A stretch of 64,000 nt of DNA from Anthoceros angustus (GCA_010909165.1 VJWM01000126.1:62001-126000), one strand, 5' to 3'; positions 1 through 64,000 are shown, counted from the first letter of the stretch. Numbers and translations: made by a program. The notes: generated by a model from the letters alone, not told the origin.

Positions 1-3000
1 TCCGCCATGAGTGGGATTTTTCATTGGACCACACACATCCGTGTGTACCAACTCTAGCGCCATCTTTGCTCGTCAATTGCAATCTTGGGAACTTAGTTCG
101 TGTAGCTTTCCCATTATGCACCCTTGGCATAATTGCGGCTCACCCACTTCTTTCAAATCCAAGCTGTAACCATATGTTGGTTCTTCATCAACTGATATTG
201 TCCACACCAATGTGCCCTAGACGTTGATGCCATAAATCAATAGATCCAATGCTATTTTGCGAATCGTCCATAAAGGTGCAAGCTTGCCTTCCACGAAGCA
301 CACAACTTGTACAAATTTCCTATTGGACGCCTAGCAATCACTTTAGCATTCGATAACTCAGTGCTTGATTGGATCCGAAATCCTTTGGAATTGAACACAA
401 CCTCATGACTGCATCGGCAATTTTTGCGAAAGAAGATTCCTCGCAAGATGAGGCACATGATGCACGTCCTTAATACTGTAGATCCCTCCGGAAGATGGAC
501 TCGTAACACTCCTCTTCCCTTGATGTCATGTGACCTATTGTCACCAAGCGCCACCGTATGCCCCTCCGCAATACCTCGTAGCTTGAGAACCAAGGAAGGT
601 TATAAGCGAAATCTTTGGGATGCACCGAGTCAAGGTACAAACTCTCATCCTTCTTTGATGAAGTCGCTTGATCTCTTTCGGTGAAGCACGCCAAGATGTG
701 TTCTTGGTCCTTCTCACGACTTGATTAGCTTGGGATGATTTCCTTCTTCAAGTCCGCCAATCTTATTTTACATCCTTTGCGTGGTGATTGGGCTTCCTAA
801 TAACAAAAGCCTTTCACCTTTCTCTTTGCATCTGTATCCTTTGTCCCTTCTAGAGACTTGGCTTGAGGTCTTCCACCGTGATGTGCCCTTCTTGGAGAAG
901 AGTGCCAAGCCTTCGTTGCCTTGTGTCCGGAAAGAACCATCAAGCTCCTCTTGTAGGAGTAATCTAACCACCTCATCAAAGGTTGGTTGATTGTCACTTG
1001 ACGCATCGCTACGGATGCCCTATAAGACAATAAAATTGCCTACATGATGGTGGCAAACTACTCGACACTGATCACCTTACCCTCCAAGGTTTGATCTCGC
1101 CTCCTCATTTGATCAACCAAGCTTTTCAACTTGTTGACATGTTGTTGAACGGTGTCGCCTCAACCATCTTGAAGTTGGAGAATTGACTTTCCAAAGATTT
1201 CGCTCACAATGCTCTTCTTCTCACGTTGTGCAAAGAATTTTCCATGCATCCTGCGAAGAGACACACTCGCTCAATTGTGAGAGAATGTCATCGACACATT
1301 CAGATAATATTAGCCAAGGCTTTCGCATCCTTGTCTATATCCTTTTTAAGCGCCATCCGGAAGTCCATTTTCCACAAACTTCCACAATCCTCATCGGGGT
1401 CGTCAACATACGCCGTCGGATCCTTCATGATAACCGGGGTTGGAGCTCCCACTCCTTTGATGGGTTCCACAACCTCATTAAATACAACGTCCCTCGCTAA
1501 AATGATCTTCTTCCTTGAAAGATCATACAACCTGAGCCCTTAATCTCGAGAGTATCCAAGCATAAGGCACTTCACGCCTTTTGGATCCCATTTTGTTCGG
1601 GTTTGCTTGAACGTGAGCATAAACCATCGAACCAAAGATCCTCAAATGGCTTATGTCGGGCTTGACGCTGACCACGCTTCCTCGGGTCATTCCAACAATA
1701 GCTTTGGTTGGAACTCGATTCAAAACATAGGTTCTTTGTAACAACCTCACCCCAAAACGCATCAAGCCACTATGATGTAACATGCATTTAGCGCCTCCAC
1801 AGACTCCTAAGTTTGCTCCGCCACTCCATTTTGCTCCGGTGTGAGGGATGGTTAGTTGCCTTCCAATTCCATGCTCCTTGCAAAAGCGTTGGAAGTCGGT
1901 GGAGATGTATTCACCTCCGTTGTCACTACGCAAAGTCTTGACGTTGTCCACTTGCGTTCTCCACCATGGCTTTCCATTCCTTGAAGAGTGTAAATACCAG
2001 GATTTCTCCTTCATAAGATATGTCCAGTCTTCCTAGTGAAATCATCCACAAACACCGAATGTAGCGGGCTCCGCCATGAGTGGGATTTTCATTGGACCAC
2101 ACACATCCGTGTGTGTACCAACTCTAGCGCCATCTTTGCTCGTCTGCAATCTTTGGGAACTTAGTTCGGTGTAGCTTTCCCATTATGCACCCTTGGCATA
2201 ATTGCGGCTCACCCACTTCTTTCAAATCCAAGCACAGAACCATATGTTGGTTCTTCATCAACTGATATTGTCACACCAATGTGCCCTAGACGTTGATGCC
2301 ATAAATCAATAGATCCAATGCTATTTTGCGAATCGTCCATAAAGGTGCAAGCTTGCCTTCCACGAAGCACACAACTTGTACAAATTTCCTACTCGGACGC
2401 CTAGCAATCACTTTAGCATTCGATAACTCATTGGATCCGAAATCCTTTGGAATTGAACACAACCTCATGACCTGCATCGGCAATTTTTGCGACAGAAAGA
2501 AGATTCCTCGCAAGATGAGGCACATGATGCACGTCCTTAATACATGTAGACTGTCCTCCTGGAAGATGGACTCGTAACACTCCTCTTCCCTTGATGTCAT
2601 GTGACCTATTGTCACCAAGCGCCACTGTATGCCCCTCTGGCAATACCTCGTAGCTTGAGAACCAAGGAAGGTTATAACTGAAATGCTGGGATGCACCAGA
2701 GTCAAGGTACAAACTCTCATCCTTCTTTGATGAAGTCGCTTGATCTCTTTCGGTGAAGCACGCGAAGATGTGTTCTTGGTCCTTCTCGCTGACTTGATTA
2801 GCTTGGGATGATTTCCTTCTTCAAGTCCGCCAATCTTATTTTACATCCTTTGCGTGGTGATTGGGCTTCCTAATAACAAAAGCCTTTCACCTTTCTCTTT
2901 GCATCTGTATCCTTTGTCCCTTCTAGAGACTTGGCTTGAGGTCTTCCACCGTGATGTGCCCTTCTTGGAGAAGAGTGCCAAGCCTTCGTTGCCTTGTGTC

Positions 3001-3465
3001 CGGAAAGAACCATCAAGCTCCTCTTGTAGGAGTAATCTAACCACCTCATCAAAGGTTGGTTGATTGTCACTTGACGCATCGCTACGGATGCCCTATAAGA
3101 CAATAAAATTGCCTACATGATGGTGGCAAACTACTCGACACTGATCACCTTACCCTCCAAGGTTTGATCTCGCCTCCTCATTTGATCAACCAAGCTTTTC
3201 AACTTGTTGACATGTTGTTGAACGGTGTCGCCTCAACCATCTTGAAGTTGGAGAATTGACTTTCCAAAGATTTCGCTCACAATGCTCTTCTTCTCACGTT
3301 GTGCAAAGAATTTTCCATGCATCCTGCGAAGAGACACACTCGCTCAATTGTGAGAGAATGTCATCGACACATTCAGATAATATTAGCCAAGGCTTTCGCA
3401 TCCTTGTCTATATCCTTTTGAGCGCCATCCGGAAGTCCATTTTCCACAAACTTCCACAATCCTCA
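1..3465 (-). repeat. ~2.07-kb direct duplication of gag-PR-IN inside the copia element (1-1393 matches 2070-3465), plus a ~190-bp duplication (about 3276-3652)
   Basis: Near-identical sequence at offset ~2070, and identical ORFs at 768/2841, 781/2854 and 797/2870. Confidence 0.9.
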
Positions 3466-3927
3466 CAATGCTCTTCTTCTCGTTGTGCAAAGAATTTTCC
3501 ATGCATCCTGCGAAGAGACACACTCGCTCAATTGTGAGAGAATGTCATCTGACACATTCATGATAATATTAGCCAAGGCTTTCGCATCCTTGTCTATATC
3601 ATTTTTAGAAGCGCCATCTAGAAGTCCATTTTCCACAAACTTCCACAATCCTTTGTCAATGAGAAGAGATTTTAGCTTCAACTTCCATAATGTGAAGTTC
3701 CTGCCATTAAACTTCTCCACTTGACGCCAGTCTCCATATGCACACCTGAAGCTATGCAGAGACAAGACAAAAGTTCCTCGCACCAAAACTACTACCAAGC
3801 TTCACGAAATTCCAAACGAGCTTTCACAGACACTTAGTCTGCATAACTACAAACAATGCAATAGAAGACAACTGGCAACAGTCCCACACAGGGTGGTGCA
3901 GAGTGCTTTACGCATCTCCTGAACCAT

Positions 3928-3939
3928 GCTCTGATACCA
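3928..3939 (-). promoter_or_regulatory. Primer-binding site complementary to the initiator tRNA-Met 3' end
   Basis: Minus strand reads TGGTATCAGAGC immediately inside the LTR. Confidence 0.95.
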
Positions 3940-4135
3940 TGTTAGAAAACAGTTATTCCCATGTTCAGTACGTTAGAAATGGTGTGCTATGCATACATAC
4001 ATAGCCTTTGGCCTTGTCATACTCTTGATAGTATGAAACCCTATCTCGCTCCTGGGATAATCCTATATACTTCTAGGACTTATACTCATAACTCTATTAT
4101 GTGATGTGTTGCACCAATCCTATAGATTTCTAACA
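3940..4135 (-). repeat. 196-bp 5' LTR of the copia element
   Basis: Bounded by a perfect 9-bp inverted repeat TGTTAGAAA...TTTCTAACA (TG...CA) and directly adjacent to the PBS. Confidence 0.93.
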
Positions 4136-4409
4136 CGCCATTCCTTGGCAGGCACGATGCAAAGCCAACGCTCGAATTTGACGCTCAGACACCCGGAGTA
4201 TTCCTCACGGTTGCAAGGTATCTTTTATTCCTGGCTCTAACCAAGAATCCTTTTGAGAGATTCCCCAAAAAAGCATCCTTTACAAGACTTTTAACCCCTA
4301 ATTGACGGAGGGCTTTTCTCCATTTTTCTCGGTCCATAATTTTTACATAATATGGAAGGCTCTTTTATCCAAGTGGACTATAATACGATTCTTCTTTGTC
4401 TTTTCGATC

Positions 4410-4760
4410 AAAAAGAAGAGAATGGTGAGATGAATTGCAAAAGAACAGAATATTAAAGCTAGGGTATACATGATTCAAGTGAGATGAATTACTTGCAAAA
4501 GAAGAGAATGTTGAAGCTAGGGTATGGAATTAGAGCCATGAATCATTTGCTTGGAAAAAGAATATTGAGGCCAGGGTACACCTGAATCAGCAGAATGCTG
4601 AAGCTAGGGTGGAGATAGATGAATGAGTGCGATAAATCAGTTACAAAAGAAGAGAATATTGAAGCTAGGGTGCACATACATGAATTGGTGAAATGAATGA
4701 GTTACAAAAGAAAAACTATTGAAACTAGGGTGCATATAGATGAATCAATAAGATGAATGG
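4410..4760. repeat. Degenerate ~50-56-bp minisatellite, copy 1
   Basis: Recurring core AAAAGAAGAGAATRTTGAAGCTAGGGT...GATGAAT, about 6-7 units. Confidence 0.85.
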
Positions 4761-5039
4761 GTTGGTCTATACCTAAACCAAGCCATGCCGTGAGCTGGTT
4801 TGTAGGGCATACCCCGTTCCGGTTGGATATTTTATATTCGATATTCGATCATCAAGGCCAGCCGCCAGCGTGGGACGATGCCTCGGTACCCTGCCCTTGC
4901 TTTAGGGTATAGCAACGCTTGCTCTTATTATAAATACGCTCCCATGTGTCTCAAAGTCATTCTATCCAACCAAGTTCTCTTCCACCTCTGCATGCAAGGG
5001 AGCGTGAACGCACTTGGGTCTGCAAGCTGGTAGCGAAGA

Positions 5040-6227
5040 ATGGCGGCACTTGTGGAAGTGTCCAGGCCAGCTATGGCGGCTGAGGCATGCGCAGAGGCCG
5101 AGCTAGGTATGAAGAAGCTGCAGGCTAGGCTACCCAAGGTACTTGAGAAGGCTCCGAGGGCGGCTAGGCTGGCTAGGCTGGCTGAGGAGGAGGGTAGGCG
5201 CGCTGAGTACCAGGCTTGGCTGGCTGATGAGGAGGCTAGACAGGCTGAGGAGGTGGCTAGGTTGGCTGAGGATCCGGATGAGGACACGCAGGCTAAGGAG
5301 GAGGCTATGCTGGCTGCGGACCTGAGGCGGGTGTCCGACAAGGAGCTGGAGGAGAGGCTCCAGGAGCAGGAAGGCTTTTTGTGGTGTGCGTCCGCGATAT
5401 TGAAGTTGTCGGCATTGGTCAGGCAAACCAGAAACGATTCGGCAGCCGTGCTCGCGAATGCCGCATGGAGGAAGAAGCAGGCCATCAGCAAGATCGACGT
5501 GATCCAAAACGAGCGCAGAGAGCGGGAGCGCAGTCGGGAGCAGAGAGCTGAGCCTCCAGGTTTAGAGATCCTTATGCAAAACCAACTCCGACTTCGGAGG
5601 AGAGACAAATTTGCCATTAACATGTGCTTGTCTTGTGCAGAATTGGGGAATCTAGACGATGGGCCGGGGTCCAAGGGGTGGGGGGGGAGTGCCTGTATGC
5701 ATGCGGCGTCGCATGTGGCGGAGGAAGCGCTCGAGGACCGGCAATGCAGTGACTGGGTAAAAGGGATGTCGCTGAAGATGGAGGGGTTTGCTGTACGCGC
5801 GTCCGCCGGCATGAGCTTGCCACAGATTTTGGAGGAGGAGAAGGAGAAGGTGAGGAAGAAAGAGAGGGAGGCAAGGGATGCCGCTGTACATGTCGCTGCT
5901 GAGCGGCGGAGGCTGGAGGACGAGAACGCCGAGCTGCGAAAGGGTATAGCCTTTGCGCGAAGGGATGCGCTGACCCGTAGGAATATGCATCGGAATCAGA
6001 TTGTGGAACTTGAGTCCGAGAGGGACACGCTGCGTCAGGATCTGGAGGCAGAGCGGGAGAAGAGTATGTGCAAGGTCTGCTATGTGGAGCCCAGGCACAG
6101 CGTCGTCTTACCTTGCTTTCATTTCCTGTTGTGCAAGTCGTGTATGAAGCGGGCCCTGGACCGGGCCATTCCTTGCCCTACTTGCAGAGTCCCCATCACC
6201 GGATCAATGGCAGTGTTCGTGTCATAG
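5040..6227 (+). CDS. Intronless coiled-coil protein with a C-terminal C3HC4 RING finger (IAP/MGRN-like type), putative E3 ligase, 395 aa
   Basis: Open ATG-to-TAG ORF with Glu/Arg/Ala-rich helical segments and CKVC..PCFHFLLCKSC..CPTC at the C-terminus. Confidence 0.85.
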   Translation: MAALVEVSRPAMAAEACAEAELGMKKLQARLPKVLEKAPRAARLARLAEEEGRRAEYQAWLADEEARQAEEVARLAEDPDEDTQAKEEAMLAADLRRVSDKELEERLQEQEGFLWCASAILKLSALVRQTRNDSAAVLANAAWRKKQAISKIDVIQNERRERERSREQRAEPPGLEILMQNQLRLRRRDKFAINMCLSCAELGNLDDGPGSKGWGGSACMHAASHVAEEALEDRQCSDWVKGMSLKMEGFAVRASAGMSLPQILEEEKEKVRKKEREARDAAVHVAAERRRLEDENAELRKGIAFARRDALTRRNMHRNQIVELESERDTLRQDLEAEREKSMCKVCYVEPRHSVVLPCFHFLLCKSCMKRALDRAIPCPTCRVPITGSMAVFVS

Positions 6228-6714
6228 TAGTAGTGCCACCGGATCCTAATCTATGTGTTAGGGCAACTTGTGCTGTCCCAATTCTCCCAGTCTGAGTCTG
6301 GGACTGGCTGTGTTGCAACTTGCGAAAACTCTGCCAGCGACAAATCTGCACAAGCAAGTTAAGAGCTAAGCAGCGAGGAGAGAAGAATTTTTCACCTTGT
6401 CCTGTATAGGCTTGCTGCTTCTCTCTAGCTATATCTAGGAGCTGATTGATAAGGGAGATATGAACAAAGGCAATGAGTTTGCTTACATTCCAATAATTCT
6501 AGCTACGAGCTTGACTAGAATGTGCAAAGCCAGTAAAGTTGCCACTCTTGTGCCTGCTGATAATGTCAGTTCTTGCTGAGATTCGAGAAAGGTAGGTTTT
6601 GTGATTGCTTGTACTCACCATGCTTCACCTCTTGCCGTACTCATGAACAAGGGTGGTTGCCAAGCTTGTGGTGAAATTCACAACAGTTTCACCACAAGGA
6701 CATAATGGCGAATT

Positions 6715-7580
6715 CGGGAACCCGAAAGGTCGCTTACAGACGGAGAGCCTGTTTACCCTGGTCTTGATCACAAACAGCTTCGACCCATCCACGACCTCAG
6801 ATTACTCCTGATGGGCAGGATGTTCACAGGGCTAAATGATCGCAGCTTAATGCACAAATGCCGTCATCTGGACCCGTATGTTGTCGACGACCGCCTCTTC
6901 CATCGATTGTTGGGCCACAGACCCAAAAGCTTCGATGCTGGAATGCTCCACTTCAACTTAATTTTGGGTCAGAAGCAAGAAATCGTGGTGATTCAACTGT
7001 AGCATTAGAACAGCCACCACAGTAATTGCTGCCTGCATCCAAATCGGACGCCAGGTATACATACTCTTGCAGGCGAGTGAATGAACCACCTGCATACTTT
7101 CCTCAGTGTCTAACAATCGACTTGTGCAAATAGTGGGGTACGACAGTATGAGATATGTATCAGGGTGTTCGCTCGATATGACGATGCTTTTGAAATCCCG
7201 TCATATTCTGGGACAGACTAGCCTACAGAGTGTTTCTCACGCTGAGGCCATTTTTCAAATACATGGTGTGCGTCCACCATGCTGCCACAATCAGCATACA
7301 TGTGAGCAAGAGCCCAGGGAAACAATTCAGGCTGAAGGCCACATTAGAGACTTTCTTTGTGAATTTCTCGGGACATACGTGTCGACCTGATAGTTACCAA
7401 TAACATTAGAACGTGGTGCTGCCAGCAACTGGCAACACTTCCTCCCTCGAAAATCGAATGATTCCCGAAATAAATGAAGCAGTAAACCCATCACTAACTG
7501 AGTTCACAACACACCAGGGCAAAACGCTGCACAAGAAAGAAATATCCTTACCATTCAGCACCCCAATGTTGCAGGCCTAC
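6715..7580 (-). pseudogene. Decayed PLS-class PPR gene fragment, copy A
   Basis: Minus strand gives broken PPR motifs such as REIHKESL*CGLQPELF..AYMYADCGSMVDAHHVF and QDQGKQALRL, with many stops and frameshifts. Confidence 0.75.
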
Positions 7581-7759
7581 TCGAAAACTCTGCCAGCTAC
7601 AAATCTGCACAAGCAAGTGAATAGCTAAGCAGCGAGGAGAGAAGAAATTTTCACCTTGTCCTGTATAGGCTTGCTGCTTCTCTCTAGCTATATCTAGGAG
7701 CTGGTTGATAAGGTAGCTATGAACAAAGGCAATCAGGTTTGCTTGCTGACATTCCCATT

Positions 7760-8780
7760 CTTTCCAGACGTCTCTGCAGGGCTTTGAGTTGCCGTTTCTT
7801 GGAGTTGCCTTGAATAACGTGCAAAGCCAGTTGATGACACTCTTGTGCCTGCGGACTGGCCAATCAGCTGCTTGTTTTGCAACACATCTAGCCAAAGTTG
7901 AGATTCCAGACAGGTGGGACTGGACAGATTTCCTCTCTGGACTCTCCACGGTGTCCAATAGAGGGCCACCCGAGCCATTCCGCTTTTCGGTTACAAAGTC
8001 TGAGTTCTATTCACACGGAGAGACGAACCCTAAAATCAGCTCGCCTTGGCTCCGCTCAGGTCAGCGAATGTTCCGCGCATAGGTCCGGCACGCGAAAACG
8101 TTCTCACGGACATGTGGCTCACGCTGTGTCAGATGCTGCCTGCGTTATCCTGTTTCTAGCATATCCTGAAGATGCAATTTTTGGCGGCCTGCCACTTTCA
8201 CAGGCAATATTCCCCAGGGACTACTGATTCATCGAGCACACGAAGTGTCGTATCTCAGCAGAGAGTTTTGGGCTCTTAAACCGAAATGCATCTGGGACAT
8301 GGCTGCTCTTAGAGAAGCGTTAGCTGTGAGTTTACGGGAGCGATCGATCATTCACAACGTGACTATGCACTGTGAAAGACATGTTTAGCCTGGATTTTGG
8401 TAGCGGTTCAGCAAATCGATGGGGAACCCAGTTTGAAACAATGACGGTTGCTTACAGCTGGATGGAAGGGCACAAGGAGAAGGACTGGTTTATGGAATAT
8501 ATATGCCAAAATATATATTCGGCAGTGTGGCTCGTTTTATAAACCACAGCTGTTGTCCCAACATTTATGCTCAGTGCGTTTTTGTGACCACGCAGGTTTG
8601 CGGTTCCCACAGATTATGCTCTTCGCGTCGGAATGGATACCAGCGTTCACGGAACTGACGCTGGATAATTTCATATGGCTACACGCCTGGTAGCATTGTT
8701 GATGCAAACGGGTGTGAGTTAGTCCAGAATGCTCCTGTCAATCCATTGAATTGCAACGGGCAACTGTATTGGAAAGTAAA
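7760..8780 (+). pseudogene. Decayed SU(VAR)3-9 homolog (SUVH-type) H3K9 methyltransferase: pre-SET/SET remnant
   Basis: 8521-8562 translates GSVARFINHSCCPN, followed by IYAQCVF / DH..LRFPQIMLFASEWIPAFTELTLD / YGYTPGSIVDANG. CEFTG lies near 8325. Several frameshifts. Confidence 0.85.
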
Positions 8781-8955
8781 CTTTTGCTCCGTTCAAAAGA
8801 AACTGTTTCGATCAGTCACCCTCCGTACGAGAGCGGAGGATCCTGCTGGCCTCTCCCCTTGCTAGTCTCGTAACGTCTAACGTTTTCTTTGATACGGCGT
8901 TTCAATAGACAGCGGGTCCCAGGTTAACAAGGTTTAAACAGCAACAGTAGCAATA

Positions 8956-9885
8956 CTAAGGCACATACACGACCATCCGATGGGTGATGGGGACTCCGCA
9001 AATATGACAATGTGAGGTCGTGCACTCTCTGTGCTGCTGTATGCACGAGTTGCAAAACAGGATATGCAAGCAAGGAAGGAAGATGGTGTTCCTTGCCTCC
9101 ACGAGGCAGACCATGCACAGATTTTTCTTCTGCTCTGCTTGTAGGTGACACTGCAGGTGCATCGCATCGGACGCAAGGCTCAAAACCTTGTCTTCCAGAG
9201 TCTCCTTATCGGTTCTAAGTTTCCAAAGGGCATGACCCTTCTCGAGGGTCCTGTCAAGTGCAGCCTTTTCCTCACCATTCATAATTATTTGCAATTGTTT
9301 CTTCTCCTGCTCCAACCTCTGCAATCTCTTGTGTAACAGTAACGTCTGGTCGCTCTGCGAGTTCACGCCCTCCTCCCCAAGCTCCCGGTTGCAGTCGCGC
9401 TCTCTCCGCTCTCTGCGAATGCCTTGGAGCTCTATGGTGGCCTGCTCCTTCCTCGACGTGGCCCTTCGTTTCTCTGTCCCGTCCGTGGCAATGTCGCTTA
9501 GAGTTTTCTCCGCGCTCCGCACAATTTCTTTTTGCTCCACAAGTCTTTTCAGCAGCTCCTCGTCGGACAGGACATTCACGTACGCAGCCAGTTCTCTCCG
9601 CCTGTCTTCACGCTCTGTCCACTCGTTGCGGATGATTAGAAGCGTGTCATTGCGCTCCTTCAGTGTGACCTCCGCATCCGCGAACTCACCCGACCACTTT
9701 TGCTTCTTGGCAGCTGGCAATTCGGTCATCGCACTCTCCCTCTCTCGTATCGCCATGTCCGCCACCCTGGTCTCCCAATGCCGCACAACGTTTTCCTGCT
9801 CCTCGAGCCTGTCTTGCAGGTCTTGGTCGGGCAGCACCTTCAGGTCCGCAACTAGCCTGGCCTCCCTATGCCTCTTGTTCGCCAT
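8956..9885 (-). CDS. Intronless coiled-coil + C-terminal C3HC4 RING protein, divergent paralog, ~309 aa from the first ATG
   Basis: Open frame ending CMVC..PCLHILFCNSC..CHIC. LVADLKVLPDQDLQDRLEEQE resembles LAADLRRVSDKELEERLQEQE in 5040-6227. Confidence 0.8.
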   Translation of the reverse strand: MANKRHREARLVADLKVLPDQDLQDRLEEQENVVRHWETRVADMAIRERESAMTELPAAKKQKWSGEFADAEVTLKERNDTLLIIRNEWTEREDRRRELAAYVNVLSDEELLKRLVEQKEIVRSAEKTLSDIATDGTEKRRATSRKEQATIELQGIRRERRERDCNRELGEEGVNSQSDQTLLLHKRLQRLEQEKKQLQIIMNGEEKAALDRTLEKGHALWKLRTDKETLEDKVLSLASDAMHLQCHLQAEQKKNLCMVCLVEARNTIFLPCLHILFCNSCIQQHRECTTSHCHICGVPITHRMVVYVP

Positions 9886-10307
9886 TGGTGGGCAACCGCG
9901 ATGACAGAGGGAACTACCAGATCTAGGCAAGAGGAAGGCTCAAGGGTGCTAACGCAGATTCAATGCAAGACGGAAAATGGAAGAGGACGCTATGATGAAA
10001 GAGAATATATAAAATGGAAAGTAACCCTGCATATATAGCATAGAACTTTGACATTTTCTCCAAATCATTAACTCGATATTACCTTGGGCCTCGGAATGTG
10101 GGGAGTCATGGCTGGAAAGGAACCAGAATGAGGCAAAGCTATGGACGGAACCCTCCGGCTTCAAAACCCTAAAACCCTGGAGGGATAAAAGTGGCAGAGA
10201 TATATATAAAACACTCAAAAGTAGGAACCGCAGCGGGACGTCATAGATAGCCCGCAGGCACAAACAAGAAGATAATTTGAAACTTAGGGCAGGGTGGGAA
10301 TCGAATA

Positions 10308-10657
10308 CCGTACCCCGAGGGGTGATTCAATAGGATAATGCCGAAATAATTATTTTTTGAAAAAAATAAGGTTCAACAGAAATATTTATATTTTTCAAAA
10401 TTTCAAAATTTACGAAAAATAATTTGATCAAATTTTAACATTTATTAAAATATATAAGTATATCTATAAAACTAATGGATATGTATAGACCTCCCCTAAA
10501 CAGGTCCTAATTTTCCACACAAACCCTAGTTTCCTTGTTTTCGGCATCTTAAACTCATAAATTTTTATATATTCAATATTTTAAGTATAATCATTTCTAA
10601 ATTTTCAATTTTTATTAATTTTAATTAATTAATGCCGAATCACCCCTCGGGGTACGG
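10308..10657. mobile_element. ~350-bp MITE with a TA target-site duplication (Tc1/mariner-type, non-autonomous)
   Basis: Perfect inverted repeat TACCGTACCCCGAGGGGTGATTC (10306-10328) / GAATCACCCCTCGGGGTACGGTA (10637-10659), very AT-rich interior, TA at both ends. Confidence 0.85.
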
Positions 10658-10771
10658 TAGTAAATATTAGGAATACCATTGAAATACAAAGGACATGAAG
10701 AGTCTTTATTTTTTGCATTCTTTCACCTATACTAAAGCTTCCTAAGAAAGTGGAGTAAAAGTTCATTTTGC

Positions 10772-10927
10772 GGCTTCTTCGGCACCGGTGGTAGGTAGGC
10801 CCTTCATCATCCCTGATCACAATATCATTGGTGTAGTAGGTAGTTACGGGCTTCTTCGGCACCGGTGGTAGGTAGGCCCTTCATCATCCCTGATCACAAT
10901 ATCATGGGTGTAGTAGGTAGTTACGGG
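10772..10927. repeat. 77-bp tandem duplication
   Basis: GGCTTCTTCGGCACCGGTGG...TAGTTACGGG occurs twice head to tail with one mismatch. Confidence 0.9.
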
Positions 10928-11001
10928 AAAGGCATTCGAGGGGACTAGGACTTCCCCTTTTACTATTAGCCCTTTTTGGGTTGTTCCTCCTCGGATTTCA
11001 G

Positions 11002-11147
11002 GGGGTAGATGGGATTCCCCATCTCGCCTATTAATAACGTCTACTCTTTTCTATTTTGTGTGAGATGGGATTCTCCATCTCACTGGGGTAGATGGGATTC
11101 CCCATCTCGCCTATTAATAACGTCTACTCTTCTCTATTTTGTGTGAG
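11002..11147. repeat. ~83-bp tandem duplication containing short palindromes
   Basis: GGGGTAGATGGGATTCCCCATCTCGCC...GTGTGAGA occurs twice. Confidence 0.85.
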
Positions 11148-11734
11148 AGAGCAATGTGAAATAATGTTTTCACCTTGTGCATGAAACCAATGTTATATTA
11201 CTTTTCTGTGATAAAAAAGTAAAAGATATTTTTATACTCTTAATATTTCTTGATATTGTTAGCAATATGGAAGATTTGGTGTATCTAGAAGTTTTACTTT
11301 TTATTAAATTTTCAATAATCTAGATAAAAATAATTTAAATAAAAAAAGAGAATCCATAATTACATATATACAACATACGTATCGTACTAGTTATCATTAG
11401 AGAATGGTCAAAGACTTCATAGTTTCATCTTAAATGACTTCAATATAGTGTAAGTTTTTTTTAGCATTTGCTTATTTAGTTTTGCTTTCTCATATAGCAT
11501 GGAGTTACCCAGCTGATTTTATTCCCTGTGCATGTAACTTAGTTTTATATCAATGATCTTTTTTATTTATTTTTTATCATATTTCTAAGTGTCTTTTGAA
11601 GAAACCATTGTGAGCCACCCAATGAGAATCGTTGAGCATTCTCTTTTTCTTGAGAGTGTTTTTGGGAGGCCTCGTGGTGAAAAAAGTCATGCTTTCAAAA
11701 CTATTGAAGGATCCCCAATTCTTTTTCGTCCAAA

Positions 11735-11845
11735 CATGCATGGATTAATGTTCCAAATTGTTCACCTCCGAATTGTACTCATCTCTGCTGCACATGCATG
11801 GATTAATGTTCCAAATTGCTCACCTCCAAATTGTACTCATCTCTA
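11735..11845. repeat. ~58-bp tandem duplication
   Basis: CATGCATGGATTAATGTTCCAAATTG...GTACTCATCTCT occurs twice. Confidence 0.85.
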
Positions 11846-12359
11846 CTGCACTGTACAACATGCAAACGAACATAGTTAAAAAATTGCGATCATGTTCAAT
11901 TGAGCTTGGAGAAATTTGGTTGGGCATGTGCATGTGACAAAGAAGTCATATACTGGACTACCAAGCCTCCATAGCTTGATTATCATGAAAGAAGAAGAAA
12001 TAACTATGAGATATACATTTATAGGTGAGAAGTGTAAAGCCTCGTCACTTGTGATCATAAAAAAAAGAAAAAATAATTATGAGATATATATTTATACATC
12101 AATCTTTCACTAGATATATTTTTTTTCTCTCCAAGTTACATGTTGTGATGAAATTGATTAAATATTATTTTTTAATCATAATGTTTTTGGCAATTCTCTG
12201 GTGAGTAAGTTTACTTAGACATATCAATACTTGCATAAGAGAGAGACTCTGCTCTCGTTATTTCTAACCAGCCTTAGAAAGAATTTAAACCCCTAATGGA
12301 CAAAGGGGTTTCCTCCATTTTTTTCGGTCGATAATTGTTAGATAATATGGGAGGCGCTT

Positions 12360-12700
12360 GCAAACGAAGAGAATGTTGAAGCTAGAGTGCAAATGAATCA
12401 TTGAGATGAATCATTTGCAATCGAAGAGAATATTGAAGCTAGGGTGCGGATGAATCAGTGAGATGAATCAGTTGCAAGCCAATGAAAGAGAATGTTGAAA
12501 CGAGGGTGCACTTGAAACACTTACAAAAGAAGAGAATGTTGAAGCTAGGGTGGAGATAGATGAATGAGTGAGATGAATCAGTTGCAAAAGAAGAAAATGT
12601 TGAAGCTAAAGTGTAGATAGATGAATTGGTGAGATGAATGAGTTGTAAAAGAAAACTATTGAAAGTAGGGTGCACATAGATGAATCAATAAGATGAATGC
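12360..12700. repeat. Degenerate ~50-56-bp minisatellite, copy 2
   Basis: Same core as 4410-4760, in the same position upstream of the second RING gene. Confidence 0.85.
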
Positions 12701-13095
12701 ATTGGTATATACCTAAACTAAAATATGACGTGAGCTGAGTGCATAGGGCTCACCATAGTTTGCCCGTTTATATTTTATTTTAACCAAGAATGTATACACA
12801 ACTTTACAGCACGATTTAATAATGCAGCTCATCACGAGAGCAGTGCGCTGGTTTGTATGGCATACCCCGTTCCCGTTGGATATTTTATATTCCATATTCG
12901 ATCATCAAGGCCAGCCGCCAACGTGGGACGATGCCTCGGTACCCTGCCCTTGCTTTAGGGTATAGCAACGCTTGCTCTTATTATAAATACGCTCCCATGT
13001 GTGTCTCAAAGTCATTCTCATCCAACCAACTTGTCTTCCACCTCCGCATGCAAGGGAGCGTGAACGCACTTGGGTCTGCAAGCTGGTAGCGAAGA

Positions 13096-14293
13096 ATGGC
13101 GGGACGTGTGGAAGTCGCCAGGCCAGTTATAGCAGCTGAGGTATGCACAGAGGCCGAGCTAGCTATGAAGAAGCTGCAGGCTAGGCTACCCAAGGTAGTT
13201 GAGAAGGCTCCGAGGGCGGCTAGGCTGGCTAGGCTGGCTAGGCTCGCTGAGGAGGAGGGTAGGCGCGCTGAGTACCAGGCTTGGCTGGCTGATGAGGAGG
13301 CTAGACAGGCTGAGGAGATGGCTAGGCTGGCTGAGGATCCGGAGGAGAACACGCAGGCTAAGGAGGAGGCTATGCTGGCTGCGGACCTGAGGCGGGTGTC
13401 CGACAAGGAGCTGGAGGAGAGGCTCCAGGAGCAGGAAGGATTTTTGTGGTGTGCGTCCGCGATATTGAAGTTGTCGGCCTTCGTCAGGCAAACCAGAAAC
13501 GATTCGGCAGACGTGCTCGCGAATGCCGCATGGAGGAAGACGCAGGCCATAAGCAAGATCCGCGTGATGCACAACGAGCGCAATGAGCGGGAGCGCAGTC
13601 AGGAGCAGAGAGCTGAGCCTCCAGGTTTAGAGATCCTCATGCAAAACCGACTCCGACTTCGGAGGAGAGACCAATTTGCCATTAAACGTGTGCTTGCCTT
13701 GTGCAGAATTGGGGAATCTAGGCGATGCGCCGGGGGCCACGGGGTGCGGGGGGAGTGCCTGTATGCAGGCGGCGTCGCTTGTGGTGGGGGAAGCGCTCGA
13801 GGACCGGCAATGCAGTGACTGGGTAAAAGGGATATCGCTGAAGATGGAGGGGTTTGCTGTACGCGCGTCCACCGGCATGAGCTTGCCACAGATTTTGGAG
13901 GAGGAGAAGGAGAAGGTGAGGAAGAAAGAGAGGGAGGCAAGGGATGCCGCTGTACATGTCCCTGCCCAGCTGCGGAGGCTGGAGGAGGAGAACGCCGAGC
14001 TGCGAAAGGGTATAGCCTTTGCACGAAGGGATGCGCTGACCCGTAGGAATACGCATCGGAATCAGATTGCGGAACTTGAGTCCGAGAGGGACACACTGCG
14101 TGAGGACCTGGAGGCAGAGCAGGAGAAGAGTATGTGCAAGGTCTGCTATGTGGAGCCCAGGAACAGCGTCGTCTTACCTTGCTTTCATTTCCTGTTGTGC
14201 AAGTCGTGCATGAAGCGGGCCCGGGACCGTACCATTCCTTGCCCTACTTGCAGAGTCCGCATCACCGGATCAATGGCAGTGTTCGTGTCATAG
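13096..14293 (+). pseudogene. Close paralog of the 5040-6227 coiled-coil RING gene, split by a +1 frameshift near 13685 (pseudogene or sequencing error)
   Basis: ORFs 13096-13818 and 13676-14293 together reproduce the 395-aa protein. ATTAAACGTG here vs ATTAACATG in copy 1. Confidence 0.8.
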
Positions 14294-14304
14294 TGAAGTG
14301 AAGA

Positions 14305-15180
14305 GAAATCTGCACAAGCAAGTGAAGAGCTAAGCAGTGAGGAGAGAGGAATTTTTCACCTTGTCCTGTATAGGCTTGCTGCTTCTCCCTGGCTTTATCT
14401 AGGAGCTGATTGATAAGGTAGCTATGAACAAAGGCAATCAGTTTGCTGACATTCCAATAATTGTACCGGTGCGACCTAGAAGCAGAGCAGAAGAAAAGTC
14501 TGTGCTTGGTCTGCCTCGTGGAGGCCAGGAACACCATCTTCCTTGCCATATCTAGGAGCTGGTTGATAAGGTAGTATGAACAAAGGCAATCAGGTTTGGG
14601 TTTGCTGACATTCCAATAATTGTACCGGTGCGACCTAGTGCTTGGTCTGCCTCGTGGAGGCAAGGAACACCTTCTTCTTTTGGGAATCTCTTAAAAGGAT
14701 TCTTGGTTAGAGCCAGGAATAAAAGATACCTTGCAACTGTGTGGAATACTCGGGGTGTCTGAGCGTCAATCTCGATTCGAACCCACTACGTTGTATTCTA
14801 GGTCAGAATGCGTGAAAGGTGAGCATACTGGGCTCTGCATCGCGGCTGCCAAGGAATGGCGGGTGAGAAGGAGGGTAACCTGGCTGAGGACCTGATGCTG
14901 CTGAGCGGCGGTCCTGCGAGGAGCAGTCTGGGCCAGGGAAAGAAGAGGCAAGCGACAAGAGTAGACATTTAAGGGACCATGCAACAAACGGGGAGAAATT
15001 AAAAGAAAAGAAAAATTCACCTTGTCCTCTATAGCTGCCTGCGGCTCCTTCCAGCTAGTCTTGGTACAGACTGGTTTTTCCTCTTCCTTCCAGCTAGTCT
15101 TGGTACAGACTGGTATTTACGGGAAAGCTGGTTGATCAAGGTAGCTATGAACAAAGGTAGACAAGTTTGCTGACATTGGC
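14305..15180 (+). other. Patchwork of short gene fragments: repeated module X, RING-codon fragments of the 8956-9885 type, and a degenerate coiled-coil-RING 5' end
   Basis: About 14478-14548 and 14637-14675 match the reverse complement of about 9070-9140 (AEQKKSLCLVCLVEARNTIFL). They are interleaved with copies of ATCTAGGAGCTG.TTGATAAGGTAGCTATGAACAAAGGCAATCAG. Confidence 0.7.
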
Positions 15181-15199
15181 CTATCGTCCACACGATTAA

Positions 15200-16800
15200 T
15201 TCTTTCCAGAATTTGGGAACCCGAGAGGTCGCTTACAGACGCAGAGCCTGTTTACCCTGATCTTGAAACTGTAGCGTGCAATATTGCAGCCCAAGTGACA
15301 ATATCGCGCTGCACCATTTCTTGCTTCTGACGCAAAATGAAGTCGAAGTGGACCATTCCAGCATCGAAGCTTTAGGGTCTGTTGCCCACCACTCAATGGA
15401 AGAGACGGTCGTCGACAAGATACGTGTCCAGATGATGGCATTTGTGCATTAAGCTGCCAACATTTAGCCCTGCGAACATCCTGCCTATCAGGAGTAATCA
15501 GAGGTCGTGGATGGGCAGGACATCAAAGTAACCTGTCTGGAAAAGGGAAAGAGGGTCAACGTCGAAGCTGCTTGTGAGTACTTCGATTCAAATGTGTCTG
15601 TTGGTAACACTTTTTGTTGCTTGTTTGTTGGTATTGACATGTATACTAAATGTGGAAGCTGGTTAGATGCCCATTACGAGCTGAACACCCTGTCTCACCG
15701 CACTGGAGGCGCTCTTAGCAGTTTCTATCCATGAAGTCTTTTGTCCAGCAAGTAATCAGCTGGCATCGGTATCATGCAGAAGGGGTTTGGGAAATTCTCC
15801 ATTGTGATCTTTACCCTGAAGAAATTCTCAAAGGTGGCCTTAACCCTGAACTCTTTGCCAGGCCTGATGCTTACATGCATGCTGAATGTGGCAGCAGGGT
15901 GGACTCGAGCAGCATGTATTTAATAAATGACCCACATACTCTTGCAGGCTCAAGAGTGAATGAACCACCTGCATACTTTCCTCAGTGTTCTAAGAATGGA
16001 CTTGTGCAAATAGTGCGGTAGGATAGGATGAGATATGTATCAGGGTGTTCGCTCGATATGACGATGCTTTTGAAAGCCCGTCATATTCTAGGACATACTA
16101 GCCGTACCATATGCGGATTGTTTCTCACGCTGAGGTCAGTTTTCAAATACATGGTGTGCGTCCACCATGCTGCCACAATCAGCATACATGTAAGCAAGAG
16201 CCCAGGGAAACAATTCAGGCTGAAGGCCACATTAAAGACTCTATTTGTGAATTTCGCGGGACATTCGTGTCGACCAGATAGTTACCAATCACATTAGAAC
16301 GTGGTGCTGCCAGCAACTGGCAACACTTCCTCCCTCGAAAATCGAATGATTCCCGAAAGAAATGAAGCAGTAAACCCATCACTAACTCTGTTCACAAAAC
16401 ACCAGGGCAAAACGCTGCACAGGAAAGAAATATCCTCACCATTCAGCAGTCCAATATTGCAGGCCTACTCCGTACGAGCAACTGCGTGGACAACCCCACT
16501 GTGACATGATTATCTTGTACAGACAGCATTGAGATCTCACCGGTACCTGACATGAATCGGCCGCCCTAGACAAACGCACAGTAACGACTACATCACTTGT
16601 CATCGATGAAACAACCTCTCCTGGCAACACCATCAAACCCCCTGCGAGCATCCCTCAAGCTCCCACATTCTCCATAGAGCCATGACGCCCATTCACGATC
16701 CTGCACACGCGCCAAGCTCTGGCTTGTCCGGAGAGCTCGAATTGGAAGGCGACGCACCATGGCCCATCTGAATATCCAAAGAAACCAGCTGCCCATCAAC
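15200..16800. pseudogene. Decayed PLS-class PPR gene, copy B; mainly minus strand with an internal inversion (about 15270-15935)
   Basis: Minus: YGECGSLRDARRGFDGV (16593-16802 ORF) and AYMYADCGSMVDAHHVF. Plus: LEKGKRV..DSNVSVGNT..DMYTKCGS and AYMHAECGS. 15935-16470 is colinear with 7060-7585. Confidence 0.8.
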
Positions 16801-17525
16801 ACAACATGCCTTGGGCAAGCGGTTTAACCACCGAACCTACCCTTACGCTGGAAGGCCAAACGAACGCGAGTGCCATATCCGAGGTGTGTGAGTGTACCAT
16901 TTTATCGAAGGTGCTTTGGAATGCAAGAGTGCAAGCTGTGAAGATACTAAGAGTGCTAAATGAGAAGCCTCAAAGCAATCCTACAATTCAACTGAAGAAA
17001 AGGAAAGGTCTTCTATCGGACCTCCTCTATATCTTTTCTCTTTAACCTTCTTTATAGTTATTCTTAAATATAAAAAAACAATAATAATTTTTCAATATAT
17101 GAATAATATTATATCATTTTTATACACTAAATAATATAAAACCCTAAATTTAAATTAATTAATAAAATATTATTATATAAAATAAATACTATGACAAGTG
17201 TTGACTTTGAATGATATGGATTAGAAACAATCAACTATTATCAAACAATATAAGAGTCAGACGTTGGGCCGTCTCTGGCCAACGCTTTCTATACCGTACA
17301 GCAGAAAGGTGGGATTGGGCCCACGACAGTTTTACTTGTTACACGGCCAATGTTTCATGTACCATAGAGAATGTGTGTGCATACGTTGTATAAAAAAAAT
17401 CAGAGAGTGGCAGGTGCTATGTACATTCTGTCAGTGCGCAGTGAATCACGCAGCGAGTCGCGATTCGCGCGACTCGCGACTCGCGAGCTATTCTACCGAG
17501 AGGAGACAAGGAAGTTGCTAATGCC

Positions 17526-19181
17526 TTGCATGGACGGCCAGGATTGGCAGGCCGATTGCTCCGGGATGCCAGCCGGGAAGCCGCAAAATTCCTTCATCGG
17601 GCGAACGTTGCCTGCTGCGAGGAGGAGCCGGGGCAAATCGAGGAGGAGCCGGGGCAGATGGGGTGGAGGCGGACGGGAGCAGCCTGCGGCTGCGGCCGGT
17701 GCAGACCAAGCCCAGGAAAGAAGGCAAGGAATCCAAGGCAAGTGTTGGGCGGGAGGGATCGGGGCTCGCCCTTGGAGCAGGAGGCGGTGACGCCGGCGGG
17801 GAGGCTGTTTCTCAATCCCAACTTCTGCTGCACCATCTTCTGCGTGCTGGGCTTCGAGCGGGTGGTGGATCTGGGGGCCTTCAGGCGCACGGTGGGGGAG
17901 ACGCTGGCCAAGCACAAGAGATTCTGCAGCCTGCCGGTCGCGGGGAGGCGGGGAAGCGAGCACTGGAAGAGGGTGGAGGTGAGGGTGGAGGACCATGTGG
18001 TGCTCGCGGAGCTACCGGACGCCCAGGCCCGGTCGCCACGCGTGGTGGAGGATTTCGTGGCCGACCTCTCCATCGGGGCTGAGCTCGACCGGTCGCGGCC
18101 GCTATGGGATGTGCACGTCTTGAACTACCGGTCGGGGTTGGGGGAAGCGTGTGCCGTGTTCCGGATCCATCATTCTCTCGGGGATGGAGTGTCGCTGATG
18201 TCGCTCCTCGTGGCGTGCACCAGGCGGGTAGGGCACCCGGAGAGCTTGCCCGCCGTGCCAGTGCCCGCAGCTTCGACGAAGAGGGCGGAGACTTGGTGGG
18301 CGGTATTGTGGAAATTGCTGGTGGTGTTGTGGAATACGGTGGTGGAGGTGAGCAAATTTGCGGCTATGAGTTCCTTCGTGGGCGATGATAAGACGGCCAT
18401 AAAGGGGTATGCCGGGGTGGAGAAGCTGCCGAAGCGGATTGTGGTTGGGGAGGTTAGTTTGCAGGAGATGCGGGATGTGAAGGTGGCTGTGGGGGGGACG
18501 GTGAATGATGTGTTGTTGGGGATGGTGGGGATGGGGCTGAGGAAGTATCTGCTGCTGCAGGCGAGGAAGGAGAAGGGGATTGGGCAGGAGGGGGATGATC
18601 TGACGCTGCCGAAGAGGATGAGAGTTCGGGCTTTGGCTTTGGTGAATACTAGGAAAAGCCCTGGGTTGCAGGAGATGGCGGAGATGATGAAGGGGTCTGG
18701 TTCGAAGGCCAGGTGGGGGAACCATTTGGGGTACCTGCTGATTCCCGTTCCTCTGGATGACTATGCCAGTGCTCTGGATTATGTGCGGGCTGCCAAGGAG
18801 ATCGGGGACCGGAAAAAGGCTTCGTTGGAAGGTCCCTTCACCTATGCCAGTGGGTCTCTGCTCATCAAGCTCGGAGGGCCCGAGGCTGCTGCCAAGTTCA
18901 CTTACAGGTCGTGCATACAGACTTCCCTCTCCATCTCCAATATGATGGGGCCAACTGAGGAGGTGATGTTTGGGGACAATCCTGTCACCACCATTGTCCC
19001 TACTGTCACCGGGCATCCCCACACCCTGTGTTTCCATCTGCAGAGTTACGCTGGCAAGGTGAGGCTTGTGGTGACTGTAGTGGAGTCCATCATCCCTGAC
19101 CCAGAAACCATGTTGCAGTGCTGTGTTGAGGCGCTGCACGTGATGAAGAAGGAGGCCTTGGCTCCTCCTTCGAGCAAGTAG
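17526..19181 (+). CDS. Wax ester synthase/diacylglycerol acyltransferase (WSD1-like), single exon, up to 551 aa
   Basis: Catalytic HHSLGDG (HHxxxDG) motif plus SRPLWDVHVLN, GTVNDV, RWGNHLGY and SNMMGP. The true start codon is uncertain. Confidence 0.93.
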   Translation: MHGRPGLAGRLLRDASREAAKFLHRANVACCEEEPGQIEEEPGQMGWRRTGAACGCGRCRPSPGKKARNPRQVLGGRDRGSPLEQEAVTPAGRLFLNPNFCCTIFCVLGFERVVDLGAFRRTVGETLAKHKRFCSLPVAGRRGSEHWKRVEVRVEDHVVLAELPDAQARSPRVVEDFVADLSIGAELDRSRPLWDVHVLNYRSGLGEACAVFRIHHSLGDGVSLMSLLVACTRRVGHPESLPAVPVPAASTKRAETWWAVLWKLLVVLWNTVVEVSKFAAMSSFVGDDKTAIKGYAGVEKLPKRIVVGEVSLQEMRDVKVAVGGTVNDVLLGMVGMGLRKYLLLQARKEKGIGQEGDDLTLPKRMRVRALALVNTRKSPGLQEMAEMMKGSGSKARWGNHLGYLLIPVPLDDYASALDYVRAAKEIGDRKKASLEGPFTYASGSLLIKLGGPEAAAKFTYRSCIQTSLSISNMMGPTEEVMFGDNPVTTIVPTVTGHPHTLCFHLQSYAGKVRLVVTVVESIIPDPETMLQCCVEALHVMKKEALAPPSSK

Positions 19182-19268
19182 GGTTTTCTTCCTCCTATCG
19201 CCGTGTAGTGATTCATGGGAGAGACGCGATCCAGTCTCTCCCGACCTGAAGTGTGGGGCGATCAGATC

Positions 19269-19390
19269 CTAACGAATTCAGTATCTGCACTGTACGATAG
19301 CCCGGCGTCCCTACGTCTTCTCTCCCAAGCTAACGAATTCAGTGTCTGCACTAAACGATAGCCCCGCGTGCCTACGTCTACTCTCCCAAG
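19269..19390. repeat. 61-bp tandem duplication
   Basis: CTAACGAATTCAGT...CTCTCCCAAG occurs twice. Confidence 0.9.
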
Positions 19391-19530
19391 CGAGCGTGCG
19401 AAATCCTCCGTGGCATCCCCATCGCCTTCCCATAGCCTCGCTATACATCCCACGTGCATCGCCTTCCCATAGTATTTTTCATTTTCTTTCCTCGCCATTC
19501 CTCCTACCATGCTCCTCCTCCCAAATGGTT

Positions 19531-19691
19531 CCTCCTAGCAATTCTTCTCCTCCTAGCAATTCTTCTCCTCCAGCAATTCTTCTCCTCCTAGCAATTCTTC
19601 TCCTCCTAGCAATTCTTCTCCTCCCAGCAATTCTTCTCCTCCCAGCAATTCTTCTCCTCCCAGCAATTCTTCTCCTCCTAGCAACTCTTCT
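19531..19691 (+). repeat. 18-bp tandem array, 9 units (CCTCCYAGCAATTCTTCT); the third unit is 17 bp
   Basis: Directly visible. Reads (PPSNSS)n in one frame. Confidence 0.92.
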
Positions 19692-20089
19692 CCTCCCGAA
19701 TGGTTCTTCCTACCAATCCTCCTCCTCCCGAATGGCGGCGAATACCCTGCCGGCGCGCCAGTTGCAACCCTACGGTGCGCCGGGTCTTGCAACTGTGCGG
19801 GGGTCTTACAACCGTGCACGCCATACTTCTGCAGACATGTTGGTTTCAAACAGCCAGGGGAGCTATCAAAGGGTGTGTGGGAAGGCGCCCCAGGCGAATT
19901 GAGGATGATCTGACATGGTATGTCATTCCATACACAAAGGATGCGTATGGGAAGGATATAGGGCAGCCATGGGCATGACGTGCCCTCCGCGACGTCACGC
20001 ATTCATCGCTTCGGAGATTGAGACGAAGACGTGCTGTGCAGTGCGAGCTGACAAGATGGCTGCTGCTGGGACATGGAATCGCATGTGAT

Positions 20090-22378
20090 TCATCTGTCGA
20101 CGTCGTAGAACTCTATGGTCTTGTACTTTTGAGATATTAACTCTGCCTGCACCTTTCGCGCGGTGTCGGTGGCACAGCCAACCAGGATCAGGATAGAAGT
20201 TCCTGCGAATCCTCGGAAGGCTGTCAAGTGTGTCACGCCTTCCACGGCTGCTGGGGCTGCAGCCATGACGCCCAGAAATGCTGACCCAAGCACTGATATC
20301 CGGGCTAGTACCTGGAAGGAAGGAAGGAAGGAAGCAAGCAAGAGTCATCAAACGGGGGAGCAACTCTGCCAAAATGGAAAGGGAAGGAGGCACTAGGCTC
20401 AGTTGGTGATGACAGCATCATCCTTACATTCGTGATGTAGGTGGCAGTAGCCTTTCCAGGTCGAACGGAGGGGATGGAAGCCCCTTGTCGTTTCAGCTGG
20501 TCACTCACATCATTTGGGTCCAGTTGCAGAAAGGTGTAGAAGTAGTTGAAGAAAGCGATCAGCAGCACATTTGTAGGAATGTAGAAGGGACCTGCAAATC
20601 GACAGGGACTGTGAACCACCAGAATATGGAGCTCTGCCGCAGCTCAAGTAGAAAAGTTTGAACCGTACCACCAGGATATAATGCAATAGCGACGTCCTTC
20701 AAAGCTGCCACACCAGTGAATCTTGCCACAGAGCCAGGAATTGAGAGCAGCGAGGTTGAGAAGATGATAGGCATGACTCCGGAGCTGTTCACCTGAGTAA
20801 GCAGCACACCAACTACTGTTTAGCGCTCCGGGTTTCACTCAAACTTGTTACCTACCGAGCATGGTACTGCTTAATCACACAAGAAGTTACAAACCTTGAA
20901 GGGAAGGTAAGCTGATTTGCGGAGTCCTCCACGAAAGCTGTATCTCTGAGCATAGTTAAGAGGAATCTTTCTCTCCGCTTCCTGTCTTTCCAGAAACCAA
21001 TCTCTCATCAATTTGGCAGTACTAGAAACTCCAACACGGTGTCCAGCAAGAAAGCAAAAATGATTCATACCTGGACATAGACAATGCCCAATACGAGCAG
21101 GAAAAATGATGCTGCAATACCAGCCAGCCCAGCATAGTTGTTCTCGTCCAAGGCTTGAACCACAGTCCTTCCGATGGACGCAGGTAGGTAGGAGACAATG
21201 TTGGTGAAAATGAGAAGAGACGTCCCATTCCCTAGCTTAAGCTCCGAGATGATCTCAGCAATCCAGACAGTGGCCATTGCACCCAGAGTCAACAAGGAGA
21301 CGGAACTAAATGCCCACTGAGGGCTGAAGTCTATCACATACGGCTTGATGTAGGATATCTGTCCAATGGCCTGCAACAGGAAAAACACATCCCTCAAAGT
21401 CTCCATGATACATGCCTTTTGCACTTGGAAACGGTCATGCAGGAGGATGATGTTACCTGAACAACGGCGAATCCAGCTGCAGCGTACTGTGTCCATTTTT
21501 TAACCTTGTTCCTCCCAGCCTCTCCTTCCTTTCTCTGGAGTTCCTGAAGTTTAGGATAAAGAGTCCCTAGCAGCTGAAACACGATCTGAGCATTGATGTA
21601 CGGCACTATACCCAGAGATGAAATTCCAAGCCGTCCAATTCCACCTCCAGAGAAGGAATCCAGAGTACCTAGCAAGCTGCTCTGATCAATACTTCCAGCG
21701 AACGCTGCCCTATCCACCCCAAACAATGGTATGTATGTCCCGACCCGAGACAAGACTAGTAATCCCAGCAGTTGCAAGAATTTCCCAGGCAGCTGACCCT
21801 TGAAAAAGTCGCCTACATCAATAGAACTGTCCTCAATAGCGGCTGTTTCATAACAGAACGGATGTCAGCCACTCCCATTCTTCCACAACAACAGGGAAGC
21901 GATTAGTAACAAGCTTGACAGATCTCTACTCACCTGCAGCGCCTTTTGTTGACGGCTTGCCTCCTACGGCTTTCATCACCATCTCCACAACAGCTTCCCA
22001 CTCACTCCGAAATCGTGAAGGAGAACCTTCCCCTATCTCAAGAGGATCAAATTGCCAGTCTCCACTCTCTTGTTTAGTCCTGTCAAGAACATCATTCCAC
22101 CCATCACGTTCATACCCGCGCCTGGACGCCTATACGAGAATTATATGAACGCTCTGAGCAAGACTTCAGTACCTGTGCGTCGCAGGCTTGAAGGAAGGCA
22201 GAGATGAGGGGAACCTAAACGCGGAATCGCCCAGCGACCATGTCCTTCTCCTTGAATCTGCAGCAAGTGCTGCTCTGCAGCCTTGCACTCCGACCCTCCT
22301 TCCTCCAGTCAGCTGAGGCCCCAGCCTGACTCTCAATCCCCACAGACCACACCCAGAGCAAGTCTGCACCAGCGCCAT
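20090..22378 (-). CDS. SCY1: Plastid preprotein translocase subunit SecY (SCY1-like), 8 exons, ~544 aa
   Basis: Exons 22378-22173, 22079-21934, 21842-21457, 21370-21071, 20981-20895, 20792-20669, 20591-20428 and 20311-20090, all GT-AG and phase-consistent. Motifs SLGIVPYINAQIVFQLL, LGNGTSLLIF, GVMPIIFS and GTSILILVG, with a transit-peptide-like N-terminus. Confidence 0.96.
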
Positions 22379-22850
22379 CGCTGGCAATCACCAAGGAGGG
22401 GAAATATCCCACACTGCTCAGAATGTCTCTGTACCGAATAGGTTCAGGTCAAGATTCCCGCCATGTGGAAGAGGAACAGAATCAGGCTCAGGCTGTTTCA
22501 GCAAAGCAGATGAAGAGCACCCGCCAAGTCATCCAGCTCACTCGGATTGCTCATGGCTTGGCATTTCACCTTCGCCTTCAGACGGTGAAGGTTAAACCCT
22601 ATACCGGGTACGAATAAACCCGGGTTAACAACAACGGTAGCATTCGCCTTGGCCTCATGTGCGGACAGCGTACAGCGCGAGCCGAATTGAGCGATTGACC
22701 CATCTGTTTGTGCCTCGTCTGGGGTGCAATCTCTTGGGTTGTGGAAGCGAAGAATGTTGTACTGCGCGGTGTGAAGATCTGGGTTGTGGCTTGCATGCAG
22801 AAATTCAAAGAGGTCGGGGCGTGAAGGGACAAACAGTCCAAGCATTGGAG

Positions 22851-23738
22851 ATGGAAGAGGAGAAGCTGGCGGATGTGGAGAAGAAGGTGAAGAAGGCCAA
22901 CAAGCTAACCAGATACAGCCTGACGAGGTGGAGTGTGGACTGGCTGGAAGCCACGCAGCTCTACGAGCAGGCAGCTGTGCAATTCAAGCTCGCGAAGCAG
23001 TACGAGAAGGCCAAGGAGTGCTTCGAGAGGGCGTCCATGGGGCAGGAGAGGTTGCAGTCGGAGTGGAATTCCGCCAAGCACCTGGAGTCGGCCGGGGCCA
23101 TGGCGAAGGAGCTCGGATTGTGGGTGGAGGTGGCGGATCTGTACAGGCGGGCCAGCGTGCTCTACAACACCTGCGGGAAACCCCAGCCGGCGGCGGATGC
23201 TTTGAGAAGGGGAGCTGCGGCTCTGGAAGACGGGGCCCCGGAGGAGGGCGTGAGAATGTATCTGGATTCTTGTGCTATTCTGGAGGAAGAAGGGAAGCAA
23301 CAGCTGGCTTTCGATGTATACCGGGCAGCCACGGCGCTGTACTTGAGGCTGGAGAGGTATCAGGATGCTGCAGCCATGTTGCTGCGTTGGGGGCTTGCTG
23401 CTGATCAGTGCAAGGCCGTGTACACGCAATGCAAGGCTTATCTCAGCGCCATCCTTGTCTACCTCTACATCCCCGACGAGAAGCAGGCGGAGCAGTGTCT
23501 CAACGATTGCTCCCAGGTTGACGCCTTCTTCAACAGCGAGTACAATAGATGCGCTGAGCAGCTACTTCAAGCCTACAGGGAGGGTTCTGTGGAAGACATC
23601 AAGCGGGTGGCCAAAGGGGGCACTGTCAGGCAGCTAGACCATCTCATTGTTAAGCTTGCTCAGGACCTTCCAAGCGGGGATGTGGCGGCTCTGGCTTCGT
23701 TCGAGGATGACGGACTGGAGGAGAATGAACTTCTATGA
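22851..23738 (+). CDS. Gamma-soluble NSF attachment protein (gamma-SNAP), single exon, 295 aa
   Basis: LTRWSVDW..ATQLYEQAA, AKHLESA, QPAADAL, QCKAYLSAI..YLY, DCSQVDAF and an acidic C-terminus match plant gamma-SNAP. Confidence 0.93.
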   Translation: MEEEKLADVEKKVKKANKLTRYSLTRWSVDWLEATQLYEQAAVQFKLAKQYEKAKECFERASMGQERLQSEWNSAKHLESAGAMAKELGLWVEVADLYRRASVLYNTCGKPQPAADALRRGAAALEDGAPEEGVRMYLDSCAILEEEGKQQLAFDVYRAATALYLRLERYQDAAAMLLRWGLAADQCKAVYTQCKAYLSAILVYLYIPDEKQAEQCLNDCSQVDAFFNSEYNRCAEQLLQAYREGSVEDIKRVAKGGTVRQLDHLIVKLAQDLPSGDVAALASFEDDGLEENELL

Positions 23739-24889
23739 GTCATGCTGGTTGTGGTGTTGCCAGCTTCCTCTCAGCGCAAAAAATATTTTCTCGGGGCTTC
23801 AGATCTGCTTGTGCAGAGAAGATGCTTCCCTTACTCTTCTTCGTATCTAAGTGTCTCATCTTTTTTTTTTGTCTGCAGGTGTTTCTACCTTCACTAGCCT
23901 TCATCAGCCACCTGCACCCTCTTTTTTTCATTCAGCTTGCCTCTGCTGGTGATGGCTGGTTATGTACATGCCTTCCATGTTGTACATCTGTATTAATCCG
24001 GTCCTACTTGTAGTGCCTCTGTAGTGAATGATCTCAAGCAGCTGCGTGGAACACACAGCAGCAGGGCCATCTGTTTTGGCCACTATGGTAGTTTGGGTCC
24101 CTGCACAGCTTGCCCCTCCTTGTTCCTTGATGAGGACGACATTATCTACTTATACGTGTCGTCTGTTCCTCGATTTTCACGCTCGAAGTAGACAATGAAG
24201 TTTGGAGTAGAATCACAGAATTAGGTCAAGTTCCACAATTTACCGGTCCACCCATTTCCAGAAACGCCTAACCAGGACATTGCCTGCAGGTTATGTGTGT
24301 CATCTATGGACAGTGTCCTGCGAATTTGAGTGTCGCAGGAAAGGGCTTTTTGTGGCAGAGAAAACGGATTCGACACCAAGCGACACGACGACCCCTCGGA
24401 GCCGGGATCCTTGACTGCGTATGTCAAGAACCCACCTGGCAGAAAACCAATTCCCAGCTTTTCCTGTCTTTCAGTCGGCGCTAGCTTCTGTTCTTCAGCC
24501 GACAGGGTGATTCAGAATGTTGAGCGGTTCTCGATGTGTGTGTGTCTTGACGGGCAGGAGTGAGTAGGCTCGAGTCCCAGGCACTTGGATGTGAGGGTTT
24601 CAAAATTTGGTGCTGTGGGTGGCGGGAGAACCGCCGGCAGTGGGCACTATCATGTGGACGTCGAGTGCGTGCAGTGAGTCGATAGACGCCATTGACAGGA
24701 AATGGTGCAATTGCCCAACAGGCGCAGGAAGATGTTTCTTCAACTCAAGCAGCTGTGGCTAAGGTGGCCAGACGGGAAAGAGGATGCGCCCGCAATGTAG
24801 GGGTGCGGAATCAGCAGAAAGGGGGGTTGTTATGACAAACCTCCGATTCCTGAAGCCTTAGATGTTGCCAGACAGCCCAGCATTCAGGT

Positions 24890-26813
24890 ATGGACAGTAA
24901 ATGCGTACTGCACAAGCGAGCACAGAGCCCGGGGAAGAGGGAAGAAGTTGCTGCTGATCATGGCTGCGTCCGGACACCCCCCCATATTCACCCAGCATCT
25001 CAGCCAGCATCTCACCCAGGATCTCCTCCAGCTTCGCGATGCGCCGAGAGAGCTCCAACCCCTGCCCCTACAGCTTCTCATACGGGCCACACTTGCCGCC
25101 AGCAGCCGACGCCAGTGCCGCCTGAGATTGCCGAGCATGTTCCTGTTTTCGCCACATGCCCTCACCGGAACACATCCATGCAGCCGATTCAGGTGTTTGG
25201 TTGTGCTCCTGTGGGTTCTGGCCTCAAATACATGCTGGGTACTGGAAAGGCTGAGAAGACATATGGCCAGCTTGCGGAAGAAGCCAGGGTGACGAGGGAG
25301 AGGCTGCAAATAATGCACAATCGTGCTAAGGGAATCCCCAGTCGGACTCAAAAGCGGGCCAAGGTATGTATGTATGCAGTATGTGCGTGATTTTCTACAG
25401 TGCGAAGCGCAGAGCTTGTTCCATGCTTCGCAGTGTCAGTAGGGTTAAGGACGTGTTGGGTGACATTGAATGCCGCAGTTACTGAGAGCATGCAATGCCA
25501 CCGAAGATAATTCTCTAGAAAGTTTGAAGACGATACTAAGCGGCCCTCATTCTGACCTGGCCAAACAAGCAGAGATTATGGCTATGTTCTCAGCCAAGCT
25601 TCATTACTATGAGTCAGCACTAGACGATGCTCTGAGAAAACTCTCCACCTTCAAACAGCATGATGACGGGCGGCAACATGCACTCGAACACTGTGAAGCT
25701 CGCCTCAGAGACCTCCAGGACGAGATTCAAAGGAACAACGAGCAGCAGAGACATGTGTCATGTTTGCTGACCAACTGTCTCAAGAGCCATGAATGTGAAA
25801 ACAAGTTGGAGGACAAGAACCGGGAAATCAGGAGCCTGCAAGACTCTCTTTTCCGATCATCCATTGAGAAGGACAAGATAAAGTCCCAGAAAGATCGTGT
25901 TGATAAAGTTCTTGAGCAAATGGCTTCTGAGAGTAAACAGGGAGCCTTCATACACCTCGGGGCCATTCCTCCTCTGTTTGAGTCTGCAGTTGCAAGGGTC
26001 AACGCCACGACAGAGATATTCACCAAGCTGTTCATGATGGCAATGAAGAAGGCCAAGAGGAACTTGGTGACAGATGCTCATAATCTTTTGCCGGGTGTGT
26101 ACGTTTCCAAAGCAATGCACATTGCTTATGTCTTCCAGGCCTACATCAGCAACCAGATGTTCGTGGGGTTTGAAGATGCAGACTTCTGCCTAGATGATGC
26201 AGGACTAGAAGATGATAGGAAACGGCGAGGCGACTGCTTCATGCACTTTAGTAACATGGTCCTTCCGTTGGACCCCAAGGAAGAAGACCCCTTCTCCAAA
26301 GGCAAACAGGTTGCGTTCCAGAAGTTTTGTTGTAGCAAGTTCATGGCGGTTGTTCCTCCATGGCTTGAGAGGACTTTGTTCAAGGACTTGCGAAGCCGTG
26401 AAAGGATAGACAAAGGGGAGGAGCCTGAGAATGAACTGTACGAAAAACTGAAGGACATGGCGGCATCCATTTGGCTGCTTCACCGCCTTGCAACGTCCTT
26501 CAAGCCAAGTGGGGCTATTTTCAGGGTAAGGAGGGGAGCCGATGTAAACCCTAACCTCATGGATGTAGTTGTGCCCAAGGAAGAAGACGTTAACTTTTTT
26601 GACAAAGTTGGTTTTATGATTATGCCCGGCTTTGAGGCTAAGGGTACAACAATCAGATCTAGGGTATATTTAGATGGCCCCAAGCAAACTCTTGAGCAAT
26701 TACAGCAGTTAGCTTCGGCAGCTGGTGGAGTAACTGGGCCTGCAGCTGCCCAGGGCGCATCTGCCCCTGCCCCTGCAGCAAGGAGGGCTGGAAATTCAAG
26801 GAAAAGAGCTTAG
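24890..26813 (+). CDS. GIL1/IRK-interacting-protein-like coiled-coil protein; exons 24890-25363 and 25479-26813, 5' end uncertain
   Basis: C-terminal SIWLLHRLATSF..IFRVRRG..VGFMIMPGF..IRSRVYL matches the GIL1/IRKI domain. A phase-0 GT-AG intron (25364-25478) joins the two ORFs. Confidence 0.8.
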
Positions 26814-29292
26814 CTTTAAGTTCTCCATCCGGCGTGATGGATATGGAAAACAAGCAAGGCTATTTTCATATCGAAGTGTCAAAAAAAGTTGAACGAAGTC
26901 TATTGTAGTGCATCTGGGATGGAGTTTTCCTACAATGGGACTTCATGGGACTTGGTACTTGGACAACTTGTACCATGGTGAGCCCAAGCTACAAGCTCCA
27001 AGACATCCACTCCTCTAGGCACAAACATAGCTGCTTTACACCTACGGTTAATGTGCAGGTAGGTGTACATCCATTGGTTACGGAGTTTAGTTGTGTGGGC
27101 GGCTAAAAGCATACATTTTTCATTTATTCCTGCCAAAGTTCTTTTCTATGAAATAAAGGTGATTATTATATATTTATTATATTAATTTATATAAATTTAT
27201 ATGATATAAAGTATAAATGAGGAGTGACATGCAGTTAGGAGTTCATTGGAACTCCGTGGTGAACCCTACAATGACCGGGGTGGTAAGGGCCTATTTCTCC
27301 AATAATTCACGCTTGTGACTTTTTCATTTTTCCAGTCCATATTTCAGTATCTAGAAATTGAGCCCTGCCTCATGCATTCACATGCTTTCCAATGGTGTAT
27401 GCCTTGCCTTCATGCACAATTTAAAACACAGTCAGCAACGGGAGAGTGCACAATTTGATGTCTCATGCGACTTTCAGAGACTTCAGCCTGGGTAGAAGCA
27501 AATTCTGCACAAGTGTGTGGCATCTAAACTACCTGGCTTCCTAGTCCAGTTCAGCATCCCCGTCGATAATCACAAGGAAAAATTGAAATTGCCCAAGTTC
27601 AAATGTTTTCATTAGCATGGCTTTCACAAAATTAGAGAGGCTTAGGCAAACGTTTCTAACAAAAGTGACCTCAGGTGAATACCTACCACTGCGACGTGCA
27701 CTATCTACATCTACATATCCCCCAAAACGCATTTCGTCTCTACACACCCAGCACCCTCTCATTCGCCTTCCTAAGCCACCGTGACCTACCATACCAGCAC
27801 CTTCTCGCTGCCGTACCATAGAGATAGGAGAGAAGTGTATGCCAATCTCTCTCTACATGCGAGTGAAATGGCTCCGGTAACCCGAGGTCTTTGAAGTTGC
27901 CTCCTGATGCATGGACGTTTAGATCGAGATTCTTGATGTTGTGGTGGTGCGTTGTTTTTGCAGTTTAGGTCAATAGGAGCGGAACAGGAAGCGGAAGAAG
28001 GCTACCCAACATTTTTTACTAATGGGGACCACATGTTTTTGTGGGCCTGAAAACATACCTCAAAGTCTCAATTCGAGACGGTCGGACATTCTGGGGTTAA
28101 GCAACTGGTCGGATCACTACTATAATGGGGTACCATCCATGCCCGATTACTATTAGTCCTTGGTGGCCTGCATGCTCTGAAGCCCTTATATACGACCTCT
28201 CATGTCTCACGCGCAAAAAAAGGCCGCTATTGTAAGGTTCTGAAACCCTTTGGGGCCACTTGAGACATGGCCTCTGTTCTTCCGCCCACTTAAAAAAGGC
28301 CGTTATTACAGGGTTCTAAACCGCTTTGCGACTGCATGATACATCTAGCCCGAAAAAAAAGGGTTGTTGTTGTAAGGTCCTTCGGAATCCTCTAAATTAC
28401 ATGGAATGTAAACACCCAATCAATTTCACTAAAAAAATATCATCCTTTATCCCTTGTGAATCAAGTGTTGTGTTTAACCGGGCAAACATATATGAAACCA
28501 CTTTTAGATTAAATGTTGCATAATTAGAAGGTTTTTGATATACGCCTAACAAATATGTTTTAAATATTTTCCTTTTGCAAAGAACGTGTATCTTTGTTTG
28601 AAATACAAGCGAATGCTCAAGGCTGATCCATATAAATTTTTTCCTTAGATAAACACACTAATTAAAAACACAAACATCATGGACCCGAACTATAATAAGA
28701 TAAATATAAAGAAAAATATTAATAGATAAATAGATAATAGATAATAATTTAGTTAGGATAAAGACAAGCTATGACAGAGTGGCAACTATGCCGGCATGCA
28801 AGATGCGAGCCCAGAAGCCTAGGTACTTAAGGAACGGCAGCCTAGGAAAAGACAAGCAATTCTGTTTATAATTTAGACTTATGTTTCATGGATGAGCTCT
28901 TTCACCATTGCTGGGAAAGATGAACGTGAGGCACGAAATAAATGTTTGCAAGCGTAAGCCAAAAGGACAAAATCCACATGCTTAACAACCCACTATACAC
29001 TGACGTAGCACCTTGAGCATGCTAAAATTCCTTGGGCAATTGCAACATTGAGGGAGCTTGCTCTGCTCAAGCTTTTGAACAATGGCTAGCTGGCCAAGAG
29101 ATACATTGGAAGTTAGCTTGAGAAGCAAGTGTGTTACCAAAAGATGCTGATAGAGGAAAATGGTTTGTTTGGTTGTATAGTTTTCCCTCCAAATACATGG
29201 ATTTGCGGTTGGTTGTATAGTGGCATGGATGTTATTATAGCAACAAGGACGTTACATTATCCCCGACATAGATTATGAAACTACACCATCAA

Positions 29293-29550
29293 TCTCTCAA
29301 ATTCATCAAAGAGAATGCACGCCAAGCTCTACCACTAACTTCCCCAATCCATGAAGGGGTGTGCATGCCAAGAACTAACATTAATTTCTCAAATTCATAA
29401 GAGGTGTGCACGCCAAGGCTTACCACTAATCTCCCAAATTCATGAAGGGATGCGCATGCCAAGGTCTACAGCTGATCTCTCAAATTCATCAAGAGGTGCG
29501 CCAATGCTTACCACTAATCTCCTAAATTGATCAAGGCACCATGCCAAGGC
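29293..29550. repeat. Degenerate ~46-bp tandem array, about 6 units
   Basis: Recurring CTCTCAAATTCAT..AG.G.TG.GCA.GCCAAG..CT.ACCACTAAT. Confidence 0.8.
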
Positions 29551-29879
29551 TAATTACATGCGTAGGCTTCGTACGGAGTAGGTTCCTTATTTCGTATATC
29601 TTTACATAACGGATACTAAGGGAGGTGAGGGATGGCAGGCCTGGAAGGGGAGCGAGGATATGGGGTTAAGGGTCTCTTTTTCGACGGCGTAGTACTAGTG
29701 TAGATGGATCATCTATCTCTATTTACTACCGATATACAATATCTCTAGCTATATTAGCCAACAATTCGGAAGAGATCCTATTTCTAGTCTTCTATCATGC
29801 TACTTATGTGACTTAGGTGCGGGAGGCGGGAGGCGGGAGGCGGGGACCCCATGAGCGGTGCTCTCGCCTTTACATAATA

Positions 29880-31960
29880 GACACCGTAAAAAGCGCCCGT
29901 CTTTTGCGCGGGGTCTAGGAACGGTCTATGACCACCTCCAGAACTACTTTACTCCCGAGGAGTAGTTTTTCGGAGTTATTTATTCTAGCAGCTGTTGTTG
30001 CGTGGGGAGAGACATCTCTTCGGAGTTCTCAGGTTTTGAGTGCTAGCAAACTACTAGCTATGAAGAAGCCCACACCTTGGGTCTGTCATAATGCCGTGGG
30101 GATGCGTTCTTGCAGCTTGTTAGTCACAGCATTGCTATTCAGCTCCGTAAGCAGTTATAGGCTTATCTTAGTCCCCACTAATTTAAAATTACTACTCTAG
30201 GGGGCTGCAAGTTAATGGCTTTTGGGGTTGAGGCGATTTTCAAGTCCTATCCGGATTGGGTTGCTTTGCAGGTCGACGTAGAGAAGGCCTTCAACACTGT
30301 CTCCAGGGCGGCCATCTTCGACGAGCTCAAGGACGTAAGAGGGCCGTTGGCTAATCTTATTTCTTTTGTGTGCTCATTCTATAGGTCTCTCTCTAACCTC
30401 TATTATCAGCATTGGCCCTCAATGGAAGGGGTTTCCATGCTCGACTTGGCGACAGGCACGAGGCAGGGGACCCCATGAGCGGTGCTCTCGCCGCTATGGC
30501 GCACTTTAAGGCTCCGTCTTTAACTACCTCTCCAATCTCAGAATATTTGTATCCGTCTGTGGCAGACGATACCCATATCCTTGGGCCGGGGCCAAGGTCA
30601 AGGGCCTTTGAGCTCTCCTCCTCGGAGCTCTCTCGCCTTGGTCTGAAAATTAAGGTCTTGAAGTGCCTGATATGGTCCTCTACATGTGTTACGCCCTTTT
30701 TGCATTATGCACAGGAGATATTGCTTCTCCATAGGGACTTCGGCTTTTAGGCGTCCCCATAGGGCCCCCGACCTTGATATTGGAATTTGTGGACGCGGCA
30801 TTGAAGGAGGACTTGGCGCATATTGAGGATCTTTCTCAATTGGGGGACCCATAGGTAGTGTTCGGCTTCCTTTGTGCCAGCTTCAAATTCATGCGTTGGC
30901 TGGGGTATCTTCTGCATACGGTGGCCTCTTCTCCGGCTTTCCTCCCTAGTTTTTTGACAAACAGATTATGTAGGCATTGAGTGACATCATCGGCCCGGTC
31001 TCCTTCGAGTGCGGCGCTGGGGATCTGGCGCGGCGGCAAGCGTCTCTACCTGTCACTTTTGAGGGCACAGGTTTGTTGGCCACGGAGGGCTTTGCACCGG
31101 GGACCCTTATAGAGAGTTGGCCCCTCTCTGCCCCCATCTTGGCCTCCCGTTTTTTAATCAGGGATTCTCGTATCTTAGAGGTCTTCGTATCGGGCGTTGA
31201 GGAGGGGGCCTTCCCTATGCAAGTGTCCTTGAGGATGGTTAGGGGATCTTTATCCTCCAAGGCTAGGGCTATCATGCCTCACTTTTCCTCATTCTCCAAG
31301 GTTGGGTTGCTTGGGCTTCAAGCCTCCCTCCAGGAGAAGCAGTACGGTTAGGCGCAGTTGGCCCTTCTGCTGGATTTCTCCATTCCCCGACTCACCCGAG
31401 CTTGTCTCCGTTCTTGTTCGAGAAAGAGAGCAGGTTCCTAACTTTTAGGCCGACCTTGCATTTAGGCTTTCCGAATCGCACCGACTTCTTTTTCTACCAC
31501 GATGAGGTTCTTCTTCAGTTTGGTCCAACCTGTGGCTTGCCTTCTCTCTTGTTCTGCAGCGGTGCAGGCCTCCTCGACAACTTTGGGACACACCTAGCTC
31601 ATTGCCCTAGTGACTGGGCACTGCATCGCTATGCATGACACCGTCCGTGATGGCATGTTCTCTATGGCGAAGGAGAGCGGATTCATACCATATAGGGAAC
31701 ACCCATATACCCTACTCAATTGACATTTGGGTAATGGATTTGGATATTGATAATGCAGTATATTCCTAGGATGGCAGCAAGCGCACATCTTTAGCAAGTA
31801 CCGAAGTGGTAGGTGAGCCTTTTCACATCCCAGACCATGCCATTCTCGGAGCAATAGGTAAATTCAAAATGGGCGATCGCGGGGCTAGTCCCCCTTGGCC
31901 TAGTGTCCCCTTTAAGGGTTGTTTCCTTTCGTTTCGGGGTAGATAAATTTTCCCATCTGT
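29880..31960 (+). mobile_element. Decayed non-LTR retrotransposon, CRE-like clade: RT followed by a C-terminal Cys/His and restriction-like-endonuclease region
   Basis: SKLLAMKKP, PDWVALQVDVEKAFNTVSR, GTRQG(D)PMSGAL, YPSVADDTHILGP, ARRQASLPV and HLAHC...HDTVRD. Many stops and frameshifts. Clade call is from motif recall. Confidence 0.85.
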
Positions 31961-32609
31961 TTTTAATATATAAATTCTCCGTTGTTCCAGCAACAAGTTG
32001 GGAGAGATCCAATTCATGTGCTCCCCGGCGGTCTCCGACTTCGGTGTCCGCTGCCCTAATAACCCTAATAACACAGCAAGCAGAGCTAAACTGCTCACTA
32101 ATAAGCGGCCTGATTTGTCAGAAGTGCAGAATACGACATGCTGCACTACCAGTTTATGATGCAGCTGGAAATGTCTGGACATGGATGCTCCTCCGCATGA
32201 AACGCACATTTGTGTCGGGCGATTCTCCGAATCCGCCAGATGCGGCACCCAAGCGAGCGCAGACACTCCAAGGACCGAGCTTGGCTGTGTCTCTGCAGCA
32301 GCACACGTTGATAATGGCCTGTTGCCCGATGGCCGCATTGCTGGGGAAAGCTAACACAAGGTGTTTGGCGTGACAGAGGCCTGGAATTTTACAGCGTTCT
32401 CTCGCTGTCCGCGAGCAGGACCTTGCCATCTGCCCGCTGCCGCTTTCCACGGCGCACAAGTTCTTTCCGGTATCGAAGATTTGGAGCTTTGGAGTACTTC
32501 GGCATATGCAGGAGGGGGACCGTCTTTGTGCCAACAATGTGCCTTCCCTGATTTGCCGCGGTCGGGGATAGCTGCACGGCTCAGGAAGCATCGGTGAAGG
32601 AGGCCAGCA

Positions 32610-33868
32610 ATGCCCCGTCCCAAGCATTTTGCGTGCACGGAGAAGTTTGTGAAGGAGCTGCGTGGAGTGAGGTTGGTACACAACAGGATAGCTCACGAGG
32701 ATTGCAGCCACACTGCGGACGCCAATTTTCGCGACGGCCTTGAGAACTCCACTTTCCGTTTCAGGTCTGTTCTTGTCAGGTTGAGGTTGTGGAAAACTTC
32801 TTGGGATCTAATGCGCCTCTTCTGCATCTTTACGGCAGAGTAGTGCAATCTCAGGAGATCACCTTTGGCAAATCTGACCAGCATCCACTCAAGACGTTAT
32901 GGGACCAGCTGCCTGCCTGGTTCAAGCCGATCCATTGCGGCTGCGATGGTAAATGACTGGGTCCCTGTATCGCGGTCTTGGTGTCAGTTCGGTTGGTCAG
33001 TTGTCTGACAAGTAGCCCGTCTACTACATCATCAGGTGATCAAAATTTGCAGGAAAGGATTGCCAATGTTGTAACCTCCATACCCTTCATTGTTCTTGGC
33101 CTTCAGATTCCAAGGTCAGCACTGAAATCATAGTTCTTGCTACCCCAAGCTCTGACTTGTTGTCTTGAAGGGGAGATGTTTTCATCCGCTCTGCCCCTCT
33201 TGTTTTGGCAGAAAGCACGTGTCGTCCAAATTGTATGGAGCATCGCTTTGTGGAGTAGGTCTTGCTTCGACATTGTACCATGTATCCAGTGGGAAGGCAA
33301 GGAAGGTGTTCAGATATGGTGACTATGCCATGATTGCGGCTTCGACACTGGTAAGCCCCAGCACTAAGCTGAAAACCACTGGTGAATGCGTCCTGGTCAT
33401 TGCCTGGATGGTGAGATACCATGGCTGCCATGTTGAGCAACCTGACATGGCATGTTTGCAGTGTTTGTCTGGGGCTGTGAGGAAGGAGAACTCCGCAGCA
33501 TTGATGGTGGCATCAGGGGTCTTACTTCCCTTCTCACCTTTTGTTGTCAGCGTCCTGCACACGAGCTTGATGGAGGTACATTTGGTGCTGCATGATGGCA
33601 ATTGTTACATGTCTGTGAGAACAATGTTTGATCTGAGAAGTGGTGTTTTAAAGAATCAAACTGTCTATGTGAGCAGGCGACTTTTGCTCAGAGAGCCAAG
33701 ACTGAGGCAGCGCTAAGAAAACCATACTGCATCCACACATTGTCCTCTGTTATCGGTGGTGCTCTGTTTATAGCAGACGACGTCTTCCCCAACACCCCTT
33801 ACATTCATGCAGCCTGGCACCTTGCAGCTGCTCTGGGGGTTGCGACGTCGGCAGCCCTGGTAGGGTAG
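32610..33868 (+). CDS. Conserved plant membrane protein of the CREST (ceramidase/PAQR/hemolysin-III-like) type; 5' end uncertain
   Basis: Exons 32610-32764, 32839-32948, 33036-33114, 33212-33350, 33462-33575 and 33677-33868 splice in frame. Motifs ANVVTSIPF, ASTLYH, YGDYAMIA and YIHAAWHLAAA. Confidence 0.82.
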
Positions 33869-34322
33869 CCTAATGTAGGGTGTACACAGGAATTCTTTCT
33901 TATTGGTCGGGACACTCAGAGATGTCCAAATCCATTGTATTTTCTACTATCAGATATTTGTCCTAGTGGTGCAAGTGGTTCCGCACCAAAGGATCCTGGC
34001 AATAATGTCACCACAGACACTGACTGGCCTGCAGTACTCTGGCTCTTGTAAGATTTTCGCTTAAGTCCCATATGAACGAGCTGCATGATGAAACGAATAT
34101 GCAGCTCGAAAGCCATGAAGCACACAGGATGTATAACACCATGGCAGATATTTTTCCGCCCAAAATAGGTATTGGAAATTATCAAGGCATAAGAATAGGC
34201 ACACTGCTAAAGGAACAGCGACCAAAGCAACGGGGCATTCGACCTCTGTAACTGCAACAAGGCATTGAAGCTACGCAAATGCTACGATGCATGCAAGCTC
34301 TGTGTGTAAAAAATGTCCAGGG

Positions 34323-35129
34323 TCATTTGCACTTGCACGGGTTGTCCTTGCAGTTGCACACTTTCTGGCCACTTGCAGCCCAGCCGTTGAAACCGTGTTC
34401 CAAGACAAGCACTTTAGGGAGATGGGAAGCAGTTCCAGCTGCTTGAGCTCTGTTGATGTGGTCAGCAAAGGACTTAGCACAGGTAGGGCCTCGCACCTGG
34501 GGAGCAATGTGTGCCAGAATCATCAGGTTGTGAATGAGATGAAAGCTGTCAGTGAAGAAGCAGAAAAAATTAGGAGGCCATACCTGGCTCTTGGCACAAT
34601 GGAATACCACGGCATCCTTCCCCTGCACATCATGCAGCAACTCTACAACGCGTGCCTCGAAGGTCTCGCTGGCGTAGTGCAACGAGCCAGCAATGTGGCC
34701 CCCTGACTTACGTTCCTCATCCCTGCCAAGCCATGATGGGTCAGGACATGATGCAAGAAAAGCTAGCACTCGAGAGACATGATTCCCAGGCCCTTCACAG
34801 ATCTGTGTGGCAATGTGCTCAAATCAAGCACAAATTGCAGACACCTGCACCCACACAGACTAGCATTGTGCGCAGCGGAGTTTCAATCCTGTGTAGAATG
34901 AAACCCAAATCGTGCACGACGGTTTACATCGCAAACCACAAACACACGCTGCAGCAATTGCGCTTGCAGATGGGGACAACGGCAAACACGCCTGCAGCGA
35001 TTGCAACCGTCATCCGACAATCCTGGTACCTAGCAGTGTCAAGCCTCACCTCACGTCCACAATGGCGATCTTGTCTCCCTTGCTCTTGGCGAGATCGGCG
35101 GCTGTGAGATACCCGATCTTGGAAGCCAT
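34323..35129 (-). CDS. CDC25: CDC25-like rhodanese / arsenate reductase (ACR2-type), 3 exons, 130 aa
   Basis: Exons 35129-35050, 34722-34584 and 34496-34323. Motifs IVDVRDEER..GHIAGSLHY, VFHCAKSQVRGP and LEHGFNGW. Confidence 0.94.
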
Positions 35130-35599
35130 GATCGTAGCACGGAGTGGTGATGCTCGGGCAACACCAACGCGGCGCTTTATTTGAAGCGAGGAGTCCCGGG
35201 CAAGCGATGGTACCGAAGAAGGGATCGACCGGATGCACTGCATCGCCTTCTGCACCACGATTCCCGGAGCACCCCTTATTTGGACTGCTCAAAGTACCTC
35301 CAAGTTCCTCAAGTCACATCCAGGAGGGGAAGGGTTCCAAACTCCTGGGACCCAGGAATATGGGGACACAGCTTCTCGCCAAGCCGGAAGGAGCAAATGG
35401 GAGCGAGATTATGCAGATTTTTCGAAATACACACAGCAGATTGGGTTTTAGAACCGGGGAGATGGCATGTTCTGATGATCATCAGCATGTGGATTCAGTT
35501 TTCTAGTCTGACAGTTTGTATGTGGTTTGATCGCTGTTGGAGGAGTTGGACCTGGTCACACAATATGGAACAGACATTAGAAGGAGGTGGGCAGGCAAG

Positions 35600-37797
35600 T
35601 TATTGGGTTGTGGGGGAGGATTCAGAAGGATACCTTTGCGAGTCGTCGAAGGACATTGCTTCGTCTTCGATTTCCAAGGGATTCAGCATCACATTCCGCT
35701 CGAAGAAGCCTAATTTGGCTTCCAGTGATTGGCACTCCAGCAGCACCCTGTCCGTGATGCTGTTAGGTTTCAGAAAGCTCTTTCTGTAAGGAGCTGTGGA
35801 CCATGAGGTGGCCACCAAGGGGTCGGGGGTGCCCATGATGTCTCGGAAGCTTGCGCCTGCGGTGCTGTTGTCAACCACATTGCTGTCTGAGGATGATAGT
35901 TGGGAGGATGCCTCGGAGAGAGACTCATCCAAGTCTACCGGGATCTGCTGGGGTGCGGCTCCATTTTTTGTCACAGTGATGTTGAACTCCCGCTTGGGTG
36001 GAACTGCTGATGAGAGAGAGATGTAGGGCAGTTACCGTAGGCAAGCAAAGCCAGGCCTGACATGCTGAAGCCAGTCCAGGGCATAAGGGAAGCTTACAGT
36101 TGTGGGCTAGGGAGCCTTGGGTGGGAGGAAGCTTTTGAAAGGAGGACAGCCGCGTCACTTCTATCCTGTTGCCACCTGCAGGAGATGGCTGTGAGTGCCC
36201 GTGGACTGGGATAGCCACAGGAATTGGCACCCTCGGCTTTAGCTGCTTTATTTCCTCCTGTGTAACATATGGTTCCAGGTGGGATAGCAGTTCATCTTCA
36301 TCTCAGCTCACCTTACGGTGAGGCAGAATCATGGATGGTCCTTGAATGCAAATGAAATACCTGAGGAGCAACAGCAGCAGCAAGAGGTGTAGCCGACTCT
36401 TCAGGCTGATGAACAGCGGTGAGTTTCTGGCCAGCTGCATTCGTAACATACACAGCCGACCCTTGTGTGACCACAATATTTCGAGATGAATGCGGCTTGG
36501 ATGCGGGGTTGGTATGACCAGACTTCCAGGACCCTGCATCAGTAGTGTCCAACAGGCTGGCAACTGTGACATTCTGCAGCTTCACATCTTTCAGCACATT
36601 CTGCCTGGCTGACGCAGGTTCGCTCCCGCTGAAGCTGCTCACGGAGTCCAGGTTTCTGAAGCTCAGCACACTTGCGTGGTCCAGGTTAGCAAACCTCACG
36701 GTGTTGCCGTTCTGACTGGGGAACAGAGGTTTGCTGTAACGGTGACAATGGCGGTAGTGTGAGGAACTGGGAAGTGGAGTCTTCCGGGGACGCCGGACTT
36801 GCTGCTTAGGTGTGGAGGCTGCTGATGGGGCAGGTGATGCAGAGGGGGAGGGCGAAGAAGGCGTAGTAGGTGCAGACCTGCATGCCTTTGCAGCAGGAGA
36901 AGGAACCCTAACCCCGGCCCCAGCCCCAGCCCCAGCTCCGGTTGCTGCAGCCTGCAGTATCTGCGAGTTGATTGATGTGAATTGTTTCTCTGGTGAATGC
37001 CGGGATGCCATGGTCCTGGCGGCAGGGCGGCTCGGGGTTTCAGAGTCCGAGCGAGGAGGAGGAGATGGTGCGTGCATTACAAAGTAACCCGCCTTGTTGA
37101 GAGCTGCTGTCACTGTTTCCTGGATGGCAGATCCAAGCGGAAGACGGAGCGTCGACTCCGTGCTGAGCAGCGCGGATTTGCAGTCCGTCACAGTGCCTGT
37201 TCCTTGCACTGTTCCCTCTTGCCTGAACTGCATCACGCACACGGAGAACAGGATTAGGCTTTCTCCTAACAGTAGAGCAAAAAGTGATGCTTGCCACTCA
37301 AATTGCATCCTTCCTCAACGCCAAATCCAGGCCCATGTCAGGGGATTAAACAATGCGCAGATATTGGAGTCCCTCACCTGCATCCAAATGCCATCATCAG
37401 GCAGAGTCGCATCTTCCTTCACATCCCCTGCTCCCGCCGCGGCCTCGAGGACCTTATCCAGCGCAACAGTAACAGTGTGGAGCGTCTGGCCTCCGGGTTC
37501 GGCTCGCTTGGAGCGTGAAGAAGCCTCATCATCAAGAGGTCCCGGTCCTGGAGTGGTTCTTGCAGAGGAGCGCGCACTGGACGAGAGCTGAGGAGATGTG
37601 TCTTTCCCGGCCAACTGCGGGAGGATGATGAGGCTGGACCCTGACTCCGGCGTGGAAGGACAGCTTGATCTCAGCCGGATTCCAGTCACCGGCACAATTA
37701 TCGGGATGGAGTTAGCAGAGCCGGGGTAAGCCGGGGCAGCAGATTTGTTAAGCGTGGCAGGCCTGGAGGCACCGAGTCTGGACGTGGAGCAACCCAT
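35600..37797 (-). CDS. Ser/Pro/Ala-rich protein of unknown function starting MGCSTSRL, ~590 aa
   Basis: Exons 37797-37378, 37227-36361, 36257-36176 and 36003-35600 join in frame through GT-AG introns. No recognised domain. Confidence 0.65.
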
Positions 37798-39870
37798 GCA
37801 GGCTAGGATAGGCTAGGCAACTCTAGGCTAGCATGCTCCCCGCCTGCCTGCCTCTGATCCCATCCCCTCTCACCGATCCCATTTTCCCTTTCCCTTTCCT
37901 TCCCGTCCCTTCCTACATCCGCTCTGTTCTTCTTTCAGACAAAAAACTCCCGCACCGTTTTCAGCATCTGCCAAAGCTTCCAGCAGCACAGCTTTTGCAG
38001 TTGCGTCCAGGTCCCATGTCCTGCGGCAGGAAACTTGTCATGACCCGGGCCTCGGGACACACAACATCACTCCCCCGCCGATGGCTACAGCCGCGTGCCG
38101 GCCTCCCACGTCCTACCTCCCCCGCACATGCACGCCGGGTCATGATAGTACCTATATCCAGCTTCACGCTCCAGACGAGACAGCTTCACGCTCCAGCGAT
38201 GGCGACGTGACAGCCGCATTAAACCGCACTCTGCCTGCTGCTGCTGCTGCTGCTCCTCTTCCTCCTCCTCCTCCTCCTCCTGCTCCTCCTGCTCCTCCTG
38301 CTCCAGATCCGGACGATGCGCTGGGGCGCAGCAGCCCGATCCGATCCCGACGCGGTCACAGGCGGAGCAGAGAAAGGCTGGCGAGCAACGGCCGCGTCAC
38401 GGGCATCCGGAATCCATGGCCAGAAGAGTTGATGAGGAGCAGGACACGCGTCCCTGCTCCTCCAATGAATGGGCCTGAATGCGGGAGTGAAGCTCGCACA
38501 TGTGGCCTGTGTCCAGTACCTTGGACGCCATAGCCGCGGCCATTGCCTGTGGCGCTCGAGAGCGGTCCGCTCCCGCGCCGGCTTCACTTGAAGTGCCACG
38601 GGAAGTGAAGTGCGTAACTGCCATCGCACTGCACTCTAACTGCAGTCAGGAAGTCAGGCCTGTTTCCAACCATACGTAATGTGTGTAATGTTGTGGGCCC
38701 CTACTCTTCGTACACGTATGTCAAACTCAGTCGGGCCCACCGATACCTCCCCCATGTGAAGTGTACCTCCACCTCTACCCCCTTTATCATGCCAGTGCCT
38801 CCAGTAAAACCATCTCCGTCACGGGCAAAGCTTCTTTCCGACTTCCTTTTCCCCTTTATGCTCTTTGAATTTGCTTTTCGAGCTCGCCACACCAGTACTT
38901 TTTAATCTTCGATATCTACATACCAATTATCTAGGTACTTCTGAGGTTGAATTTCCAAGGAAAGAGGAGACGGCTATGGAGGATCCAATTGGCTAAGAGT
39001 GGTAGGACGTTTCAAGGATATACATCCAAGTTTTGATTCAGTTATCCTTGAATTCTCAAAAAAAAAGGAGAGGAGAGTTCATAAAAAAGATGGATTATTA
39101 TTTATTTTATAATATAATTATGAATCAATATATTTTAGGATATATAAACATCTTCTCGAATTGTAACATATTTGCACGTAATATTCATTTACATACATAT
39201 CATTCTTAGGATGTATTAAAGATGCATATGTTGTACTATACTCCTCCCTACATGCCTTCTAAGTTTTGGGGTGAATATTTATATGATTTACCCAAATACT
39301 TGCTTACTTACTCACGAGGTAAATATTTAGGACCATCATAATATACTTTGTGTCTGACCAACATATGTAGGACAATATCAAAGATCCCCAGATCCAAGGT
39401 TGTGTCAAAAGTGGCCTGGGCCCAACTGGAACGGTGACGACAGAAAGCCAACACTCGAGGTCATCATTACACATGTCAATTCGATTGTGGCTTGGCTAGA
39501 TCGTGATCCAATGTTGTGTGTACAACGCACCTTGGTTTAAATGTATGACACAAGGTACATGTCCAAAACGTCATTGTCATGGCGACATAGCGGCTTTGGC
39601 AAAGGTAAACTGGTGCCATGCTATCTACATGAATCCAACTCGGTCAACAATGTACAAAGTCAAAAGTTGTATTGTACATGCAACACATCCTTCTGCACAT
39701 CTCGTGTATTGCATTATATGATTGTACTTTATTTTACTTGACTTTATATTTCAGTAGGGTAGTCTCACGCGCAAGAACTTTGGCATTTGCTACATTTGTA
39801 CATACATATATTACACATGTGGTTGTTTGATATGGATACATATGTACTTAAATTGCCAATCTGAAAGCGT

Positions 39871-40345
39871 ATGCAACATGGGTAGGGCACACGCACACAA
39901 AAATGATCATTTTTTAAGCTTATGTACTTGGGTGTAAACATTTGACACACTATGCAACATGGGTAGGGCACACGCACACAAAAATGATCATTTTTTAAGC
40001 TTATGTACTTGGGTGTAAACATTTGACACACACCGGCACGAGCATACATGTGGTGGGAACACGCATCCACTCAGTCATTGTTTAATTTTAAGCTTATGTA
40101 CTTGGTGTAAACGTAGGGCACACACTGGCACGAGCATACATGAGGTGGGAACATGCATACACGTGCCCATTATCTAATTTCTAGTTTATGTACTTGGGCG
40201 TAAACATATGGCACACGCCAGCACGAGCAAACACGAGTTGGGAACGCGCATCCACGTGCCCATGTTGTAATTTTAAGCTTATGTACTTGGGAGAATGTAC
40301 ATCCACGCGCTCATGTTGTAATTTTGAGCTTACGTACTTGGGTGA
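39871..40345. repeat. 81-bp tandem pair followed by degenerate units sharing AAGCTTATGTACTTGGG
   Basis: 39871-39951 and 39952-40031 are near-identical. The core recurs near 40090, 40185, 40276 and 40327. Confidence 0.85.
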
Positions 40346-40553
40346 CACAGGCCCAGCATGAGGAGACACGAGGTGGGCATGCATAATGTCACCTTCGTGT
40401 CAACCAGGTAAACACCTGACACATGGAAACCGTGTACACACATAATCGTGTTATGACCTATATATTTGATATTTAACTATAATATGTATTAGACCATACT
40501 ATAAATAGGAGAAGATTGTACCAAATAAGAAACTTCAGAAACTTTAGTTGCAA

Positions 40554-40609
40554 GAAGACGGAAGACGGAAGACGGAAGACGGAAGACGGAAGACGGAAGA
40601 CGGAAGACG
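40554..40609. repeat. (GAAGACG)8 perfect heptamer repeat
   Basis: Directly visible. Confidence 0.95.
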
Positions 40610-42167
40610 GAGGAGGAAAGGCAAGCTAGCTCGCTAGCAAGAAGGTGGTAGGTATGTAGGTAAGAAGGGGGAGCAATAACTTGGAAGGTGCTGTGTGGTG
40701 ACCGAGGAAGTGAAAGAGGCGAGGAGGCACTGGGGCCGCAGTGATGAAGCGGGTGTGCGGGTGGTGACTTCACTAGGGTGGTTTTATCCGGATGGAGACT
40801 TGGTAGCTAAGGTACGCTGTCCATCCAAGTTCAACCATCCATCCATCCAGCCATCCATCCATCCATCCATCCATGGGGATTCTGTCTGGGCTCGGGCAGG
40901 GGCAGGGGCTGGGGCAGGCCCAGGCCCAGGTGAAGTGTTGTTTTTTTATATGCAGAGTTGGCGGGTTGCGATTTCCCTGGGCGCTGGCCGCCGCGTTGGG
41001 TGCGAGAGTGAGTGAGTTTGTGTGTTGTGTGCGGGTTTGCTTTGCTTTGCTCTGCTGGCTGGCTGGCCGTGTGCGTTTGTGCTGTTGCCTGCTGCCTTCT
41101 GCCTGTTGCGGTGTGGCGGGGCCGAGCGCACCCGAACCCAGCCAAGGTCGTCCTTCTCCTTCCCTCCCGCGCCCAGGGCCAGGCCCACGCCCACGCCCAG
41201 GCCCAGGCCCAGGCCCAGGCCCAGGACGAGGCCAGTCCAGTCCAGCCCAGGCCAGGCCAGACCAGGCCGCATTCTATCTCCGTCCGGCCTCCCCTCCCGG
41301 TCCTGCCACTCCCCCTCCTCCCCGTCCCCCGGCAGGCAAGCAGCAGCGCAAGCGGAAGCACAAGCATTAAGCGGATGCGTACGCAGATGCAGATGCCTCC
41401 GCTGCTCGCCCTTCTTAAAGGCCCCGAATTGGGTGCAGAAACCGAGGAATTGGAGCCCCGGTTGTGCGCGCCTTCTCGCTCGTCCTCGCCCCTCATCTCG
41501 CCAATTGGCGTCCTCTGCTAGGGTTCAGCCATGTGAGTGCGCCCTCGCGCTCCTGCCCCTCCTGCTTTCCTTTGCTTCTGCCTTGCCTGGCTTGCCTGCC
41601 TGCCTGCCTGCTTCCTACCTCCCCGAGCCTCCCTTCCAGGTTCTGCAGCTGGATTGTGGGTTTTTGTGGGTCCTTGTGAGTTTTTGTGGGTCGTTGTGGG
41701 TTTTTGTGGGTTGTTGTTGTTTGTTGCCGCTGCTGCCGGGGCAGCTGCGGCAACGAAGTAGGAGGAGGAATTGGGTTGCCTCCAGATCTCCCTCCTTCCT
41801 CCCCTGCTTGCGCATTTGCATTGCTGCCGGCCGGGCGGTGGGATATTGGTTTGGCGGGGGGTTTGAATTCCGTTTTGTGGGCGCTCAGGGTTGCCTGGGT
41901 GCTAGATCCCGGCCTGTTCCGGGGCTGGAGCTGGGTGGCGCGAATCTGGTAAGCTCGTCGGGTGCTGAATTTTGGGTTGGGAGCTCTCCTCTAGCTAGCT
42001 TTTCTGGGCTTTTGATTTGATTTGATTTGATTTGAGCCGAGTCGCAATCCATTCCAGTCCATTCCATGCCATTCCAATTGCATTGACAGTAGCAATGGAG
42101 GCAGCAGCAATTTGATCTTGTGCTGTGTGTGATCCGGAATTGTGAATTGGGTAGCGAGAGCAAGACC

Positions 42168-44438
42168 ATGGACCAGATTGTGCTGCCGGAATGCGTGGTG
42201 TGCCTGCAGCACTACGACGAGGAGCAGCACGCCCCGCACGTGCTCTCGTGCGGCCACTCGCTCTGCGTCAGCTGCGCAGTGGAGCTCCCGACGCAGTGGC
42301 CGGCGGGGGAGTCCGCCTTCGCCTCCTCCTCCGCCTATGCCGCCTCGTCTTCCCTGCTGGGCAGCACCTCCAGGCCGCCGGGCTCCGTCATCCGCTGCCC
42401 CGAATGCAACCACCGCACCCGCCTCCCCTTCGGCGGGGCCTCAGGCCTTCCGCGAAACATCGAGCTCATGCGGATGGTGGGCTGCGTGCAGCGATGGCTG
42501 GAGGGCAGGATATGAAGGCCAAGGGGCTCAAGGCGGGGACGGCGAGGGGTGAGGAATGGCAGGCCGGGCCCAGGGCCGGGGCCGGCCCTGGGCCCGGCCT
42601 GGAGCCTCGGCCCCCCGCCCTCGTTCCGCCCGCCAAGGGAATGAGAATTGAGAACAATGGGAACCGGGGATTGCAGGAGGAGAGGACGGTGTGGAGGGAG
42701 CGGGGGGAGCTTGTCACCATCGCCCCGCCTGCTATTGGGCCCAGCCCCGTCATCACCAGCAGGCTGGCTGCCATCAGGGCTGCGGAGCAGAGGCGTGCGC
42801 GGGGTAATGCTGACGGGAATGGCTCTGGGCTTGGCTCTGGGCTTGGGGGAGAGGACGACATGTCGGATGCGCAGGATGAAGGCGGGGACGACAATTCGGA
42901 GGAAAACGATGTGAGCGGCTGGGCTTGTTTGGTGGAAGTGAGGACTCTGGAAGGGCATTGTGACACTGTGACTTCGCTCATGATCTATGGTAAGTGCCTT
43001 CACTTGACTTTGCTTCCCTCCCTTCAGCATGAAGCTAGAGGCCTGGATGGGAGTGAGGAAAAAACATATTGGGGATTGGTGGGTGGCAGGGGGATGTCTG
43101 CTCAGTGCTGGCTACGACAAGAGTGTCAGGTTGTGGTCACTGGAAGTAAGAGCCTTACCTTGCCACTGCTTCCTTTCGCATTTCAATTATCAGATCTGGA
43201 GTGGGTAACATGTTGCTCCTGCTCCAGGATGGTGCTCTGCTGCAGACTCTGGACGGCCATCCGCACAGGGTGATGGCTCTGGCCATAGATCATGAATCCA
43301 AGGTCCTCTTCAGCGGTGACTACGGGGGCCAGATCTTTGTGTGGGACCTGGCTGAGTTGAATGATGTCAAGTCGGTTGTAACCTGGCAAGAGCACAACGA
43401 CTGGAGGTACACCGGGGTCGCTTCCCTTCTGGCCTCCGGAGATGGCTTGCTGTACAGTGGCAGCGGAGACCGAACCATCAAAGCCTGGAATCTGCAGGTA
43501 TGCTGCCATACCTCTCGTCTCTTGACTACATGTTGTGCTTCCTTCCTTTCACTGACAGCATCGTCCATCCCCTCTGCTTGCCAGGATTACTCCCTTGTCA
43601 CGACCATGGAAGGGCACAAGTCCTTGGTCTCATCCCTGCATGTCGATGGAGAGGTGCTTTACAGTGGCAGCTGGGACGGTTCTGTCCGCCTGTGGTGGCG
43701 CTCTGACCACTCTTGTCTCACCACCATAGGGGCCTCCGACAACTACACGCATGGCTCTATCCGAAGCCTGTCTGGAGCTACTGGCCTTTTGTTTGTCGGC
43801 CGGGACAGTGGTGCCATTCAGGTATGTATATACTGCCCTTCCAGTACCTTCTGCAACACGTGTGATGACGTTTCGCTATCTTTGTATTCCTCGCTGACAC
43901 AACTTCCCCCAGGTCTGGAAAGATGAGGAGTGCCTGGGCCTTATCAACGCACATACGGGAACTGTCGCCGCACTGTGTGTGGGCGGGAACTGGCTCTACT
44001 CGGCCAGCTGGGACAAGTCCCTCAAGGTCTCTGCCATGGCTTCCCTTTCTTCTCCACTCTCTTGCTGCATTCCCATCCAGCCGTCCAGCCTGATACAGTG
44101 ATTTACACTTACAAAATCCTTCTTCCGAGTTGCAGGCATGGCAGCTTCACCCGTCCATCCTGGACTCTCGGCCGGAAATCGTCAGCATGAGTTCCTCGTC
44201 TGTGACAGCAGTCGTCGCCCACGATGGCAAACTGTATGGGGCCTTTTCGGATGGATGCATCAAGGTTGGTACCATGTCACATCCTTGCCTTTGCACGTCC
44301 CACAACAAAATCTTGTTCCCCCATCGGTCAAGCAACTTGTGACTGACGCCTGCCTGGTCTGGATAGCAGGTATACCGGGAGATAGAGAATGCCAGAGAGA
44401 TGCAGAATGACTCGGAAATCTTTCACTGCAGCGCATAG
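42168..44438 (+). CDS. N-terminal RING finger + WD40-repeat protein with an apparent 1-nt frameshift near 42480
   Basis: CVVC..CGHSLC..C..CPEC RING. WD40 exons 43090-43145, 43228-43497, 43585-43821, 43913-44026, 44136-44264 and 44370-44438 (SGSGDRTIKAW, SGSWDGSVRLW, SASWDKSLK). Confidence 0.85.
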
Positions 44439-45909
44439 TCCTTGACGGCACTGCACTGGTTTTGGAGATTGAGAAGAAACTGCTATGTTGTTTTGCTAGG
44501 AATGAGCTAGGCTAATTTTGCATCCGATAGTCGCAGTGGTACCTCTTCTCTCCGTTGGCGTAGGTGCTAGTCATAAGATGCCACCAAGCTGCCCAACTGC
44601 ATATACTGCCTGAGCCTGTAGAACTCACAAACAAACTCGATGAGTCTCGAATAGTTGTTTCTCCACTCTTTGAGTGCGTGTACCGTAAGAGGTGCTCTAA
44701 TCTAGACACCGAAGTTCCTGCTATTTGATGCATGAAAGACTCTTGCTATGTGGTCGCCACGATGATCATATATACTGCGGAGCCCCTGTGTAGACTAAGT
44801 CTGCCCTATCCAGCCATCCTCGCGGCCTGTGCAGATGCACAAGCCAGTCCTCGGCAGTGATCTCTAACCTTGAGCACATATTTGGTTCCCACAGCGAGCC
44901 AACCTACACGCAAGGGGTGGCACACGCAGCCTCTTACTCCCATCTCCAACCAAGAGGAAACGGACTGCCATTGATGAAAAACCTAAAACCCCTGACCCCG
45001 CCGAGAAAACCCTGATGACAGATCGGAGCATCCAGCAGCCCTGACAGCAGATCAAAGCGACCTGTTTAAGCCCTACCCGCAGCGCTAGGGTGGACTCCTC
45101 CCTCCCGGAGACGATGCTTGGAAACCCAGCAGCTAGGGCTACCGCTCCCGCTCCCGCCCGATAGCAGCCGTGTATTGCACGATCTGATTGAGGCCAGCAG
45201 CACAGCCAATTCCTGCTCCCCGTTATCGTCCAGCGCCAGCCACGCTTGCACAACCACCACCACCACCTGGCAAGCCATGGCTGCTAGGGTTGCTATCTCC
45301 CGCTGCTGAAGCCGCTTCTTCCGCCTCATTCTCACACAGCCAAGGTGTAATTGCAGGATGGGGTTGCAGCTTCCGAGCATCCCATGAATGAAGCCGCCAA
45401 ATTTGGACCACCAGTTCAATAATCCACACAAGCCTGATGCATGGACAACGGAGAAGCGGGCACCAACACCTCGCTTCTCCTTACATTACGAGTACTATCT
45501 TCTGCAGCATCGGCACATAAGAGTAAACTAGTCTACCTACCTAGGTGAGCATCTCATCGCTTTCCACATATTCAGGAAATCAGTATCGTTCTTCCATCGC
45601 CATTGGAATGATATCTCTCAAACGTATTTATGTATAGGATAACGAACTATTGACATAAGTACTTAGTTAGGAATGTGGTAGATAGTTAATAGGTATATGA
45701 TTTATCCTAAGTCAGAGCATAGGTGCCTCCCATGGACATTCGATGGGCATGTGGGAGATAACTGATGGCCATCCGATAGGCCATAGGTCAGGTTAACATC
45801 AATACCAGAATTTGATGGTGAACATGAGTACCATCAGTTGATCCATATAATGTCGAGTACATCAGTTTGGTTTTTAAATCACACATTGATTACATATGGA
45901 GATGGATGT

Positions 45910-48604
45910 AGAAAATCACTAGGACATAGATGTGCCTTTTAGACGTGGCATATGGCCCCGTTAGCTAGAGCAAGTTAAACTTCCTCGAGCAAATTATCTG
46001 TGTGAGACCATTGTTGAAATAAAGTTAAATCAAGGTTAATATTTTTATCAGATAAAATTTGATTGGGAATCTTAAAAATAATACAGATATATTTTCAATA
46101 AATCTTTGAGTTTGGGTTAATAGTCATCGAGTTTTGGCAAACCTGTCGAGTATATATGGAAGGACCTCATGCCCTATGGAGTGGAAGGTCTATCATAGAA
46201 TTTCTTGTTGCTATTAGTGTATGAGTGGAGACGGTCTGCTATATTGTGTGGATCTCGTGGCCTCCGTTTAGTTCTTAGGTTAGATTGATTTTATCATTTT
46301 CTATTATTATTATTATTATTATTATTTATGATAGATTTTAAATATGAAAATTAGAAGTCTAACCATGTAGTAGGAATTGAGTTGAAGAAATTAGGTCGTC
46401 CAAGATTTTGAATTGGGTCTGTTTTGATCTTGTTTTGTTGGATAGGTGAGACATGAATATCTGGTAGCCACAAGAGTAGTGAGGAAGTCAGATCGGTACG
46501 GATTTAGTGTATGGTGGATGAAGTGTGAAAGACCCGGAGGCCGTGTCGAAGGCTCCTGCTCCGAGGAGCTGAAGCCTTTATTTTAATTCGAAATTTGGAC
46601 AAGAAGCAAAGAGAGTCTAGGGTAGTTTGGAGAGAGTCCGGGCGCGATGGGGAAACGTGGGAGACCGAAGAGGTTCGTACCAAGGGTTACTGCAGTTTCA
46701 CTTTTTAACTGGTATGAGTGATATATGTATGTATGTGTGGCGATGCCCCGTAATTGAGAATCGACAGTACCTGGCGGTGTGAGGGCTGGGCTGTGAGTGC
46801 GCTGCGCTACCCTCGGTAATTATGTATGCCGAGGGTACAGAATACAGATGATCATGTTCTTGGATGGTGTGCTTAAGTGCCCTAGGGTTTAAGATGCACA
46901 CTGCGCACCTGGGTGCTCACCCTTGGAAATTGCACTTCCCCACAGGAAGAACACAATGCGTGTTCCGAATGCAGATGCCTCGGATCGCCTTGGCAGTGGC
47001 GATCCCAGCCCCACCAGGTACTTCTTCTGCTCAAGCTGCCGGAAGCTGGGGTTTACGCGATCTCCTGCTGTGCATTGACTGGGTCTCATCTGCTTGGTGA
47101 TGCAGGTCCAAGAGGAGGCAGGTGGCGCTCAGTGCTCGGACCCTTCTTCTGCTGGTTGCTATTTTTTCCCCCTTTTTCCGGTGCTGGTCTGAATTTTCCG
47201 AATTATGCCAGTTTGGAGTGTTTCATTTTCCTGGATTCAGCCTGTCAGCTGGATTGATGTAGAAAATCACTAGGACATAGATGTGCCTTTTAGGCGTGGC
47301 ATATGGCCCGTTAGCTAGAGCAAGTTAAACTTCCTCGAGCAAATTATCTGTGTGAGACCATTGTTGAAATAAAGTTAAATCAAGGTTAATATTTTTATCA
47401 GATAAAATTTGATTGGGAATCTTAAAATAATACAGATATATTTTCAATAAATCTTTGAGTTTGGGTTAATAGTCGAGTTTTGGCAAACACATCGAGTATA
47501 TATGGAAGGACCTCATGCCCTATGGAGTGGAAGGTCTATCATAGAATTTCTTGTTGCTATTAGTGTATGAGTGGAGACGGTCTGCTATATTGTGTGGATC
47601 TCGTGGCCTCCGTTTAGTTCTTAGGTTAGATTGATTTTATCATTTTCTATTATTATTATTATTATTTATGATAGATTTTAAATATGAAAATTAGAAGTCT
47701 AACCATGTAGTAGGAATTGAGTTGAAGAAATTAGGTCGTCCAAGATTTTGAATTGGGTCTGTTTTGATCTTGTTTTGTTGGATAGGTGAGACATGAATAT
47801 CTGGTAGCCACAAGAGTAGTGAGGAAGTCAGATCGGTACGGATTTAGTGTATGGTGGATGAAGTGTGAAAGACCCGGAGGCCGTGTCGAAGGCTCCTGCT
47901 CCGAGGAGCTGAAGCCTTTATTTTAATTCGAAATTTTGGACAAGAAGCAAAAGAGAGTCTAGGGTAGTTTTGGAGAGAGTCCGGGCGCGATGGGGAAACG
48001 TGGGAGACCGAAGAGGTTCGTACCAAGGGTTACTGCAGTTTCACTTTTTAACTGGTATGAGTGATATATGTATGTATGTGTGGCGATGCCCCGTAATTGA
48101 GAATCGACAGTACCTGGCGGTGTGAGGGCTGGGCTGTGAGTGCGCTGCGCTACCCTCGGTAATTATGTATGCCGAGGGTACAGAATACAGATGATCATGT
48201 TCTTGGATGGTGTGCTTAAGTGCCCTAGGGTTTAAGATGCACACTGCGCACCTGGGTGCTCACCCTTGGAAATTGCACTTCCCCACAGGAAGAACACAAT
48301 GCGTGTTCCGAATGCAGATGCCTCGGATCGCCTTGGCAGTGGCGATCCCAGCCCCACCAGGTACTTCTTCTGCTCAAGCTGCCGGAAGCTGGGGTTTACG
48401 CGATCTCCTGCTGTGCATTGACTGGGTCTCATCTGCTTGGTGATGCAGGTCCAAGAGGAGGCGGGTGGCGCTCGGTGCTCCGGACCCTTCTTCTGCTGGT
48501 TGCTATTTTTTCCCCCTTTTTCCGGTGCTGGTCTGAATTTTCCGAATTATGCCAGTTTGGAGTGTTTCATTTTCCTGGATTCAGCCTGTCAGCTGGATTG
48601 ATGT
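45910..48604. repeat. Tandem duplication with ~1.35-kb units (45910-47260 and 47261-48604) covering the ADA2 promoter and exons 1-3
   Basis: Near-identical units, with identical ORFs at 46698/48041 and 46864/48207, and GATGT microhomology at all three boundaries. Confidence 0.92.
46647..47154 (+). pseudogene. Duplicated ADA2 exons 1-3; exon 3 is 1 nt shorter
   Basis: Copy of 47990-48498, with GTGCTCGGAC in place of GTGCTCCGGAC. Confidence 0.75.
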
Positions 48605-51595
48605 GGGAATTTGTTGTCTCTTGCAGCGGCCGGAGAGGGGAAAAGGGCTTTGTTTCACTGCAATTACTGCGGGAGGGATATTTCTGGCAACATTAGAGTG
48701 AAGTGTGCACAATGCAACGATTTTGATCTCTGTCTCGAGTGCTTTTCTGTTGGGGTGGAGCTCACTCCACACAAGAATAATCATGCCTATCGAGTTATTG
48801 TAAGTTCATGGCTTGGTTGGCTACTGCTGTTTCTACTGCTGTCGCTGTCCTTGGGTGCTAATTTGGTTCTGAATCTGCACGTGGCAGGATAATTTGTCCT
48901 TTCCTCTTATCAACCCGGATTGGATGGCTGACGAAGAAATGTTGCTCCTGGAGGTAACTATTCAGTTGTGATGCGGAGCTTCTCTCCTTTTAGATGGGAA
49001 ATTTTGGCTCCAGTTTTCCTGTAGCTTGTGTTTGACAGCGGTTGTGACTTGGGTTTGCAGGGAGTGGAAATGTATGGGTTGGGAAATTGGGCAGAAGTTG
49101 CAGAGCATGTTGGGGTGAAAACCGCGGGAGAGTGTTATGAGCACTATATGGCTGCATATATGGATTCTCCCTGTGCCCCGCTACCCGTAAGCCTCACCAA
49201 ATTTTATAACCTTGTCCTTTGGTTTGGACCGGTGTCCAACCAGGGGTACAGAGCTGGGATTCTGACGTATGTTTGGTGCGCTCTTCAGGATTTAAGCCAC
49301 CTGGCCGGTAAGACAAAGTCTGATCTCCTGGCACTGGCCAAGACGATCACGGAAGGCAAGAGGGGTATGTCATTGGTGCTCTTTCTTGGTGTACTCTGAG
49401 AACTGGCTGCTTTATGCATTGAACTGATTTGTGACCTGTGCAGGTTTCCCTAGTGTCAATGACGGCCTTAAAGTGGTCAAGCAGGAGCCAAGCATTTCAC
49501 CTGCTAGAGGAAGGTGAGAGGCTGTGTTTCCGTTGTTGTTGTCCTTGCTTCAGGGCACTTCTGTCAGTGTCTTGGTCCTTTGTGAAGGCGCCAGTTTTAG
49601 AGTATAGTGGAGCTTTCTGCTCTTCCTTGTGTAATACTTAGAGTGGGCCATGCCTTTCCAGGATGGATGAGGGCAAGGACCGTGATGTTTCAGCAGACAG
49701 GCGCTCACCCTCAACTAATTCAAAAGGTATAGTCTGTCCTCTAGGTGTGGTTGCCACCATGGCACTGTTGAGAGAGTTGAGGGTGTTGAGATGTGCTGTA
49801 AGAGGAAGAATGCATTGAGACAGAAGTGTGTCCGTGATCTTAGACCAGTATTGCTTCTCTGCTTCCAAGAGTGGGGAAGACAAGATTTCTGTTGATGCTG
49901 TTTGCAATCTGCTGTACTCATACTCACCCTGTGAATAGCAGGATTGAAAGATGAAAAGCCTCTGTTCAAGGTCATGTCAAAGCAGGATGATGGAGGAGAA
50001 GGTATTGGTGGTCCATCATCTCATGATCTTGGTGCAGCCAAGGGCACAGTATCTGCAGCTAGGAAGACTGGTGGTGGTCAGACTAGGGAGAACTCCGAAG
50101 GAGCTACTGGGGTTTCTGAGGGTATGTATGTACCTTCAAGATGTGGACTTAAATCGTAAGGTTTGCAGCGTGGAGGTTCCAAGGCTTCATGTCTCTATTG
50201 CTGTTGACCTGTAGATGGTGCCCATAGCAATCGGAGTCTTGGGGTGAAGAAGCCTAAGCCCTCAGCTGAGGATATCAAACCAGGAATCAATGGGATTGAT
50301 CAAAGTGGTTACAATGCAAAACGTGAGGAATTCGACCCCGAGTATGACAATGATGCAGAAGGCCCTTTGGCTGAGATGGATTTCAAAGAGACAGATACTG
50401 AAACTGATCGCGAACTCAAGATACGTATGCTGAATATCTACAATGCGAGGTGAGTACACCCCTGGGAATCATGTTGGCTGTATATCATTCAGTCGGGTTA
50501 TTTGCATGCACTTTGACCTCGAGGGACCCCAATTTTTTGTAGCATGAGACTTAAGCGGACATTTTCCTCTTGATTGCGGCAGAGCCCTAAGTGTGCGCTG
50601 TCTATTTCAGGCTTGATGAGCGGAAGCGGCGCAAGGAGTTTATCTTATCCAGAGGTCTGTTGAATGTCAAAGCCCAGCAAACTCTAGAGAGAAAGAGGTC
50701 CAAGGAAGAGCGGGACCTGCACAATCGTGCTAAGGTTTTTATGAGATACCACTCTCAGGAAGACCATGAAAGCTTGCTTGAGGGGCTGTTAAAAGAACGA
50801 AGGCTGCGGCAAAGAATCGAAGAGTTGCAGGTTAGAGACGCTCCGCAAGATCCGGTGCCTTTAATACTTAATCGTTGTTTTCCAATGTTAATGGCCGAGA
50901 AACCCGAAGATCGTTTAAGACAAGCATTGCGCTTCATTCAGGAACTAAGAAGGGCTGGGTGTCAGACGTTGGGAGAAGGGGAGGCGTATGTCTCGGAGAA
51001 GAAACGGCGAGAAACAGAGGCAAATGCCAGAAAAATGCGGGAAAGCGCATCATATCTTTACCAGGGAAAGGTAGCCCACAGGTCAAACCGATATGTGAAC
51101 AGGGATAGAGACGCTGATCCAACCTCTGCCGGCAACTTGAAGGAGCTCCAAAAGTCCAGGAGCGCCGGTGGCCATCATCCTCTGAGCAGTAGCATGCTGC
51201 CAAGTAGTGGGAGGGGAGCAAGGCGGGAAAACTCGCCGTTAGATCTGTCGGGTCTTTCAGGGACTGAGTTGCTGTCACAAGCAGTACGTCTTCCCGCAAG
51301 CCCCTCTTTCATTTCCCATCTCCTGTTACAAGTACTGCAGGGCCTGATTTGTGATTTGAAATATGCGCAGGAACAGGAGCTGTGCTCACAGGTCAGACTT
51401 TTCCCAACCCACTATCTCCAGATGAAGGAAAAGCTCATGTTGGAAAGCCTGAACAAAGGGCAAGTACGCAGAGCTGTTGCTTATGGCATGTTCAAAGTCG
51501 ACCCTATGAAAACGGACCGTGTTTTTGAGCTGTTGTCGAGTAGGGGATGGATTCAAGGTGACAGTCCGCCAATGCTTCCCCCTCCAGACAGATAG
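47990..51595 (+). CDS. ADA2: Transcriptional adapter ADA2 (SAGA complex), multi-exon
   Basis: ZZ finger HCNYC..RVKCAQC.DFDLCLECFSVG, SANT DW.ADEEMLLLEG.EMYGLGNWAEVAEHVG, REEFDPEYDNDAE, RLDERKRRKEFI, and SWIRM EQELCSQVRL. The first exon (MGKRGRPKR, 47990-48015) is inferred from splice phase. Confidence 0.95.
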
Positions 51596-52289
51596 CATTG
51601 CGTCCGGACCGCACGTACCATTTCAATCCTTTGTACATTAATTCATTGCACGAATTATCGTGCCAAAACTCTCCGCCCAAGCTAGAATTCCGTACGAGCA
51701 TTCTGTACTGAGTGTACCCGGACACAAGACATAGTATGTACTGCACACCAGCCGGTTGGCTTTCAGGTGGAGCCGGCAGCCCAAACGATTCCACTCCCGC
51801 GTTTCATTTGCCGCATTCTTTCGCTTCTGGTCTGGCCGTCGAGATGTGGATCGATTATTGTGGCACCGGTAAATCGAATGATGTCGTGGGGGAGCAAGAG
51901 CTGATTCTGGAGCCCTGGCCTAATGGACTCGTTGGAGAGTCATTCGCTGATGTTCCACGGGAGAAGGCATTGTAGCTGAGTGAAATCTTACAAGACAGTC
52001 TTCGCAGCTTCGGAGGATTTTGATTGTTTTTCAGTATACTATTTCAAAGCGAGGCACTCGGTTGGTGAAATTCCTCTTAGAAGTGGATTTGATCATGATG
52101 CTTCAGCAATGTTCACAGGGATGGCCAGGTTTGCTTGCTCTGGACTCTGTGCCCGCACCTGTTCTCCGTGTCCACTCTCATTGTAAAATCTGTAGACCTA
52201 CTTCTTATTGACTGGTAAATGTTGCTGATGCCACAGGTGGGGATGAGGTAACTCACTCCAACGGTGTAGATGGAAATGTGGACGTGCAC

Positions 52290-54012
52290 ATGCCTGATGC
52301 CACTAGTCTTATAGGTTGGCAGCCACCTCCTGGGGAAGGTGAAGCTAAGCTGGATCTCGTGGTGTTAAGTGCTTCTGAATCAGACTATGAGTATTCCAGC
52401 GAAGAAGAGATTGACGAGGACATCGAAGGGGAATCAGATGATGAACATGGAGAGGAGGGCAGCGCAATCTTGGTAATCCATGAATGCAGAATTTGTGCAG
52501 CTTGAGCGTTCGGTTACGGGAACGAGGGATTGTTTCTTACGCTTCGACTTGCAGACAGCTGTGACACTAATGGAGACAGACGAGGAGATTCAGGAAGAAA
52601 TTGATGCTCTGTTGCAGCTTGAAAGCGAGGTGATATTTGAATTCCCTCTCAGCAAACATAATTTGACATTGTGAAGTGTGACCATCAGTTGAGCCGCGCT
52701 AATGTGCCTCCAAAATTCTTACTCAATCGTAGTACAAATTTCCTGTAGGCGGCGGAACTGCAGGAGATGTTGGAAGAGGAGTCATTGGATTGTGTTAGAT
52801 GTGAAGCGACATTGGAGCTGTCTGAAAAATTTGCAGATCCTGACAAGGTGAGTTATGATTTTCAGCAGTGGCACAACTGGGTGTCTGAAGTGCTTAACTT
52901 GATGTGGAGGGTGCTGTGTCCACCTGCACAGCGCAGCTGGCTGCAGCAACTGAGAAGGAGATGTATACCTATCAAAACATTGTGGAGGAAGACCTGCTCG
53001 AAGTTGAAGCGTACATTATCGGCATACAGGTAACTCCAGTTGTTTGATCGAGAATCTCATATCTACCTCTACGCGTGCGTGTGCAATACATGTGCCTCCA
53101 CTGGATCTCGGCCCAGGGCGCGGGAAAAGAAAAAAAATGCTGAACTGCTTTTCGTTCAGGAACGGTTGGATGCTGCTGGGATCAGCCTGCCCGCCATATA
53201 TAAGGAGATTGAGAAGCTGGCTCCAGATCACTGCAAAACGAATGCATGGAAGAAGAGGGCGCACTGGGCTGGCTTGCAGGAAACATCGGAGGTACTCAGT
53301 ATCATTAAGGACGCAGAGTCTGAGTTGGAGAACAGCAGACCTGTGACGAGGTCAGTGCATGCATTCCCAACAACCTACGGTGAACGTTTTTAAATGTGGC
53401 CAGTTTTGTGAGAGATAAGTAATTGGCAATGCGCAAAGTAACACACCGTATGGTGCATCGATCAGGCTTCGTGGAAGGAGCTTTGAAGCTGGAGCTAGCG
53501 GCATGCTGGCCAAGAAGTTTGGCCTATCCACTAGTGCAGATGCTCCAGTGGCTCAGGGATGGAGAGCATTTGATGCTCGAACGGATGCTGATGCAGATGC
53601 TAAGATATACGGGGCATCCACACCTCAGCAAGCAGCTCAAGTACTGGGCCCCGGAGTTCCAGCAGCTGATGAGGTTCGTTCAAATTTGTGAACACCAGGA
53701 TCAAATAAAATTGTTTAGACGGGTGTAAACTTACAGCCAAGTCTCGACTAGGTGGAGGAGATTTCGGAATGGGAAGACGCGGCAGGACCATTCTCTGAAG
53801 CCCTAAAGAACGAGGGAGAAAACGGTCTTACAAAGACACAGCGAGAGAACCTCAAGAAGGTAATCAACGATATTTTGAATTCGGGTCAGGCCCGGTGGTA
53901 GTTATCTCACAGGCCTGTCGAGAATCTCTGTTTGCAGATTGACGAACAGAATGATGCTCGCAAGTACACAACAGTGAAACCAAGCAAACGCAAAGGCGAA
54001 TGGCAGCAGTAA
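52290..54012 (+). CDS. Stand-alone N-terminal region of plant ATRX (CHR20-like), copy A; 8 exons, 343 aa; no ADD or SNF2 domain
   Basis: Exons 52290-52472, 52555-52629, 52749-52847, 52937-53029, 53160-53350, 53466-53673, 53752-53859 and 53938-54012 give an open frame. It contains EEIDALLQLESEAAELQEMLEEESL, LDAAGISLPAIYKEIE..TNAWKKRAHWAG, GASGMLAKKF and ASTPQQAA..VEEI, matching the plant ATRX N-terminus as recalled. Confidence 0.85.
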
Positions 54013-54079
54013 ACAGGTTTATGTCACCACCTCACAGATTCTAGAACAACCTATGCGAGTTCGAGGCTTCCAGAAGCTT

Positions 54080-54960
54080 AACTCCCTTGGGAGCCCGAGG
54101 TGTTGCCTCTGGAGAAAAATTTGAGGGTTCTGGAGCTGGCAGAATGGATAGGTTAAGTACTATAACACCGACATACAAATCCAAAGTTCGGCACCTTTCA
54201 TACTTGCCATGGTCATTTTGGACGATTTAGGAGTGCTAGCAATTCAATCCTAGAGTCCAGTACACCGTTTGCTTTAGATGCAAGATGTACCCATCAGAGG
54301 AACTTCACATCTCTACCTTGTCAGCTCGCTTAGCTTTGTGTTCACCTATATCTGCATTTTCTTTTTTTCTTTTAACCCCCTTAGCGCTGTAGCTTGAGCA
54401 TGTGGATTTCTTTCCTCCAGTCTGAAAGCTCTAGCAGCTTCTTGCAACGGTATAGCACGGCCAGGCAGACTATATGGTCAGGGCAACTTTAAGAAATGAC
54501 ATCCCACGGAAACGAGACGAGCAAGGTTGCAGTGCAATGCTGGTCTCACCCTAGTTTTGGAACCAGTGAAATCGCGTCCACACTTAGTTTTGAAACCAGT
54601 GAAGCCACGTCTATACCAGCTCCACATGCAATGCAAACCCTCTGCAAAGACCTCCCAGCTTAGAGATGACACTTACTTCAGGGAATGACACTTCAGAGGT
54701 CATTCGAGGTCTTCACATGCTTAATCTATAAACATATCCATCAATGAAGTATTATAGTTTTGTATATACTTTTAAAAAGTTCCACCTCCAAATACACGGC
54801 AAGAGAAGCTATCTTAGCATAGCACCACTAAGCAGCAAGAAGTGGAAAATCATGGGTCCCTTGACCACACTAGTTTTCACGAGATTAAGTATCATGTTCT
54901 TATGCATCTTTGCTCCCTAAACAATGGAGTAAAACTAGAAGGCAGCTGAAAAAAATGAAG
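54080..54960 (-). pseudogene. Partial duplicate of the 3' half of the 2OG-fold/U-box gene
   Basis: Colinear with 59070-59935, including exons and introns. The segment equivalent to about 58010-59070 is missing. Confidence 0.85.
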
Positions 54961-55519
54961 CAAATATAAAATATTTACAAAACTAGAAGTGCATTAAAAA
55001 AAGTAAAGTATAAAATGATTGTTTACAACAATACATTTCTCAGCCAAGGTTATAAGATGTCTCTAAATAGTAAAAACAAATTTCACAACCGCTTAGTAAA
55101 ATGCTTTTAGAATTCAGTATTGTGTAGAGTATCACAAGGCACGATTTTTCGTTATCCCTCATCCTCTTTACGTGAAGAATGAACATTAGCACGCCAGCCA
55201 AAGAGCTGTAGAAAATCTAATCTAGTCCTCATACGTCAAGAGAAGATTTAAAAACTCCAATCTAGTCTTTAATTAATAGGTTGGATATTGATGTCATGTT
55301 GTGGTTGAAACTTTTAAAGAGGTTATCTATTGTTGACACGCCCATAACAATGAGATGACATATGCTTGATGTAAATTCCTAATATAAATCATAGAATGAA
55401 TACTAGTATCAAAACATTTCTTTGTGGATAGACCAATCATCCCTTTAGCTCAAACACAAAACATGAACGAGTACAATTAAAGAGGTGAACATATGGAGAG
55501 GTGTTGAATTCTAAAGCGT

Positions 55520-55537
55520 CATATATATATGTATATA

Positions 55538-55582
<45 letters not shown>

Positions 55583-55675
55583 GTATATATATATGTATAT
55601 ATATATATATTATATGTATATGTATGTGTGTGTAAGAGATCTCTCTTTCTATATATATATTGAAAGAGAGAGATA
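55520..55675. repeat. Compound (TA)n/(TATATATG)n/(GA)n microsatellite
   Basis: Directly visible, at the boundary of duplicated block B. Confidence 0.95.
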
Positions 55676-55834
55676 TTGAACCCTAAAGCGAGATGGACCG
55701 AGATTTGCTTGCTCTGGACTCTGTGCCCGCACCTGCTCTCCATATCTACTCCCACCTTGGTAAATGTTGCTGATGCCAGAGGTGGGGATGGGGTAACCCA
55801 CTCCATCGGTGTAGATGGAAATGTGGATGTGCAC

Positions 55835-57955
55835 ATGCCGGATGCAAATATTCTTATACCTTTGCAGCCACCTCCGGAGAAGGTGAAGCTAAGCTGGATC
55901 TTGTGGTGTTTAGTGATTCGGAATCAGACTCAAAGCATTCCAGCGAAAAACAGGTTGACAAGGACATGGAAGGAAAATCAGATGATGAACATGGAGAGAG
56001 GGACAGCGAAAAACATGGAGAGGAGGAGTGCAAAAGGGCTGATGACATTATTTATTTGGGTTGGCATCCACCTCCTGGGAAAGGTGAAGCTAAGCTGGAT
56101 GTCGTGGTGTTAAGTGATTCTGAATCAGACTCTGAGTATCCCAGCAAAGGAAATGTTGACGAGGACATGGAAGGAAAACCAGATGATGAACATGGAGAGA
56201 GGGACAGCGAAAAATATGGAGAGGAGGAGACCAAAATGGCTGATGCCATTATTTATTTAGGTTGGCATCCACCTCCTGGGGAAGGTGAAGCTAAGCTGGA
56301 TCTCGTGGTGTTAAGTGATTCTGAATCAGACTCTGAGGATCCCAGCAAAGGAAATGTTGAGGAGGACATCGAAGGAAAATCAGATGATGAACATGGAGAG
56401 GAGGACAGCGAAATCTTCTGGGTAATCCATGAATGCAGAATTTGTGCAGCTTGAGCGTTCGGTGATGGGGACAAGGAATTGTTTCTTACGCTTGGATTTG
56501 CAGACACCTGGGACACTATTAGAGACAGACGAGGAGATTCAGGAAGAAATTGATGCTCTGTTGCAGCTTGAAAGCGAGGTGATATTTGAATTCCTTCTGA
56601 GCAAACATAATTTGACAGTGTGAAGTGTGACCATCAGTTGCGCCGGGCTAATGTCCCTCCAAAATTCTTACTCAATCGCAGTATACATTTCCTGTAGGCG
56701 GCGGAACTGCAGGAGAAGTTGGAAGAGGAGTCATTGGCTCGTGTTAGATGTGAAGCCAGATTGGAGTTATCTGAAAAATTCGCAGATCCTGACAAGGTGA
56801 GTTATGATTTTCCGCAGTGGCACCACTGGGTGTCTACGTGCTTAACTTGATGTCGAGGGTGCTGTGTCCACCTGCACCAACGCAGCTGGCTGCAGAAACT
56901 GAGGAGGAGCTGTCTACTTATCAAAACAATGTGAAGGAACGCCTGCTCGTAGTTGAAGAAGAAATTAGCGACAGACAGGTACCTCCAGTGGCCTGGTTGA
57001 GAATCTCATATCTACCTCTACGCGTGCGTGCGCAATACATGTGCCTTCACTGGATCTCGGCCCAGCTATGCGCGGGAAAAGAATAATCCTGAGCTGCTTG
57101 TCTTCAGGAACGGTTGGATGCTGCTGGTATCAGCCTGCCCGCCATATATAAGGAGATTGAGAAGCAGACTCTAGATCACTGCAGAACGGATGCATGGAAG
57201 AAGAGAGCGCACTGGGCTGGCTTGCAGGAAACATCGGAGGTACTCAGTATCATTAAGGACGCAGAGTCTGAGTTGGAGAAGAGCAGACCTGTGACGAGGT
57301 AAGCGCATGCATTAGCAACAACCTACAGTGAACGTTTTTAAATGTGACCAGTTTTATGAGAGATGAGTAATTGGCAATGCGCCAAAGTAACACACCGTAT
57401 GGTGCATCGATCAGGCTTCGTGGAAGGACCTTTGAAACTGGAGCTAGCGGAATGCTTGCCAAGAAGTTTGACCTACCCTCTAGTGCAAATGCTCCAGTGG
57501 ATCAGGGATGGAGAGCATTTGATGCTCGGACGGAGGCTGATGCAGACGCTAAGATATACGGGGCATCCACACCACAGGAAGCAGCTCAAGTACTGGGCCC
57601 CGAAGTTCCAGCTGCTAATGAGGTTCGTTCAAATTTGTGAATACCAGGATCAAATAAAATTTTGTTGAGGATTGTGAACTCACAGCCACGTCTCGCGTAG
57701 GTGGAGGAGATTTCGGTATTGGAAAACGCGGCACCTTTCTCTGAAGCCCTTCAGAACGAGGGAGGGAACGGTCTTACAAATACACAGCGAGAGACCCTCA
57801 AAAAGGTAATCAACAATGCTTGAATTCGGGTCCGGCGCAGTAAAACCCCACAGCCTGTCAATAATCTCTGTTTGCAGGTTGACGAACAGAATGTGCTCGC
57901 AAGTACACAGAGAGCACTGAAATCAAGCAAACGCAAAGGCGAATGGCAGCAGTAA
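55835..57955 (+). CDS. Stand-alone ATRX N-terminal gene, copy B, with an expanded acidic exon 1 and one apparent 1-nt deletion near 55875
   Basis: Same 8-exon structure and splice sites as copy A, same stop context (SKRKGEWQQ*), and exons 2-8 open. Confidence 0.78.
55860..56400 (+). repeat. 201-nt (67-codon) coding tandem repeat, about 2.7 units
   Basis: GGTTGGCATCCACCTCCTGGG at 56059 and 56260. The unit encodes GWHPPPG.GEAKLD.VVLSDSESDSE...DDEHGE.DSE. Confidence 0.9.
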
Positions 57956-58623
57956 ACAATTTTGTCAACACCTCACAGATTCTAGAACAACCTCCGCGAG
58001 TTCGATGCTTCCAGAAGCATAATGGGTCGCGAGCAACGACAGGGAACGCACTCGGAGGCTACTTTCAAGACGGAACAGTTACGTGGAAACCAAATGTACG
58101 TTCGGACAGAAACGACAATGTGTTTGTTGCAAAAATCCAGCCTTTACATTTTCATGAACGACGCTCCTGCAACCTGAGCTTTCTTTGCCCAGCTGCAAAA
58201 TGAGAAACGAAAGGAGATGGTCAATATCGGGTACGACACTGCCCCATGGCCCATTGCAGTTAGCAAACCTCATGTCTTATGCCAAAATAAATGAGAAATG
58301 TAAAATATTCCCAATGATCTTCTCACACAAGCAGTCATGGATTGGACGGACCAACAATTGAACCTACAGCTAAGAAAATTTACGATGGGTCAGTCTATGA
58401 AATGTGGCCTGACATACATACTCAGACAAAAGTAAGGGACAAGCAGCCGCGGTGAAATCACCTCATATATACATATGAGAAGAAGAACATGTACACTATT
58501 GCCGCAAGAAATTACCCTCCAAAAGACATCCCTTCCAAGGCCTGCATAAAGTACATAATTGGCATAACGAGTTAACTCTCTTGTATGACCGGTCCTCTTT
58601 TCTACATATACCCTGGTAACGGG

Positions 58624-61600
58624 TCACAAGTCCGCCGAGTGCGCTTGTCTATCTTCGCTGACCCCATTCTTCAACTCAGTTGTTGCCTTTGCAAGAGAAC
58701 GATACTGTAATCTCAAACTCTCCGAGTTGTCCACCATTGTTACTAAATACCTGAAGGTGATCAGAACCAGGATTAGCACAGAGAAGCTGGGCACGAAAAG
58801 CCAGAAGAGAGCCTATTCAAAAACAAAAGCGCCTCGTACCAGCCATTTAGACACTTATTTGTCACAACAGCTTCTCGTCCGACATATTTCCCTGCAGTCC
58901 TTTTGTTGCCCTGTACATTGTATGATGAGTAATGGCAAAGTCAAAATCAAGGAGTCAATCTAACCACATACAAAGCATGCACACACTGCAATCAAAACTC
59001 CTCACCAAATCAACCAGAAAAGGCAAGTCACCTTAATCATAACCCTTTCATTCACGGCAAAGGGGTACTGAACTCCCTTGGGAGGCCGAGGTGTTGCCTC
59101 TGGAGAAGAATTTGAGGGTTCTGGAGCTGGCAGAATGGATAAGTTACTCTACAACACCGACAGACAAATTCAAGGTTAGACACCTTCACACTTGCCCTGG
59201 TCATTCTGGGCAATTTACGAGGGCTAGCAATTCAATCCTAAAGTCCAGTACATCTTTTGCTTTAGATGCAAGATGTACCCATCCGAGGAACTTCACATAT
59301 CTATACCTTATTAGCTCGCTTAGCTTTGGGTTCACCAATATCTGCAATTTCTTTTTTTCTTTTAACCCCCCTTAGAACTGTAGCTTGAGCGTGTCGAGTT
59401 CTTTCCTCCCGTCTGAAAGCTCTAGCAGCTGCTTGCAACGCTGTAGCACAGGCAGGCAGACTACAGTTAGGAAAATATCAAGGAATGACATCCCACTGAA
59501 ATGAGACATGCAGGGTGTGCAATGCTGGTCCCACCATAGTTTGGAACAAGTGAATTCACGTCCACACCAGCTCCACATGAGATGCAGACCCTCTGCAAAA
59601 ATGTCCCAGGTTAGATTTCCACGAGTGGACTAAAACCCCTACAGAGGTCACTCGTTGTTTTCACATTCATGCCACGCTTTATCTACGAACAGATCCATGA
59701 AATAAGGTCTTACAGTTTCGTATACTCTTTGAAGAGTTCCACCTCCAAATGAATGGCCACAGGGAGCCACCTTAGCATCCTCTAGCAGAGCCCCACTACA
59801 AACCAAGCAAGTGGAAAATCATGGATCCCTCAACCATGCTAGTTTTCAAGAGGCAAGTACCGTGTTCTCAGGCACCTTTCCTCCCTAAACAATGGCAGCA
59901 AAACCAGAAGTGCGCTGAAAAAAGGAGGGAAGTACAAAATGATTACTTACGTCAGCGGATCAGATAGTACATTTCTCAGCGAAGGTTCTGAGCTGCCTCT
60001 AGCTGGCTCCTAAATAACAAAAGCAGATTCCACAACCGGCTTAATCCAGAGCTCAGTACAATCAAAATTGACAGCATAAGACACAGCAAAGACTGATCAC
60101 CCCCGACGATATGCATCCATCTCATGGGGGTCCAAGATTAAAGGATGACAGTTACCAGAGCTTTGTCTGCACCATTTCCCATCAATGCCTCTGCTGCCTT
60201 CAAGCCTTCCATAAACTGACTCACTAAGACAGGGGAAAACCCCTCAGGCACAGGATGTCCCGCCTCCGCAAGAGACGTGCAGTCAATTGTTGCAGAGTCC
60301 CGCGGCACCATCCGAAATGTCATAGAAATCCTGTACTAATGACCATAACATAAGCTAGTGGGGTAGGGAAGGAAAACGAAGATCACGGCACAGAACTGAC
60401 AAACTGTTTGGTTCACCACAGTCAAACACTACGTCAGTTACCCAAGCTATTGACCACCGTGTGACAAGGAACACACCTTCCGACAGGGCCAGAGGTGGAA
60501 GGATTAGATGAGGGCACTGGTACAACACGAAAGGCTGAAGACTTTCGAAGGCCGGCAGTTGCTTGGTGGAGGGCCCTGCCAACAAGCAGCAGCAGATCAC
60601 CTGGACCGAGTCCACTGTCTGCTAAGTACCACCGACCACTAGAATCACACACCTGCAAATTGGAGAGCAGCATCTTAGACATCCCCAACCGCCTGGCCTC
60701 CTCTTACCTTCTTCATTCCTCATGGAGAAAGCACCCAGTTCTACTGAAAAGAAGCTTGTCAAGACTAAAATTATGTGATGCGTGTGACGATGCAAATCTA
60801 GCGCATACAGCCTACAAGGATTAAAATTACCTGCAAACCAGGAGAATCAGATGCAATTAACCTTAGCAGCCCCTTCTCCACATCCTGGCCATGAAATGTG
60901 TCGCCTCCATGATGGGTCTTAGCAAGGGAAGAAGAAGTGAAATGCGCAGCTGCAGTCAAAACTGAATGGGACACTTCGCCAGGCACCAAAGGAGAGTCAT
61001 CTAACAGCGGACAGAATGCGCTGCATAACAAACAAGGCACGAGTTGAGACTAATGCAGGCGAATGGAGTAGCCATCAAGAGCAGAAAGTCAAAACCAGAA
61101 AATGATAGCGCAAACAACGTCTTACTCGCTTCGAAGTTGAAGATGTCTCGCAATGGCACTCAAACAAGCTCTAGATGCTTTTCCGAGGCATCTAAATGCC
61201 TCAGGCATACAAGGTGGTGGAGGGTCAGAGCCTTCACCTGCAGAAATTCTGCGCAGGTGCACAGCGATTAAGAGACAAAGCAGTCAAACGAGGCAGGTCC
61301 ACGGCCACAAAGCTCAGATGCCTAATAGCAGCAGCGTGCCCCAGCCAAGCATCCAGATGATTGTGAAGACGTACCTCCCAGCTCGATAACAGTAAATGGA
61401 TTGAGCCGCAGTAGTCAAGTAGCCAGAGGATTTACCCTGGTCCGACGCATGCCAGGGATGCGACGCCTCCACACCCTGGGCCCTGCTTCTAAAATACAAC
61501 CTGGAGGACTCCAGGGCACATCTCATGAGTGCTGCGTCCTCCCCATTGAGCTCTATAATAGCTGCATTGTTTTTGGCCAGAGACTGCGAGAGCATCTCCA

Positions 61601-62009
61601 CCGCTTTGGTGTAGCCAGGCGAAGCCACCCCGTCCTCGGGGATCATGTCCGCGAGCTTCACCCTGCTCGGTATGTCTGAAGGACTGGCCAAGATACCAGG
61701 CTGCTGCGGCCCCTGTCCCGAGAGCACGACGCCCCCAGCCCCATTGCCAGTAGCATTGTTCTGTCCCGGACCCATGAAAGGGGCGGCACGCGGGGTAGAG
61801 CCTCCCGCGGCCGCCTGCTGCGACGCCACCGGCAGAGCCAGAGAGAGCGAAGAAGCTCCGAGCCCCGGTGACGCCCCCGGCACGCCAACAGCACGCCCCG
61901 CCGGCTGCTGAGTCGCGAAAGGAGTCGCGGCAGCCCCAGTGGCCGGTCTGGTGGATGGGCCCGGAGGCGGAGGAGGCATGGAAGGCATCTGCATGGCCAT
62001 GGCCGTCAT
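58624..62009 (-). CDS. Protein with a 2OG-Fe(II)-oxygenase-like fold, a U-box-like domain and a C-terminal GVQYPF/RLQYRSL domain (At3g19895/PUB62-63-like), multi-exon
   Basis: RVKLADMIP..AVEMLSQSLA..NAAIIEL, FRCLGKASRA, VEKGLLRLI, GDLLLLVGRALHQATAG, EPSLRNVLSDPLTGALLEDA..CGHSFG, GVQYPFAVNERVMIKGNKRT and LNGWY..RLQYRSL, joined by GT-AG introns. Confidence 0.9.
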
Positions 62010-64000
62010 GCTTGATGGATGTGAAACCGGCTATCCTGTCCCTCACTCAGCTGACCTCCCCTCCGGCGTCACTCCGGAGGCAGCAGCGCCCGGGTCCGGG
62101 TCCAGCCACCTGCAAAAAAGCGACTACTTCTGGAGCAAGCGCGCACGCAACCACTGCTCATCCTGGTCCCCACAGCGCGCATGGAACCAAGAATCCTACC
62201 CTCGTCTCCCTCCCGCAGTCCAAGAATTGAGCAAGAAAAGCGCCATGGCCGCAGATGCACGCAATTTCACCACGCCACCACAGCACAGCACATCACAGCA
62301 CACCAAGCCACAGCAGCTGAACCCTATCAGGTGGGAAGACACACGCAAACACGCACCACGGGGTGATGCGAGCCGGCCATGCCTATCTAGTCCCCTAGCC
62401 GCAAGAACGAACCTACATACCACTACCTACCCTCCAAAATCCCTCCTTGCCTTCCCTCTCCTTTCCTCCACTTCCAATTCCCCTAACACCTGCTCCAGCA
62501 GCTCACTCCTCCACCATTCTCCCTGCCCTGCTGCTGCTCTCTCCTAGAACCGCGGCCCGCGCCTCCGAGGCATAAATCAGCTTCACATTCTCCAATGCGT
62601 CTTCCTCCTCCGGCCTACCTTCTCCTCCCAGCCAGCCAGCCAACTTCCTGTTCCCGCACCAATTGCTGCAGGCGAGATCCGAGGCCTGCCGCAAGCCGGC
62701 AAATCCTGTCTCTGCTGCTCCGGAAGTCCGAATTTTTTTCCGCCTATTGTGCGCTGCTCTCCTTGCCTCTGCCTTCTTGCGCTGCTGCTGCTGCTGCTGA
62801 TGCTGCTGCTGACGCTGTCTCCGCCGCCTCCGCCGCGAGCGCGTGCGAGAGCGTGCCTGCTACGCCTGCCTGCCCGCCTTGCTGCTCGCCCGCCTGCACA
62901 GCTTGCGACGAGAGTCGCGACTAGCGAGGTAGTCAGACCGCGGAACCCCGTTGCCTCGCAGCCCGTCGCGGACTGTAACGCGTCCCGTTATGTTCTACGG
63001 CCTCGGCTCTCGGCCCTCGGCGGGCCTTGCTGGGCCCACGATTGGGTTAGGTTAGGTTTCCATAAATGAGTTGGTAGGTAATTTAGGTGGGCGCGCGGGG
63101 GAGAGGTTTATATGAGCCATGCCATGCCGGTAATTTAGGATGTTGCACATGCGATATGAATGGGCGGACAGCTGGATGCCATGTCATATGTATGCTAGTG
63201 AGCAAGTTCACGTGCATCGCATGTACTAGCCATCATGGTGGGAGCCATAAGCCATGACTTTCACACATGCCTCACGCTGCCCTTCCGTTATCACAAGCTC
63301 ACACCGCACATCCATGCCATAAGCAAGCGGCTACGCTGCACACGTTTTCAGACCTAGAAGCATTCCGAACAAAGCCCGATAAGTTATCTGTACCAGACCA
63401 GGTCATATCTCATTATTTTGGTTTGGGCAGGACGTAATGTATGGATATAATCGACTGCAAGATTTTCAATCAGTAATTACTAATTTAATTAGTAATTTTA
63501 TCATTTTCTACTTTCTAGGTCCAATTTAGATCACTCATTTACACCTTTTCTTTACAAGACATGACAAGTGAATCCCTCATTCTCTTTGGGTGAAGAATGG
63601 AACACTAGCATGCCAAAAGAAAATACATAAATTCTAACATTGAGGAGATTTTAAAACCCTCGGTTGCATGTTGTTGTCATGTATAAGAATGGGATGGCGT
63701 CTTATTGACTTGAATTCTAATATGAACCATGGAATGAATGCTAGTGTCAAAACATTCCCCTATGGATAGATGAATCATCCTTTACAAACATGAGCAAATA
63801 AATGTGTACCTATTTAAAATTATACAAGTTCAAAATTTATACCTTCAAGAATTTACCCCTTTAAGAATTTTCTTTTCTCTACGGATCCTTCTTAGAGTAT
63901 ATCAAATACTAAAATAATAATAAATTAAAAATAATAATAAACACCACACCCCCCCGGTAAGTAACCACCACGGTGGACCACATATTTGTAATCTTATATT

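What the first reader, a model, noticed from the sequence alone, without database searches (positions are those of the whole stretch)
52290..57955. Two tandem, fully spliced genes encoding only the N-terminal domain of ATRX
Both copies keep all 7 introns' splice sites and open exons while differing by many substitutions and an in-frame 3-nt indel. Both stop at the same place, before the ADD finger and SNF2 ATPase that define ATRX. A conserved stand-alone ATRX-N protein is not something I know to be described. It could act as a decoy or adaptor for partners of full-length ATRX in H3.3 deposition or silencing (inference). This is the best candidate for a new system in the window.
Basis: partly seen in the sequence, partly recalled or inferred. 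Interest (0 to 1): 0.78.

Follow-up and report, generated by a model that had tools for sequence, protein, structure and literature searches.

The report
Truncated ATRX gene, duplicated in tandem
A non-flowering (probably hornwort-like) plant carries two side-by-side copies of a gene made only of the first exons of the chromatin remodeler ATRX; one copy is transcribed and correctly spliced, but the two copies have drifted apart almost neutrally, so a working "ATRX head-only" protein is possible and not shown.

Summary
Copy A (52290-54012) and copy B (56236-57955) each have 8 coding exons, 7 canonical GT..AG introns and a TAA stop at the same homologous place.

Homology to the plant ATRX/CHR20 N-terminus is significant. 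Exon 5 alone gives E 1e-11 to 1e-15 against 1.84 billion proteins. No ADD or SNF2 exon lies anywhere in the 64 kb. The stop falls exactly where exon 8 of the full-length Riccia ATRX gene ends, so each copy is cut at the former intron-8 donor.

RNA contigs match all of copy A's introns without a mismatch, reveal one more upstream intron, and keep the stop. They do not splice onward.

Copy B is not an equal twin. It lacks A's upstream exon and promoter side, its exon 1 is tripled, its first ATG is out of frame, and its exons 1-7 have no RNA cover.

A versus B looks nearly neutral: dN/dS 0.95, flat codon positions, symmetric rates. Yet both frames and all splice sites survive (P about 0.01 and 0.03).

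I found no verified stand-alone counterpart elsewhere. The parent full-length ATRX of this genome could not be searched. The decoy or adaptor function remains speculation.

Verdict: an expressed truncated ATRX paralogue, a new variant of a known kind, of moderate interest.

The parts
52095..52128 (+). Copy A: end of an upstream exon. It holds an in-frame ATG at 52095 and a donor after 52128. The exon's 5' limit is unknown because the laid stretch began at 52100.
   Evidence: RNA joint 52128->52237 with GT..AG. The frame is open from 52095 across the joint.
52129..52236 (+).
   Evidence: joint 52125->52234 (cut +3)
52237..52472 (+). Copy A: acidic Ser/Asp/Glu-rich exon.
   Evidence: joint 52471->52554
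52555..52629 (+). Copy A coding exon 2 (start of the conserved ATRX-N helix).
52749..52847 (+). Copy A coding exon 3.
52937..53029 (+). Copy A coding exon 4. The acceptor is at 52936/52937, five bases after the first possible AG.
   Evidence: the loose end at 52935 reads the end of exon 3
53160..53350 (+). Copy A coding exon 5, the best conserved ATRX-N block.
53466..53673 (+). Copy A coding exon 6.
53752..53859 (+). Copy A coding exon 7.
53938..54012 (+). Copy A coding exon 8 with stop TAA 54010-54012. The stop lies where the matching exon of the full-length Riccia ATRX gene meets its intron.
53981..54015 (+). 35-nt stretch identical to 57925-57959 in copy B. The RNA contig passes here from A into B's 3' flank.
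   Evidence: joint 53980->57924, both = 35
54077..54978 (.). Repeat-like flank of copy A, 77% identical to 59068-59946. A related copy elsewhere in the genome is highly expressed.
   Evidence: (record 4)
55701..55863 (+). Left edge of copy B. It corresponds to A from 52127 on, so A's upstream exon and promoter side are absent. The ATG at 55835 is out of frame.
55864..56413 (+). Copy B: 201-nt exon 1 unit repeated 2.7 times, all in frame. The ATG homologous to A's is at 56236, and exon 1 ends at 56421.
56504..56578 (+). Copy B exon 2.
56698..56796 (+). Copy B exon 3.
56886..56978 (+). Copy B exon 4 (82% identical to A's, the most diverged exon).
57108..57298 (+). Copy B exon 5.
57415..57622 (+). 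Copy B exon 6.
57701..57805 (+). Copy B exon 7 (one codon shorter than A's).
57878..57955 (+). Copy B exon 8 with a compensated -1/+4 frame shift relative to A, and stop TAA 57953-57955.
57960..58194 (+). 3' flank of copy B found in RNA, joined to copy A's exons. From 58023 it lies in a 1046-nt segment (58023-59068) that copy A lacks. The end at about 58194 is inferred from the 104 contig letters beyond 58090.

Best explanation
This is an unprocessed, truncated copy of the plant ATRX/CHR20 gene that was later duplicated in tandem. A DNA-level event kept the gene's 5' part: an upstream exon plus the 8 coding exons for the acidic leader and the conserved helical 'ATRX-N' region. It cut the gene in the intron that precedes the large ADD-containing exon. 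Reading then stops at a TAA sitting on the former exon-8 donor.

A segment of about 3.6 kb starting inside the first intron was then duplicated head to tail. That gave copy B, which lacks A's first exon and promoter side. Later B tripled its 201-nt exon 1 unit.

Copy A is transcribed and spliced as modelled. It would give a protein of 343 aa, or 372 aa from the ATG at 52095. That protein has an acidic Ser/Asp/Glu leader, a confidently predicted long helical hairpin and a short basic tail, but no histone-reading ADD finger and no ATPase.

Shown here: homology, exon-for-exon correspondence, truncation point, transcription and splicing of A, and near-neutral divergence of A and B.

Inferred: since the tandem duplication the coding sequence has been under little or no amino-acid constraint. 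The pair is therefore most likely a young, expressed gene fragment (A) and a largely silent twin (B), perhaps kept alike in patches by gene conversion. If the product does anything, the likeliest mode is stoichiometric: the ATRX-N helices would bind whatever the same region binds in full-length ATRX, without bringing remodeling activity.
For: - ATRX identity: exon 5 (63 aa) hits 50 proteins at E<=1e-3 and 19 at E<=1e-10 among 1.84e9. The long hits carry ADD_ATRX, SNF2-rel_dom and Helicase_C and are named ATRX/CHR20 in Kingdonia, Ceratopteris, Nymphaea, Riccia and Diphasiastrum.
- The window's exons 2-7 align colinearly with ATRX residues about 43-317.
- Full-length ATRX queries hit only these exons in the 64 kb.
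- The Riccia fluitans ATRX gene has the same exon series. Its matching 27-aa exon ends where the window has TAA.
- RNA contigs of run X1 reproduce all introns of A with 0 mismatches and run through the stop into a 3' untranslated stretch.
- Copy B homology starts at 52127, inside A's first intron. B's exons 1-7 have zero RNA depth.
- Exon identity is 91.2% against 88.1% in introns. dN/dS is 0.95, or 0.71 for exons 2-7. Differences by codon position are 34/35/32. N versus S gives Fisher p 0.80. A-specific and B-specific changes at conserved sites are 10 and 12.
- Divergence is mosaic: chi-square p 0.005 over 100-nt bins, and the far flank is only 77% identical.
- A keeps 68 and B 66 of 84 positions that are >=90% conserved in ATRX-N, similar to bona fide liverwort ATRX at 77-78%.
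- The ATRX-N model has pLDDT 92-98 over its first ~100 residues, as long helices.
Against: - Both frames are intact after 101 coding differences (P about 0.014), all 28 splice dinucleotides are kept (P about 0.03), and every coding indel preserves or restores the frame. That argues for some selection on an open, spliceable frame in both copies.
- Exons are slightly more alike than introns (Fisher p 0.04).
- The parent full-length gene of this genome was not available. So 'partial duplicate' cannot be told from 'remnant or split of the only ATRX gene', and the age of the truncation is unknown.
- Only one small RNA run (about 30 million letters, kept as contigs) was available, so silence of B is weakly supported.
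- The RNA contig joins A's exons to B's 3' flank, which the reference arrangement does not predict.
Confidence: 0.62

Rival explanations
1. Both copies are maintained, functional genes for a stand-alone ATRX-N protein. It would act as a trans-acting regulator (decoy, adaptor or dominant-negative partner, in the manner of a microProtein) that competes with or bridges partners of full-length ATRX. Its sequence would be fast-evolving or under diversifying selection.
For: - Open frames, intact splice sites and frame-preserving indels in both copies.
- A compensated -1/+4 shift in exon 8.
- 79-81% of near-invariant ATRX-N positions are kept.
- A is expressed and spliced.
- The exon 1 comparison shows 21 non-synonymous against 1 synonymous difference.
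- Plant ATRX sits in a stable complex with PKL and DNAJ proteins, so partners to compete for exist (preprint 10.64898/2026.08.25.747133).
Against: - dN/dS does not differ from 1, and codon positions are flat.
- There is no rate asymmetry and no excess conservation at conserved sites.
- B lacks A's first exon and has no RNA over exons 1-7.
- No verified stand-alone orthologue was found.
- No binding partner of the plant ATRX-N region is known from what I read.
- The locus was picked because both frames are open, which weakens the P values.
Confidence: 0.2
2. Gene fission: in this lineage ATRX is split. Copy A would be the only source of the N-terminal region and would work in trans with an ADD-SNF2 protein encoded elsewhere.
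For: - Conservation of ATRX-N positions in A and B is as high as in true liverwort ATRX.
- No closer ATRX N-terminus turned up in any database searched.
- Selaginella moellendorffii also has ATRX-N-only gene models with no ADD/SNF2 downstream.
Against: - An essential subunit should show dN/dS well below 1 between duplicates. It does not.
- The databases simply lack this organism. Its ADA2 is absent too, so the missing parent means nothing.
- The Selaginella models look degenerate and are not syntenic with this window.
Confidence: 0.07
3. The tandem pair is not fixed, or not real as assembled. The plant that gave the RNA carries a single hybrid gene (A's exons followed by B's 3' flank). That would mean the duplication is polymorphic, was collapsed by unequal crossing-over, or is an assembly error. 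This concerns the arrangement and does not exclude the other readings.
For: - One RNA contig reads A exons 5-8, then B's 3' flank, with 0 mismatches on both sides.
- A's own flank 54016-54079 and B's exons 1-7 have zero depth. The bin depths fit this exactly.
- The joint has no GT..AG, so it is not a splice (sequence).
Against: - The data are k=31 graph contigs. A 35-nt identical stretch can join two transcripts once short dead ends are clipped.
- A and B differ by 10% with private indels and a private 402-nt expansion, which does not look like an assembly duplicate.
Confidence: 0.15
4. These are simply the first exons of a normal full-length ATRX gene whose ADD and SNF2 exons lie further downstream.
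For: The exon series matches the 5' part of full-length ATRX genes.
Against: - No ADD or SNF2 match occurs anywhere in the window, including the 6 kb after copy B.
- An in-frame TAA is kept in the RNA, which continues as untranslated sequence.
- Copy A is followed by repeats and then by copy B.
Confidence: 0.02

Closest known systems
Plant ATRX / CHROMATIN REMODELING 20 (CHR20)
   Same: - Exons 2-8 are homologous and colinear with the conserved N-terminal region. Identity is 40-43% over about 260 residues, and exon 5 reaches 50-61%.
- Intron positions match the Riccia gene.
   Different: It lacks the ADD_ATRX finger, the SNF2 ATPase and Helicase_C, which are the parts that define ATRX activity. 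The product is 343-372 aa instead of about 1300-1700 aa.
Mammalian ATRXt, the truncated ATRX isoform (PMC13074095)
   Same: It is an ATRX product without the SWI/SNF motor, ending where an intron begins. ATRXt arises by retention of intron 10. Here the stop sits on the former intron-8 donor.
   Different: - ATRXt comes from the full-length gene by alternative processing, and it keeps the ADD domain and the DAXX and HP1 binding regions.
- Here there is a separate locus with no downstream exons, and the product stops before ADD.
- The plant N-terminal region was not shown to be homologous to any mammalian ATRX part.
Plant microProteins, e.g. LITTLE ZIPPER and miP1a/b (PMC9638782, PMC4807768)
   Same: The concept is the same: a short protein derived from one interaction region of a larger multi-domain protein, able to titrate that protein or its partners.
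   Different: - MicroProteins are defined as below about 20 kDa with a single domain. This product is about 38-41 kDa.
- No interaction has been tested.
- The sequence evolution here gives no sign of constraint.
Unprocessed partial gene duplicates / expressed pseudogenes
   Same: - Introns are retained.
- The copy is truncated at an intron.
- It lies in tandem.
- Divergence is neutral-like.
- One copy lacks its promoter side.
   Different: There are no disabling mutations in either copy, and copy A is correctly spliced and expressed.
Selaginella moellendorffii ATRX-N-only gene models (SELMODRAFT_408746 and SELMODRAFT_421130; P0023, P0101)
   Same: These loci carry ATRX N-terminal exons with no ADD/SNF2 exons in the 10 kb downstream.
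   Different: - Identity to copy A is only 36%.
- They are not syntenic with the window.
- The models end in unaligned, intron-like tails and differ between the two haplotypes.
- An isolated SNF2 fragment lies upstream.
- In the tree they group with Diphasiastrum, not with A and B.

Membership tests
ATRX / CHR20 (SNF2-family remodeler) | Plant-type conserved N-terminal region | tested here: met
ATRX / CHR20 (SNF2-family remodeler) | ADD (ATRX-DNMT3-DNMT3L) cysteine-rich finger | tested here: not met
   Pfam finds nothing on the 8 exons. No tblastn match to ATRX residues beyond about 454 in the 64 kb. Full-length relatives do have ADD_ATRX.
ATRX / CHR20 (SNF2-family remodeler) | SNF2-related ATPase plus Helicase_C | tested here: not met
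ATRXt-type truncated isoform | Product lacks the SNF2 motor and ends at a retained intron of the ATRX gene | tested here: inconclusive
   The motor is absent, and the stop lies at the former exon 8 donor. But there is no full-length gene at this locus, so this is not an isoform.
ATRXt-type truncated isoform | Keeps the ADD domain and the partner-binding middle region | tested here: not met
microProtein | Small (below about 20 kDa) single-domain protein | tested here: not met
   343 aa, or 372 aa from ATG 52095. Definition from PMC9638782.
microProtein | Related to one region of a larger multi-domain protein | tested here: met
microProtein | Binds the parent protein or its partners and alters their activity | not testable with these tools
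   Needs co-IP, yeast two-hybrid or genetics.
Unprocessed pseudogene / gene fragment | Neutral sequence evolution | tested here: met
   dN/dS 0.95, codon positions 34/35/32, Fisher p 0.80
Unprocessed pseudogene / gene fragment | Disabling mutations (stops, frameshifts, lost splice sites) | tested here: not met
   There are none in the homologous coding exons of A or B. The only defects are B's frame-shifted first exon 1 unit and its missing upstream exon.
Unprocessed pseudogene / gene fragment | No expression | tested here: inconclusive
   A is expressed and spliced. B's exons 1-7 have no cover in one small run, while B's 3' flank is present in RNA.

The most novel reading that the evidence does not exclude
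This early-diverging land-plant lineage keeps, by selection, a stand-alone 'head-only' ATRX protein made of the acidic leader plus the ATRX-N helical region. It would work in trans on the ATRX/H3.3 pathway, either as a competitor or adaptor for ATRX partners or as a split-off subunit. Amino-acid turnover would be fast while the frame is preserved. That would make the so far uncharacterised plant ATRX N-terminal region an autonomous functional module.
Probability: 0.2. Interest if true: 0.65.

Novelty: new variant of a known kind. Interest (0 to 1): 0.4.

Why it matters
The region of plant ATRX upstream of the ADD finger is conserved from streptophyte algae to flowering plants. It has no Pfam family, its predicted structure found no match among solved structures, and I found no described function for it.

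A naturally occurring, expressed gene that encodes only this region would be a ready-made tool for asking what the region binds and whether it acts without the motor. Mammalian ATRXt suggests that some ATRX roles do not need the motor (PMC13074095).

If the protein is not maintained, the locus is still a clean example of how an intron-truncated partial duplicate gets a stop codon from a former splice donor and stays spliceable. That would be an ordinary early step in gene birth or death.

Tried and rejected
- Pfam on each exon of copy A: nothing.
- Pfam on neighbouring ORFs and on B's repeat ORF: nothing.
- Word searches with profile alignments that carried the window's exons as separate rows. 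The short length range and the full-length range gave no protein more than 61% identical to the window's exons. None was marked as the window's own.
- ADA2 exon search to name the organism. The best hits are only 42-49% identical (Selaginella and an unnamed JGI protein), so this genome's proteome is not in the database. Other agents' notes call the genome hornwort-like. My tree is compatible with that but cannot show it, because no hornwort or moss ATRX was available.
- The idea that short 'CHR20-like' proteins in databases show a widespread stand-alone ATRX-N or an intron-retention isoform is rejected for those I opened. Papaya is a split gene model with an SNF2 model 4 kb downstream. Two Logan contigs are full-length mRNAs with a frame break that read on into ADD in another frame.
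- Synteny between the window and the Selaginella ATRX-N loci: none.
- Foldseek of the ATRX-N model against the PDB: no match at E<=0.001, only generic helical bundles.
- The A-to-B joint in RNA as a splice: rejected, because no GT..AG is possible in the shared 35 nt.
- Earlier-findings look-ups for ATRX or a full-length remodeler in this genome: nothing usable.
- Papers on ATRX in hornworts: none. One broad paper search was wasted.
- The bacterial-type promoter scan is irrelevant to a plant gene.

- The joined spliced protein was never sent to a search or folding tool.
- Exons were joined only inside local scripts. That covered translation, dN/dS, BLAST against proteins already fetched, the relative-rate test and the tree.
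- Read laying was given 5991 letters.

Full report
**What is there**

The window is plant nuclear DNA with short GT..AG introns. Downstream of an ADA2-type gene lie two head-to-tail homologous blocks. The ADA2 gene spans about 48611-51595 and has ZZ, SANT and SWIRM-like exons. The blocks are 52127-54978 and 55701-59946.

In block A, eight exons flanked by AG and GT join into an open frame of 343 codons, from ATG 52290 to TAA 54010-54012. In block B, the homologous exons join into 344 codons, from ATG 56236 to TAA 57953-57955, with every splice dinucleotide kept.

Three details differ.
- The coding indels are +3 (end of exon 1), -3 (exon 7) and a compensated -1/+4 pair in exon 8.
- B's exon 1 is a 201-nt unit present 2.7 times (55864-56413). 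All units are in frame, but the first ATG (55835) is put out of frame by a 1-nt deletion.
- A has one more intron upstream (52129-52236). With it removed, the frame stays open back to an ATG at 52095, so the protein may be 29 residues longer. B's homology begins at the position matching 52127, inside that intron. B therefore has neither that exon nor what lies upstream of it.

**Is it ATRX?**

Pfam sees nothing in the exons. Exon 5 alone (63 aa), scored by HMMER against 1.84 billion representatives, finds 50 proteins at E<=1e-3 and 19 at E<=1e-10. The long ones (1237-1726 aa) match it at residues about 120-300. They carry ADD_ATRX, SNF2-rel_dom and Helicase_C further on. They are named ATRX or CHROMATIN REMODELING 20 in Kingdonia, Ceratopteris, Nymphaea and Riccia. 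Shorter hits include Diphasiastrum and the alga Spirogloea.

An alignment by reference shows exons 2-7 colinear with the conserved N-terminal region. Locally, the joined product is 40-43% identical to ATRX N-termini over residues 69-328. Full-length ATRX queries hit only these exons in the whole 64 kb, with no ADD and no SNF2.

The gene structure settles the nature of the end. In the Riccia fluitans ATRX gene, the exons for residues 158-459 correspond one to one with the window's exons 2-8. The 27-aa exon matching exon 8 is followed by an intron and then by the large exon that holds ADD. The window's TAA lies exactly at that exon end. So both copies are ATRX cut in the former intron 8, with the stop supplied at the old donor.

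**Expression**

One public run holds part of the stretch. Its contigs, laid on 52100-58090, reproduce the first intron and six of copy A's seven coding introns as GT..AG joints, with no mismatch. The remaining intron (52848-52936) shows as a loose end at 52935 that reads the end of exon 3. Splicing shows that the run is RNA.

The contig covering exons 5-8 keeps the TAA and continues for about 270 nt without further splicing. Copy B's exons 1-7 have zero depth.

One thing is unexplained. After the 35 nt that A and B share around the stop, the contig follows B's 3' flank (57960-58090 and beyond). That includes a segment that A lacks (58023-59068). A's own flank is uncovered, and the bin depths fit this exactly. 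The joint cannot be a splice. Either the plant that gave the RNA has a single hybrid gene (unequal crossing-over, polymorphism or assembly error), or the k=31 assembly graph joined two transcripts.

**Selection**

Over the aligned gene, A and B differ at 10% of sites. Exons differ at 8.8% and introns at 11.9% (Fisher p 0.04). Other measures:

| Measure | Result |
|---|---|
| dN/dS, Nei-Gojobori, all codons | 0.95 |
| dN/dS, exons 2-7 | 0.71 |
| Non-synonymous vs synonymous | 78 vs 23, not different from neutral (p 0.80) |
| Differences by codon position | 34/35/32 |
| Transitions vs transversions | 44 vs 57 |
| Changes at sites conserved in 35 ATRX N-termini | A 10, B 12 |

By these measures neither copy has been constrained since they split. 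Against that, no stop arose in 101 differences (simulation P 0.014). All 28 splice dinucleotides survive (P 0.03). All coding indels keep or restore the frame. The locus was chosen because it is open, which weakens these P values but does not remove them.

Divergence is mosaic: 4% in exon 5, 18% in exon 4 and intron 4, 22% in intron 7 and 23% in the far flank. Heterogeneity over 100-nt bins gives p 0.005. This fits patchy gene conversion between the copies.

Over the longer term, A keeps 68 and B 66 of 84 near-invariant ATRX-N positions. That is about what true liverwort ATRX keeps. Most losses are shared by A and B. In a tree, A and B sit together on a long stem near the base of land plants. 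They do not group with Selaginella, ferns or seed plants, and no hornwort or moss sequence was available.

**Relatives and novelty**

Neither word searches nor the exhaustive search found any protein closer than 61% to exon 5. This genome's own proteins, ADA2 included, are not in the database. The parent full-length ATRX of this organism therefore could not be looked for. This is the main gap.

Many short 'CHR20-like' entries exist. Those I opened are artefacts: a split papaya model with an SNF2 model just downstream, and two frame-broken full-length mRNAs. Selaginella moellendorffii does have ATRX-N-only loci without downstream ADD/SNF2. They are distant, not syntenic with this window, look degenerate, and have an SNF2 fragment upstream.

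The ATRX-N region modelled from a 52-row alignment is helical. It has a very confident long hairpin in the first ~100 residues and no significant match among solved structures.

The closest known things are:
- mammalian ATRXt, a motor-less isoform made by intron retention that still has ADD and binds DAXX and HP1 (PMC13074095);
- plant microProteins (PMC9638782, PMC4807768);
- ordinary unprocessed partial duplicates.

Plant ATRX forms a complex with PKL and DNAJ proteins (preprint 10.64898/2026.08.25.747133). Which part of ATRX binds them is not stated there.

**Verdict**

The locus is a truncated ATRX gene, duplicated in tandem. Copy A is a real spliced mRNA encoding an ATRX 'head' without reader finger or motor. 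Copy B is a promoter-side-less twin with an expanded acidic repeat.

The evidence favours a young expressed fragment under little amino-acid constraint (about 0.6). It is weaker for a maintained regulator (about 0.2) or a split subunit (below 0.1). This is a new variant of a known kind, a motor-less ATRX product encoded by a separate gene and lacking ADD. It is worth a follow-up in the genome itself, but it is not yet a new system.

Noticed in passing
window 45957-48609: A 1.34-kb segment is present twice in tandem at 98-100% identity, with identical ORFs at 46698-47257 and 48041-48696. It ends right at the first ZZ-finger exon of the ADA2-like gene. This is a very recent duplication of the gene's 5' region or promoter.
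   Followed up: partly
window 48611-51595 (+): An ADA2-type transcriptional adaptor gene (ZZ, SANT/Myb and SWIRM-like exons). Its closest database relatives are only 42-49% identical (Selaginella, an unnamed JGI protein). This shows that the organism's proteome is not in the protein collection.
   Followed up: partly
window 54080-54641 and 59068-59946: Repeat family flanking both ATRX-N copies (77% identical to each other). A 2910-nt RNA contig of depth about 100 matches 54080-54641 in interrupted pieces with several mismatches, so another copy elsewhere in the genome is strongly transcribed.
   Followed up: no
window 53981-54015 / 57925-57959 and 57960-58194: An RNA contig passes from copy A's exon 8 into copy B's 3' flank through a 35-nt identical stretch. 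Copy A's own flank has no RNA. This is either a hybrid gene in the RNA-source plant or an assembly-graph chimera.
   Followed up: partly
window 55516-55676: (TA)n/(TATG)n microsatellite and AT-rich spacer (54979-55700) between the two copies. It has no counterpart after copy B.
   Followed up: no
L008 4976-5428 and 10131-10991; L009 10444-11156 (Selaginella moellendorffii): Both haplotypes carry ATRX N-terminal exons with no ADD/SNF2 downstream. In L008 an isolated SNF2-domain fragment lies about 5 kb upstream on the same strand. This looks like a fragmented or decaying ATRX locus. Whether Selaginella has an intact ATRX elsewhere was not checked.
   Followed up: partly
L011 (Carica papaya), L012, L013 (Logan RNA contigs): Database proteins labelled 'CHROMATIN REMODELING 20-like' of 300-400 aa are artefacts in the cases opened. 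One is a split gene model followed by an SNF2 model. Two are full-length mRNAs with a frame break that continue into the ADD finger in another frame.
   Followed up: yes
window 52270-52314: A 14-codon upstream ORF in another frame overlaps ATG 52290, and the same holds in copy B. It matters only if translation starts at 52290 rather than at the upstream ATG 52095.
   Followed up: no
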